Assembly (NCBI GenBank): GCA_951406725.2
Contig: OX597822.1
Location: 49,476,001-49,540,000 of the forward strand
Direction of reading: 5' to 3'
DNA length: 64,000 nt
DNA from: Octopus vulgaris
Lineage: Eukaryota
Made by a program: the position numbers and the translations under genes
Notes under the pieces: generated by a model
What the model saw: the letters and a program-made list of their open reading frames with translations, nothing else
Database searches by the model: none
What the model was told of the DNA's origin: nothing
Part shown: one piece after another, positions 1-64,000 of the stretch
How the letters are laid out: each line of letters begins with the position of its first letter
Position numbering within the stretch: position 1 is the stretch's first letter

Positions 1-1221
1 CATCATAATTTTGATATATCTATAAAACTGTCAAAAGCTCGTTTATTTTCCTGTTTTTTAAAATTTATTATTAGTGTTGCTTCATACGTTTTGCTAAAAT
101 TGCTACTCCTTTTCAGATATCATCAGAAAAAAGGTAATTAAAATTCATTAATATGACAGATCTATCGGATTTTCAAAGAGGACAAATTGTTGGTGCTCGT
201 ATGGCAGGCGCTAGTGTAACGAAAGCAGCCGAAATATTTGGTGTATCAAGAAATACTGTCTCGAAAGTAATGACAGCTTTGGGAAGGAAGGAAAAAAATC
301 CTCGTTGAAACAAAACTCCGGAAGAAAGCCAAAACTTTCAGATAGGGGCCGGCAGGTGCTTACGCGAATTGTTAGAAAGGATCACAAAATTACAGCTCCC
401 AAAATTACCGCAGAAGTTCATGACCTCCTCGAGAACCGGGTTTCCACAAAAAACTGTTCGCCGGGAGCTGCACAAAGCCGGATTTGACGGGAGGGATGCA
501 ATCAGAAAACCACAAATTTCAAAAACAAACGTTTCTAAGCATTTAGAGTGGAGTAAAAACAAACAGAATTGGTCCCTAGAGCGGTGGAAGGATATTATTT
601 TCTCGGACGAGTCATCATTCACCTTATTTCCGACAACCGGCCGAGTATACGTATGGAGACAGCCAAAAGAAGCATTTGATCCAGACTGACTTCTTCCGAC
701 TGTTAAAAATGGAGGAGAATCTTTGATGATCTTGGGGTTTATATCTTAGAAATTCGCCGCCCCAATGGTTTCCCTTCATGGCAGAATTAATAGTCAAGAC
801 TAGTTAAGCAGTTTTTCTAAGGGAATTCATCCTATGTTTGCAGAACTGTTTCCGGAGGGAAACGCAATCTTTCAGGATGATAATGCCCCAATTCACACAG
901 CTAAATTTGTTACTGAATGGAACGAGGAACATTCTAGTGAAGTTGAACATCTTATCTGGCCACCACAGTCCCTCGATATCAATATTATTGAAAATTTATG
1001 GTGCCTTTTAGAAAAACAAGTAAGGTGTCGATATCCTCCACCATCATCACTACAAGAGCTGGAGACCTTTTTAGCTAAAGAATGGACAAAAATTCCTTTG
1101 GACACAATTCAAACTTTGTACGAGTCTATAGTTCGTAGAATTCAAGCTGTAATTACTGCCAAAAGTGGTCCTACTCCATATTAAAATAAATTTGTGTTTC
1201 CATTGTTTTGTCCAGCCCCTA
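1..1221 (+). mobile_element. Tc1-like DNA transposon (DD36E type), decayed; left end probably outside the window
   Basis: Right TIR gtgtttccattgttttgtccagcccct at 1194-1220, then one base and TA; encloses a disrupted transposase. Confidence 0.9.
153..1184 (+). pseudogene. Tc1 transposase pseudogene (frameshifts and stops)
   Basis: ATG153 gives MTDLSDFQRGQIVGARMAGASVTKAAEIFGVSRNTVSKV (HTH), then SGRKPKLS, IIFSDES, FQDDNAPIH and WPPQSLDINIIENLW spread over different frames with internal stops. Confidence 0.92.
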
Positions 1222-1462
1222 TAAATCTGAGAAACAGAAATCATTTCTGATTGTGGAACAATCGAGAACTTTTAGGATGGCTTTATCCTGTTGTGATATG
1301 TGACATTGTTGCGTAAAGACGATTATTAGCAACCAGAAATATATAATTAATTATTGGCTTACATTTAAGTAACCTCGGTCACTTTGTATTGAATTTAAAG
1401 ATGTAATTATGGTCATTAAAAACATAGCTGACATCGTTATTTCTTGCAAACTCTTTGGACAG

Positions 1463-1577
<115 letters not shown>

Positions 1578-1679
1578 CGTCTGTCTGCCTGCCTGTCTAT
1601 TTATTTAACTATCTATGCAATCACCCTCCCCACCAAAAAACAGGTACAAAACCACAAACATCAATTAAACGTACACATT

Positions 1680-2110
1680 GGGGGAGAATGGAAGGAGTGG
1701 AAGGAGAAAACGTCGTAGTAGAGGTAGGTGTCAGTTTCTTTGAAGAAGTGGTGAGAGAGCGATAGAGGGGATCAATAGAGAAAGAGAGAAAGAAACATAG
1801 ACAGGGATATCCAGAATGTTGACAGAGTTGCCAGAGGTGACAGAAGTGAATGCAAGAAAGGGATTAAAGGTAGAAATGAAAGAGATGGAATTATTGAGTT
1901 TTTCACGGGGGAAAGAGATCGCGCCAATACAGTTGTCTATATACCGACAGTATAGTTCTGGGTTCGGTCTGGTAAACGAAGAGGATTTGGACCTCGACAT
2001 AATCAACAAATAAAGTGGCAGAGTCGGATCCTATTCTCATTCCCATGGCGGACTAAGATCAGTGCTGGTAGACCTCGCTTGCAAGCGTGAAACAGAGGTA
2101 GAGAAGTGTT
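1680..2110 (-). mobile_element. Penelope-like element RT fragment
   Basis: Minus-strand translation MGMRIGSDSATLFVDYVE, ELYCRYIDNCIG, FISTFNPFLAFT, SVNILDI matches PLE RT motifs (AMG..SP, RYIDD, FLD). Confidence 0.8.
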
Positions 2111-2165
2111 AATATGTTAAAGAAAAAAATTGGAAAATTAAAGGTGTCTATTTACTTCCTGCATG

Positions 2166-2246
<81 letters not shown>

Positions 2247-2372
2247 ATGTATGTATACGTATGTAAAAACATGCATGCATACAAATATACATATACATAC
2301 ATATATATGCACACATATATATGTATATATATATTTATATGTTTATATGTACATATATGTATGTGTGTGTAT

Positions 2373-3345
2373 TGTTACGGTTAGACAAAAGGAAGACACC
2401 AAATATAGCAAACAAGCCCATAATAATTCAATTATGTATTGAGAAAAAAATGCCAAAACTTACATGGAAGTAAGCGTGAAGCTGTTATACATTTCAATAC
2501 ACAGCACAAAGCCATCACAAAATACTAGAACTCAAAGTGAAGAGCTGTTACAAATATGTCCTGAGTTAGTCAGTCCTTAGTGATTAAAAATCCGTAGCTG
2601 GAGATACGAAGCTGTCAATTTCGTTGGTTCATTCCAAATTCTCGATAGACAGGTCGGTTACAAGAAATGTGTCAAAATTTTCGCACAAATTTCATTCATA
2701 TCTAAATGATCTACCATGGGACTTTCATGTGCCAATTAAAATACATGACTTCGAAACAATTTTCGTACGGCAATCTGATAGTACACTTTCTATACATCCC
2801 TGCAGGATGTCCGGAGGCCTATATTTCCTCATCATAACACCATCCCTAAAGTAGTAGCAAACTAGAACCTTTTAACCTCCTCAAAAGAAATAGCCTTATT
2901 AGTTAACTTCTGCAACTCAACATCCTCCTCTCTGCGTACAAGTTGTTCTCTAGAGAAAATGTGTTTACATCAAGAAGAACTGAAGGGTCACTACCCTTTG
3001 AAGATAAGTCACTACTCTTTAAAGATAAGTAGGCTCACTACTCTTTGAAGATAAGTCAGCCTCTACCTTACTAAATGAATGATCCATGAAAGTACCTGAG
3101 AAATCACAAATGAAATCATTCGGCAAAGGAGACTTGGAAGAAATGTCTTTCGACATATACGAGTCACTGCACAAGAAGGAAAAATACCGGGAAAATCATT
3201 CTCTAACTTTTCTGTATTAATTGAACTCTCTGCAGAAACAGTGACAATAGGATCAGCACCAACCTTGGACCCCATAAGATCATTTCCGAAAAACAAATCG
3301 ATGCCCGAACCTGGGAGAGAATCAAGAACACCAGGACCAAAACCA
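2373..3345 (-). mobile_element. Gypsy (Gmr1-like) LTR retrotransposon remnant: protease C-terminus, integrase zinc-binding region, probable LTR end
   Basis: ORF 3063-3464(-) has DLFFGNDLMGSKV and FPGIFPSCAVTR. Further along the minus strand come CYYFRDGVMMRKYRPPD and HESPMVDHL..KILTHF (HHCC start). The element ends in CCGTAACA at 2373. Confidence 0.7.
2988..3055. repeat. Three copies of 21-bp tcactac(c/t)cttt(g/a)aagataag
   Basis: Seen directly at 2988, 3009 and 3035. Confidence 0.9.
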
Positions 3346-3349
3346 AGCT

Positions 3350-3753
3350 TTGAAGACAAAAAGACCCGCTTTAGTGAAACGAAAAGGAGTGATGTTTCAC
3401 CAGGACAATGCGCGAGTCCACATTGCAAGATCGAAGAGCTTGGTTGGGAAAATTCCTTATCCAACTTATTCTCTCAACCTTGCTCCTTCAGACTACATTT
3501 GTTTCATAGTTTATAGAATCATTTGGGGGACATAACTTTCGCAAGCCAGGAGCAGGTCGAGACTGACATTTCAGAGTTCTTCGCTTTGAAACCAAAAGAG
3601 TTTTACATTGAGGGGATTAAAAAGTTTGTAAATAGATAGAAGGAAGTCATAGATAATCAGGGAATTTACATTGATAATAAAATTTCAATTAAATATAACG
3701 TTTGATCACTTATTTTCTTTATTAAAATTTCGGACAGAACTTATGGGACAGAA

Positions 3754-3757
<4 letters not shown>
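3350..3757 (+). mobile_element. mariner transposon 3' fragment
   Basis: KRPALVKRKGVMFHQDNARVH and YSLNLAPSDY (YSPDLAPSD motif); terminal cggacagaacttatgggac before (TA)n. Confidence 0.85.
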
Positions 3758-3794
<37 letters not shown>

Positions 3795-3829
3795 GAGTGT
3801 AGATAGATAAATAGATAGGTATAATATCA

Positions 3830-4340
3830 ATAATAATAAAGAGCATGGAGATTTAAACATCCACAAAATTTAGTTTATATACAGCATACTGTAATGGCCT
3901 GCACATGTTTTCGCTGCAGCGACTACTCCGTGCTGCAAATGCAACCTTGTTATGTTGTAGATGCAACTTCATCATGGTCGGTCCATTTGGACACCTTCGA
4001 AGCGAACTCATCGATGCAAGTTTTTGTTAGTTTTCTGTGGGAGGTGGAATTGTTGTTATTTATAGGTATGTACTGTTGAGCTCAACTTCAGCCCAGTCGT
4101 TGTCCGAAGTTATAGTTTGGTCTTAAAATATGTTAAGATCGAGATTATTGTTTTTCTATGGTTCTTTGATCGTTTTATTGGCTTTTGTGTATTGTGCTTT
4201 TGATTTTGAATATTGTACTTGCATTGAAGCGTTCATGTTTGTATGTATTCAATAATTGGTTGGGCTGTTCATTATTCTTTTACTTATTGGGCAGGGTATT
4301 GTTTTTTGTAGTCTGATGATTGTGAAATATTTTATGTTTA
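3830..4340 (-). mobile_element. Probable PLE pLTR fragment with degenerate hammerhead motif
   Basis: Minus strand reads gacc-ATGATGA-agttgca...tgcagc-GAAA-acatgt-GCA-ggcc (3896-3979), followed by the CTCCAT terminal motif shared with other PLE ends here. Confidence 0.5.
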
Positions 4341-5804
4341 GGTTATGTGATATGAATATATGTTTTACATACATACATACACACATACACATACAAGCAC
4401 ACTCATATTTCATATGTAATCGGTAAATTATATATTTAGTTTACATTCGAATGACATCCGTTCTAAAATCAGATATGCAACGAATTTCCACTTTCTCGTC
4501 ATATACTAGAGATGATTATCAATGGCACACATATACCGCGTAAGGAGTTTAATCTCGTTTCGATATTTTATGTTGATATCTCTAAACATGACTATAGATA
4601 CGGAATTGTTTTCTGTGACCTAGCAGGTAGTTATAAAGCGAATATTGTGTATACTTTGAAATCAATTTGTATGCTTCCCTTATGTGTTATGCAGGTCAAA
4701 AAGGGTAGAGTGTTGTGTTAGAGAAATCACATTTTCACCTTAATAAATTGCTGGATTCATTTAATATCAAATGCATGGTTAGTGTCACGACAGATTTCAG
4801 ATATAGTTCTCTATAAAACAGTCTAGATGTTAGAGAGAGAGAGAAAGAGAGAGGGCGAGAGAGAGGGAGAGAGAGAAGACGGAACGAAAAATGAACGGTG
4901 TGCATCTATTGATGTGTAAATAGACAAAAATCTAAAATGAAATGATAATAATAATGAAACAAAAACAATGATGATGAGGAGGGGGAGGCGAACAAAGTGG
5001 ATGAAAATAACAATATGATGTCAGTGGTGTAATAGCAAAAAGCCAAGAACGTTAACATTTTGTCATGTTTAAGAACTCACTGACATCTTTGAACAGCACA
5101 TGTCATTTCTTTGTTTTGTTAAATCACGTGTTAAAGGCAACTGAGTGCTTAGACGAAATCATCTTATGTGTGACGTGACGTAACCTTGAATGGATTGATT
5201 TTTCTCAAATTTCGTTGGAATTTTTTCGGTAAATTTAAGTCATATGAGAATAACTTTTTCCTATTTTCATTCTTTGTCTATCTTAGACGCATGCTCTCTT
5301 AGCAGAGTTTTGGTTTAAATATTTGTATTATTTGGACGATGAGCTTTTGAACTTTGCGTTACCTGAACTGTGTGGCTACATGCTTCTTTGTATAAACATT
5401 GACAATGTAGTTAATCTCTTTATTCCTAAATTGTGCGGTAATAATTAATATCAAATACATTTGTTATACTCATGAGATTTGCTCATCGATCTCCCAAAAG
5501 TTAGTTCTTTCACGTCCATTTCATTATACATTATTAAACCTGACAGTTTGTTTCATTCGTAATATTACACTTGTGATCAAACGAATACAGATGTGACTGT
5601 AGCGAAAAAAAAGTTATTTAATATTCTTCAGGAAACGATAAAAAATAAATATGTATAATTTTTTCCTGTCTGTAACGGGTTGGGGCATTACACATGAAAA
5701 CAATTGCAACTACATTACCACAATGAAAGAAGTTCAAGTGATAGGTTTTAAACGACATTAATTAATGAACGGGATCGAAGATATAATCGAAACTTTTCAT
5801 ATTT

Positions 5805-6295
5805 ATTTTTATTTGCTGGGTTCAGAAGAAGGAGCAATGTCCATGGCTTATGCAGGCTCTCTTAGAACGGTGGGGTTGGTGTCATCTATGTTCTCCTGAA
5901 TCATTTGGAACCCGCGGAAAATGTATGAGCTGGGACGGAATTCTAGAGGGCCGACGTTCTGAGAAGGTACGACTGGGTGTAGCGATTAGGACGAGGCCTT
6001 GATGGGGGTTAGGGGACAACAATTATGACCAGAGGAGGAGAGACAAGTAGAACGCGATTGCCTGAGTAGGGGTGGAATAAACACAATTCGCTCTGAGAAG
6101 CTGATGTTATTTTAGTAGTTGTTGTAAAGGTAGAAGGATAGATTCATCGCGTCTGTGGATGAGAGTGCGGAGTGCGTTCGTGTGCAACTTTATGTTAATA
6201 AGTCGGCTATCTCTTTTCTGAATGTAGTCTCGGATGCCTGTGTGTGCAGCAGGCAGCAACATTCCTGAAGTGAAGACAATGCCCCACTGAATCAG
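5805..6295 (-). mobile_element. CR1/L2/Jockey-group LINE ORF2 3' end
   Basis: Minus-strand translation DYIQKR..RLIN, LRTLIHRR, IPPLLRQSRST, YTQSYLLRTSAL*NSVP, followed by an A-rich tail. Confidence 0.7.
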
Positions 6296-6317
6296 TAGTA
6301 TTATATATCATTGATTC

Positions 6318-6552
6318 AAGGCGGCGAGCAGGCAGAAACGTTAGCACGCCGGGTGAAATGCGTAGCCGTATTTCGTCTGCCGCTACGTTCTGAGTTCAAA
6401 TTCCACCGAGGTCGACTTTGCCTTTCATCCTTTCGGGGTCGATTAAATAAGTACCAGTTACGCACAGGGGTCGATGTAATCGACTTAATCCGTTTGTCTG
6501 TCCTTGTTTGTCCTCTCTGTGTTTAGCCCCTTGTGGGTAGTAAAGAAATAGG
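6318..6552 (+). mobile_element. tRNA-derived SINE family A (Deu/Nin-like central domain), full length
   Basis: GGCGGCGAGC..GGCAGAA head, GAGTTCAAATTCC B-box and gactttgcctttcatcctttcggggtcgat core; several other copies in the window. Confidence 0.9.
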
Positions 6553-7570
6553 TATTATATACACCCTTGTACAACACAAAGCAATGTTAAGAAAAAAGTA
6601 TAAATCGGAAAATGTATAAAATATGGAACTTTCAACACTTCCGCTATTATCTAAAAATATAATTTCACACATAACTAAAGAATTCTGTTTTCCTTATATA
6701 CTTTTATGATCTAGCCATATATCGCTGTTGCAAATCATAGCCGTTGTATATACTTAAAGTGTAAAATTAAAAGAAATTATAAACGCAATAAAGTAAAACA
6801 GATTGAATTACAAAACCTGTTACAATAGAGATCAATTGAAAAAGAATGAAAAGAGTATTAATATGCTTCTGCAACATGATCACTATTATTGTTGCTATTG
6901 TTGTTGTTAATTAACTACGGATCTACCCTAGTTCAGAAAATTTATGATCCACAATGTTCCGTCAGTGACTATTCAATCTGTTTTCAGATGATGTAACTAG
7001 AGCTTCAATATTCAATGCATCTCTTTTTTTAAAAAAAATATAATGGAATTTAAGATATACTAGTTATTACTAACATCAGAAGCTCTTATGTTAGTTCGCC
7101 ATCATAGTTGACTGAGTAAATCAACTTGGTCTACATGCATATTGCTTACAAACATACGTATAGCAATATACATACATATACATATATATAGATACATCCA
7201 TACATAAATACCTACATACATACACACATATGCATACATACATAAAAATTAATATACACAACTAAGCGGATTGTAAGACCATAAAGGAAAAGTTTAATCG
7301 TTACTAGTTGTGACTGAGGGTTTTGAATAGATCCCATATTGGAATAGATAAGAGCTAAACCCTTAATATTGTATAAAGTGCACAATATATATATATACAT
7401 TGACAGAGGAGATAGCCTCTCCATGAGCGAAGCTAGGGTCAATGGAGTAGACTAGATTCGTCTATCAGTCGTAGACCTGTCAGCGGGGACTACTACATCG
7501 CTCGGATGGTTTTGCTAAATCGATATGTCAGTAAACACACACTCACACACACACACACACAGACACACAG

Positions 7571-7604
<34 letters not shown>

Positions 7605-7671
7605 ACACACACACACACACAGAAAATTTAATCGTTGCCAGTTGTGACATACATACATACATGCATGAATA

Positions 7672-9730
7672 CAAGGATATCTCACTGGTACACAAGGAAA
7701 CAGAAATACCAAAATTACACATGGTTTCTTTGTGGATGACTTGAAATTTTATGCAAAGAATATGCATGAGATGAAAAAGAGCCTTGACTGAATTACAAAA
7801 TTCTCAAAGGATATAGAGCTGGAGTTTGGTCAGGATAAATGTTGTTATATGGTTGTGAAAATGGAGAAAACTATAAAGCACACTAGCAACATCTCCATCG
7901 ATGATTTGACTGTTTCTCCAGACGAGGAATATTACACGTATCTAGGAGTGGATGAAAACATATCTTAATGGCACCTATGACAAAACACGTATCATTAAAG
8001 AATATTACAGCCGATTAAAGAAACTTTTGACCTCAGAACTCTCTAGATACAATGAAACAGTGACCCACAATGTCTTTGCAGCACCAATTCTCATAGCAAC
8101 ATTTTGGTTGCTTGATTGGACGCTTGATGAGATTCGAGCTATTGATGTGAAAATTACTAACAAGCACACATAAAATCTACATAAATAGTGACGTAGACCG
8201 CCTCTACCTATAACGAAAACAGGGCAGCAGATGCTTAACATCGATCCAAAATGACTTTGAATGTCGTATCACATCCCTTCGGCAACATCTTTTAATCACC
8301 AAGTGTCGACCAAGTTTGTATACATGATGCTGATAACATCATAAGATTTGGAAGGTAGCTCTTTGAGCAATATCCCTTGTCTAATAACCTACAATACATG
8401 CCCAAATACGTCGCACGACTTTACCGCAACGTATCATCAAATGAAAGGATGAGCCTATATAAGCAGAAGACTGTGCATGGCTATGTTAGTTGGAAGCTCC
8501 GAGATTATAGTAACATTGGTCATAAAAGCAGTCTCCAATAGCCGGATTACTACCTCCTACAATGAAGGGTATGAGTTTGAAATCCAGAAACAAGAAATAT
8601 CAAGCAAATACTTAATGCAGAAAAGTTATAGAAATGCAGGAAAAGTAGAAAAATGTGACGACCGATGCAGATTTCGTGGAGTTAACTCCGAAAATATCAC
8701 CCACATCATAAGCAGTTGTCCAAAAATGTCATCACGGTATTATCTACCGAGGAGACATACTGTTGTAGACAGGACACTCTATAATGAAATCCTTCGGAAT
8801 GATAATCCCGTTGATAAAGAAATAAAAACCCACAGTATGGTAGAAGCCAAAGCATATCATAATAAAAAACTGTATTTGTGGAATGTCCCAGTGAAGACCT
8901 ACCTCCATCAAATGTAAACACAAAAGACCTGATAGAGAAGAGAAACTGTGTGTTGTAGTAGAAATCAGCTACCCATCGGATGTTAACATACAGCTGAAGA
9001 TCAGTAAAAAATGAATATCAACGCTGAAATATTGGGAAAGTTGTTTCACACCTATTATGCTATTTTTCTTTTGTTTCTTGGCTCCGGTGAGGCGACTCGG
9101 AACATTCACGATTCCTCTACCCCACCTCCCTTTCGCGAGCGCGCATTTTTGTTTTGATATGCGTTTAGAGCAAGTTGTTTTACATCTGTTACACTATTTT
9201 CCTTTTGTTTTTTTTTTGCTCGGGTCAAACGCTTTAGTTTAACCGAGAAACCTGCAGTGACTCTATCCAGATTACAAGTTCGGATTTATATCTGTAATTA
9301 CTGGGGCCCTGAGGTATGTAACACACTGCCTAAATACCGATCTTGAGAAATTAGGCTTCTCAAAATCAGAAAAGAGGAAGCTAATTCGAAGACTACAGAT
9401 CCAATCCATTACTGAAACTGTAAAAATCTGTAAAGCTTTCCAGGAGTTTATCATTTAAATATATATGAGCATTTCCAGATATGCAACAACATGCATGAAG
9501 ATTCATACATAAAGCAAAACATAGAAATCTGCACATATACATACATACATACATACATACATACATACATACATACATACATACATACATACATACATAC
9601 ATACACACATACAAAAAAACACAAATACTTTGTTGTTGATGTTGAAATTCCAATGAATAGCCTTGGATCTAAGTTAGAAACCGGCTCTTACTCTATTAGC
9701 AAGAAATCTTGAAATAAAACTAAAGAATGA
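7672..9730 (+). mobile_element. R4/Dong-like RLE non-LTR retrotransposon, 5'-truncated and decayed
   Basis: FVDDLKFYA, LEFGQDKC, YTYLG (RT), CRF..ENITHIISSC..YYLPRRH (CCHC knuckle), KRPD and VVEIS (RLE), FGFISVITGALRYV; flanked by (TACA)n. Confidence 0.85.
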
Positions 9731-9963
9731 CATACATACATACATACTTACACACATTCATCTATTTATGCCTGACATTTGTGGGAGTAGTAAGAGCGTT
9801 CTCACCTGAACGCTTTTTGTATTCATCCTGACTCTTTTTGCTGAGGTCAGCTTTGCTTTTAATTTTTTTGGGGGGTGGGGGTGGGGGAGATGAATCCAAG
9901 CCCTCGTCAAGTACTAGCACTACTGGAGCACTAGGACAAACCGTTGTTGACTGCTGTTGATAC

Positions 9964-10035
9964 TTTCTTCTTCTTCTTCTTCTTCTTCTTCTTCTTCTTC
10001 TTCTTCTTCTTCTTCTTCTTCTTCTTCTTCTTCTC
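9964..10035. repeat. (TTC)n microsatellite
   Basis: Seen directly. Confidence 0.98.
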
Positions 10036-10624
10036 CTCCTCATTTACTCTTTTCCACTTTGTCTTTCGAAGAAGGCGGCTGCGTCCAGATACGAAGACGG
10101 CTATATTTCGTCAGGTTTTATTAACGTGTCTCAGACGTGCCGATCTCACGACATTACTCCTATTAGACTTTCATTGCCATCATTCATGTATTTTTACATT
10201 TTTGATAACTCAGCATTGAGGATTTGATAAAAAATATATGATGAATAAAACAATAAACAAATAAGCATGTCTGGTAAGTGATATACAAAGGAAATAACAA
10301 AGGAGAAGGTGTATTTGTTAATCTGGGTCTTTTAATAGTTTAGGAAAATTAATAGCACATTGGTCGGAGAATACAAATGAAATCAATTGTTATTTTTTTC
10401 CCACAATTACTTGCTAGTGACATTTAAGTCTACTGCTGATAGATTTCGGCTTGTGTGATATATTGGAGTATTAGTAAGACGCTAATGAAACACGGGAGAT
10501 GAACGAATGATTTATTTTTCATGTCGTTCGTACTATCTACTCCGTAAAAGTAATTTGTCTGTTACACATTTAAACTTAGAGAAGGTATGTAGAGAAGATA
10601 TGAGGGCGGAAATTGAAAGTATCA

Positions 10625-10806
<182 letters not shown>

Positions 10807-10977
10807 CAAATTGAGATAGGGGTTGTAAATGCAACCCTCCATGGGATAACATATATCCAATATACTGCTAGTGAAGTACCCAACAAAGTTAATACATAAA
10901 TGTTAAGGATTGCGATGCAATCAATTCATCTACTGTATTATATGGCGAAGGTAAAATGATTTACCACAAATAACTAA

Positions 10978-11562
10978 TACAAGATAAGAAAATGGAGAAA
11001 TACATCTAAATCAAATATCAATTACCAGATAATACTCAATCACATACTTTATTAAACCACCACATAAGAGACTGTAGGGTTAAACATAAAAAAGCAGAAC
11101 AAATCAGTGTACATAAAGGAATGTACATAAAAAAGTGTACATAAAAGAGAGATGTTGTATAATAAGTAGAATATATATAAAAAAAGAGAATACACATATA
11201 AGTAAATATAAATATAAGTATAGATTACATCTTACAGCTGTTTCGGCCATGTAGATAAGTATGTCTCATTTTACCATGAGACATACTTATCTACATGGCC
11301 GAAACAGCTGTAAGATGTAATCTATACTTATATTTATATTTACTTATATGTGTATTCTCTTTTTTTATATATATTCTACTTATTATACAACATCTCTCTT
11401 TTGTGTACATTTTTTATGTACATTCCTTTATGTACACTGATTTGTTCTGCTTTTTTATGTTTAACCCTACAGTCTCTTATGTGGTGGTTTAATAAAGTAT
11501 GTGATTGAGTATTATCTGGTAATTGATATTTGATTTAGATGTATTTCCCCATTTTCTTATCT

Positions 11563-11566
<4 letters not shown>
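10978..11566. repeat. Fold-back palindrome of a PLE pLTR-type 3' end; ~292-bp arms, 6-nt spacer
   Basis: 10978-11269 is the near-perfect reverse complement of 11276-11566; the spacer is tttacc; each arm carries GAAACAGCTGTA. Confidence 0.95.
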
Positions 11567-11603
<37 letters not shown>

Positions 11604-11629
11604 CAGTCATGCCTTTGGATATATTTATA

Positions 11630-12098
11630 TATAAACCAGAAAATAAGAAAATGGAGATATAACAATCAATAAAAATTTATCTGCAACAATCAAACATAAT
11701 CCCTTACAGCTGTTTCAATTGAGCCTAAACAGATTAAATAGCAATTACTACAATCATTCTATTAAGCAAAATCTATTCAGAGGGTTAGAAAAAAGATATA
11801 CTGTTCGGTTTTTATGTGTTGTATTTTAGAAACATCACATTATGGCTAATGTCGGTATACACCTGGGTTAGAGGGTTATAGGTTATTTTAGTGGGTAACG
11901 GATAATATGTGAATATAATTAAGGTAATAAAAGGTAAATGAATAGAGTGTGAATGGTAACTTACAGTGACGACGTGTATCGTATGAATGAGGAGATAAAA
12001 TAAATACTTTATTAACTTGTTTTTAAAATTGAGAGAAACTTAAATAATACATAAACATATATTAACATCGGTCAAAAACATTAATCTTTTAATTAGTG

Positions 12099-12134
<36 letters not shown>

Positions 12135-12408
12135 GATATATGCATATATATAAATATATATACATCCATACATATACATACACAAACAATAGATACAAAT
12201 AGATATGCACATATACACACATACATGGAGATACGTGTATGTGAACCAATACATGCAAAGGAATATATATATATGAAGAAACACATATGTATGTATATAC
12301 ATGTACACACACGCATATATTTATATACACACATGTATACATACACATACACATATACATATCAATACTTATACATAACGCACATTTTGCGTGTACACCC
12401 TTACATAC

Positions 12409-12449
<41 letters not shown>

Positions 12450-12830
12450 GATAAGCGAATAAGTACATAGATATGAATAATATATACATACACACTCAAA
12501 ATATACACTCACCCCTAAAAACAATATTGGTATGGATCACATAAATTCAAAATAATTTGATTGGTTAATAAATTCAAATTCTCCTACTAATATTCTTAAC
12601 TACATTCTTAACTACATTCTAATAAATCTAGGTCTATCGTTGAGCATCCAATAAGGTTTGTAAATATAGAGAAACGTCAGGTTGGTATCTATTGTTAAAT
12701 TAAGATCGAATGTTTTCACAACCGATCTTGTGCTGGTCCATTGGTATTCTTAGTTAAAGCTAGAGCATCGTCCCTATAAATAGCGAAATATACACCAGGA
12801 AAAGCTTTTCCTAACGCGCCAATATCAAAA
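11630..12830 (-). mobile_element. Penelope-like element (YRDD-type RT) with pLTR hammerhead remnant, interrupted by microsatellite
   Basis: Minus strand has YFAIYRDDALALTKNTNGPAQDRL, DLNLTIDTN and YKPY; it also reads ccct-CTGAATA...GAAACagctGTA-aggg at 11701-11784. Confidence 0.75.
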
Positions 12831-12844
12831 AATTCAAAAACACT

Positions 12845-13206
12845 AAATAAGTAAAAATATTTAATAATAAACATATTAGATTTGGATTTTCAGTTTCTAC
12901 TAATCCTTTTAGGATAATATTTTCATTTAACAATAAGAAACCAGATCAATTTTATCAAAACAAAATTACTAAAATTGAACGTAGGACCTCCAACAATATT
13001 AATAAAAATCCGCATAATCCTACAATTAACAATATCAATACTAATAATAACCACAACTCTTATAATTCAACAAAACATACATATAACACAACAGCACTAT
13101 CCACAAATACAAATAGAAATTGCAGAGACCCTAATGCTTGTAAATTAGAAAGGAATTGTAAAAAGAAAGTCGTTGTATACCAGGCAACAATTATAAAGCA
13201 AGACTA

Positions 13207-13210
<4 letters not shown>
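12845..13210 (+). mobile_element. PLE linker and start of GIY-YIG region, opposite orientation to the adjacent RT piece
   Basis: KIFNNKHIRFGFSVSTNPFRIIFSFNNKK and CRDPNACKLERNCKKKVVVYQATI match the PLE KIFN..SYS..HNKK and Cys-rich pre-GIY-YIG motifs. Confidence 0.7.
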
Positions 13211-13303
<93 letters not shown>

Positions 13304-13983
13304 GGTTGCACTCAAAACTTGGTTAAATAGCGAATTTTGAACGACGAATCCACCTTTAGGGACCATAGAAAAGAGAACAGTGCCGGATTATCAAAAAAAA
13401 AAAAAAAAAAGAATTGCCCTTCAAAAGAAACAATATTAGTTTCTGAATTTCCTGAAAATTCCATCTAATGCCTTTCTTCTTACAGAAATAAAAATAAAAT
13501 TTGCAGATAATAACTAGAAGAAAGCTATAATTTATTGAGAATGAACGGAAACCTAGTTACTACGAGGGATTGAAGTTTCTCGTGTAAACACATGACCAAA
13601 TTCCTATTCATTAATCTATAATAACTATTTACTACCTTATTTCATAGTTTGATATTTTTTTTAAAAATCACATTATATTCTCCCATATCATTCAATATAG
13701 AACCTTATCCTATCCCCATTGTATTACTATAATATAAATTCCCTTTATATACTTTATTTTAATATTTCCCTTATGATAACTGAAGGACCTTATATATATC
13801 GGGCCATTAAGTAAATTATGTCTCTCTATACTTTTTAATTCATACGCCTGGATATATGAACTTTTATAACTGTCTATTTTCTTATTTACTCCTGTGTTTG
13901 CACATATGCGTATCCGTGTATCTGTGCTGTCTATGTGCTTACATATGTTTGTGTGTCTGTACATGCACGTAGGCTCACCCAGC

Positions 13984-14020
<37 letters not shown>

Positions 14021-14739
14021 GGTGTGTATTGGTATTGTATGCACATTCATATGGATATATGTAAGATATACCAACTTCTGCATGTAAATTGTTTGTATAT
14101 CTATGTATTTGTGTTTGAGTATAGATATATATTTTACTTATATGCATACCCTTACGTACCTATGTATATGTACTCCAATTTTTTCTCTCACCATATCTAC
14201 ATCACAAAATACTTGCATATGTTATTAGTTATTCCATTTACAGTAAAGTATATTTTTAATACTGTTATATATATACACTTGTACGTTACATTGCGGTTGT
14301 GCGTGTTTGCAACTATATCTGCATATCTATGTATACATCTAAGTGTATCTATTTTTGTATATATGTGTTTTTATGTCTATACGTATGTATGTATATATAT
14401 GTGTATGTGTATATATATATATATATATGTGTGTGTGTATATATATATTGTGCATGTATGTACGTATATAAGCATGTGTATGTATCTGTATATATGTATA
14501 TGTATGTATCTGTATATATGTGTACGTGTTTATTTACATAAAGTTTGTGTATAATTGTACATGTATATACACGTGTATCTAGTTGTGTATATGCATATAT
14601 TTCTGTATATATATGTATGTATGCCCCTTTCTCTCTATATATGCGATTGCATATACATACATTCTACTCCATGTATGATAAACATTTATCCTATAATCTG
14701 GTAACTTTATATGAACCCCTACATGTATCTATCTACTCG

Positions 14740-15900
14740 TAGATCCTAAGAACATATTTTTTATTATATTTACATGCATTGAACCTACATAACGTGTATT
14801 TGTATTCATTACGATCCTATATAGCCATACACTTTCCTTCTCATATAATACTCAGCAAGATTATTACTTTTGACATAACATTTTATATCTATACAAAATA
14901 TTTCTTTTGTATAACTTTATACTACGCATTCAATACCTTTATCATTAATCTCTCTTTCATTTTTAACATGCATTTCTCTCATTATATCCCTTACTTTATC
15001 ATTATTATTGTTTTCCTTCTCATTTCTATCCCCTTCACTAATATAATTTCTTTTCCTTTTCAACCTCTCTAATTCATTATTTTATCGCTTCTATAACTCT
15101 CTTCTTACTATATCTCCCCAAATGTTCTTTCCTCTCTTCTTAACAACAGACTTCGTAAGTATAATACAAACTTAATCGTCATATATCCATTGAATTATCA
15201 CTTATCCTCCTGTAGTGTACTTCCATGTTACCTTAATACGGATCTTGAGTAAAGAAGAGCCCTTAATCCACTTCCATCTCATTCTTTGTAATTCCCCTTC
15301 CTCCACCTATATTTTCATCAATGACTACATTAACTTTCTAGTATATGCTTTACAAAGATTGTTTACGCTAAACTTTCTTCATCAGATTATATTTTATAAA
15401 AATATACCAGGTATTGCTTATAATAGTTAGATTTAATTTACATTGGGTAACGTTTTCTCAGTGGACATTTCTCTAACTCGCGCTATCCTGCATATATGGA
15501 GATTTCATTAGCAAATCTATACTAATCTATAGAGAGTGATATCGATATCCCCATATTTATATAATCCCCTAAAAGTTCATTCGTTAGTTGAGGTTTAATA
15601 ATTGACATGATTCCCATCACTATTACACAGAGATAAAAATAGATAAACATGAAACTCATAGATCCAACTTCTCTGATGAGTACTATGATAATTTCCAAAT
15701 TCAAAAATGAATTTATATCTATGTACGAAACAATTGTATGCATGAATAAACTTCTTACACATTTTTAATATCTTATCTCCTCCATTTTTGACAAATATAA
15801 TTGGATTTGTAGACCTTCGTTCCATAAATTAATCATACGCTTAATATTCTAATACTACTTTTTATATCTTCACCAGTTTACGCTAGTAAACTCCCAGCAA
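14740..15900 (-). mobile_element. Possible highly decayed PLE endonuclease region
   Basis: Weak minus-strand motifs KCPLRKR, ELQRMRWKWIK and IKVTWKY occur in the order expected for a PLE GIY-YIG domain. Confidence 0.3.
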
Positions 15901-16009
15901 AGTATGAAGAATCAACAATCGGAATCTTTTTGGAAAACACCTAAACTAAAGAACAAATCTACATCCAACCTTTTACACACGTTTCTGTGTGCTGTGTATG
16001 TATACGTAC

Positions 16010-16042
<33 letters not shown>

Positions 16043-16129
16043 TGTATGTATGTATGTATGTATGTATGTATGTATGTATGTATGTATATATATATATATA
16101 TATGTATGTATGCATCCATATTTGTATGA

Positions 16130-16178
<49 letters not shown>

Positions 16179-16208
16179 TGTTATATATAAATATTGAATG
16201 TATGTGCG

Positions 16209-16245
<37 letters not shown>

Positions 16246-16304
16246 ATGTACGTATAAATACGTGCATCTGAATGTTTTTGTTTATATTCGTTTATTATTT
16301 TATT

Positions 16305-16510
16305 ATTTTACTTGCTTCAGTCATTTGACTGCCACCATGCTGGAGCTTTGCCTGTAGTCGAACAAATTGACTCCATGACTTATTCTTTGTTAGCCTAGTA
16401 TTTATTCAATCGGTCTCTTAGGCAGAACCGCTAAGCTACGGAGACGTAAACACACCAACATCTATTGTCAAGCGATAGTGGCGGGGGGCAAACACAGACA
16501 CACAAATACA
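16305..16510 (-). mobile_element. CORE-type SINE family B, 3' half
   Basis: Matches the 3' half of the copies at 22319 and 50085. Confidence 0.85.
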
Positions 16511-16517
16511 TACATAT

Positions 16518-16568
<51 letters not shown>

Positions 16569-16569
16569 C

Positions 16570-16786
16570 ATGAATAAATGAAAGAGTGGAGTCGAACGAA
16601 GATGTTAACAAAATTCCTTTACTCTCGACATATGTTTCGAAGACAGCATATTTTCATTCTAAAGGAATAAAGGGTGCAGCACCCTTTATTCCTTTAGAAT
16701 GAAAATATGCTGTCTTCAAAACATGTGTCGAGAGTAAAGGAATTTTGTTAACATCTTCGTTCGACTCCACTCTTTCATTTATTCAT
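16570..16786. repeat. Fold-back palindrome of a PLE pLTR-type end; 108-bp arms, 1-nt spacer
   Basis: Centre is gggtgc-a-gcaccc at 16678; the arms carry (C)GAAACATATGTC. Confidence 0.95.
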
Positions 16787-17009
16787 ATACAACACGCACA
16801 TTTCTGCACATGAACCCGGAGTTTCTACCCTTGACAGGTCGCTTCAACCGTGTTTCTGACGTGAATTTGCTACAAATGTTTCGGTTAAACGAATTTTCCA
16901 CTCTGATGATAAACATAGGATAATTCATTCACCTACTTAAATATATATATATATATATATGTATGTATATGTTTATGTATGTATTTGTGTGTCTGTGTTT
17001 GCCCCCCGC

Positions 17010-17044
<35 letters not shown>

Positions 17045-17063
17045 CAAATTCACTCTTATATTA

Positions 17064-17107
<44 letters not shown>

Positions 17108-17109
<2 letters not shown>

Positions 17110-18000
17110 CAAATAAGAAAATGGAGAAACAAATTTAGTTTGTTCATCAACTTTCGGATATTATAATGTTGGATTATTTATTCATTTAACAAAATGAGAA
17201 CATCAAAAGCATACAAATATATCCATGTATGCCTGGATGTGTGTATGTATCTATGTATGTTTGTTATGTTTGTGCATGTATAAAGATATATGTATTTGCT
17301 TGCATAAGTTTATATAAATTCATATGTCCGTGTGGCTATTTATATGCTGTCACTATTCGACCTTCTGAAAGTTCAAAATTGATTCCAAAACTCAACGCTA
17401 GATTTTGGAAAATAGACGTGTATTTTATACCGGACTTGAAGCCATAGCTTTTGTGAACAGTAACAGAAATGCAAGAAGTAATTAAACTGACCTGCGATCC
17501 TTCCCAGATATAAATTAAAGATGTCATCCATGAACCGTAAGCAGAGTATTGGCTCTTGATCATGCAAGTATTTGAATGTCTCCATTAACTGTGTCTCAAA
17601 TTTTGTCATGTAGACGTTAGCGAAATAATTGCCAGTAGGTACTGATGGCGTAATACCCCCTCATTTGTTAGTGTATTGCCTTATTAAGAATGTTAGATAT
17701 AAATGTAACATACATAGTCTTGGAAATGTCTACGTTTATACCAGATGTACCACAAAAATCTTAAATGCAGAAATAATCAAATTTGCAACTTTTGCGATAC
17801 AAGAGAAGATTCTTTTACACGTTTAGCTAATTTTCTATGGCTGCTTGCTGATGAGGAAATTGAGTATGAAATTGCTTTCTCTGTCATTACATACTGTATA
17901 AAGTTTGTAATGATATGTGTAATTTGTATTCCTCTGAGTCTTATGTAATAATTAAGCGAAAACCAAATCTCATTAATCAATGAGATGATGTTGTAATATC
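17108..18000 (-). mobile_element. Penelope-like element RT fragment with 3' end
   Basis: GNYFANVYMTKFE and LCLRFMDDIF (RFIDD-like), plus TEKAISY; its terminus tacaaataagaaaatggagaaa resembles that at 10978. Confidence 0.75.
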
Positions 18001-18620
18001 ATGTCCACGCATGTACAGTCTGTCCTTCCTACACGGTAATAAAAATAAACGTACTAGCTTTAACCTAAATGCACTCTTGATATTATTCTTACAAGTCAAT
18101 CTCTTTAAGTCTGCTTCCTCTTATTAGTATAACATTTATTTTCTGTCTCTTTATTACTTGTTTGCTTGGTATAGCTAATTCCAGTTCAGACTAGGTTTAT
18201 TTTGATTGGTTATTCAGAATTGCCACATAGAGATGGTAATGATAACTATAATTAATGTATATCGTTAAACTATGAACTAATTAATCATAAATCTTTTCTC
18301 ATAAATTAGTTATGAAAAATACACAGAAGTTCCATTGGGTATCCCTATATTATAATAATAATTAAACTATAGTGTGAACCCTAGTGCGCAAATAAAACTT
18401 CTAGTTAGTTCTGAAATCTAGCAGCCTTTCTTTTCTTCTAAATTTATGTTTCCGTATTTTTGTTTTTGATTAAAGCTCATTCATCACATTTAGCTTGTCG
18501 TTTTCATTTACATATGTAACATTAACTATGAAGAGTATGAATCGGTGTATATGTGTTATTTACTATCTATATATGTATGCATATATATGTATGTATACAT
18601 GTATTTATTTATACAACATG

Positions 18621-18752
<132 letters not shown>

Positions 18753-18830
18753 TAGATAGATATGAATGTATGTATGTATCTATCTATATATACATACATA
18801 TACATATGTATGTGTATATATATGCGTATG

Positions 18831-18862
<32 letters not shown>

Positions 18863-19001
18863 ATTTATGTATATATATAATTCATGTCACAATACATGGA
18901 TTCAAGTAATCCGATAGTATTAAAGCTGTTTAATGTATCCTTCTACAAAACATATAGTATATTAGTACGATACAAGAGAAAACGATAAGGTGTGTATAAT
19001 G

Positions 19002-19371
19002 TCATAAATGACAGAAAAATACTTTGATGAAATTTTATTTAGCAATTTGAAAATTGAAATGTCATGACAAACTTCGTAACTTAAAAGCATGGAGATAATT
19101 TATATTATTTCTATGTTAATGCAAAATGCAAAAAAATCTTTCAACATAATGCAGATTTTAAGGTACGCCCTCAGGTGAAAGAAAGTCTTTGTTTAATATT
19201 AAATTCTCGACCTAACGTTTCAAGAAAGCAAAATCAATATTTAGAGGGTTATGGAAGTCAATAATAATAAAATTGACATAAGATAATAAGACGATTGTCA
19301 ATTTGTCGTGATATTTGAAATTTCGTATTGTTAAATAAACTTTCATCAAACTATTTCTCTGTCATTTATGA
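19002..19371. repeat. Imperfect ~70-bp inverted repeats with ~230-bp spacer (MITE-like)
   Basis: 19002-19071 tcataaatgacagaaaaatactttgatgaaa... pairs with 19302-19371 ...tttcatcaaactatttctctgtcatttatga. Confidence 0.75.
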
Positions 19372-20179
19372 TACACATTCATTTCGAATTTTAAACAAAA
19401 CGAACTTTCTACTATGAAATTACTGTTTTTATATATTGGCGTTTAGAAAGTGCGAGGTCATGTGTTTGTGAAAGAATGTGTATTAATGCGTCTTAAGAAT
19501 ATTTTTACGAGCTGTGTATGTGTGTACGTTCGTGCCCTTATCAATGGTCTTCGAATGCCATTTCAGCCCTAAATCAAACCGTGTGTGAAATTCCAAATAT
19601 TTAGATGGTTTGCTACGTACTTAAGAGTCTCTACTACACAAATGTTACGTTGTCGTTAACAAACCGTACCTACTGTCCCAATATTTAAATACCTATTTAT
19701 TTTTCTTGAATTTTCTCCATACTATACATTCAATTTTTGTTTATTTATTAATTTGTTTACATTCATATATTATATATTTTATTCATTCAAATACTACAGG
19801 ATGGTCAACAAAGTCTTTCAGAAAGCAAATAATTATCAGAGACTTAATCTTTCTCATCATTCAATTTATTCTATTGTATTTGCTTTATATCTTCGTATTA
19901 TTTTTCTGATGCTGTACATGTCTAATGTTGACACTTTATTAATGCACATCATATATGGCAATTCAGCCAAATACATTTATTGTCTGTGACGGTATAATCA
20001 AAATATTAGCTATTTAGAGTCAGATGTTTTCACCTGCCATGGAATGTTTTGATGTACAGTAGGTGAGGTAGTGGGTGATATAGTTGTTAATGTAGGAGAA
20101 CACCTATCAACTAATGGAATAAACATTCCAACACTTCATATTTCTTATTTGATCAATATATATCTTTTACATTTTTCCT

Positions 20180-20533
20180 ATTACACGTTTCAGTCATTAA
20201 ACTGCCGCCATACTGATGTACTGCCTTGCATATGTTTTCGTAATATGAATCGATCCCCGTACATATTTTTTTGAGCATGGTACTTATTCTATTGGTTTCT
20301 TTTGCCGAACCGCTAGTTTCAGAGGACGTAAATATACCACACATATACACAAAGACACATACAAACAGGCACATATATGTATATAGTTGACGAGCTTCTT
20401 TCAGTTTCCGTTTACGAAATCCACTCACATGGCTTTGGTAGTTCCGAGATGATTGTAGAAGACACAGTGGAACTGAACCCGGAGCCATGTGATTCGAACC
20501 CAAATTTATTATCGCACATCTACGCTTGCGCCT
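20180..20533 (-). mobile_element. CORE-type tRNA-derived SINE family B, diverged
   Basis: Homologous to the 22319-22695 copy. Confidence 0.85.
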
Positions 20534-20543
20534 ATATATGTAT

Positions 20544-20915
20544 AGGGACAGGTGTGGCTGTGTGGTAAGAAGCTTGCTTCCCAATCATATAGCTCTGGGT
20601 TAAGTCCCACTGCTTGGCACCTTGGTAGACGGAAATTGAAAGAATGTACGTATATGTATATATATATGTATATATATATATATATATATATACATATATA
20701 TAATTATATATATAGGTATGTATATGTGTCTGTGTTTGTCCCCTCATCACCATCCCTTAACAACCAATGTTTACGATCCCGTAACGTAGTGGCTCGGCAA
20801 AAGAAACCGATAGAATAAGTACTAGGTTTAGAAAGAATCAGCAGTGGGTTCGAATTGCTCAACTAAAGGTGGTGCTCGTGCGTCGCTGGAGTGAAGTGAT
20901 TGAAAAAGGTAAAAG
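20544..20915 (+). mobile_element. CORE-type SINE family B, internally deleted
   Basis: caggtgtggctgtgtggtaagaagcttgc head, ggcaccttgg, internal microsatellite, family tail. Confidence 0.85.
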
Positions 20916-20975
20916 GATGGAAGAATAAATACATACATATACATACATACATATACATACATATATATATATACA

Positions 20976-21007
<32 letters not shown>

Positions 21008-21049
21008 CATACATACATACACACATATACACACACATACACACACACA

Positions 21050-21083
<34 letters not shown>

Positions 21084-21104
21084 CATATATATATATAGTG
21101 ACGT

Positions 21105-21200
21105 ATATTTGCCATTTCAATATGGCTACCCCTAAGGGTGGATGCTACTGTAGTTTTTAGCCCCAGGAGGACACACTCCTCCAGCTGGCCATAGACACAC
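21105..21200 (-). repeat. Fragment of the ~350-bp structured repeat family
   Basis: Reverse complement ccagctggaggag..cctggggctaaaaactacagtagcatccacccttaggggtagcca matches 59150-59217. Confidence 0.8.
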
Positions 21201-22318
21201 TTATATATATATATGTATATGTATATGTAAATCCGCATCTAAAGGTATCATAGAACAAGACAGTAGTGTGTATATTAAAAGTCATTAAAGTATACAGTTC
21301 CTATTATTGTAAACCAATTTAAAACTATATAATGGCACTACTGGGTACTATTAGTCCACAAGCAGATTGGTACTATGAGAAAAGTTACCTTGAATCAAGC
21401 AACTTACTAAGAATGCCTAAAGGGCAGAAAACAAATGTCCTATGATAAGAGAGAAATACTAATTGAACCTAAATATAAAATTTCTAAGCAAAGGTGTATT
21501 AAATTCAGGTAGATGTAAAAAAATACTTATGGGCATAGAGTACAATAAAGTAAAAATAAAATATCCAACACATAATGAAAATAAAAATTAAATGAAAAGG
21601 ATGGAAAAATCAAACATGGGGGAAATATTGTTCACATGTATGTAGGGCTAATAATGTGGCAGAAAACCTAAAGACTTTTGTGTTCTCGGATCAGTTATGG
21701 TAGAAATAAAAGGCATAATACAAGGGGTTAGGTGATGGTAAAATGGGGGAAATGTTACTTGGTGTAAGAAATAGGTAATAGATATGGGGGGTGAGGTTAT
21801 ATTTAAAACTTAGGAGAAGGGTAAGAGGAGAGGTTGGTTATTTGTCTTTCTACAAGAGCCTCGGTTATTACTAACAAGATGGAATATAGTCCATCTGACC
21901 GGTGTTTGCCAGAGCGCTAATGAATTTATAACGTGGCGGATTTGGAATTTCTTGTCATGTAACTCATACAGAGTAAAGTGGAGGCCAACGGGCCAACACC
22001 CGAAGCTATGGTGTATGAGCATCTGAACAGCATAATCTTTATCGCTATATCTTTTTAATTCTTTATCCTTTTCCTCGCATACTGTTATTGTCTATGGTTT
22101 TGGTGCCTTACGGCGGTTGGATCGAGATCCTGTTTCTCATTTCTAAACAAGTTGATTGTCACTTCGTATTAATATTATATTTATATCTTATAGCTTATAA
22201 TACTATTATACCTGTGAACCGCTTATGTTACTGCTGTTAATATTATCAATTTAAAATATTTGCCATATATGGTATTAGCAATAGTAACATCTTATTTCAG
22301 ATGTAAACATTCGAATGC

Positions 22319-22692
22319 CATTTGACTGCGGCGATGCTGGAGCACCACCTTTAGTCGAGCAAATCGATCCCAGGACTCATTCTTAGTACTTATTCTATCT
22401 CTTTTGCCGAACCGCTAACTTACGGGGACATAAACACACCACTATCGGTTGTCTAGAGACGTTGGGAGGACAAACACAAACACACAAACATACACACACA
22501 CATACATATACATATATATATACATATATACGAAGGGCGTCTTTCAGTTTCCTTATACCAAATCCACTCACAAGGGTTTGGTCGGCCCGAGGCTATAGAA
22601 GAAGACACTTGGCTAAGTTGCCACGCAGTGGGACTGAACCTGGAACTATGTGGTTGGTAAGTAAGCTACTTTACCACACAGCCACTCCTGCG

Positions 22693-22695
<3 letters not shown>
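22319..22695 (-). mobile_element. CORE-type tRNA-derived SINE family B, near full length
   Basis: Minus strand: gcaggagtggctgtgtggtaa A-box region, ggttcagtccc B-box, CORE-like ggcaacttagccaagtgtctt, internal microsatellite. Confidence 0.9.
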
Positions 22696-22753
<58 letters not shown>

Positions 22754-22759
22754 TTATAT

Positions 22760-23590
22760 GAAAAAAGTCTAGGTAGGAAATGCTAAAGTAATTTTATAAA
22801 AGACATTTTAGTACCGGTTCCGTTCATTGAGACTTTTTCAACTGTAAGTATGGAAAACAATTAGATTTTTCCAAAATGTAAGGAAAAGTTTTTAAAAGAA
22901 TATTTGCATAGCATTCAAATACAAGGGGTATTTTCCTTGTTTCTGCCTGTCTCTGTATCTTTTGTTTTCTCTTGTGGGTTCGAGATCGTTGTGAATTCTT
23001 GTTAGAGAAGACAAAGAAGAAGAAGAAGAAGAAGAAGAAGAAGAAGAAGAAGAAGAAGAAGAAGAAGAAGAAGAAGAAGGAGGAGAAGAAGAAGAAGAAG
23101 AAGAAGAAGAAGAAGAAGAAGAAGAAGAAGAAGAAGAAGAAGAAGAAGAATGCGGAAGTGCTATGATATTAGTAGGCTGTTAAATGGTCAAGTGCCCTGA
23201 AAGTAATTTGTAGTGGATGGTAGCAGAGATTGAATTCTTGAGACATCTCTTTTGAATGTATTGTTTATATTTGCGTAGATGTTATTCTAAACAGCAGTAG
23301 CCAGAAAGTAAGGAAGGAGGTTGGGGAGAGGAAGAAGACGAAGTGGAAGAAGGAGAAAGAGAAGAAGAGAGAATGATAAGGGAATGCGAAATGGTGTGAC
23401 ACTAGTAGGATGTTAAATGGTCAAGTGAACTAAAAGTGGTGCGTTGTGGATTATGGCAGTGATTGGGACTGTTTTTTAAATGAATTCTTGGGTACCTCTT
23501 GAATGTATCATTTTTAATGTTTTCGTGTGTGTCATTCTGACGCTGTGGTGGATATGTCGTTTGTTGTAGATACGTTGAAAAGGGGTCTGT
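22760..23590 (-). mobile_element. Probable PLE 3' end with degenerate U3-A8 hammerhead and an internal diverged duplication
   Basis: Minus strand reads cag-TTGAAAA-agtc..-GGAAC-cg-GTA-cta at 22808-22846. Segment 23170-23290 is repeated at 23403-23530. (TA)n lies on both sides. Confidence 0.5.
23014..23150. repeat. (AAG)n microsatellite
   Basis: Seen directly. Confidence 0.98.
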
Positions 23591-23602
23591 ATATATATAT
23601 AT

Positions 23603-23800
23603 CAGTGGTTTTCAACCAGGGTTCCGCCAGTACAGTCCGGGAGTTCCGCAAGAAGTTACAAAACTGCTAAAATCGGCTGTAATTTTTAATTCTCTTGTGC
23701 AGATATGTGTGCATAAGACTATTAAATTATTGCACAGGGGTTCCTCGAGCCAGTGGAATGTGTCGTTGGGGTTTCGCTCCAGCAAAAATGTTGAAAAGCA

Positions 23801-23803
<3 letters not shown>
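23603..23803. mobile_element. hAT-like MITE, 201 bp, inserted in (AT)n
   Basis: TIRs cagtggttttcaac and gttgaaaagcactg; atatatat on both flanks is compatible with an 8-bp TSD. Confidence 0.85.
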
Positions 23804-23845
<42 letters not shown>

Positions 23846-24539
23846 GTTTATACATTGTATAGGTGTATATTGAGTGAATAAACGTACTGATGAAGATGTG
23901 TATGCACGTGCATACACACAGGCGCACACACACACAGGCGCGCACACACACAGAGGCGCACACACACACAGAGGCGCACACACACAGAGGCGCGCACACA
24001 CATATATATGTATGTAATATATGTACATAAATGTGAGTGTTGGTCGGTACGGGGCATGGCATTACTCCAATTTAGGCTGCTCATATAACATTAATTACTA
24101 TATATATCCTTGTAATGTGGCTACATCGATCAGCTTTGTTCTGTCTTGTTTGAAAGGTGCGTTTTAGTATAAGTAAATCATTCTCTGGGCTTTTTCAAAG
24201 AAATGGTCGAGGGCTACTTTGGTCACCGGCATTTCATTGCAATGTCTTTTCTATGCGTCTCTACCAGTCGACTGAGTTGCTAATCTTCTATTCTCCCACT
24301 CCGTATTTGCTCGAGATAACAGAAGCTACTAGAGCAGTTTCAGTGAGCTTTGATAATTATTGTAGATGGTAGCTGCCGCCAGTCCGATGGTAATAACTAC
24401 TCCGTTCTCTGATTTATCTGTACTCGTAAATATTTCTGCAACAGTTTCCTCCAAATGATTGCCTTCCTATTTTGCTTACCCTGATTGCGGAGCTATTTCT
24501 CCGCACTGGTAGAACACGGTGCCTGTAGTAATTCTAATG

Positions 24540-24790
24540 CGTTGTGATTAGAAATTTGCCAGAAAGAAGTGCAAGACAGATTCTTCAAGACAAACAAACT
24601 GAATGGAGACCAAGAGGTATACCTAGAGGTAGACGAATAATGAGATGGTTGGGTATTATCCCCAGTCTCATGTGGTCATGCGTGGGAATCCAGCCAAAAA
24701 GTGTGATAGGACATTATGGAAAAGATGCTGGAGACTGAACTACTTACGACCCTTTCAGGAATAGTGTACGAAGACTGTTAGTTGGAATAA
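24540..24790 (+). mobile_element. RTE-like LINE 3' fragment, very decayed
   Basis: RNLPERSARQIL..RPRGIPRGRRIMRW resembles the RTE ORF C-terminus. Confidence 0.45.
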
Positions 24791-25578
24791 CAGATCATGA
24801 ATCTATGCTCGAAGTAGACACGCTCTCGTTAGTCCAAGTCTAGATTTGCAATTTAAAACTCTAGAATATATCTATGCCATATTTGGAGCTGCTTTAGTAA
24901 GATTACAAAGTTTTCCACGTCTCTCGGGCAAAGCATGCATGCCACTAAGATTCAATTTATATGCTTCATTAACAAGCAAGAGTGAGATGTTAATTTAATC
25001 CCCCAGTAAGCGAGATATTAGGCAAATTATTTATATTTAACTCTACTTTAAAAATTTCTTTAAATATCTTATGCTTAAATTTGAATCATTCTTTCGAATA
25101 TTATTTACTTCAAAACCTCTTAAAATGTGTTGATCAAATCGATTCGCTCTGAAAAAAATATTTTCGGTATGTTTAATTTGCAATATAGTTTAGAAGTTTT
25201 ATCACACGTTAGTTTAATAGTTTTGGTATTACCAATTTTACATCACACCCAGTTTTAAACTTAACTTCATACGTACAATGCCTATACTACATAAAATTAC
25301 ATAAACATACATATATAATATATATATGCATACATACACACACACAAACACACACACATATATATATATATATTTTTTTTCTTTACATATATGTGTGTGT
25401 GTGTGATACATTCCGATTAAGTCAACGTTGTAATCTACAACTAAAGCTGATAGAGCATATTAAATTCATCATTGTAAGTGTATAAACTAATGAATACTTG
25501 CATACAGAACATTTGCATAGCACGCATGTATTTGTGTGTGTGGTTAGGTTACACACACACATATGTATGGATGTATTG

Positions 25579-25634
<56 letters not shown>

Positions 25635-25792
25635 ATATGTATATACGCACATACACATGCAGATAAATGCATATATGTATATGTGTGTGGTGGGGTGCGT
25701 GTGTTATAACAGCATTTTAAATTTGACGACTTACAGATATAAAGGTGAACAGTTATTACCATTATTTACTTAGTAATTCTCAAAGTTTAGTA

Positions 25793-25794
<2 letters not shown>

Positions 25795-25866
<72 letters not shown>
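25795..25866. repeat. (TTA)n microsatellite
   Basis: Seen directly. Confidence 0.97.
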
Positions 25867-25867
<1 letters not shown>

Positions 25868-26087
25868 TACGACTGTAGATTAGCATCATATGCACACATA
25901 GACACTCATAAGTATATGCACATATATGTGAACTTGTTTCAATTAAATATCACTTATTCTATTTCGTAGTTTGAGAATTATAGATAATTTCGCACATATT
26001 AGAAAGTGAAGAATGCAAAGTGGAATGAAGTGACAAAATAAAATATATGTCTCCTTCTCTCCCTTTTATTATATATATATCGATATT

Positions 26088-26125
<38 letters not shown>

Positions 26126-26153
26126 TATATATATATATAGCCATGTGTACACT

Positions 26154-26184
<31 letters not shown>

Positions 26185-28019
26185 ACACGCACACACACGC
26201 ATACACACACACACACACACGCACATCCACACATATATTTCATTAAAACTTCAGCAGAATATTCAGTTCAATTTTCACTCATGTCTGGCCATTTTGCTGA
26301 TGATTATTTGATATTATATTTAATTCACAAAATTAAAGGCAAATTCCATTATATTGTGATGAATATCTCTTGCATCACTGGAACTGAGGAATCATCATTA
26401 CACATTCTTGTTGTTGCTTACTTAAATCGAATTTTTGTTGATAATCAAATATATAGTTATATTCCACGAAATAATTTTCCATATTCACTTTCTATCAAAT
26501 ATATTTAGCCAACAATTAGCTCTACACTTTAAAAATTACTTTTCCTATACAAATAGTTTATGTGTAGAACTATCTGAAGATATTGCATTTTAATTGCAAT
26601 TAAAATATTTCGTTCCATATCTTCGTCTTTCTTAATATAGTCCTCTAATTATATATGTCACATCCACTGTCTCTACATTTTTCTCACTCGTTTCTCTGTC
26701 GCTACGTACACCATATATAATGATTAACTGCTGTTATTCTTGTCTGGCTGAAATAAGTTTTACATTTCTTTGTAATTAAATATGTAGATACTAACTGAAA
26801 TGGTGGAATAAACAAGCTAAAGTAACAGATGTAGTGTTCTGTTTGTGTACCATTCCAATTCTTGGGTGGAAGTTACAATCGGTCCATATTTCGACACTTT
26901 CTCATCAGACTAGTAAAGCATGGAAGAATATTATGCGCACCACTCTTTTTCGCCTGACTAAGCAATACAGATCATGAAAATGTGTCAGAAGCTGTTGAGA
27001 GGGGCTGTTATGTAGAAAGAGCAGAGAAATCTTCAAAAGAGATGCTATTTATTAAAATCAAAATACGTCCATGTTTTATAATGTTATTCTAAATAGACTG
27101 TGTCTATCTATCTAGCTGTCTTGTATATGCTTGTTTGTCTCTGTCTAATTTCAAAAATTTAATCCTGTCAATATATCCATTTAATACTTAATTTGAAGAA
27201 TAGATGTAATAATATTCTCATACCTTAAATTCAGTCGTATGATTTAAAGCAATATGTATGAAGTGAACTACCAGGAACATCATGTTATAAATATTAAGTG
27301 GTTTTATAGAAAGTTATTTGAAAGGAGGAAATCTTAGACATGTTAATATATATATGACGCGGAACTAAAGTGACATGTAGAAAAGATAAGAATGTTGACG
27401 AATAAATGCAAAATATATAATATAATATTTGATATGGAAATAAAATTATCAGCTACGGTAACACAAATACTGTAGCTCATGATTCTATAACAAAAGAGAT
27501 TGGCATTTATACATTATGTTTGGCCAGTGGATATGTTGCAATCATTTGAAAAATGAACGACGCCAGAAGAATAATGAGAATGGGAAGAGCATTAGTGATA
27601 GTATTGTGAGCAAAGTGCTTCAAATTTGAGGTTTTCACATTCACAACACTACAATAAACCCATTATCATTGGTTTACATGGATAAAAGGCAGGGGCGCGG
27701 AAAAATGAATTTTAACCAGATAAAAGAAGTTGTAATTTCCAACAAAATTCGTGCCGAAAGGAATCGAAGAAGTAGTTCGGTTTGACAAAATAAGTTACAA
27801 GTTAGATAATTCAAAAGAAAATAGGTATGATTTGTTAAACAGAATTCAAGAAACTATGGTGTTTGAACAGTAGTTTTAGAGTTACTATATCAGTAAATGG
27901 AGAAACAGAAGGACCATAACACATTTTCGGACCATCAATAAGCAAACTCCTTTCCTTTAAGTGAGAGCAGATTAAAGAATATATTAAATAAAGACAAGTG
28001 TATACTATTATTTCAAATT

Positions 28020-28215
28020 TTAGCACAAGACCTGCAATTTCGGGGTAGAGGATAATTCGATTACATCGACCTCAGTGTTGATCAGGTACTTATTTTGACG
28101 TCCTCGAAAAGATGAAAGTCGGAATCGACCTCGGCACAGGTTGAACTCAGAACGTAAAGACGGCAAATTGCCACCAAGCATTTTCCCTGGCGTGCTAAAG
28201 AGTTTGCCATCTCTC
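28020..28215 (-). mobile_element. SINE family A, diverged
   Basis: Reverse complement of the family A core and B-box (gaactcagaacgtaa). Confidence 0.8.
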
Positions 28216-29567
28216 TGCATTAGACAGTATACAATATTGAGAGTTTGAAGACTGCAGGGAATGAGACAAACACATATTTGTAGTCTAATACATAATTTTC
28301 TCATTCTAACTGTTCAATCATTGAAAGAGAACTCTGATCTGTCGTTGTAAATATATATATTTCTAAACGTTCTTCTATAATAGAGGAGGATCAAGAAATG
28401 AAATGTTTACATAAGCCCAGAATGAAAGTGAAAGCGATTATTCCCTTCAGTATATCTGAGACAGTCATGAAATGTCAATGCATCTAGAAAATTATCGTTT
28501 CGACTCCTACCTTTTGTTCCTGGCCCAGTTAATATTCAGGTGGTTAGGTACACATTGATGCATTGAAGTACCAGTTCGTCAGAACACGCGCATCAAAATA
28601 GATAACTTGTATTCTCTTTTGAATAGATTTCACCTGCAGAGGATCGCTATGGCTAATTTAGCTAAGATATGAAGATATAATGTCTAGCAGTGCCCAACCA
28701 TATCAGAAATAGAAATGGTAAACAAACAGAGCTTTATATCTGTAACAAGAGAATACGTCAGATTATTTATTGGCCCATTTTACTTTGTTTCTAAATATAT
28801 AATAACAAAAATAAACTAGCAAAAAAATTGCAAAAATATAATTTCAGCGAGACAAAAATAAAACCAGTTAGTCATTATATATATGTCCTTACGTAGAGAT
28901 TGAGAAAAAAGAGAGCAAATATAAAAACTGCGAAAGTTTGTGGTATACGATTAGAGGACTATATTTTGACCTAAGGGTACCGATATACCAGATTCATTAA
29001 TTTAATTTCGCTGCATAAAATACCTCGGATAAACATCCCGATTTACTAGTCTTTTTCTTGTATAATCATAGATTAAAAAAAAAAGCAACGGAGTTATGAA
29101 TTCGCATAACAGAATATTGTACTGCGTGAAAAGTAGATCAATAGTTATTATTTTACGCATAAATTAGAGAATTATGTCAGCGTTTTGTACATCCATGACT
29201 GACTTTATAAATAATTATGGGATATGTATGAATCTCACATTATATAAGAAATTTATACTTTGTAATATTTTATATTAACTAATATCACTCCTGTATTTTT
29301 AAAATCCATATACAATAGTATCGACCTAAATTTATTTATAAGTACGAATGTAATATACTTTTTTTGTAAAAACAGAGTAGATGGTGACAACTAACACTTG
29401 TCGCTTGTAATGTCTTTCCCCAGTTCTGATAGAGTTTAAACAAATATCTGACGGAGAATTATAACATAGCGAATTCAAACACCCAGTGTTCGGTAATGCT
29501 TTACTTTTACTAATTATTCCATTTTAGGATGTGACCAGCCGTTGTTGGTTTGTAATTATTTATATTA

Positions 29568-29800
29568 AAGGCGGCGAGCTGGCAGAAACGTTAGCGCGCC
29601 GGGCGAAATGCTTAGCGGTATTTCGTCTGTCGTTACGTTCTGAGTTCAAATTCCGCCGAGGTCGACTTTGCCTTTCATCCTTTCGGGGTCGATAAATAAA
29701 GTATCAGTTTCGCACTGGGATCGATGTAATCGACTTAATCACTTTGGCTGTCCTTGTTTGTCCCCTCTATGTTTAATCCCTTGTGGGCAGTAAAGAAATA
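29568..29800 (+). mobile_element. SINE family A, full length
   Basis: Closely similar to 6318-6552. Confidence 0.92.
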
Positions 29801-30156
29801 TATATATATTATTCTTCTGCTCATCGCCACGTCAGTCCTGACAGAACAAAAATATGATCAAATTTATACCATCCGTAACCATCCTCCTTTCGGGTATTCC
29901 GTACCTAGTCGATATTATCCAATATATCCTTCTTTCCGCAAATAGGTTTCTAATTCTAAGAAATCAAGCCGGGCATTAGAGTAAATTAAATGTGCACTAC
30001 TGTTAAATTGAACGTCCATTCACATTTAGCCTGGCGACTCACTGAAACTTTTCCTTATCCAAGCTGGATTGTTCTGATTGACAAATTTTCTCCTTTTGCT
30101 GAGAATTTTATACACTTCTCGCTATACGCGATGCAAGTTGCATTCTCTCTCTCTCT

Positions 30157-30197
<41 letters not shown>

Positions 30198-30244
30198 GGC
30201 CTATGGACGCTGGTATTGAGATACAGACCGCTAAATATTCGGCC

Positions 30245-31190
30245 GGCATCCCTCCGCTTTTGGTTGTCTCGAACACGTAAGCCATAAAGATATTAAAATA
30301 TTTATTCATTTTAGCTGATATAGCCGTCTCATCCAAAAATAATACGCTAAAGTACCCACTTACAATTGTTTAACAAATGTCAATATCGGTGAAATCTTTT
30401 CTGTGTTAAATGTTAAGACACTATTACATTGCGAAACTAACACTTAAACAGGTGCTTACGGTTTTCATTAGGAATAAAATGCTGCAATGAAATTATACTC
30501 AAGTTATGGATTAAATATAGGATATCAATATATGGTGAAAGAAGTCTCTGTAAAAAATCAAATTGAGCATGATTTGTACAAAGAAAAATCTAGTAGCAAT
30601 ATAAATGGAAATCAAAACATATAAAAAGAAAAAAAAAAGAATTCGTATACTTGAGGAGACATTTATGCCAAATGAGGCAAATATTAAGATAAACGTGTTA
30701 ATATACAATTCTAATTGCTGATGATGAATTATATACATGAACGTGAAATTCCCAAGAATACAGAAGGGCATACAAAAGGACATAATTCACGTACTTTAAT
30801 GAAATGTATACCAACCTACCTACGTACATATATATATACATATATATATATATATACATATATATATACATATATATATACATATATATATATATAAACT
30901 TTTTTGAATGCATAATATTCAATGTGACAATTATGTAAAAAACTTTTTTTGAACCCATAATATCCAATGTGACAATTATGTAAAAAACTTTTTTGAATGC
31001 ATAATATTCAATGTGACAATTATGTAAAAAACTTTTTTTGAACCCATATTATTCAATGTTTCCTTAAATGTAACTTTTGACAATCTTTTACCAAAGAGTG
31101 AAACCGGTTAAGTAAATAAACATCGTTTAAATTGCATTTTCAAACCTTTTTTCTTATATAATCCCACTCGTGCGATACCCCACAACTCAA

Positions 31191-31197
<7 letters not shown>
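30245..31197 (+). mobile_element. Penelope-like element 3' part with U3-A8 hammerhead remnant, between (TA)n tracts
   Basis: PTYNCLTNVNIGEIFSVL (PPY..TNIG motif) and CTKKNLV; actt-TTGACAA-tcttt..aaaga-gt-GAAAC-cg-GTT-aagt at 31073-31113, then AATAAA. Confidence 0.6.
30896..31059. repeat. ~45-bp tandem repeat, about 3.7 copies, alternating A-B-A-B
   Basis: Units of aacttttttgaa(tgc/ccc)ataatat(t/c)caatgtgacaattatgtaaaa. Confidence 0.9.
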
Positions 31198-31242
<45 letters not shown>

Positions 31243-32440
31243 ATACAAACACCCACACATATCTAAAGTGCATAGATATTTGTGAATATGTAATGTGAGG
31301 ATAGTGAAACATACATCACTCTATGCTATAAATGATGCAAATATTATCTAAGATTGAACTCAGTAACTGGAGCAGAGTGGAGAAAATTGATTTACTATAT
31401 GAAAAAGTGATCGTTTTTTTCGAGTTTTGCCTAGCAGATGACCACCGGACGAAGGCTGGTATAAATTTTACATGTTGAAAGACTCAAAAATAGCAACCCT
31501 ATTATTAATGAAAACTTGGCTGAAACTGTGAATACATCTTGTCAACATTCAATATATGTTGGACTCACATTATTTCGTTTAGATAAATGTACTGCCATAC
31601 AGAGATACAAATTCTTTTTTGGGTTCTTGTTGAGGTGTTTGCAGCAAATCAATTTTGACACAGAACCCCTTTGAAAGGACTTGTTCCAGCTATGGTCATC
31701 CTTTCTGTTCTCATTTACCCTATATATACTACTGCATCCAACCACCGCTTAGATACCATTATTTTACAAATGGTAGGACGGTATTAATAGAAAACTTGGT
31801 TGCTATTTCTAGGAAATCGAGCGACCATCAAATGGCTTCTTCTTTGAATCAAAAGAGAAAGAATTTAACTATAAGGAAAATGCTTCAGTCTTAGAAGACT
31901 CGTTTATGAATATTAAATATTATAGCATTTGTGTAACTCATAAAATGTCTGTGTCGCAATGTATTCTGCCCTAATACATTTTACTTCACAAAAGGCTGTG
32001 TATGCATAATAAAGATCAGGAAATAGTAGAAAGTCTATTTTATATTTTCAAATATTCTTTTGAGTTGAATATAAATTGCTTGTCATATCTAAATATTCTA
32101 GATATATCGTCTGCAAAATATATTACATTTGCAGTTGATTAATGCTTTCTTTAAGATGTGGATGGCGTTAATATTGCATTAGAGTTATAATACTATTGAT
32201 TTCGAAGTGGGGCATAAGGCCACACTATTATAAAGTCAAATTTATCAATAATTTCTCTATGAAGCAGTGAATTTAAAATGCAGATGTTTCTCACAAACAT
32301 TGCTATTTGCATGTATGCGTGCATGCATGCAGCTGCCTGTATGTCTGTCTGTATATATATGTATGTATAAATGTATGTATGTATGTATGCATGTATACAT
32401 GCATGATTGTATGCTTGAATCTAACTATGTTTCTATATAT

Positions 32441-32488
<48 letters not shown>

Positions 32489-32513
32489 AAGTCAAATTGC
32501 GATAAAATAAAAA

Positions 32514-32559
<46 letters not shown>

Positions 32560-32855
32560 TATTTCTATCTATACATCGATATTTATGTATATTTGTTACA
32601 GATATCAATCTAAATATGTACATTCTTATTAACTTGCGCGCCTCTCTCTCTCTCTGTATGTGGTATGTGCATATGTGCAGACACACACATGTTAGTATGT
32701 ATGTATAATTCCTTAGTGGAATTGGATCTCGAAGTTTATATGAAGCTATAAATGATGGCTTTAAATAACGCCAACAACACTATGCAGTTATTCCTATCAC
32801 CTATCTATCAATCTATCTGTCTATCTACATACAGATACACACACAATCATATATT

Positions 32856-32898
<43 letters not shown>

Positions 32899-32972
32899 TT
32901 GTGTGTGTATGTGTTTGTGTATATATGCATGTGTAAGTATGTATATATATATTTATATATATGTATGTGTAA

Positions 32973-33042
<70 letters not shown>

Positions 33043-33458
33043 AGAATACTGTTTTTAAATATTTAACATGCTGTCAAGATATCGGTGAGCTTATAAGCAA
33101 CATGATTAACTGTTCTCCGCTTTAGTCTTTATATTCATCACGTATCTGTTTAAAACCATTATATCATATTTTTGATATTACATTCAAAATAATATAAATC
33201 ATTACTATTTATTTTACGGGCGTATACGTTTGTATGATTAGCTGGTTGATCCGTAATCATGTGGCTCAGATTCGATGACAAATGAGTCGCATAGTGTTTG
33301 TGTAACTTCTATCCTTACGTCAGATTAATCAGTGGTACTTTGTGGAAGCAACACAACATGATATATGGAAGCGCCGCTCTGCTGAAATCTTCTCTTAGGT
33401 ATTTTTTAATATGTTGGCCATTGATAGAATTCTTTTCGAAAAAATTTATCCTACATTA

Positions 33459-33526
<68 letters not shown>

Positions 33527-33730
33527 AAGTAGATAAATGAATTATCTTATTACGGATTATTCAAATGATAAACGATACCTGGGTAGCAAAAATCACAACA
33601 GAAAAAGCACGGTTGAGGTTCCGACCATGGGGTCTAAAATCCGTGCCTTAGTGCGGAAATTTGAAGTTTTATATATTTAGTGTAGGAAGAAATGGAGCTG
33701 AACGAAGACTTAACAAAATTCCTTTTTATT

Positions 33731-33815
33731 ATTTTCTACATATGTTTCAAAGCTGCAAAGTCCCTAATTCGGATTGAATAAGGAGTCCATTTTGCAGCCT
33801 TCTCTTCAGGAAAAT
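33731..33815 (-). ncRNA. Type I hammerhead ribozyme (mirror copy)
   Basis: Reverse complement of 33955-34039. Confidence 0.8.
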
Positions 33816-33954
33816 CCAGGAACTTAATTCTCCAACAAAATGCACAGCAAGCTTTTCGACAAACGCTCACGAGGAGCCCATGGAATAAATGGGCTCCTCG
33901 TGAGCGTTTGTCGAAAAGTTTGCTGTGCATTTTGTTGGAGAATTAAGTTCCTGG

Positions 33955-34039
33955 ATTTTCCTGAAGAGAAGGCTGCAAAATGGACTCCTTATTCAATCCG
34001 AATTAGGGACTTTGCAGCTTTGAAACATATGTAGAAAAT
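33955..34039 (+). ncRNA. Type I hammerhead ribozyme, PLE-type
   Basis: Stem I attttc/gaaaat; core CTGAAGA; stem II aaggctgcaaa/tttgcagcttt; GAAA; minimal palindromic stem III CATATG; GUA cleavage triplet ending at 34033. Confidence 0.85.
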
Positions 34040-34090
34040 AATAAAAAGGAATTTTGTTAAGTCTTCGTTCAGCTCCATTTCTTCCTACAC

Positions 34091-34143
<53 letters not shown>

Positions 34144-34155
34144 GAAGAGAAAAAG

Positions 34156-34206
<51 letters not shown>

Positions 34207-35271
34207 TGTATGTATGTATGTATGTATGTATGTATGTGTGTATGTATACAAACACACACATGTATTTGAAGATAATAAGTAACGTGATGAAAGGAAAAGT
34301 CAAAAGGGTATTACAATTGTTCCTGTGAACGGGATACATTTGGCCGAAAGAACAAGAATCCTGAAGACGCGCCACACCCAGGGATTTTCTTAAACTCCAA
34401 CACAAAATATTTAATCGATGCACTCAATAGAGGAAATTCGTGTTGCAAACATAGAATTCCTCGTTTGTCCACCAAAGAGAAATAATCGTCCATATGTTGG
34501 ACCTCTTTAGACCCAATTGACACTGATCTAAGGGGTGGGGGTGGGGGTAAACTCCATATCGTTCAGAAGCATTATTGTATAGTAGAAATTCGTTTTGTTT
34601 ACAATCCTGACAATGGCTTTATCTGACCTCCAGTTGTGGAAAGGTCATGTGCACCCGGCCAATACCGATTTCTAGATACGAAACTGATGGTCACTCACTA
34701 TCCGGCCATAACGAACATCATTTTAAGTACATTCATATGTGTGTGTTTGCATGTGTGTGTGTGTATTTGTGGGGGTGTTTATGTATCTTTCTATGGTTAT
34801 ATATATGTTTATACGTGTGTGTGTATGTGTGTATGTGTGTGTATGTATATGTGTGTTTGTGTTTGATTTGTATATTACAACGTAAATGAAATAAATAGCA
34901 AACATCGTTTGAAAATCCTTTGAAGGCGTTACTGTTATTTCTTTACATTCCAAGAAAAACGAAACCAATAAACCAATAAATATATATTCAGTTTATTTTT
35001 CTGTTTCCTCCGATATTTGATTCATGGCCCCAAAGCATTATAACTTAAGGTCTTTGTATATTTGATTGAGTCCTTGTCATCATTTTATTCCTATCTATCA
35101 CAGAATGTTATATGGAAGTATATCAAACTAATGGCATCCTGTACACACGACAGTTTTAGCCTCCACGTTAGATACAGTAGTCTTTGGGAATACCGCTAAA
35201 ATGTCGGAGCGTAAACACTTCCTTTAAATTTATTGAAGATGGATTCGCATGTATGTATGTATGTATGTATG

Positions 35272-36430
35272 CCATTATTCAGCTTCATTTCGCGATTTCT
35301 TGCCAATAAAGAAATAATTGGTTTCTAACCTAGATCCAAGGCGTCTTGATTGGAATTTCAACATCAACAACAAGGAATTTTTGTATGTATGTATGTACAC
35401 ATGTAGATCTGTATGTCTTGTTCCCGATATGTCTTCTCATGCATATACTCGCGAAGCTAGACATGCTCATATATACGTAAATGATAAACTCCTGGAAAGT
35501 TTTACAGATTTTTACAGTTCCTGTGATAGATTGGATCTGTAGTCTTCGAAGCCGCTTTCTCCTTTTTGGTTTTGAGAAGCTAGTCTTTCACGACTAATAT
35601 TTAGGCAGTGCGTTACATATCCCAGTGCCCCAATAATTACAGGTATTAAACTTAACGTCTGGCCTGAATAGAGTAATGGCAGATTTCTCAATAGTTCAGC
35701 GTAGGTATTCCCTTTTTCACTGATCTTCAGCTTTATCTTGACATCCGCTGGGCAGCTGATTTCCACAACTGTACATAGTTTTTCTTCTCTATCCCAAGTC
35801 ATTTTATCAGGCCTATTGTGTTTACATTTTATTGCGTTCCTCACTGGGACATTCCACCAGTATTCCTTTTTAACATGAGTGGCTATGGCTTCCACCATAC
35901 TGTGAGTTCTTATTAGTTTGTCCTCGGGGTTATCCTTTGGATCTCGTTATACAGTGTCCTAACTACAATATCATGTCTCAGCGGTAAGTAATACTGTGAT
36001 GACATTTTCAGACAACTGCTTATGCTGTAGTTGATATCTTCGGTGTTAACTCCACAAAGTCTGCATCGGTTGTAACATTTTATTCCCTTTCCCGCATATC
36101 TGTCCTTTTTGTGTGTCAGGTATTTGATTGATATATATATATAGTTCCTGCATTGCAAACGCATACACTTCAGAGCGAGAGGTAGTAAACCTGTTGTTGC
36201 TCCATAATAGACTGCTTTGGTGCTCAATGTTACTATCACCTCTGAACTTTCTACTAATATAACCATGCATGATCTTCTGCTGATATACGCTCATCCTTTC
36301 CTCCGATGATACTTTGCGGTAGAGTCGTGCGACGTGTTTGGCCATGCCTTTAAGGTTATCGAACAAGGAATGCTGCACAAGGAACTGCCTTCCAAGTCTT
36401 ATGATGTTATCAACCTCATGTATGCAAACT

Positions 36431-36431
<1 letters not shown>
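35272..36431 (-). mobile_element. R4/Dong-like RLE non-LTR element 3' part, same family as 7672-9730
   Basis: CRLCGVNTEDINYSISSC..YYLPLRHD, HNRPDKMTWD..VVEISCP and IPVIIGALG; shares the 3' UTR; (TATG)n on both flanks. Confidence 0.88.
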
Positions 36432-36462
<31 letters not shown>

Positions 36463-36630
36463 TGTATGTATGTATGTATGTATGTATGTATGTATGTATG
36501 TATGCATGCATGTATGTATGTATGTATGTATGTATATATGTATGCATGCACGTATGATTGTACGTATGCATGTGAGTATACCTATATAATATACTTATGC
36601 ATGTTTATATATACATACATATCAGTTTGC

Positions 36631-36665
<35 letters not shown>

Positions 36666-36760
36666 TAAAAATGATTTCTAATAAAGATTCATCATATTCA
36701 TAAAAGTCAGTCAGAGTAAGTAATAATATACGAAAATACTAGTTGAAAACTTTCGTTATT

Positions 36761-36926
36761 GGTATAAATATACCATAAACAAGTATTAAAAAATGGAGGA
36801 AAAAATGATGTTGAATCAAAATTAGATTTAATACAAAAGTGAATCCAATTTTGTATTAAATCTAATTTTGATTGAACATCTTTTTGTCCTCCATTTTTTA
36901 ATACTTGTTTATGGTATATTTATACC
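36761..36926. repeat. Fold-back palindrome; ~78-bp arms, 10-nt spacer
   Basis: ggtataaatataccataaacaag...atacaaaa pairs with ttttgtat...tatttatacc; carries the aaaatggag motif. Confidence 0.9.
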
Positions 36927-39445
36927 TATATGAAAATATGTCGAGTATTGACTTTATTGAATTTATTACGCATGCTAGCCACCGGTATGAACATTTTTCT
37001 TAATTTTCTACCCTTATTATTTTCACAGTAAAATTTTCGTAGTTTCGAAGACTTGCTGGGACGCAGTTGTTATTTTCTAATTATTATTTACTGCCGGATG
37101 TAACAATGTCTGCGCGGTGGATTTGAAAATAGTATATGTATGTAGCCCGTGTATTTTCGGTGCTATTTGCTGCATAAATAAGCATTAATTTTAGTGCCCT
37201 CACTGAGGAAGTACGGTAGGCAAAATATTTTATTTTGTGCATTGATACAGAAACTCGAGACTCAGGGTAACTACAAACATATTTTTTTATTTTCATTCCC
37301 TTTGAAATTGCTCTTATTCGTGGTTTGGGCTTTATCTGCCCTTTCTAGCATGTAAGGGGCCCTGTTAAAGGTCACCTTTTTCGTGTATACACACGTAAAT
37401 TGTTTGTACACTATTATACATACATTACATATACATACATATATATGCATATATATATATATATATATATATATACGTCCACACATATCTGCACGTATAC
37501 CTATATATACTTACACACACATGTAAAGACACTCACGCACACACACATACGCACACACATGTATTTCGATGAAACTTCCCTAGCAACTCTTTAGTTTTAA
37601 GATTTCATTTATCTCTTCCCTATTCACTGACAAGTTTTATAAGATTTTACAAGATTTTACATTATGTTATATAAAATATTTCAGGTAAAAAATTAAGTTT
37701 TCCATAGCTATTGTAATAGGAGGAAATTGGAAATGGAAATATGCATTTGTACATTAATAGGTATAGGGGCTTTTAGATTTAATATGTATCCCTCTGACTG
37801 TCTCTCTTCGTCTGTCTTTATAGATCTGTTTATCTATTTGCCTACACATACGCGCTCACACACACACACACACAAAGAGACGCATACCTACACCTATATT
37901 TGTCGTCTGAAGCATCGCATCGACAGAAATATTCTGTTGTGTCGACGGAGTGAAGCCCAAACATGAAAAGATTGAGCTTTCGTATTTTATTCTAAATGTG
38001 TAAGTCAGTACATTACCTAAACATGCAATCACAAATACAAAACAACCAACCAAATATTGTGTGTATAAATATAAAATATTTCCCTGTATGCCACCACTTC
38101 ATACACAGACATCCAACTCATTATGTATATACCCCAGAATATATACACAAAACTTCACGCACAGAGGTACATGAATTCCATCATATCTCTGTGTGATTTT
38201 AACTGAATAGCTTCCTTTGTCCATATAATAATATAAATGTATATATATAAATATACTTCACGTTCTTTATCTTACAGAGAGAAAACTGCCTGTCATTAAG
38301 AAAAGTTGTACCTTTAATACTTTAATATGAACTGTATTTTGAGTAACAGAAAATTCCAGTATATATATATATGTATGTGTGTATGTGTGTATGTGTGTGT
38401 GTGAGAGTATGTGTGTGTATAAATATTTATATCAATATGTATATATTCACCTATTTGTATGTGTGCGTCGGGGAATAGACGTACGCATAATATATTCGTA
38501 TATATTATATATACTGAAACACACACATAGATAACTGTTGAATCTTTGCTAACTTTACTTAGAACACACTACAGATCAGAAATACTACAATATCATTGTA
38601 TTGGAAGACATATTATTTTTTTCCAAATAGTAAGTAATATATTGTAAAAAGAGAAACTACTGCACAACCAAATAGTCTACAAAGCTCAGTAGCTGTAGTT
38701 AGGAAATATTCTAAAAATGGACAGATAAATATAGCTTATTATGATATATAAGGCATGATTAAGTGCTTGTGACCTGATAAACGGAACAATATCTATAAGG
38801 AATATGGTTTCCAAAAATAAAATTGCAGCATCTTTTGATCGAAACAACTTGAGACATCAATAACATGAAAATTTTCTAAGTTTAGCTGAAGATTTTTGTA
38901 AAGTATGAATACGGCATGTGGCTGATTTGTTAAGATTCGGGTTTCTATTTCATCGGTGGCAACATGCTGCACTGATCAATTACTTCGATACATATTTTTA
39001 GGATTTAGTCCATCTAACTATAAATTTAGTAACATTAGAATATACATTTTTTCTTCCTTAATGCGTTGTTGATACAAATTGGCCAACTAGTGTTTCATTG
39101 CAGTACATCATTAGTTTCGACATAAAGTTCAATAACCGTATGTGGCCAGAATATATATTTAATAAAATAGAAAAATTTCAAGGGTTTCTTATAGTCAACC
39201 AACATAAAGGATGATTTATTCATTAATGTATTACAGAGTCTTAAATTTTGAATTTAATTAGTCATTATTGCAAATGTTAAGTAATTTTTAGTATATTAGA
39301 AGTCATTTGATAAGTCAGGTTATGGGATTTCAGCATGTCGTTGCTGGCTCTTTCATGTTCGCTGATAAGACTACCTGCCCTATAAACTGGGACCGAGAGC
39401 TGTAGGACACACACAGACACATACACACACACACATACACACACA

Positions 39446-39499
<54 letters not shown>

Positions 39500-39822
39500 A
39501 GCGCACACACACAGCGTCCAAATATACCACTTCCGGAATTCCAAGTAAAAACACAATATTCAACGAGTCTAATATTTAGTGATCCTCAATTGCTTACCTA
39601 AAGAAAACAAATATAAAAGGGAAATTTACTGAAATATTAAAACGAAAGCCATTGCATAAAATCCTAACGACGGTAACGAACGAGGCGTGCATTCAAGGTT
39701 TGACTTAGGGAAGATCAGCTGCTAATCAGTGCTCCACCAAAATTGCAGTCCTACAACAAAAACCAATAAAAGAACAAAAATAATTATACATATATATCTA
39801 CACACACACACACACACTCACA

Positions 39823-40092
39823 CAAGGGGCAGTGAACAAACTGTCGTCTAAATTAGGCAAAAATGAAAATAACACAAACATCTAATTTTAACAGATATAT
39901 TTACCAAAATTACATAAAAATATCTTGAAATGCTAAGGAGAAATTTTATTCAATAAACCCACCATTGGCTTCACCCACGCCCTCCAGACGACTTCGAAAT
40001 CTCCTGCAACTCTTCTTGAAGGTCTTTTCGCTTAAGCTGTACCCCACAGGTAATAATCAAGGGGATTGCAGTCTGGGGAGTTAGGTGGCTAG
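39823..40092 (-). mobile_element. Tc1/mariner-superfamily (DDxD, maT-like) 3' fragment
   Basis: Minus strand *PPNSPDCNPLDYYLWG; TIR-like caaggggcagtgaacaaa at 39823. Confidence 0.7.
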
Positions 40093-40140
40093 ACATTATA
40101 CACACACACACACACATACATATACACACCCATATATACA

Positions 40141-40171
<31 letters not shown>

Positions 40172-40504
40172 TTATATATATATGTGTGTGTGTGTGTGTG
40201 TTTGTATATATATATATATATATATATATACAAAATATTTATACATGTGTATACGAACATATTATTTGAAAATATATTTTTTTTATTATGGACTTCCTTT
40301 AACACATTTGAATTTCTACTTGGCTCACTTTACATGTTGGAATATCTCGACAACTTCATTTGCTATTTGTGTGTGAGTGTGATATAACCTATCCAAACAT
40401 TTTCATTGCTTTCTTAATACTTTATTTTCTTCCTGCTTCTTCTGTTCTTTTAAGCCTGTTGCAAATGCTCGCTATTATTATTATTAATATAGCTTATGTC
40501 GTAA

Positions 40505-40625
40505 CGGGCAAAATGATTAGCAACATTTCGTTCGTCTTTACGTTCTGAGTTCAAAATCTGCCGAGATCAACTTTGCCTTTCATCCTCAGTTGAGCATTGG
40601 TGCCAGTCTAATCGACTTACCCACT
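40505..40625 (+). mobile_element. SINE family A fragment
   Basis: acgttctgagttcaaa and ctttgcctttcatcc. Confidence 0.8.
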
Positions 40626-41152
40626 TCCTGGAATCGCTGTTCAGTTAATATTCATCATTGTTTGTTAATATTAAATGCACGTTCTGTTAACTATTGCTTT
40701 GTTATATTTTATCTTATGCTCTAATGTTTACTTTTTCAACTGTTGCATTGATTTGTCAGCGTATTACTAAGAATTAATGTCATTGCTTTAGCAACTGTGA
40801 ATATAAATATATTTTTCTGTTCAACATAAGTAATACTGAGATGTCATTGCTCTTAAATATTTACATATTGCTCGATTCTTGCTTCACTTCACTTCATTCT
40901 GTGTGTAATAATATTTGGTCGTATAACTGTAAGTTATATATTAACAAACAATACAATTCTTTCGTTCTATTTGCATGAAATGAATGGCAATATTATGAGT
41001 GAGATGGGCATAATTTTTTATTAGACGTAAATGTAAGTAGGATAACGATATTTTTGATGAGATTTTGTTTAGTAACGAACTGTATTAAAAATGCATTGAA
41101 GTATGAATATATGTATCTATATATATATGTATGTGTGTGTGTGTGTGCGTGC

Positions 41153-41186
<34 letters not shown>

Positions 41187-41188
41187 AC

Positions 41189-41260
<72 letters not shown>

Positions 41261-41312
41261 TTCGTTTTTGTATTACAAGATTCTTTATGCGAATTCGTAT
41301 GTTGAAGCATAA

Positions 41313-41561
41313 TTGTTTGGGCAGAGTCATTCTGTTTTAATGTCTCATTAATTAACAAACTCACCGGTTCGATTTCCACTCATTTGCTTATTTAGTTTTT
41401 CTAAAAGTTTCGTTGCTTCTTGCAACCTCTTCAAGAGTCGACTCTTGAAGAGGTTGCAAGAAGCAACGAAACTTTTAGAAAGAATAAATTAATAAATAAG
41501 TGGAAATCGAACCGGTGAGTATGTTAATGCATTAAAACAGAATGGCTCTCCCCAGACACAA
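41313..41561. repeat. Fold-back palindrome with a perfect spacerless 84-bp core containing a hammerhead-like motif
   Basis: 41398-41481 is perfect around gtc|gac; each arm reads TTGAAGA-ggttgc-aagaa-gcaac-GAAAC; the outer arms are diverged. Confidence 0.93.
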
Positions 41562-41647
<86 letters not shown>

Positions 41648-42582
41648 CATACATACATACAAAGCTCTCATAAATTACATACATATTTCAGTTAGAGTTT
41701 TGAGGTAATTATAGGTATGTCATAAGAAGTCAAGTTATATCGTTTGCGGAAAAAGTTTTTCCCTTAATGATTCTCTTTTTCAAAAGGTTTTTACTATAAA
41801 TTCTCTCGTAAATATGAAATTAAATTGAAGCTAGAACTAATAAGTTTATTATGATCGAGTAGCGAGAATCAATTATAGAAATCTACGTATGGAAGTTGAG
41901 AAAAAAGAACATTTTTACCTTTTCATCTGACTGCATAGTATATAACTTCAATGTTCCTGGGAAAATCGTTTTCTATCTAATCGAAATCTACTTTGTATGT
42001 GTTATGCTTCGTGGTAAATTATAAAAACAAATTACTTTGTTGTACTCCCTGAACATTTGGAAGTATGTGAAACGGTTTCATTTGTTTTAGGTATTTATAA
42101 AAGTCTTGATTAATTTCTCAGTCAAAATAAAATCTTTCTACCTACTGGAAATAGCAGCCAAATATCCTTCTAATATCATCGCACTATTTTAAAATCGAAT
42201 ATTTCAGTGGTCCTTGGTATTGTATGCCTGGGGAAAATTGGGTTGAAAGAAGTAAAATGCTTTTGATTGTAGCCATGCTCAATCAGAATTGAACAGGAGC
42301 CTAGCAAAAATAACATCATTCGAAAGATTAATCTCAATGGGGGTAATGTTCGTGGTGGCGTTATTAATGGTGACTGTTGCCAAAAATTTTTACTTTCAGC
42401 TGACGATTAACTTTTTAAATTTAGATTTCTTTGTCGGGTACAAAAGGTAAAGATGGATCGTTTCTAGTTACATATGTACCCAAGATCACATCTAAAAATG
42501 CCATTTGTCCGATTGCTTTGCAGTCCAGTACGGTCGCCCATCAATTCCTGTTCCACAGAGTTCAGTATGCTTTCTCTACATA

Positions 42583-42638
42583 TACTTTTCAGTGCTGTCT
42601 CGTCTCATGCTCATGAGACGAGACAGCACTGAAAAGTA
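42583..42638. repeat. Perfect hairpin; 27-bp arms, 2-nt spacer
   Basis: tacttttcagtgctgtctcgtctcatg-ct-catgagacgagacagcactgaaaagta. Confidence 0.95.
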
Positions 42639-43142
42639 AGGCACCCTCAGCTCGCTCTTCTACAAACTCCTCACTAGCCATGTTGCATCCACCACACCAA
42701 GCTTGCTTCAGTCAAAGAACACCGTGTTCTTTTCCCATCTGGCTCATGACGTTTCTGCTTTGTCGGGAACGTTACCCCTATCAGTCTCGGAGGGTCTGCA
42801 AAGTTACGGTCATTGCCGCTTCCACCAGAGCGAGTGGTTAAAGTGAAATTAAGAGAAAAATCTGTTAGCAAGAATCGGATTTTCATTCAAATCACGTTTA
42901 TGTACTTAAAACATTTAAGATTGTGGTAGATTTTTGTACTTTTCTCTCTGACTATATTCGAATGTCTCTTCACACGGAGTCTATCACTAATATCATATTA
43001 GATTAGTTTCGACAAGGTCAAATGTTCTCTTCAAAATAAAGTCGATGAATAAGACTTACTTGATTGTTGGTGAAACTAATCTCAAGTAAATGTTCTATCA
43101 ATTTACTTTTCTGTTGGAAGATATCACATACACACACACATA

Positions 43143-43196
<54 letters not shown>

Positions 43197-43864
43197 TGTG
43201 TCACTAAGACAACCGACACGTACTTAGGTATTGATTTTTGCCGTTGGCGGAAACTATGTATATTTTATTGTGAATCATATCGAAGCAGAACTCGATTATT
43301 ACTTTATTTTATTAAGTAAAGAAGAAATAAATGTAAATTAATTTTCGTCAAAATTTGAACACCTTACGTATACGTTTCAAAATACTATCCAGGTCGAAAC
43401 GAATATTCGGATCTCTCAACTTTAAATAATAAATAAGAAACTAATCTTTCAAATATTGTACATGGATAGCATTCATACTTTACCTAATGTATAAACATAT
43501 AAGCTGTTACAAATATTTATAAATACTTACCGTATCCACACACACACACACATATATATATACATTTGCACTAATATACAATTTCGCTTGCAAAGGCTAT
43601 ACCTTGTAAGGCGATTATCTTCAGCTTCTTGGAATTTACCATACATTAAACATACATTAGAAATAAGGTTTTAGCTAAAAGGCTGTCACAAGACAACCAT
43701 TGTAGTTGTGATTCCTATCAGACATCTTGTGCACATTGGGTTTACACTATTTTCAGGTTTTTAAACTGTTTCTTTTTTTGTTTCACAAACAATAATACCT
43801 GTTTTTCAAATATGTTGTTTCAGGTAATTTGAGAAATAATTGACGTATATTTTATACATATTTC

Positions 43865-44283
43865 TTTTACTTGTTTGAGTCACTGGACTACAGTCGTGCT
43901 GGGGCAACTAGTTGAAGAATTTTTAGTTGAATTAATCAACCCCAGTACTTATTTTTTTTGTTTGAAGCCTGGTGCTTATTTTATGGATCTGTTTTGTCGA
44001 ACTACTAATTTACTGGACGTAAACACATCAACACCGTTTACCAAGCCTGGTGGTGGACAAACACTGGCACAAAGTAAAACACACACACACACACAAATAC
44101 ACGCACCCGCCGTACACACATGTGACGGACTTTCAGATTCCGTCTACCAAATTCACTCACAAAGCTTTAGTGGGCCCGAGGGTATAGTAGAAGTCATCTG
44201 TCCATTGTGCAACGCAGTTGGATTGAACTGAGAACTATGTGGTTGGGAAGCAGGCTTCATACTAGACAGCCACGCCTGCACCT
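43865..44283 (-). mobile_element. CORE-type SINE family B, diverged
   Basis: Homologous to 22319-22695 along its length. Confidence 0.85.
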
Positions 44284-45353
44284 ATATATTTTGGAATAAT
44301 AATTCAAGCGGCGTTATTTTTTATTCGTTTATTTTTTTTTACCTGCGAAATCAGCAGAAAGTGGGAGGCCTCAAAACTGTTGACATTGTTGAATGTTTAC
44401 GGTAGTGGATCTCTGTTATTCGACGATGAGGATTCAGCTGTTCGTCAGATTAATTACCTGCTCATTAATTAACATGCAAATGGCTGAGTAATTCACAGAC
44501 ACATGTACCCTTAATGTAATTTTCTGGTTGAATCACTGTCATAGTGTGTAGCAAAATTATGCTTTGAATTGCAAATACAATCCACTCGACGCACTTCGAT
44601 ACACTCACCTTCTATCCAATTTCAGTCATAAGATACGGGTCGATACGAGGCAAAAGAAAATAACATTTGGAACCTTAGGACCTCGTGGTTGCAAAGGGAA
44701 TTCGTTGATCATTTGGCCACATTACACCTATGAAAATATCATGAAAGATTCATGATTTGAAAACAATTATCTGAACAAACGAAAGCTTCTCTATGTTGTT
44801 AGTCTGCTAAAAATAGCAGCCAATTCTCATTGAAATATATCATAAATACATGAAATTCAATGATCAGAGCTAGCATAGTTCTAAATAGCAACGTGAGTTA
44901 TTTCTATATATATATATATACTCCTACTATATACAAATGAATCACCAGCATGCTTCTAACCATGGCTGATTCCAAAAAACTAAAGAACTAATGAATTATA
45001 CACAATTACAAAAATCGAATAATCAGTATAACCCAATTTAGACTGGAAATAAAATTATATCGACTTAAGAAACAATGCATCAACGTTTCAATTACTATTT
45101 TCATTTGCTTATATATTTACATACATCTGTAAGGTAACTGGCAAAATATTTCACAGTTGCTATAAAAATGGAGCCGACAGTTATATGTGCTTCACTTCTT
45201 AGTAAATTATTCTATTAGACGTCTTTTACACACGACAATCAACCATACATTTCTTTCTGCTTGTCTAGTTTACTATCTGAATGATCCATCATTTTAGAAA
45301 TCGGTGAAGATGAGACGAAAAACTCCATCACAATTCTCTGTTTCTCTCTCACC

Positions 45354-45408
<55 letters not shown>

Positions 45409-46428
45409 CATTATATTTACGCACACATACACACACATGTACATATGCATATCTTTGTATATTTGTGTATATGCAGATGTACGTGTATGTATACATACAC
45501 AAACACACATACACATATCTGTATAATCGTATAGATATCTGTGTGCACATGTAATTTAAAATCATATTTGTCATTTGTATGTAAATTCATGTGTATCCCT
45601 ACGTATGCATGCACAGACACATACATACGCACATATATCATCATATATATCATCATAGGTACAAATTTGAATCAGGTCACTTGGTATAATGCCTAATCAT
45701 ACAAGTTACTTTGAAGTATGAGGTCTTAGTCCTAGCTTTCCACACAGAAGCCGTAGTGTTAAGACTAAAAGTATATAAGTAAATGCTGGGTCTAACCGCT
45801 CCCTTAGCTATGAGAAAGTATTAACTGCAAACTAAGACGTGCTTCTACATGCTAGAAACATGTCTTTAAAAAGCATGGCATCTTTAAAAAGTCGTCTTTT
45901 GTAAGTTGTTACTTTCTGGATTGTAGGAGTATGCTTACAGTAAGCCCCGGTCACCACTGTCATCAGCTGATTTCTGGGGAGGGGCTACAGCATCGTGAAA
46001 TTTGAAAAAGTCTATGTGAGCCTGACAGAAGTGGAAAGTATCTTCAGTTTATCTCTGATAGTAATAAGTTTGTCACTCGTTACGGTGATATCCGATCGAA
46101 ACGATTGACTAAACAATGTTTCGGAATACATGAAATGCACACGCATGTAGACTTTATACATAATTTTCTTATTAGCCTCAAGGATTCTAAGACAGAACAC
46201 AACAAAGTACAAGGCATAGCACAGAAGGTGAGTGCATAAGAAATATGTCAAAATTACAAAAAAACAAGAGAAATAAGCAAGTCGTCAGCAAGGAGCGAGC
46301 CTACATAGAGCTAAACAACGAGTTCACAGATCTTGTATTCGCTTGAATACTAAAGGCGTCTCCGATTAGTTCTTATACAAATCTGCGCATGTGCCCTCGT
46401 CGTCGTCCTGCTCCTCCTCATCATCAAA

Positions 46429-46537
46429 TGTGATGGACTGGCGTCCCGTCCAGCTGGGGAACACATACGCCATAGAAACCGGGAAACCGGGCCCATGAGC
46501 CTGGCCTGGCTTTAAAAGGGCGTGTTTATTTTATTAT

Positions 46538-46571
<34 letters not shown>

Positions 46572-46576
46572 ATATT

Positions 46577-46619
<43 letters not shown>

Positions 46620-46698
46620 CTGTGTGTGTGTACGTGCGTGCGTGTGTGTGTATACGTATATACTCTTACTCTTTACTCTTCTACATCTTTCAGTCATT
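46429..46698 (+). repeat. Local duplicate of 49806-50111 (SINE D tail + microsatellites + SINE B tail)
   Basis: Same junctions and same microsatellite order in both copies. Confidence 0.85.
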
Positions 46699-46893
46699 GC
46701 TTTAATTTTTATGTCTGGAGATCTGAAACCATAGATGCTGACCTATTAATCTTCGATACGACTCAAGAAATAAGATCAACTTCCTTTCTGGATCTAGAGA
46801 TTTGAAAAGTGTGTTACACTGCAATATTTGTTACCCAATGTGACCGTGGCCGTGTGTCTCTCTTTGTCTGTATGTCTGTCTGTCTGTCTGTCA

Positions 46894-46924
<31 letters not shown>

Positions 46925-47124
46925 TCTTTCTCTCTCTCTGGGCATGTTTCTGAGGGTACGCTCAGAATTGTGACTAAACTTCTTGCTTAAAGTCTAAATG
47001 AACTTCATTTAAATAACCTTAGCAGAGTTTTATAAAGAAAATTGAAAGATATATTTTAAAGGGTATTGGAATATTTCATTTCTTTCAATTTTTATTTTCG
47101 GTCATATTTTGTCGAATGGATGTG

Positions 47125-47511
47125 TGGAAGCACTCCGTCGGTTATGACGACGAGTGTTCCGGTTGATCAGAATCAACGGAACAGCCTGCTCGTGAAATTA
47201 ACGTGTAAGTGGCTGAGCACTCCACAGACACGTGCACCCTTAACGTAGTTCTCGGGGATATTCAGCGTGACACAGAGAGTGAGAAGGCCGGCCCCTTGAA
47301 ATACAGGTACAACAGAAACAGGAAGTAAGAGTGAGAGAAAGTTGTGGTGAAAGAGTACAGCAGGGATCACCACCATCCCTGCCGGAGCCTCGTGGAGCTT
47401 TTTAGGTGTTTTCGCTCAATAAACACTCACAACGCCCGGTCTGGGAATCGAAACCGCGATCCTATGACCGCGAGTCCGCTGCCCTAACCACTGGGCCATT
47501 GCGCCTCCACA
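47125..47511 (-). mobile_element. tRNA-derived SINE family C, full length
   Basis: Minus-strand head tgtggaggcgcaatggcccagtggttagggcagcgg...ggtttcgattccc (A and B boxes). Confidence 0.9.
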
Positions 47512-47995
47512 CTATGTCGAATAGGCAGTGGCTGTTATTATTCTGTAATCTTTTGTCAACGTTGATCGAATACACCTGTGACCAAAGCCATGACTACTCT
47601 GCATCCGAAAAATTCCATGAATACATTTTCTTTTTTAAAAGATATGTGGTTTGAAGTGACTTACCTCTCCTTTGTAGCTGTCCGAGCGATTAGTTATACT
47701 TTTCTCATTACTTCGGCTAGTAAGATACGGAGGGCACTCAGTTCAACCTACACAAGGAATTTACTGAATCGCTCTTTTTTTTTTTCATTAATCATACAAA
47801 CATCATTAGATCTTTTATGCCGAGAAGTTTTGGTAGTCGTTTGGCGAAAGATCAATATGTGAGTAAATATTGTGGATTGATTACGGGTCTTTGTTTTCAA
47901 TGACATCATAATAATGTTTTCGATGACGTAATGGTATTTTCTGCTATTAAGTTGGTGTAATAATATAATATGCTATACTCTCTCTCACTCATTCA

Positions 47996-48032
<37 letters not shown>

Positions 48033-48275
48033 TCTCTCTCTTTCACAAACATTTTTAATGTATTAACAAGTATTAATAATAGTAATTTTTTTATTGATAT
48101 AGCTTTTGTTAGATTTCTTCAGTTATCAAGAATCCATTTCGAATTGTAACATTTAGTTATATGCACAAATTCTGTAATGCCTTTAGAAAAACGGATATTA
48201 ATTCAACATGATTAGAAACAGTATATATTAGGCAATAAAAGCACATCTAATATATGTGTCGTCTTCATGTTTGTG

Positions 48276-48313
<38 letters not shown>

Positions 48314-48357
48314 CTTTATTTAAAGCAGCAGAAAATTCTACAAAACCTGTTACTCTG

Positions 48358-48713
48358 AGTTTCCGTCTACAAAATCCACTCACAAGGCTTCGGTAAGACA
48401 CGGGTAAAATACTATTTCGTCCGTTTTCACGTTCTGAGTTCAAATTCCGACAGGGGGTCGACTTTGCTCTTCATCCTTTTGCGGTCGAAAAATGATTACC
48501 AGTTTAGCACTGGAGTCCATGTAATCGACAAATCCTCTCACCCGAAATCGCATTGACTCCAGTGCTAAACTGGTACTCATTTTTCGACCGCAAAAGAATG
48601 AAGGGCAAAGTCGACCCCCGTCGGAATTTGAACTCAGAACATGAAAACGGACGAAATGGTATTTTACCCGTGTGTTACCGAAGCCTTGTGAGTGGATTTG
48701 GTAGACGGAAACT
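48358..48713. repeat. Inverted duplication of a SINE B/SINE A chimeric junction; ~165-bp arms
   Basis: 48358-~48520 pairs with ~48553-48713; both arms share the junction aaggcttcggtaa(g/c)acacgggtaaaat. Confidence 0.9.
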
Positions 48714-48968
48714 GAAAGAAGCCTGTCGTATATATGTATATATATACATGTATGCGTGTATATGCTTGTGTGTCTGTGTTTGTCCCCCCCAACATCGCTT
48801 GACAACCGATGCTGTTGTGTTTACATCCCCGTAACTTAGCGGTTCGGCAAAAGAGACCGATAGAATAAGTACTAGGCTTACAAAGCATATGTCCTGGGGT
48901 CGATATCCTCGTCTAAAGGCGGTGCTGCAGCATGGCTGTAAGTCAAATGACTGAAACAAGTAAAAGAG
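48680..48968 (+). mobile_element. CORE-type SINE family B, 5'-truncated
   Basis: aagccttgtgagtggatttggtagacggaaactgaaagaagc through to gactgaaacaagtaaaaga. Confidence 0.88.
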
Positions 48969-49611
48969 GAAACAGTATATATATATATTTATATATATAT
49001 ATATATATATATAATTTATACATGCATAATATGCACACATATGTACGTATGTATGTATGTATGTATGTATGTATGTATGTATGTATGTATGTATGTATGT
49101 ATGCATGCATGTATGTAAATAATATTAATAATGATAAGGAGAATGGATGTGTTCCACATTCATAAATTTTATTTAACAGTTATTCACAGCATATTATCCG
49201 GACCTACTGTGTTTCAACCGCAGCGATTGCACACTTGTACCACAGCCGATTCAGTTTCCTCAAGCTTCATCAATCTACACCGTTTCGAAGTAAACTGAAG
49301 GAATCAATAAACTGAATGAACAAAGTGCCCGTTTGTTGCTGTTAAGTTGGTGGTAGGGGTTCTACTATTAATAGTCGAAGGAATCTCGACCTATGGTTGA
49401 CCTCTACTATCATTGTAGATGAAGCGAAACACGGTCTTAAAATAGGTCATAGTCGGATTAAGCTTTTATGTAGATTTCTCATTAATTCTAATAGTTCGTT
49501 GTTCCATTTGTTGCATAAACTACATTATTAGTGTGGAGAATTTTTAAGTTTGATTAACTTTTGGGGGCCTTAGTTACTCAATTATTTCTATCATAATTAT
49601 CATTATATGTA

Positions 49612-49653
<42 letters not shown>

Positions 49654-49656
<3 letters not shown>

Positions 49657-49900
49657 GGAGGCGCGAAGCTTAGTGGTTAGGGTGTCAGCATCATGATCGT
49701 TAGATTATGGTTTCGATTCAGGGACCGGTCGACGCGTTGTGTTCTTGTGAAATCACTTCATTTCACGTTGCTCCAGTCCACTTAACTGGCAAAAATCAAT
49801 AACGCTGTGATGGACTGGCGTCCCGTCCAGTTGGGGAACACATACGCCATAGGAACCGGGAAACCGAGCCCATGAGCCTGGCCAGGCTTTAAAAGGGCAC
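49654..49900 (+). mobile_element. tRNA-derived SINE family D (CORE-like)
   Basis: tgtggaggcgcg..agtggttagggtg..ggtttcgattc head and ttgtgttcttg..cactt CORE-like segment. Confidence 0.8.
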
Positions 49901-49929
49901 ATTTATTTTATTATTTATATATATGTATG

Positions 49930-50048
<119 letters not shown>

Positions 50049-50084
50049 ACGTGCGTGTGTGTGTATACGTATATACTCTTACTC

Positions 50085-50469
50085 TTAACTCTTTTACATG
50101 TTTCAGTCATTTGACTGCGGCCATGCTGGAGCACCGCCTTTAGTCGAGCAAATCGACCCCGGGACGTATTCTTTGTAAGCCCAGTACTTCTTCTATCGGT
50201 CACTTTTGCCGAACCGCTAAGTGACGGGGACGTAAACACACCAGCATCGGTTGTCAAGCAATGCTAGGGGGACAAACACAGACACACAAACACATACACA
50301 TACATACATATACATATATACACATATATACGACAGGCTTCTTTCAGTTTCCGTCTACCAAATCCACTCACGAGGCATTGGTCGGCCCGGGGCTACAGCA
50401 GAAGACACTTGCCGAAGATGCCACGCAGTAGGACTGAACCTGGAACCATGTGGTTGGTTAGCAAGCTAT
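50085..50469 (-). mobile_element. CORE-type SINE family B
   Basis: High similarity to 22319-22695. Confidence 0.9.
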
Positions 50470-50602
50470 GTATCTATCAGTCTATCTATCTATATACTTC
50501 ATTCCACCTATATATATTTAATTCTGTGACAGATACCTCTCAAAAGCGCAGGGTTAAGCAATAGGACTGTTACCTAATACTCCGTTGAACTCCTAGTACG
50601 AA

Positions 50603-50654
<52 letters not shown>

Positions 50655-50660
<6 letters not shown>

Positions 50661-51239
50661 AATCTCTGAACGAGATATAAACAGTAACCGCTCGACAACG
50701 TAAGGGGTATCAGCCATCTGAATGTGGCTAGCCACTGGAGTGGGTGGTGGTGGGGTGTTACTGATGCTTTTAGCCCCAGGCGATCAACGTCACCAGAAGG
50801 ACTTTAGACACTATCTCAGTGTCCTTGTGTTACTTGCAAAGGGAGGTCATCCTCCCTCGAAGACCCGAGTACTACATACGGATAATTGTCGAGCAGTTAC
50901 TGTTTATATCTCGTTCAGAGATTTATTATTGTTTTCAGACAGTTGTTCTACATCAGTGACAGTGGTTACTGTGAAAAACATTATATATTACTTGCGAGGG
51001 GACTCCTTCATCGAAGACCGGTGCTTACCATTCGTTGACGAGAGGCAATTACCTTGAAACTATAGTCCGTATGTAGTACTCGGGTCTTCGAGGGAGGATG
51101 ACCTCCTTTGCAAGTAACACAAGGGCACTGAGATAGTGTCTAAAGTCCTTCTGGTGACGTTGATCGCCTGGGGCTAAAAGCATCAGTAACACCCCCCCCC
51201 AGTGGCTAGCCACATTCAGATGGCTGATACCCTTACGTT
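50655..51239. repeat. ~350-bp structured element: one + monomer (50886-51239) head-to-head with a permuted partial - copy (50655-50882), inside (TA)n
   Basis: 50697-50882 is the inverse of 51065-51239; 50655-50698 is the inverse of 50886-50929. Confidence 0.9.
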
Positions 51240-52134
51240 ATATATATATATATATATATTGGCATGTGAACCACTAAGTGTGAAAGATCCTTAGTTCTTG
51301 TTAGAAGTATCACGTAGGAGAAGGTAAGCTCGTATGAAAAGAAAAACAAAAGCAACATAAAAACCAAAAGGTAAGTGCAGTTGGTTTCTGGCCGTCCCCA
51401 CTTATGATGTACCACTCGCTTTGTAGCTGATTGCGCTGAAAAGTGTGTTCAACGCTATGCATCACTTGATCCACTGAAATATTCATGGCCTTTCGGAATA
51501 TTTACATGGACTTACTAAGTAAGAGGTGGACTTTATTGGGGAAAGGGGCTGCGTCTGTTGCCTTCTCACGTATCGAATCATTATCAGATACATGCCAGAA
51601 ACTTACGGATTATTAAATTAATAAAATGGAAGCTATAGTAAATACTGGGACCGGACGCTTAAGTACTTATTTTTACCTCAGCCTATCGGTAAACTAACTT
51701 GAATAATATCTGTAGTGGCCCTTTCTATTTTTCAATATAAAAAATACTGAACGAAATGGTTAAGTTAAAACGTGTTGAATGTTTGGTAGTTATTATATTC
51801 AATCGTTATGAAATGAAAAGCGAACATAACATATTAGAAACAAGAAAAATAAATCGGCCTAAAGCAAAGAACACTGAAATGTTCAAAAAAGAATTATTCT
51901 TTTAGTGATTTAAGATTTTCTGCAATGTAATTTGGTTCACAGCGATAAGAGATTTAACAAAGCGCTTAGAAGGAAAACACATAAAAGATATAGCAACAAC
52001 AGTGTATATTTGGAATGATGCCTTGTAATCTGGGAATATTTTTAGTAAGCCAGCACTTACCGTGAGAAATACAGAATGGAGAAAATGTGTTAACTGTTGT
52101 ATGAAATGACAGATACAAAGTTAAGTTCTCTTTA

Positions 52135-52515
52135 TGTGTTTCATTTGTGTCAGTCATTGGATTGCAGCCATATCAGTGCATCGCTTACAATGGCCCCAGT
52201 ATTTATTAATTTTTTTAAAGCTTGGTACTTTTGCTGTCAGTCTCTGCCATGTTACGGAAATATGAGTAAACTAACATCAGCTGTCAAGCGGTGGGGGTGA
52301 ACAAGCACAAACACACAGATACATATAGATACACATATTTACGCACATGCATTTATATATAAACGTACACACACATGTATACGACGGGCGTCCACAATTT
52401 CCGTCTTCCAACAAGTTATTGGTCGGCTCTGGCCTTTTGTAGAAGACAGTTGCTGAAGGTACCGTGCAGTGGAAGTGAATCCAAAACCAATAAACGTCTT
52501 AACCTTAGCCATGCT
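52135..52515 (-). mobile_element. CORE-type SINE family B, old copy
   Basis: Diverged homology to family B. Confidence 0.7.
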
Positions 52516-52661
52516 TTACATTTTTGAAACATCTGATTCTACCCCCCCCCCCCCAACACCCCAGTTGTATGCGTTCTTTTGCGTCCATGTTTATTTATGA
52601 CTTTCACCAATGCACTCAAACACATTGTGAAATATATCTAAATAAATATTACATATAAGAA

Positions 52662-54060
52662 TATTGTTGTAACTGTTACTGTTATTGTAAATTCGGCCCA
52701 CTAGATTCCAGCAAGGGAAAAAAGAACTCCCACTTTGATAAGCTTTATAACAATTGATAAAAACAAAACTGTTTGTCGGAAAAAAAAATCCCGAATGGAA
52801 ACGCACACATGAAAGAGAGTCTAACATCCAGGGACGCAACAGATTAAACCCCACGTTCATGTCCTAAAATATGTTGGTCATCTTATCGCTAACATCTTCC
52901 CTCTCAACAAAAGATTGAACCCTAATATCATAGGACTTTTTGTACGGATCTAAAATGATCCCGTATATCTTCTGGCGTACTCTCGTAGAACTTCCTTGAG
53001 TTTTGACTTGGGAAATCATTCTTTCGAGTATATTCTTGTAAATTGAATTCTTCCAGCTGAATGTCCAAGAGTATATCGCTTCTTCGATCTCTGTTATTCG
53101 GAATTATTTCCCTTTTTCTTAGTTGATTAACGTGTGTTGACCAAATTTGATTATCTACTTGAATTTCATAAATACCATTTCTAGTGTCGCTTTTTAACTG
53201 TACCAGGCGGCTACATTAAACTTTTCTTCTTAAATTGCTGTGCCAATACTGGCTGTCCAGGACGGAGGTGTCTCATGTACCTTTTGTACTGATGGTTTAA
53301 ATCTCGTTTTACTTCTTTTCTACGCTTATGTGGCAAAATATTCTTGGAGCATTTCAGTCCAACATGGATGAAAGGTAAAATCTACCTCGCCGGAAGATAA
53401 AGATAAATGAAATGCCGCTAAGCTTTTTGATTGTCTGTGCTAACTCTTCTTTTTCTCACTGTTAGGCCAGTACATACGATTTAGTACATACGATTTATAC
53501 CTTGGTGGCCCATATATAATTGTTTTAAAACTAGATTTCGTAATTTCTTTAGAAATAACAACTTTCTCACCAAACATACAGCAATTATTTACTGGTGATA
53601 AAACCTCTCGCTTTTGGAAAATTTCTTTCAGATCTTTTGAATGGAGTTTTCTTGGCCAACCTATTCGTCGATATCTACAAACTAAATGCAAGGTGGAATC
53701 TTTCTTTGTTGATACTTGAACAGTATCTGTCAAAACGGGAACCGCATCTATAAGCGGTAAATGAAACATTGTGCACACAATTTTCCACACAGATGGAAGC
53801 GATAACAGCATCTTCGTCGTCTAACTTTTCATTCACCAGGAGATGCGATATTGCATCTGCTTTATCAAATTGACTCGTTGACTTGTATTTGAGTTGAAAG
53901 TTATAGCTCAGTAATATCTTTGTAAACAATTTGGTCTGTCTGTAAACTGGAATGATCTTTTTCGAGCCAAAACTAGATACAAAGGGGTTTATGGTCAGCA
54001 AAGTTCTTCAAATCAATACATGCGGTAATGCATACTTTTCAGTTTGGCCGTTGTTAACTT
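52662..54060 (-). mobile_element. Gypsy (K02A2.6-like) remnant: RNase H end, integrase pieces, PPT and probable 3' LTR
   Basis: LLSYNFQLKYKSTSQFDKADAISHL, GWP..LSPVNNCCMFGEKVVIS, YWPN, PGQPVLA..HVNQLRKR; PPT gagagggaaga followed by TGTTAGCG at 52894. Confidence 0.8.
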
Positions 54061-54087
54061 TTGCAAATACTGATATATTTTCGGGCT

Positions 54088-54570
54088 AAAAGCTTAGCGG
54101 CATTTCATTTATCTTTATCTTCCGGCGAGGTAGATTTTACCTTTCATCCTTTCGGAGTCGATGAAATATCTACCAGTTGAACAGTGGGGTCGATATAATC
54201 GACTCGTCCCCTTTCCCAAAATTGCTGACCTTGTGAAACATTTCTGATTCCAAATTCCGGCGAGGTTGACTTTGTCTTGCATCCTTTCGGGGTCGATAAA
54301 TTGAGTGCAAGGGACTCACTATAGTCGATGTATTTGACTGGCCCCTCTACTCAAAACATTTCAGGCCTTGTGCCTTTAATAGGAAGGATTATTAAGGTGG
54401 CAAGCTGGTAGAATAGTTAGCAAGCAGGGCAAAATATTTAACGGTAGTTCGTCTGTCCTTACGTTTTGAGTTCAAATTCCTCCGAGGTTGACTTTGCCTG
54501 TTATTTATCGGGGTCGATGTAACCTACTAGCCACCTCCCCCAAAATGTCAGGCCATGTGTCTATTGGAGA
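54088..54570 (+). mobile_element. Cluster of about three SINE family A fragments in tandem
   Basis: Repeated ttccggcgagg..ctttc/catcctttcgg.gtcgat cores. Confidence 0.8.
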
Positions 54571-54571
54571 A

Positions 54572-54636
<65 letters not shown>

Positions 54637-54655
54637 CAATATCATTATCATTATT
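54572..54655. repeat. (ATT)n microsatellite, probable tail or target of the adjacent Dong-like element
   Basis: Seen directly. Confidence 0.95.
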
Positions 54656-54659
54656 TTTT

Positions 54660-55275
54660 TTTTCGTATAGGCACAACAGATTAAACTGTTGGAAAGGAGA
54701 AATTCCTAACATCGGACTACAACTAGTAACCTTAGATGACAAGAACCTTCGTAAGTACCATAGCTGTCCCAAATAACACTGTTTTTGAAGCTGAACTAAT
54801 CTAGGTTTTATGCCTATTTCCTCTATCCACCAGTTCATATCTTTAGGGATTGTTCCTAATACTAATAACTAAAGGGATACGTTTTACCCGAAGTTTTCAT
54901 AGCCTCCGTAACCCAAGCTTTGCTGTTTTCTCTATACCTCTCATATTGACTTTTTCGTTATTTGGTACTGTAAAGTCAATTATCTGGTACTTTCCATTCT
55001 TTTCCTCTTCTTCTGCTTCTAGCTTCTAGAAAGACCCACAACATCCGAAATATCTTAATTTCTAGCACTTTATTAGGTTCGTGTTCATACTATTTATCAG
55101 TAGAATCGAATCTTAGCTTTCTACCTTACTCCCGGTGGATTATTCTCCCTAGGTTGTCATGCCTTTTCTTGTATTCTTCCTGTGCCAGCTTGCTGTATTG
55201 ACTATACGAGAAAAATTTTGATATTTTTTATTTACATAACCTCCAATGGGAAGCTACCGGGATTTTGTCTATCTT
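54660..55275 (-). mobile_element. Dong/R4-like RLE non-LTR 3' fragment
   Basis: YQIIDFTVP, GTIPKD and LQKQCYLGQLWYLRRFL C-terminal motifs; ends next to (TAA)n. Confidence 0.7.
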
Positions 55276-56297
55276 ATATATATAATACTTTCTTTTGTAT
55301 GTGTATGTTATCTTGTGCGCTTTTTTATGAACATATATTATTTATAACGTTTTGTGTATATATAATACATGTGAATCATGAGAGTGGTTGAATTCTGTCG
55401 TAGATAACAGTGAGATCATTGAAATTTTGCATAGTAGCATTATATTAATTGAATCTCGTTTATTCTAGAGGCAGTGTCTGCGTCAAAGTATTGCTAATTT
55501 ATACAAAAGATCACAGGAACGAAATATTAATACAGACAGAAATACAAAGTATCTCATTTCACACAGTAGGAAAGACAGATTCGGACTGTAACTCTTCAAC
55601 AATGTAAATAATCATTATAGGCTAATGGCCAATGGAAGAAATAGAGCAAGATGATGTTTCCTAGCAGAGATGGAGTATAGTATTTTGTCAAGGAAAGAAA
55701 TATAAAGAAGCATGTTGGATAATGGCTTGTGGAATTAACAAAGCTGAATAATTAAACCGTATTGTTATGCCATACATATCTGTACAACCTCGCTTTTATC
55801 TATTTTAAAACCGAATCTGTTTCTTCGTGATTTATATACTTCACTATACATACACACACGCACACACATACATACATACACATCACAAAGACCATATTCT
55901 TGCATACTCTATGCATAAAGACACGCACTCATATTATACATACATCCATCACATTTCTCGGCCATTATCTCTATTGACTAAATATGCCTGACGTGATGAG
56001 ACAACATTCGGTTCTTTTACTTACGTCAGATATCCATCATATCACTTAATAGCATTTTTCAAGACGAAGAACAAACCTCAAAAGTCAAATTGTAATACGT
56101 TCCATCCGTACAGCATAAAATTAAATTACTCTGTTGTCTAGCTTATTAGCAACGTTTCGTTCGTTTCATCTTTTTGATAAACCCATACATACAAAAACAT
56201 GTGTGTCTATGTATGTATGTATGAATGTATGTATATGTGTATGTATGTATGCATGCATGCTTGTATATTTGTGTGTATACGTGCATGTATGTGAATA

Positions 56298-56582
56298 TAT
56301 CACAGTGACCGACCAGGCTATCAGATGTTACAATGCGCTTTGCATTGTTTTACCCTTCAAATGACGCCACCCCGCTGGCTAAGCGAGCAGGCCAACAGAA
56401 GAAAGAGTGAGAGAAAGTTGTGGCGAAAGAGTACAGCATGGTTCGCCCCCCCCCCTGCCGGAGCCTCGTGGAGCTTTAGGTGTTTTCGCTCAATAAACAC
56501 TCACAACGCCCGGTCTGGGAGTCGAAACCGCGATCATACAACCGCGAGTCCGCTGCTCCACCCACTGGGCCATTGCACCTCT
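56298..56582 (-). mobile_element. SINE related to family C with a different tail
   Basis: Head and body match 47330-47511. Confidence 0.85.
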
Positions 56583-56588
56583 ATAAAA

Positions 56589-56635
<47 letters not shown>

Positions 56636-57660
56636 CGTTAATATTAACATAAGCAATATGAATATTCATGGATGTGTATTTAGGCCGTAGTTCTAGATTG
56701 GTAACATGAGTAAAACGTTTCAAAACAAGGCAAACGCCTCACCACACTGTTGCACTTGCAAAGATTTTGGTCCAGAAGTGGAAATGCTGAAAAGTCACAG
56801 TCTACAGACTTAGTTTCTGTGGGACATGTGTTATTTAGAAATTGTATGTGTGTGTGTGTGTGTGCTTGTATATGCGTATGTTTGTGTGTGCGCATGCGAA
56901 CCGTGTGTATGTATGCTCGTGTATTAAACATTTGAAAATATATATTGTTTGTTTGGAACTGCATATTTCACCAGTCCTCTATAAATCTTTCATCCACGTT
57001 CGTATACTTTCGTTGTCTGATCTTCCAGAAGAAGTGACATTTGTCGGTATTTCTGTATCTTCCTAGTGGTTAGGGCTAATGTGATGGGGGTAACTACTAC
57101 AACTAGAAACACTGCACAAAATATTAGACTTGAGGAAATATCTCATGCTGAAAACTTAAAATATCAAATCAAATCTAAAATATTTGAAATAGGAATGTAC
57201 AGCAAAATGCTACAAGAGCGTTCAGATCTTCAACAAATGGCAACATAATTAGGTACAAACTTTCAAGGAAAGTTAAATGAGTGTAGACACCACTCGTCCT
57301 TATTTCTGAGAACATTATTTTCTTTTTTCTTGCTACAGAGATATTTTTCTGCATTTCCATTCCCTATAAATATAAAATAATTTTCAAATTCCCTTTACGA
57401 ATTGTAACATAAAAATGAGTTGCTGATATTCTATAAAAATTATTTGAAAAAGTCCATTAGAATAAGTAATTTTTCAATTTTATAAAATATATTGGCTCCA
57501 TTATTCTGGATTCTCTTGAAATTATTCTTGTGATTCACTTATTCTTTTACAATATTTCCAATCGCACAATATTGTATTTTATATATACATACATAAATAG
57601 ACACACACACACACACACACACATACACACACACACAAACACACATATATATATATATAC

Positions 57661-57728
<68 letters not shown>

Positions 57729-57932
57729 CTTTATCTCAATATATAAAACTGTATATATATATAACTTTATAATAAGAGCCAAAATTCTTCTTAAATACAA
57801 CTATCTAGGGTAGCTGTATTTAACAAGAATTGTGTTTTTTATTATATTGTCTTTACTCTCTTAGCAGACGAATGCTCTTCTACTTCTTGAAGTCTTAATA
57901 CATACTATATATATATATATGTATATATATAA

Positions 57933-58021
<89 letters not shown>

Positions 58022-58073
58022 TAAATGTATATATATATATATAAATGTATATATATATATATATATATATATA

Positions 58074-58141
<68 letters not shown>

Positions 58142-58151
58142 GTATGTGTGT

Positions 58152-58270
58152 GTGGCCATGCTGGATCACCGCCTTTAGTCGAAAAAGTCAATCTCAGGAA
58201 TTATTCTTTGTAAGCCCCGTACTTATTCTATTGGTTGTCAAGCGTTGATGGGGAGTAAAATACAAACACA
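58152..58270 (-). mobile_element. SINE family B fragment
   Basis: ggccatgctggatcaccgcctttagtcg. Confidence 0.8.
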
Positions 58271-58284
58271 CAAATATATATATG

Positions 58285-58378
<94 letters not shown>

Positions 58379-58419
58379 TGTGTGTGTCTGTGTGTGTGCG
58401 TGTGTAAAGATGAGAATAT

Positions 58420-58700
58420 GTGTCTGTCTGTCTGCGTGAAAGTCTAAAACTCGAGAACTACACAACCGATATCATTCAAATTTTATACGGGCCCATGTAG
58501 TCTCCTTGAAGTGTCATGGGCCCAAAAACGTTTCAACTTCTTGCCTAATGCGAGCCCACAGGAATCTGATATCTCTTACACTATTTCAGTATTATGTCTC
58601 AAAAGTGAAACAATATCTCACTATTGTAATATGAAATACTTTCAGTTTAATAGTTTCATTATTAATACTGAAACTATTAAAGTGAAACTATTATCTCACA
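58420..58700 (+). mobile_element. Helitron/Helentron-derived non-autonomous (HINE/DINE-like) fragment
   Basis: (ctgt)n followed by aactcgagaactacacaaccgatatcattcaaatttt, resembling DINE core motifs from memory; internal hairpins gggcccatg/catgggccc and 58640-58687. Confidence 0.5.
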
Positions 58701-58755
58701 TATATCTCACATATATACATGCATACACACGCATACATACATACATATATATATA

Positions 58756-59270
58756 TCCCTTTGTAAATACTGATAGTGCACTGATACGATTCCAGCTGAA
58801 GGAGATATTTTCCTGAGGTTACAAGCTACAGTAGCATCAACCCCTAAGGGTTAGCTGCTTTTAGGTGACAAATATACTGCATGATATCGTGCAGCTACTG
58901 TCTATACCTCACTCAGAGATTTATTATTGCTTGTTTCCACTTTATCGATATCAGTGACTTTTCGTCACTGGAAAAATTATATATATATATTTGCATTGAT
59001 AATCACTTCCCATCGCCAATCGGTGTTTGTCATATGCTGATAACGCATCACTACCCAGAAATTCGGGTCCGTGTGTATCACGTCAGGCTGCAGATGGGAA
59101 AGATGACTTCCCTTTCAAATACTGATAGGGCACAGAAAGGTTGTCAATAGCCAGCTGGAGGAGAAATCTCCCTGGGGCTACAAGCTAAAGTAGCATCAAC
59201 CCTTAAGGGTTAGCCACAATTCAGTGACAACTAAACTTCACTGTTTATACCTCGCCCCGAGATTTATTAT
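58756..59270 (+). repeat. ~1.5 tandem units of the ~350-bp structured element, inside (TA)n
   Basis: 58756-58927 is repeated at 59109-59270; both end in gagatttattat. Confidence 0.85.
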
Positions 59271-60054
59271 ATATATATATATAAATATATACACATACAC
59301 ATATGTATATATGTATATATGTGTATGTGTATGTACTTGTGCATACATAATATATATATCTCTATATGTGTTTGTGTGGTGGGGCGTGTATATATGACTG
59401 TGAGTTACGAATGGTTGTTTATTGAGATTGTTCGATCTTTCTTTATGTATATGGATATTGTTTAATGGCGATCACCATGTACTTGTTATGAACAATATAC
59501 TCAAGAATCACAATGTAAGTGTTGTTAGGCAACGAAATTTCTGTAGTGTCAAATCTTTTTGACATAACGTTGGGAAAGTTATACCACTTATTTTCACACA
59601 TTGATTTTGCTGTCATCTCTCGTGTATGAGAGGTTACAATAAAAATATCCTTCACTGGCAAGACATTTCTTTTTGTCCAGAATGTAAAACAAAATCACCT
59701 CTACCACGATTCTCTTCATCACTGACACATCTTTATCTAGCAGTCCCTATGTTTCATAGCTTTAGCCTACTGAAAGGCAGACTCTAACCCACCTTCGGTC
59801 AGTCATTCTTTAGCTGTATCTTATATTGTTGTTGCATTATTCTAGAGCCATCCCTATCAAACTGACATATAAGATATGTTCGTATGAGGATTGTCGCATC
59901 TTTATTTTCATGGTAATGTGTCTAGGAATATATCAACTTTGCTTTTTAAATGCGATCATACGTGATTTAAGGAAGGTTTTATTACTGCTTCTAGCAGGTT
60001 AAGCAAGCACGTAGAAGTTGCGTGGTTTCTCAGACTCTGGGTTTTCCTTGTATG

Positions 60055-61105
60055 AGTATATTTCTTGTCTTGAGACAGCATTCACCCGGGGTGGGTTGAG
60101 CTGGCTTCATTCATCCTCAATGCTGCATCTCTCACAAACGCCGACCAGACCTGGCGATTTGTGGCTAACGACCGCGTGATCTCCGACCACTCCCTATTCC
60201 AGCGGCGAACGCCGTAGATATGGGATCCTAGGTTGGGTTCCAGATCAGTCTTGACTGTCATCAGCCAGGTTTTTCGTTGTTCACCACATCGCTTTCGCCA
60301 ACCCTGAAGGGGAGCTGGGGCAATTGCTTCGTAGATGTATTCTCCTGGTTGACGACGGAGGGCATGACCCAGCCAACGCAGACGTCTCGTTAGGATGACT
60401 TGTCGGGGGGAGGTGATTTTGCACTGGTGTCGGACTGAATTGTTAGAGACAAAGTGATGCCATCGGACACGAAGGATGCGGCGTATGCAGAGGTGATCGA
60501 AGGATTCTAGTCGCTTAATATCTTCCACCCTCATCGGCCATGACTCGCTGCCGTAAAAGAGAATCGTCCACACTTGTACTTAGTAGATCCCTACTTTGGT
60601 AGTGCGTCGGATCTGAGATCTTGACCAGAGTCATGCATTGAGTCGGTTGAAAGTTTGGCGATTGAGGTCGTTTCGTGTTTTAGTGTCAGCCTCATCTTGA
60701 CCTGTGGCTGTAATGATGGCGCCAAGATATTTCGAACTCTCAACCTCTTCAAGAATATCACCATTGCGGACAATGGGTGTTTTATCTGGTGGGGCGAAAC
60801 CGGCTGTGAGGATTTTGGTCTTCGAGGCAATGACTTTCATACCAACCTGTGATGCAACACACTGGTGCTCATTGGTAGCAAACTGGACGTCAGCAAATGT
60901 TTCACCAAATATCGCAATGCCATCTGCGTAGTGTAGATTCTTGACAGAAAAGTTGTGACCAGCAGTGACACCGGTGAACTCCCTTAATGCATTTGTGGTG
61001 ATCTAGTCGATGGCGTAATTGAAAAGAGTCGGCGAAAGAACACGTCCTTGCCGAACGCCATATCGTATTTCAAAGGGATCCGACACTTCACCGTAAGAGT
61101 ACCTG
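60055..61105 (-). mobile_element. RTE-clade LINE, 5'-truncated
   Basis: QGRVLSPTLFNYAID, LHYADGIA, KTKIL, KYLGA, LFYGSESW, RRILRVRW and RRLRWLGHALRR. Confidence 0.92.
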
Positions 61106-61254
61106 GTCCTATGACCACTAAAGATAAATTAAACACACGACGAGTTTATCACGGGTTCAATATTTCAACGAATACTTCGATTTACATTTCTGAAATACAC
61201 TTAATTCTTATTGCAAATAAAATATGGACGGAAATATATTCTTTTCTACTCTAG

Positions 61255-61453
61255 ACATAAGACCCGAAATTTTGGGGGAGGGGCCAGTCTATTAGATCGA
61301 CCCCAGTAGGCAACTGGTACTTAATTTATCCACCCTGAAAGGATGAAAGGCAAAGTCGACCTCGGCGGAATTTGAACTCAAAAAGTAAAGACAGATGAAA
61401 TACCGCTAAGCATTTCGTCCTGCGTGCTAACGTTTCTGCCAACTCACCATCTT
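61255..61453 (-). mobile_element. SINE family A
   Basis: gaaaggatgaaaggcaaagtcgacctcggcggaatttgaactc. Confidence 0.9.
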
Positions 61454-62150
61454 ATGAACGGCAGTATATTGATTAAGAATTGATGGAAAGAGTAAACTGG
61501 ATTTACTATGACAAAACCGCTTTTGCTACAAATAAAATTAAATGGTTATTAAGATAACACGACTAGGATACTTTCTTTCAATGTTGATAGAAAAATGCTG
61601 TCAGCGAATCAGAAACAAATACCGGCTATCTTTTCTATCGTAGTTATCGAGAAAAATTATTCATATTCACTAAAATATGTAACTACTTGTTCAAATAGCG
61701 TCATAATTTAATAGATTATTCGAGTAAAAATGTGAAATGTCTTCATAAATTGAGAATAAACAAAATGGAAGAAAAGCACATGTATTTTTGTCTCATGCAA
61801 GGTAATGAAACTGGATTGTTAAAGAACGCCTACGTTGACTGAATGTCGAATTTCGTTTTAAAAAGCAAACATACAGCGGGGATAATTAATTCGTTACGGA
61901 TACACAATTTTAGATTTTTCCTGAATCTATTTCAGTGTGAATCGTGCACGTAGATTGCAAATAAAATCTACTTAAAGCAAATTAAATGCTACTAAAATTA
62001 CAAAATCAATATAGTATTTTTTAACTAGTAAAGCTGTGTTAGAATGACAGAAAATGTACAGTATTTCCTCTACACTTTGTGTTCAATTATTGCGCGAGTC
62101 AAATTTCTCCGCCATTCACTTGAGAAATCGATAAAATACCAGTTGTGTGC

Positions 62151-64000
62151 TGTGGTAGATACACCCAACTATAACTCGCCCCTTAAGCATATTTTCCTTG
62201 TCTTAGTGTATAACATTTGTTTGTAATAAGACAACCAATAGTTTTTCTGCTCGTGAACGTGACGTTCAAGCTGTTGCGTCCCTGGAAGTCAGTCCTTCTC
62301 TGTGCGTTCGCGTTCGGGTTGTTTGCCTGACAGACAGTTTTGCTTTTGTCAATTGTTATAATATAACTCTTATCCAAGTAAAGGAGTTACGAGTTCTTCT
62401 ACGTTGGAATCTAGTGGGTTATATTGTATTAGTTTAGCACTCAAAGCTCAAATTGCAAATACAATTATATTTACAACAACGGCGACGTGAACGGATTAAA
62501 ATTGTTATGTTTTATGAGCAAATAGAAACGGTTCTCGAAAGCCAACTGAAACATTTTGAGGCGGCAGAGTTTAGCCTTATTGAATTACTTACCCAAAACT
62601 TATCTATCAACTAAAATATTAACACATCTATAGCAGCTTCAAATTTCAATTACCCAATTTTCCGATATTACTTTTGATTCATGGTTTATACGTTTTGAAG
62701 ATATGTTTTCCGTTCACTGTTCGAATCTTGACAATGAGACCAAAGTTTGATTTGTTATTAACCAAGTTCGGAACGCTAAATAGATCAACTATAAACTACC
62801 AAAAATCCTCGAGACATCGATTTCAATAAGACAGTTGAAATACTTCAGATTATCTGTGCGAACCCATTTTTGCTTAACTTTAGATACAATTGTTTTCAAA
62901 CTGTCAAGTCCAATGCGAACATTTCAATTTGAATTCTGTAACTCATAATCAATTTAAATTATTACTCTCCGTTGTTGTTCTACAATCACCGTCGGATGCA
63001 GACCTTCGTACAAAACTGTTATAACAATTAAGACTACAGTGAAGAGTGCTAAAATTAATAAACTTGAAATACAATATGAAAATATTTGAAATAATATGAA
63101 ATGTTTAACAACAAGTTAACAAGTTTAGAGTCAGTAAATCAAGTGAAAACTAATCTTAATCCATTACCTATTGCCAGAAAGAGAAATTCCGGTCCGCTCC
63201 AGCTATGCTGATTTTGCGATGCAAGAAATAGAAAGTGTTGCCCTTACAAGCAACAGACTACTATTTATGTCAGTTTTAAAGTGAACTCTCAAATTTAATG
63301 CGCAAGTATTTAATTGTTTCAATAGATGGTATTCCAGTTAAATTACTGTTAGACACAGCATCTGATATCACGTTGATTTCTCGCAAAATTTGGAAGCATC
63401 TTGCCCACAGATAGCTGAGACGGATCACACTGCGAAGAATGCATTAGATGATAATTTAAACCACATTGGTTGGATTAAGAATAAGTTACAGTTTGATTCA
63501 AATCCTTTTAATGGAACTTATTATTTGGCAAATCGATATGGTTTAGATTGGATTACTGAAGTGGACTGATGCAGTAAACCAGTGGACTCAATTAGCTTAC
63601 ATTCATACACTTCGAGTGGTCCTATCAATCGTTCCTTTCAAGATATATCATCTGACGCTTTTTACCCTTTTAGAGAAGGAAAAATATCCACCCGTTTTCA
63701 AAGAGTCGTTGGGGCGTTGCAAGTTATACAAAGCAAGTTATACAAAACAAGTCTGATTTAAAGCGTGTATGTAGGTCTCGCAAACCAGTTCCATATGCAG
63801 TTCAATCCAAGGTTGACAAAGAGTAAAACCAACTTGTACAATTAAACATAAAAGACCTGTTAACTCTTCAACTTGGCTAGCACCAATTACGGTAGTTTGG
63901 AAAAAGCAAATGGTTTCATTAGCCTTTGCGAAGATTTTTCGACTAGATTTCATGAAGCTTTTAGATCACCCCTACCCGCTACCTAATCCTGAGAACATTT
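62151..64000 (+). mobile_element. Gypsy (K02A2.6-like) LTR retrotransposon, decayed: putative 5' LTR 62151-62478, PBS, gag, protease, start of RT
   Basis: TG...ACA then ggcgacg (PBS-like); FDSWFIRFEDMF..LDNETKV (gag); IDGIPVKLLLDTASDITLIS (protease); GLDWI, PVPYA and WLAPITVV. Confidence 0.85.

Follow-up and report, generated by a model that had tools for sequence, protein, structure and literature searches.

A short non-coding repeat family with the insertion structure of hammerhead-less Penelope-like elements

Introduction

Penelope-like elements (PLEs) leave insertions of a characteristic shape, namely partial tandems that are truncated at the 5' end, in many cases accompanied by a neighbouring truncated copy in inverted orientation and by a tail of 30-40 bp at one end (PMC8557442). 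The same structures are built without a hammerhead by Naiads and by most Chlamys elements, and Naiads, for which that paper reports no canonical hammerhead, show a bias towards (TA)n targets that is also seen in Hydra (PMC8557442). Octopus families of both Naiad and Hydra have been catalogued, and non-autonomous, pseudo-LTR-forming elements of the Chlamys type exist, such as MRC1 in Chlamydomonas (PMC8557442). PLEs are present in octopus and are partly recently active (PMC13282606, PMC8967140). The origin of the inverted pseudo-LTRs (pLTRs) and of the one-sided tails is stated as unresolved in PMC8557442. Head-to-head is the usual orientation of an inverted pLTR, pLTRs suffice in trans, and self-priming has been proposed (PMC3846280). 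The PLE of the anole nicks and extends both strands of AT-rich DNA in vitro; reverse transcription initiates at two neighbouring positions within a stem-loop, which define the tail, and hammerhead cleavage is unnecessary (PMC11167929). Retrozymes, in turn, are defined by their hammerhead and have been proposed to be non-autonomous derivatives of PLEs (PMC7229834, bioRxiv 10.64898/2026.07.22.740005, PMC6765202).

Here, a non-coding repeat with a unit of about 350 bp is described from a window of 64 kb, the window being the whole stretch of DNA that was analysed. Its main locus, E1 (50655-51239), is probably a non-autonomous, hammerhead-less PLE (mini-PLE), likely one young insertion, copied in trans; the copying enzyme would, by analogy with autonomous PLEs, likely be a PLE reverse transcriptase/GIY-YIG endonuclease supplied from elsewhere.

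Anatomy of the main locus

On the plus strand E1 reads A-x-B (50886-51239) and on the minus strand B-A (50882-50655), a layout already proposed by an earlier sequence-only reading of this DNA and confirmed here by self-BLAST and global alignment (Table 1). A (50886-50929) recurs on the minus strand at 50698-50655 with 43/44 identical positions (BLAST E 9e-16), and B (51066-51239) recurs on that strand at 50882-50697 with 173 identities in 174 aligned bases (BLAST E 2e-74), the latter alignment containing 12 gap positions, 10 of which form one indel in a C-rich tract. Taken as a whole the arms are identical at 216/218 aligned bases, in line with the near-identity reported earlier, and differ by 2 substitutions and 3 indels. 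So few substitutions suggest a young insertion, no more than about 1 million years old should the rate given in PMC13282606 apply. B runs directly into A on the minus strand with a 2-nt TT overlap, which gives a unit of 352 bp, while the 2-3 bases in the centre of the locus (50883-50885) belong to neither arm. The outer ends adjoin (TA)n on both sides, as had also been seen before.

The absence of a credible ORF, another claim of the sequence-only reading, stands with a correction, as a Met-started frame of 111 aa (50722-51054) crosses the junction. It is the only long frame in E1, has no match in Pfam, and is not a credible ORF. The description of the element as structured is likewise borne out, to a modest degree: the E1 unit folds better than its shuffles, with z about -2.8 to -3.3 (-2.8 and -2.9 for the strands). 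A long imperfect hairpin predicted at about 50988-51117, in which the 3' part of x pairs with the start of B, is weakly kept in a second locus of the family.

Table 1. Features of the main locus E1 and of its two relatives in the window
Feature	Position	Strand	Remarks
Left (TA)n target microsatellite	50607..50654	.	TRF array 50607-50657, 25.5 copies; boundary ambiguous by a few nt
Tail A of inverted arm	50655..50698	-	Ends at fixed 3' site 2, the same end as E2 at 59270
Small predicted hairpin	within 50655..50698	-	7 nt before the site 2 end
Inverted 5'-truncated pseudo-LTR (B)	50697..50882	-	Form with long C-rich tract; from alignment
Predicted multi-hairpin fold over B-to-A join	50682..50763	-	Prediction only
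Head-to-head junction	50883..50885	.	2-3 bases
A, 5' end of main copy	50886..50929	+	5' end at site 1, so that the main copy spans exactly one unit
Internal segment x	50930..51065	+	Non-coding; counterpart in E2 at 58928-59066
B of main copy	51066..51239	+	Form with short C-rich tract; 3' end at site 1, no tail
Right (TA)n target microsatellite	51240..51259	.	
E2, direct partial tandem B-A-x-B-A	58757..59270	+	Within (TA)n; ends at site 2
E3, 5'-truncated B	21098..21203	-	3' end 3 nt or less from site 1; flanked by (TA)n on either side

Relatives within the window

A profile search of the 64-kb window recovered three loci of the family, so that the inventory of the sequence-only reading was correct for E1 and had overlooked two relatives, E2 and E3. 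E2 consists of a truncated B-A (58757-58927) followed by x-B-A and has a unit of 343 bp, which is identical to the E1 unit at 247/334 aligned bases. Its own two repeats agree at only 125/153 positions, making E2 probably much older than E1, and the downstream repeat carries a 16-nt deletion over the 3' end of B. E3 is found at an nhmmer E of 1.8e-30 with a profile that includes E3 itself. Since A-x-B is continuous in two copies that are 26% apart, the element is this closed unit of about 350 bp itself and no random fragment of some longer UTR.

The three loci also bear on two further explanations of E1. On the minus strand the locus can be read as ITR-x-ICR-ITR-extension, the order of a non-autonomous DIRS element in which B' and B would serve as inverted terminal repeats (ITRs), A would extend the right end, and the internal A' would be the internal complementary region (ICR). 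[quoted passage not shown] Moreover, copies bounded by ITRs account for one of the three loci, E2 being a direct partial tandem and E3 a truncated solo B. The DIRS reading is thus largely refuted already, and of the explanations weighed here we give it the least credence, as extremely unlikely. A DIRS ITR or ICR, or an ordinary UTR belonging to an autonomous element, was the outcome that the sequence-only reading had named as speaking against itself, and neither was found.

Alternatively, an ordinary SINE-like repeat might have undergone a later local rearrangement, or the assembly might have folded back on itself. Another repeat just 2 kb away does form a palindrome of about 370 bp (48353-48718), and the central junction of E1 is spanned by no contig among the 32 of 4,948 matches listed. 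However, the end of the inverted arm coincides to the base with that of E2, and the arms differ by the substitutions and indels given above; a fold-back artefact of assembly is unlikely in particular because B is joined to A in the inverted arm and not in the main copy. Taken together, rearrangement or fold-back is given very little probability.

Insertion ends and targets

The 3' ends of the family fall at two places, which are called site 1 (the end of B) and site 2 (the end of A) and lie 42 nt apart. Among the four 3' ends available, from three loci readable in full, two lie at site 1, within 3 nt, and two at site 2, so that a tail is present on 2/4 and absent on 2/4; at 42 nt this tail is slightly longer than the length quoted for PLEs. 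All four adjoin (TA)n, compared with about 1.4% expected per random end, and both free 5' ends adjoin (TA)n as well, within which a target duplication is not discernible. The three truncated 5' ends (50882, 58757, and 21203), on the other hand, lie at three different places in B. The main copy of E1 has its start as well as its end at site 1, to within 2 nt. An inverted, 5'-truncated, head-to-head copy is found at one of the three loci (50882-50655), and a partial tandem forming a pseudo-LTR is present at 58757-59270.

These insertion features agree point for point with the published PLE signatures, and the proposal of the sequence-only reading that a non-coding element is mobilised by PLE machinery agrees with every structural test run. 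Because E1 to E3 show the signatures of PLE insertion, the circular permutation that had drawn attention to E1 is understood as a tail and not as evidence for a circle. Of the circular or multimeric RNA suggested earlier, a tandem (multimeric) template is supported; the B-to-A join is the pseudo-LTR plus tail of any PLE and gives no evidence for a circle.

Small size, lack of coding capacity, a short subterminal inverted pair, and a 3' stem-loop are features that the family shares with non-autonomous Helentrons of the HINE/DINE-1 type (PMC4067079), which move by rolling-circle DNA transposition and in which head-to-tail joins would come from circular DNA. The E1 layout loosely agrees with the description in that paper: the unit begins and ends in TT, the members of a 7-bp inverted pair sit 10 nt inside the 5' end and about 50 nt inside the 3' end, and a hairpin with a 12-bp palindrome at 51202-51225 supplies a stem-loop near the 3' end within the 8-35 bp expected. 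Subterminal inverted repeats of HINEs measure 12-15 bp and lie 2-4 nt from the end, however, and their targets are TT or T-rich (PMC4067079), so that the pair in E1 is both too short and misplaced, and all flanks are (TA)n. In addition, the family has two fixed ends 42 nt apart, E3 has no terminal TT, and the second copy in E1 is inverted and truncated. A HINE-like origin is hence held to be very unlikely.

Ribozyme search and predicted fold

Rfam yielded nothing at the gathering score in the whole window, and 14 weak matches at E<=10 in 50600-51300, mostly on (TA)n and with no ribozyme among them; the Rfam scan that the sequence-only reading had put forward as a check on a ribozyme has thus come out negative. 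Its statement that E1 has no CUGANGA/GAAA hammerhead holds, and extends to all three loci, the exact CUGANGA core being absent from six region-strands (both strands of E1, E2, and E3). Allowing one mismatch in the core, with a stem and GAA, gave four candidates at positions not common to E1 and E2, which is at chance level, as 351/1000 shuffles also give one. A permissive custom descriptor of HDV-like folds, run with no positive control, had 0 matches on 4 region-strands, and 4-7 of 25 shuffles per region match it. With no hammerhead, HDV-like, or Rfam ribozyme found, the family falls outside the definition of a retrozyme.

The join of B to A is nonetheless predicted to fold, with an outer stem of 7 bp (50757-50763 with 50682-50688) around three hairpins, the last of which carries site 1 at its loop. 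The pair probability of the outer stem is about 0.7 in E1 and 0.6-0.8 in E2, and one compensatory change, A-U/G-C, distinguishes the two loci. The z of this fold is about -2 (-2.1), based on two full copies, and RNAalifold, applied to 2-5 sequences, is too thin a basis for a claim of covariation.

A retrozyme-like variant could be built on this fold, in which a PLE again moves the element but a self-cleaving fold other than a hammerhead cuts its RNA at site 1, yielding a linear or circular template of unit length, about 350 nt. From site 1 to site 1 the main copy measures exactly one unit, as would be produced by one turn of a circle or by a double cut, the predicted four-way fold surrounds site 1 in both B-to-A copies with its one compensatory pair, and the circular fold of the unit has a z of -2.4 to -3.1. 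Size and composition (352 and 343 bp, GC 0.46 and 0.42, for E1 and E2, respectively) are those of animal retrozymes, and the tandems seen are partial ones, with no full-unit dimer among them. Against this stand the negative ribozyme searches, the modest z of the B-to-A fold, which could simply be a binding site for the reverse transcriptase, and the fact that the exact unit length is one case among three loci. As hammerhead-less PLEs build identical structures, neither a retrozyme-like identity nor a new processing motif, as the sequence-only reading had proposed, is needed to explain the locus. The retrozyme-like variant is accordingly judged improbable, and we are equally sceptical of a new RNA-processing motif or a circular template for the family; that the predicted four-way junction over the B-to-A join might itself be a new class of ribozyme, self-cleaving at site 1, is doubtful to the same degree.

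Comparison with described elements

The closest likeness is found among hammerhead-less PLEs. MRC1, of the Chlamys type, is non-coding like the E1 family and forms pseudo-LTRs and head-to-tail copies, and its clade mostly has no canonical hammerhead and targets microsatellites (PMC8557442); the E1 family differs in appearing to be animal and in targeting (TA)n. Octopus Naiads share with it partial tandems, an inverted 5'-truncated copy, a tail at one end, (TA)n targets, and the lack of a canonical hammerhead (PMC8557442), but are coding elements of 3.5-4 kb whose ends are unlike the unit by eye and by short-motif search. By eye, the unit does not resemble the 3' end of Naiad_Obim, Naiad_Ovul, Naiad_Omin, or Hydra-1_Obim, and of 9 short motifs compared with the supplement of PMC8557442, 7 had no match and 2 short ones matched once each elsewhere. 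Within the window, no PLE domain was found by Pfam in the 11 frames scanned. Naiads are a candidate partner class, with no actual partner found among these four octopus consensi.

Penelope/Poseidon and the anole element PAc resemble E1 in their head-to-head inverted pLTR and optional tail, as well as in having two adjacent 3' ends and AT-rich targets (PMC3846280, PMC11167929). In contrast to the E1 family, they encode RT-EN and carry a hammerhead, and the junction of E1 has no clear palindrome. Animal non-LTR retrozymes are, like the family, 150-450 bp long, non-coding, below 50% GC, and self-paired (PMC7229834, bioRxiv 10.64898/2026.07.22.740005), but every unit of theirs bears a type I hammerhead, and they give rise to circular RNAs, whereas no hammerhead is found in the E1 family and the tandems seen are partial. 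The family resembles retrozymes in probably depending on a PLE and is not a retrozyme by the hammerhead definition.

A possible route of insertion

For the mini-PLE, the anole enzyme offers a model of how an insertion such as E1 might arise. A tandem transcript, B-A-x-B-A, would be bound by the PLE protein at the folded B-to-A join, and the enzyme would nick both strands of (TA)n. One strand, primed at site 1, would then be extended into A-x-B, with no tail, and the other, primed at site 2, into B-A, with the tail, after which the two cDNAs would be joined head to head at their truncated ends. Copying past one unit would give a direct partial tandem of the kind seen at 58757-59270.

This two-priming route is weakly supported over fold-back self-copying, since the arms differ by an indel that is also found elsewhere in the family, while fold-back of a single cDNA would make the arms identical at birth. 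The indel leans towards two templates, in a tract that is prone to slippage. The exact stop of the main copy at site 1 is left unaccounted for by the two-priming model.

The family beyond the window

Part of the stretch was matched in 20/24 of the sequencing runs listed, from five organisms and none of them recorded as RNA; X11, which may be RNA, is counted neither for nor against expression, as contigs reveal no ends, strand, or circles. Four runs contributed 1,844, 1,839, 1,080, and 168 matching contigs, which cover A, x, and B and are mostly less than 99% alike; the unit of about 350 bp thus represents an abundant and diverse family, contig counts not being copy number. Loose ends resembling the end of B precede A in at least 38 contigs of X1, 33 of X2, and 29 of X7, which makes the B-to-A join family-wide as DNA. 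One contig of X2 joins 50780 to 50960 and reflects either a further copy of head-to-head type or loss of the centre of E1. A contig of X1 with a depth of 434.7 has a 10-nt gap at 50739, a position that best fits the right arm, so that its short form is deduced from the position of a gap in the slippage-prone tract.

A 31-letter pattern from the tail had 0 matches in metagenome, genome, and viral contigs. A 20-letter pattern had 120 loci, none of which matches the family profile at E<0.01. Among these, 29 (L007, L009, L011, and 26 further loci in JAABUH, JAABUI, and JAABUP) belong to a dispersed repeat that is unrelated to the family and sharply bounded at one end, which has no match to the family profile and shares the 20-letter pattern by chance.

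The literature searched contains no description of the family, which Repbase, Dfam, or the O. vulgaris library of PMC13282606 may already hold under a different name; with this proviso, the family is real and apparently an undescribed, non-autonomous, hammerhead-less PLE. As such it would be an animal example of a type for which the animal examples found in print are hammerhead-bearing retrozymes. Being abundant and displaying every PLE signature in less than 600 bp, it offers many short, fully readable insertions, and counts of the junctions among them could separate models of fold-back self-priming, two-site priming, and circular templates. It likewise offers a minimal cis-acting RNA for work in vitro, and, should the fold at site 1 cleave itself, a new class of ribozyme.

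Neighbouring repeats

Several other repeats share the window with the family. The palindrome at 48353-48718 belongs to another repeat family and is nearly perfect over about 370 bp, its arms being 93-94% complementary around a centre of 29 nt. It adjoins a copy of a SINE-like repeat and seems to include the end of that copy. The SINE-like repeat itself, which we take to be typical of octopus genomes, occurs in two opposite copies at 48785-48936 and 50120-50271 with 89% identity. Judging by the neighbouring repeats, the host is presumably an octopod. No tRNA gene was found in the window by ARAGORN. Broken pieces of a Tc1/mariner transposase lie at 309-1184 (Pfam HTH_Tnp_Tc3_2 and DDE_3), and a broken fragment of a non-LTR reverse transcriptase, with a weak RVT_1 match below the cut-off, lies on the minus strand at 60082-61002. 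The frames at 8453-8917 and 35512-36429, which have no Pfam match, presumably resemble the C-terminal end of R4/Dong-type LINE proteins. A short tandem array with a period of 45/89 bp, at 30896-31059, starts right after a run of (TA)n.
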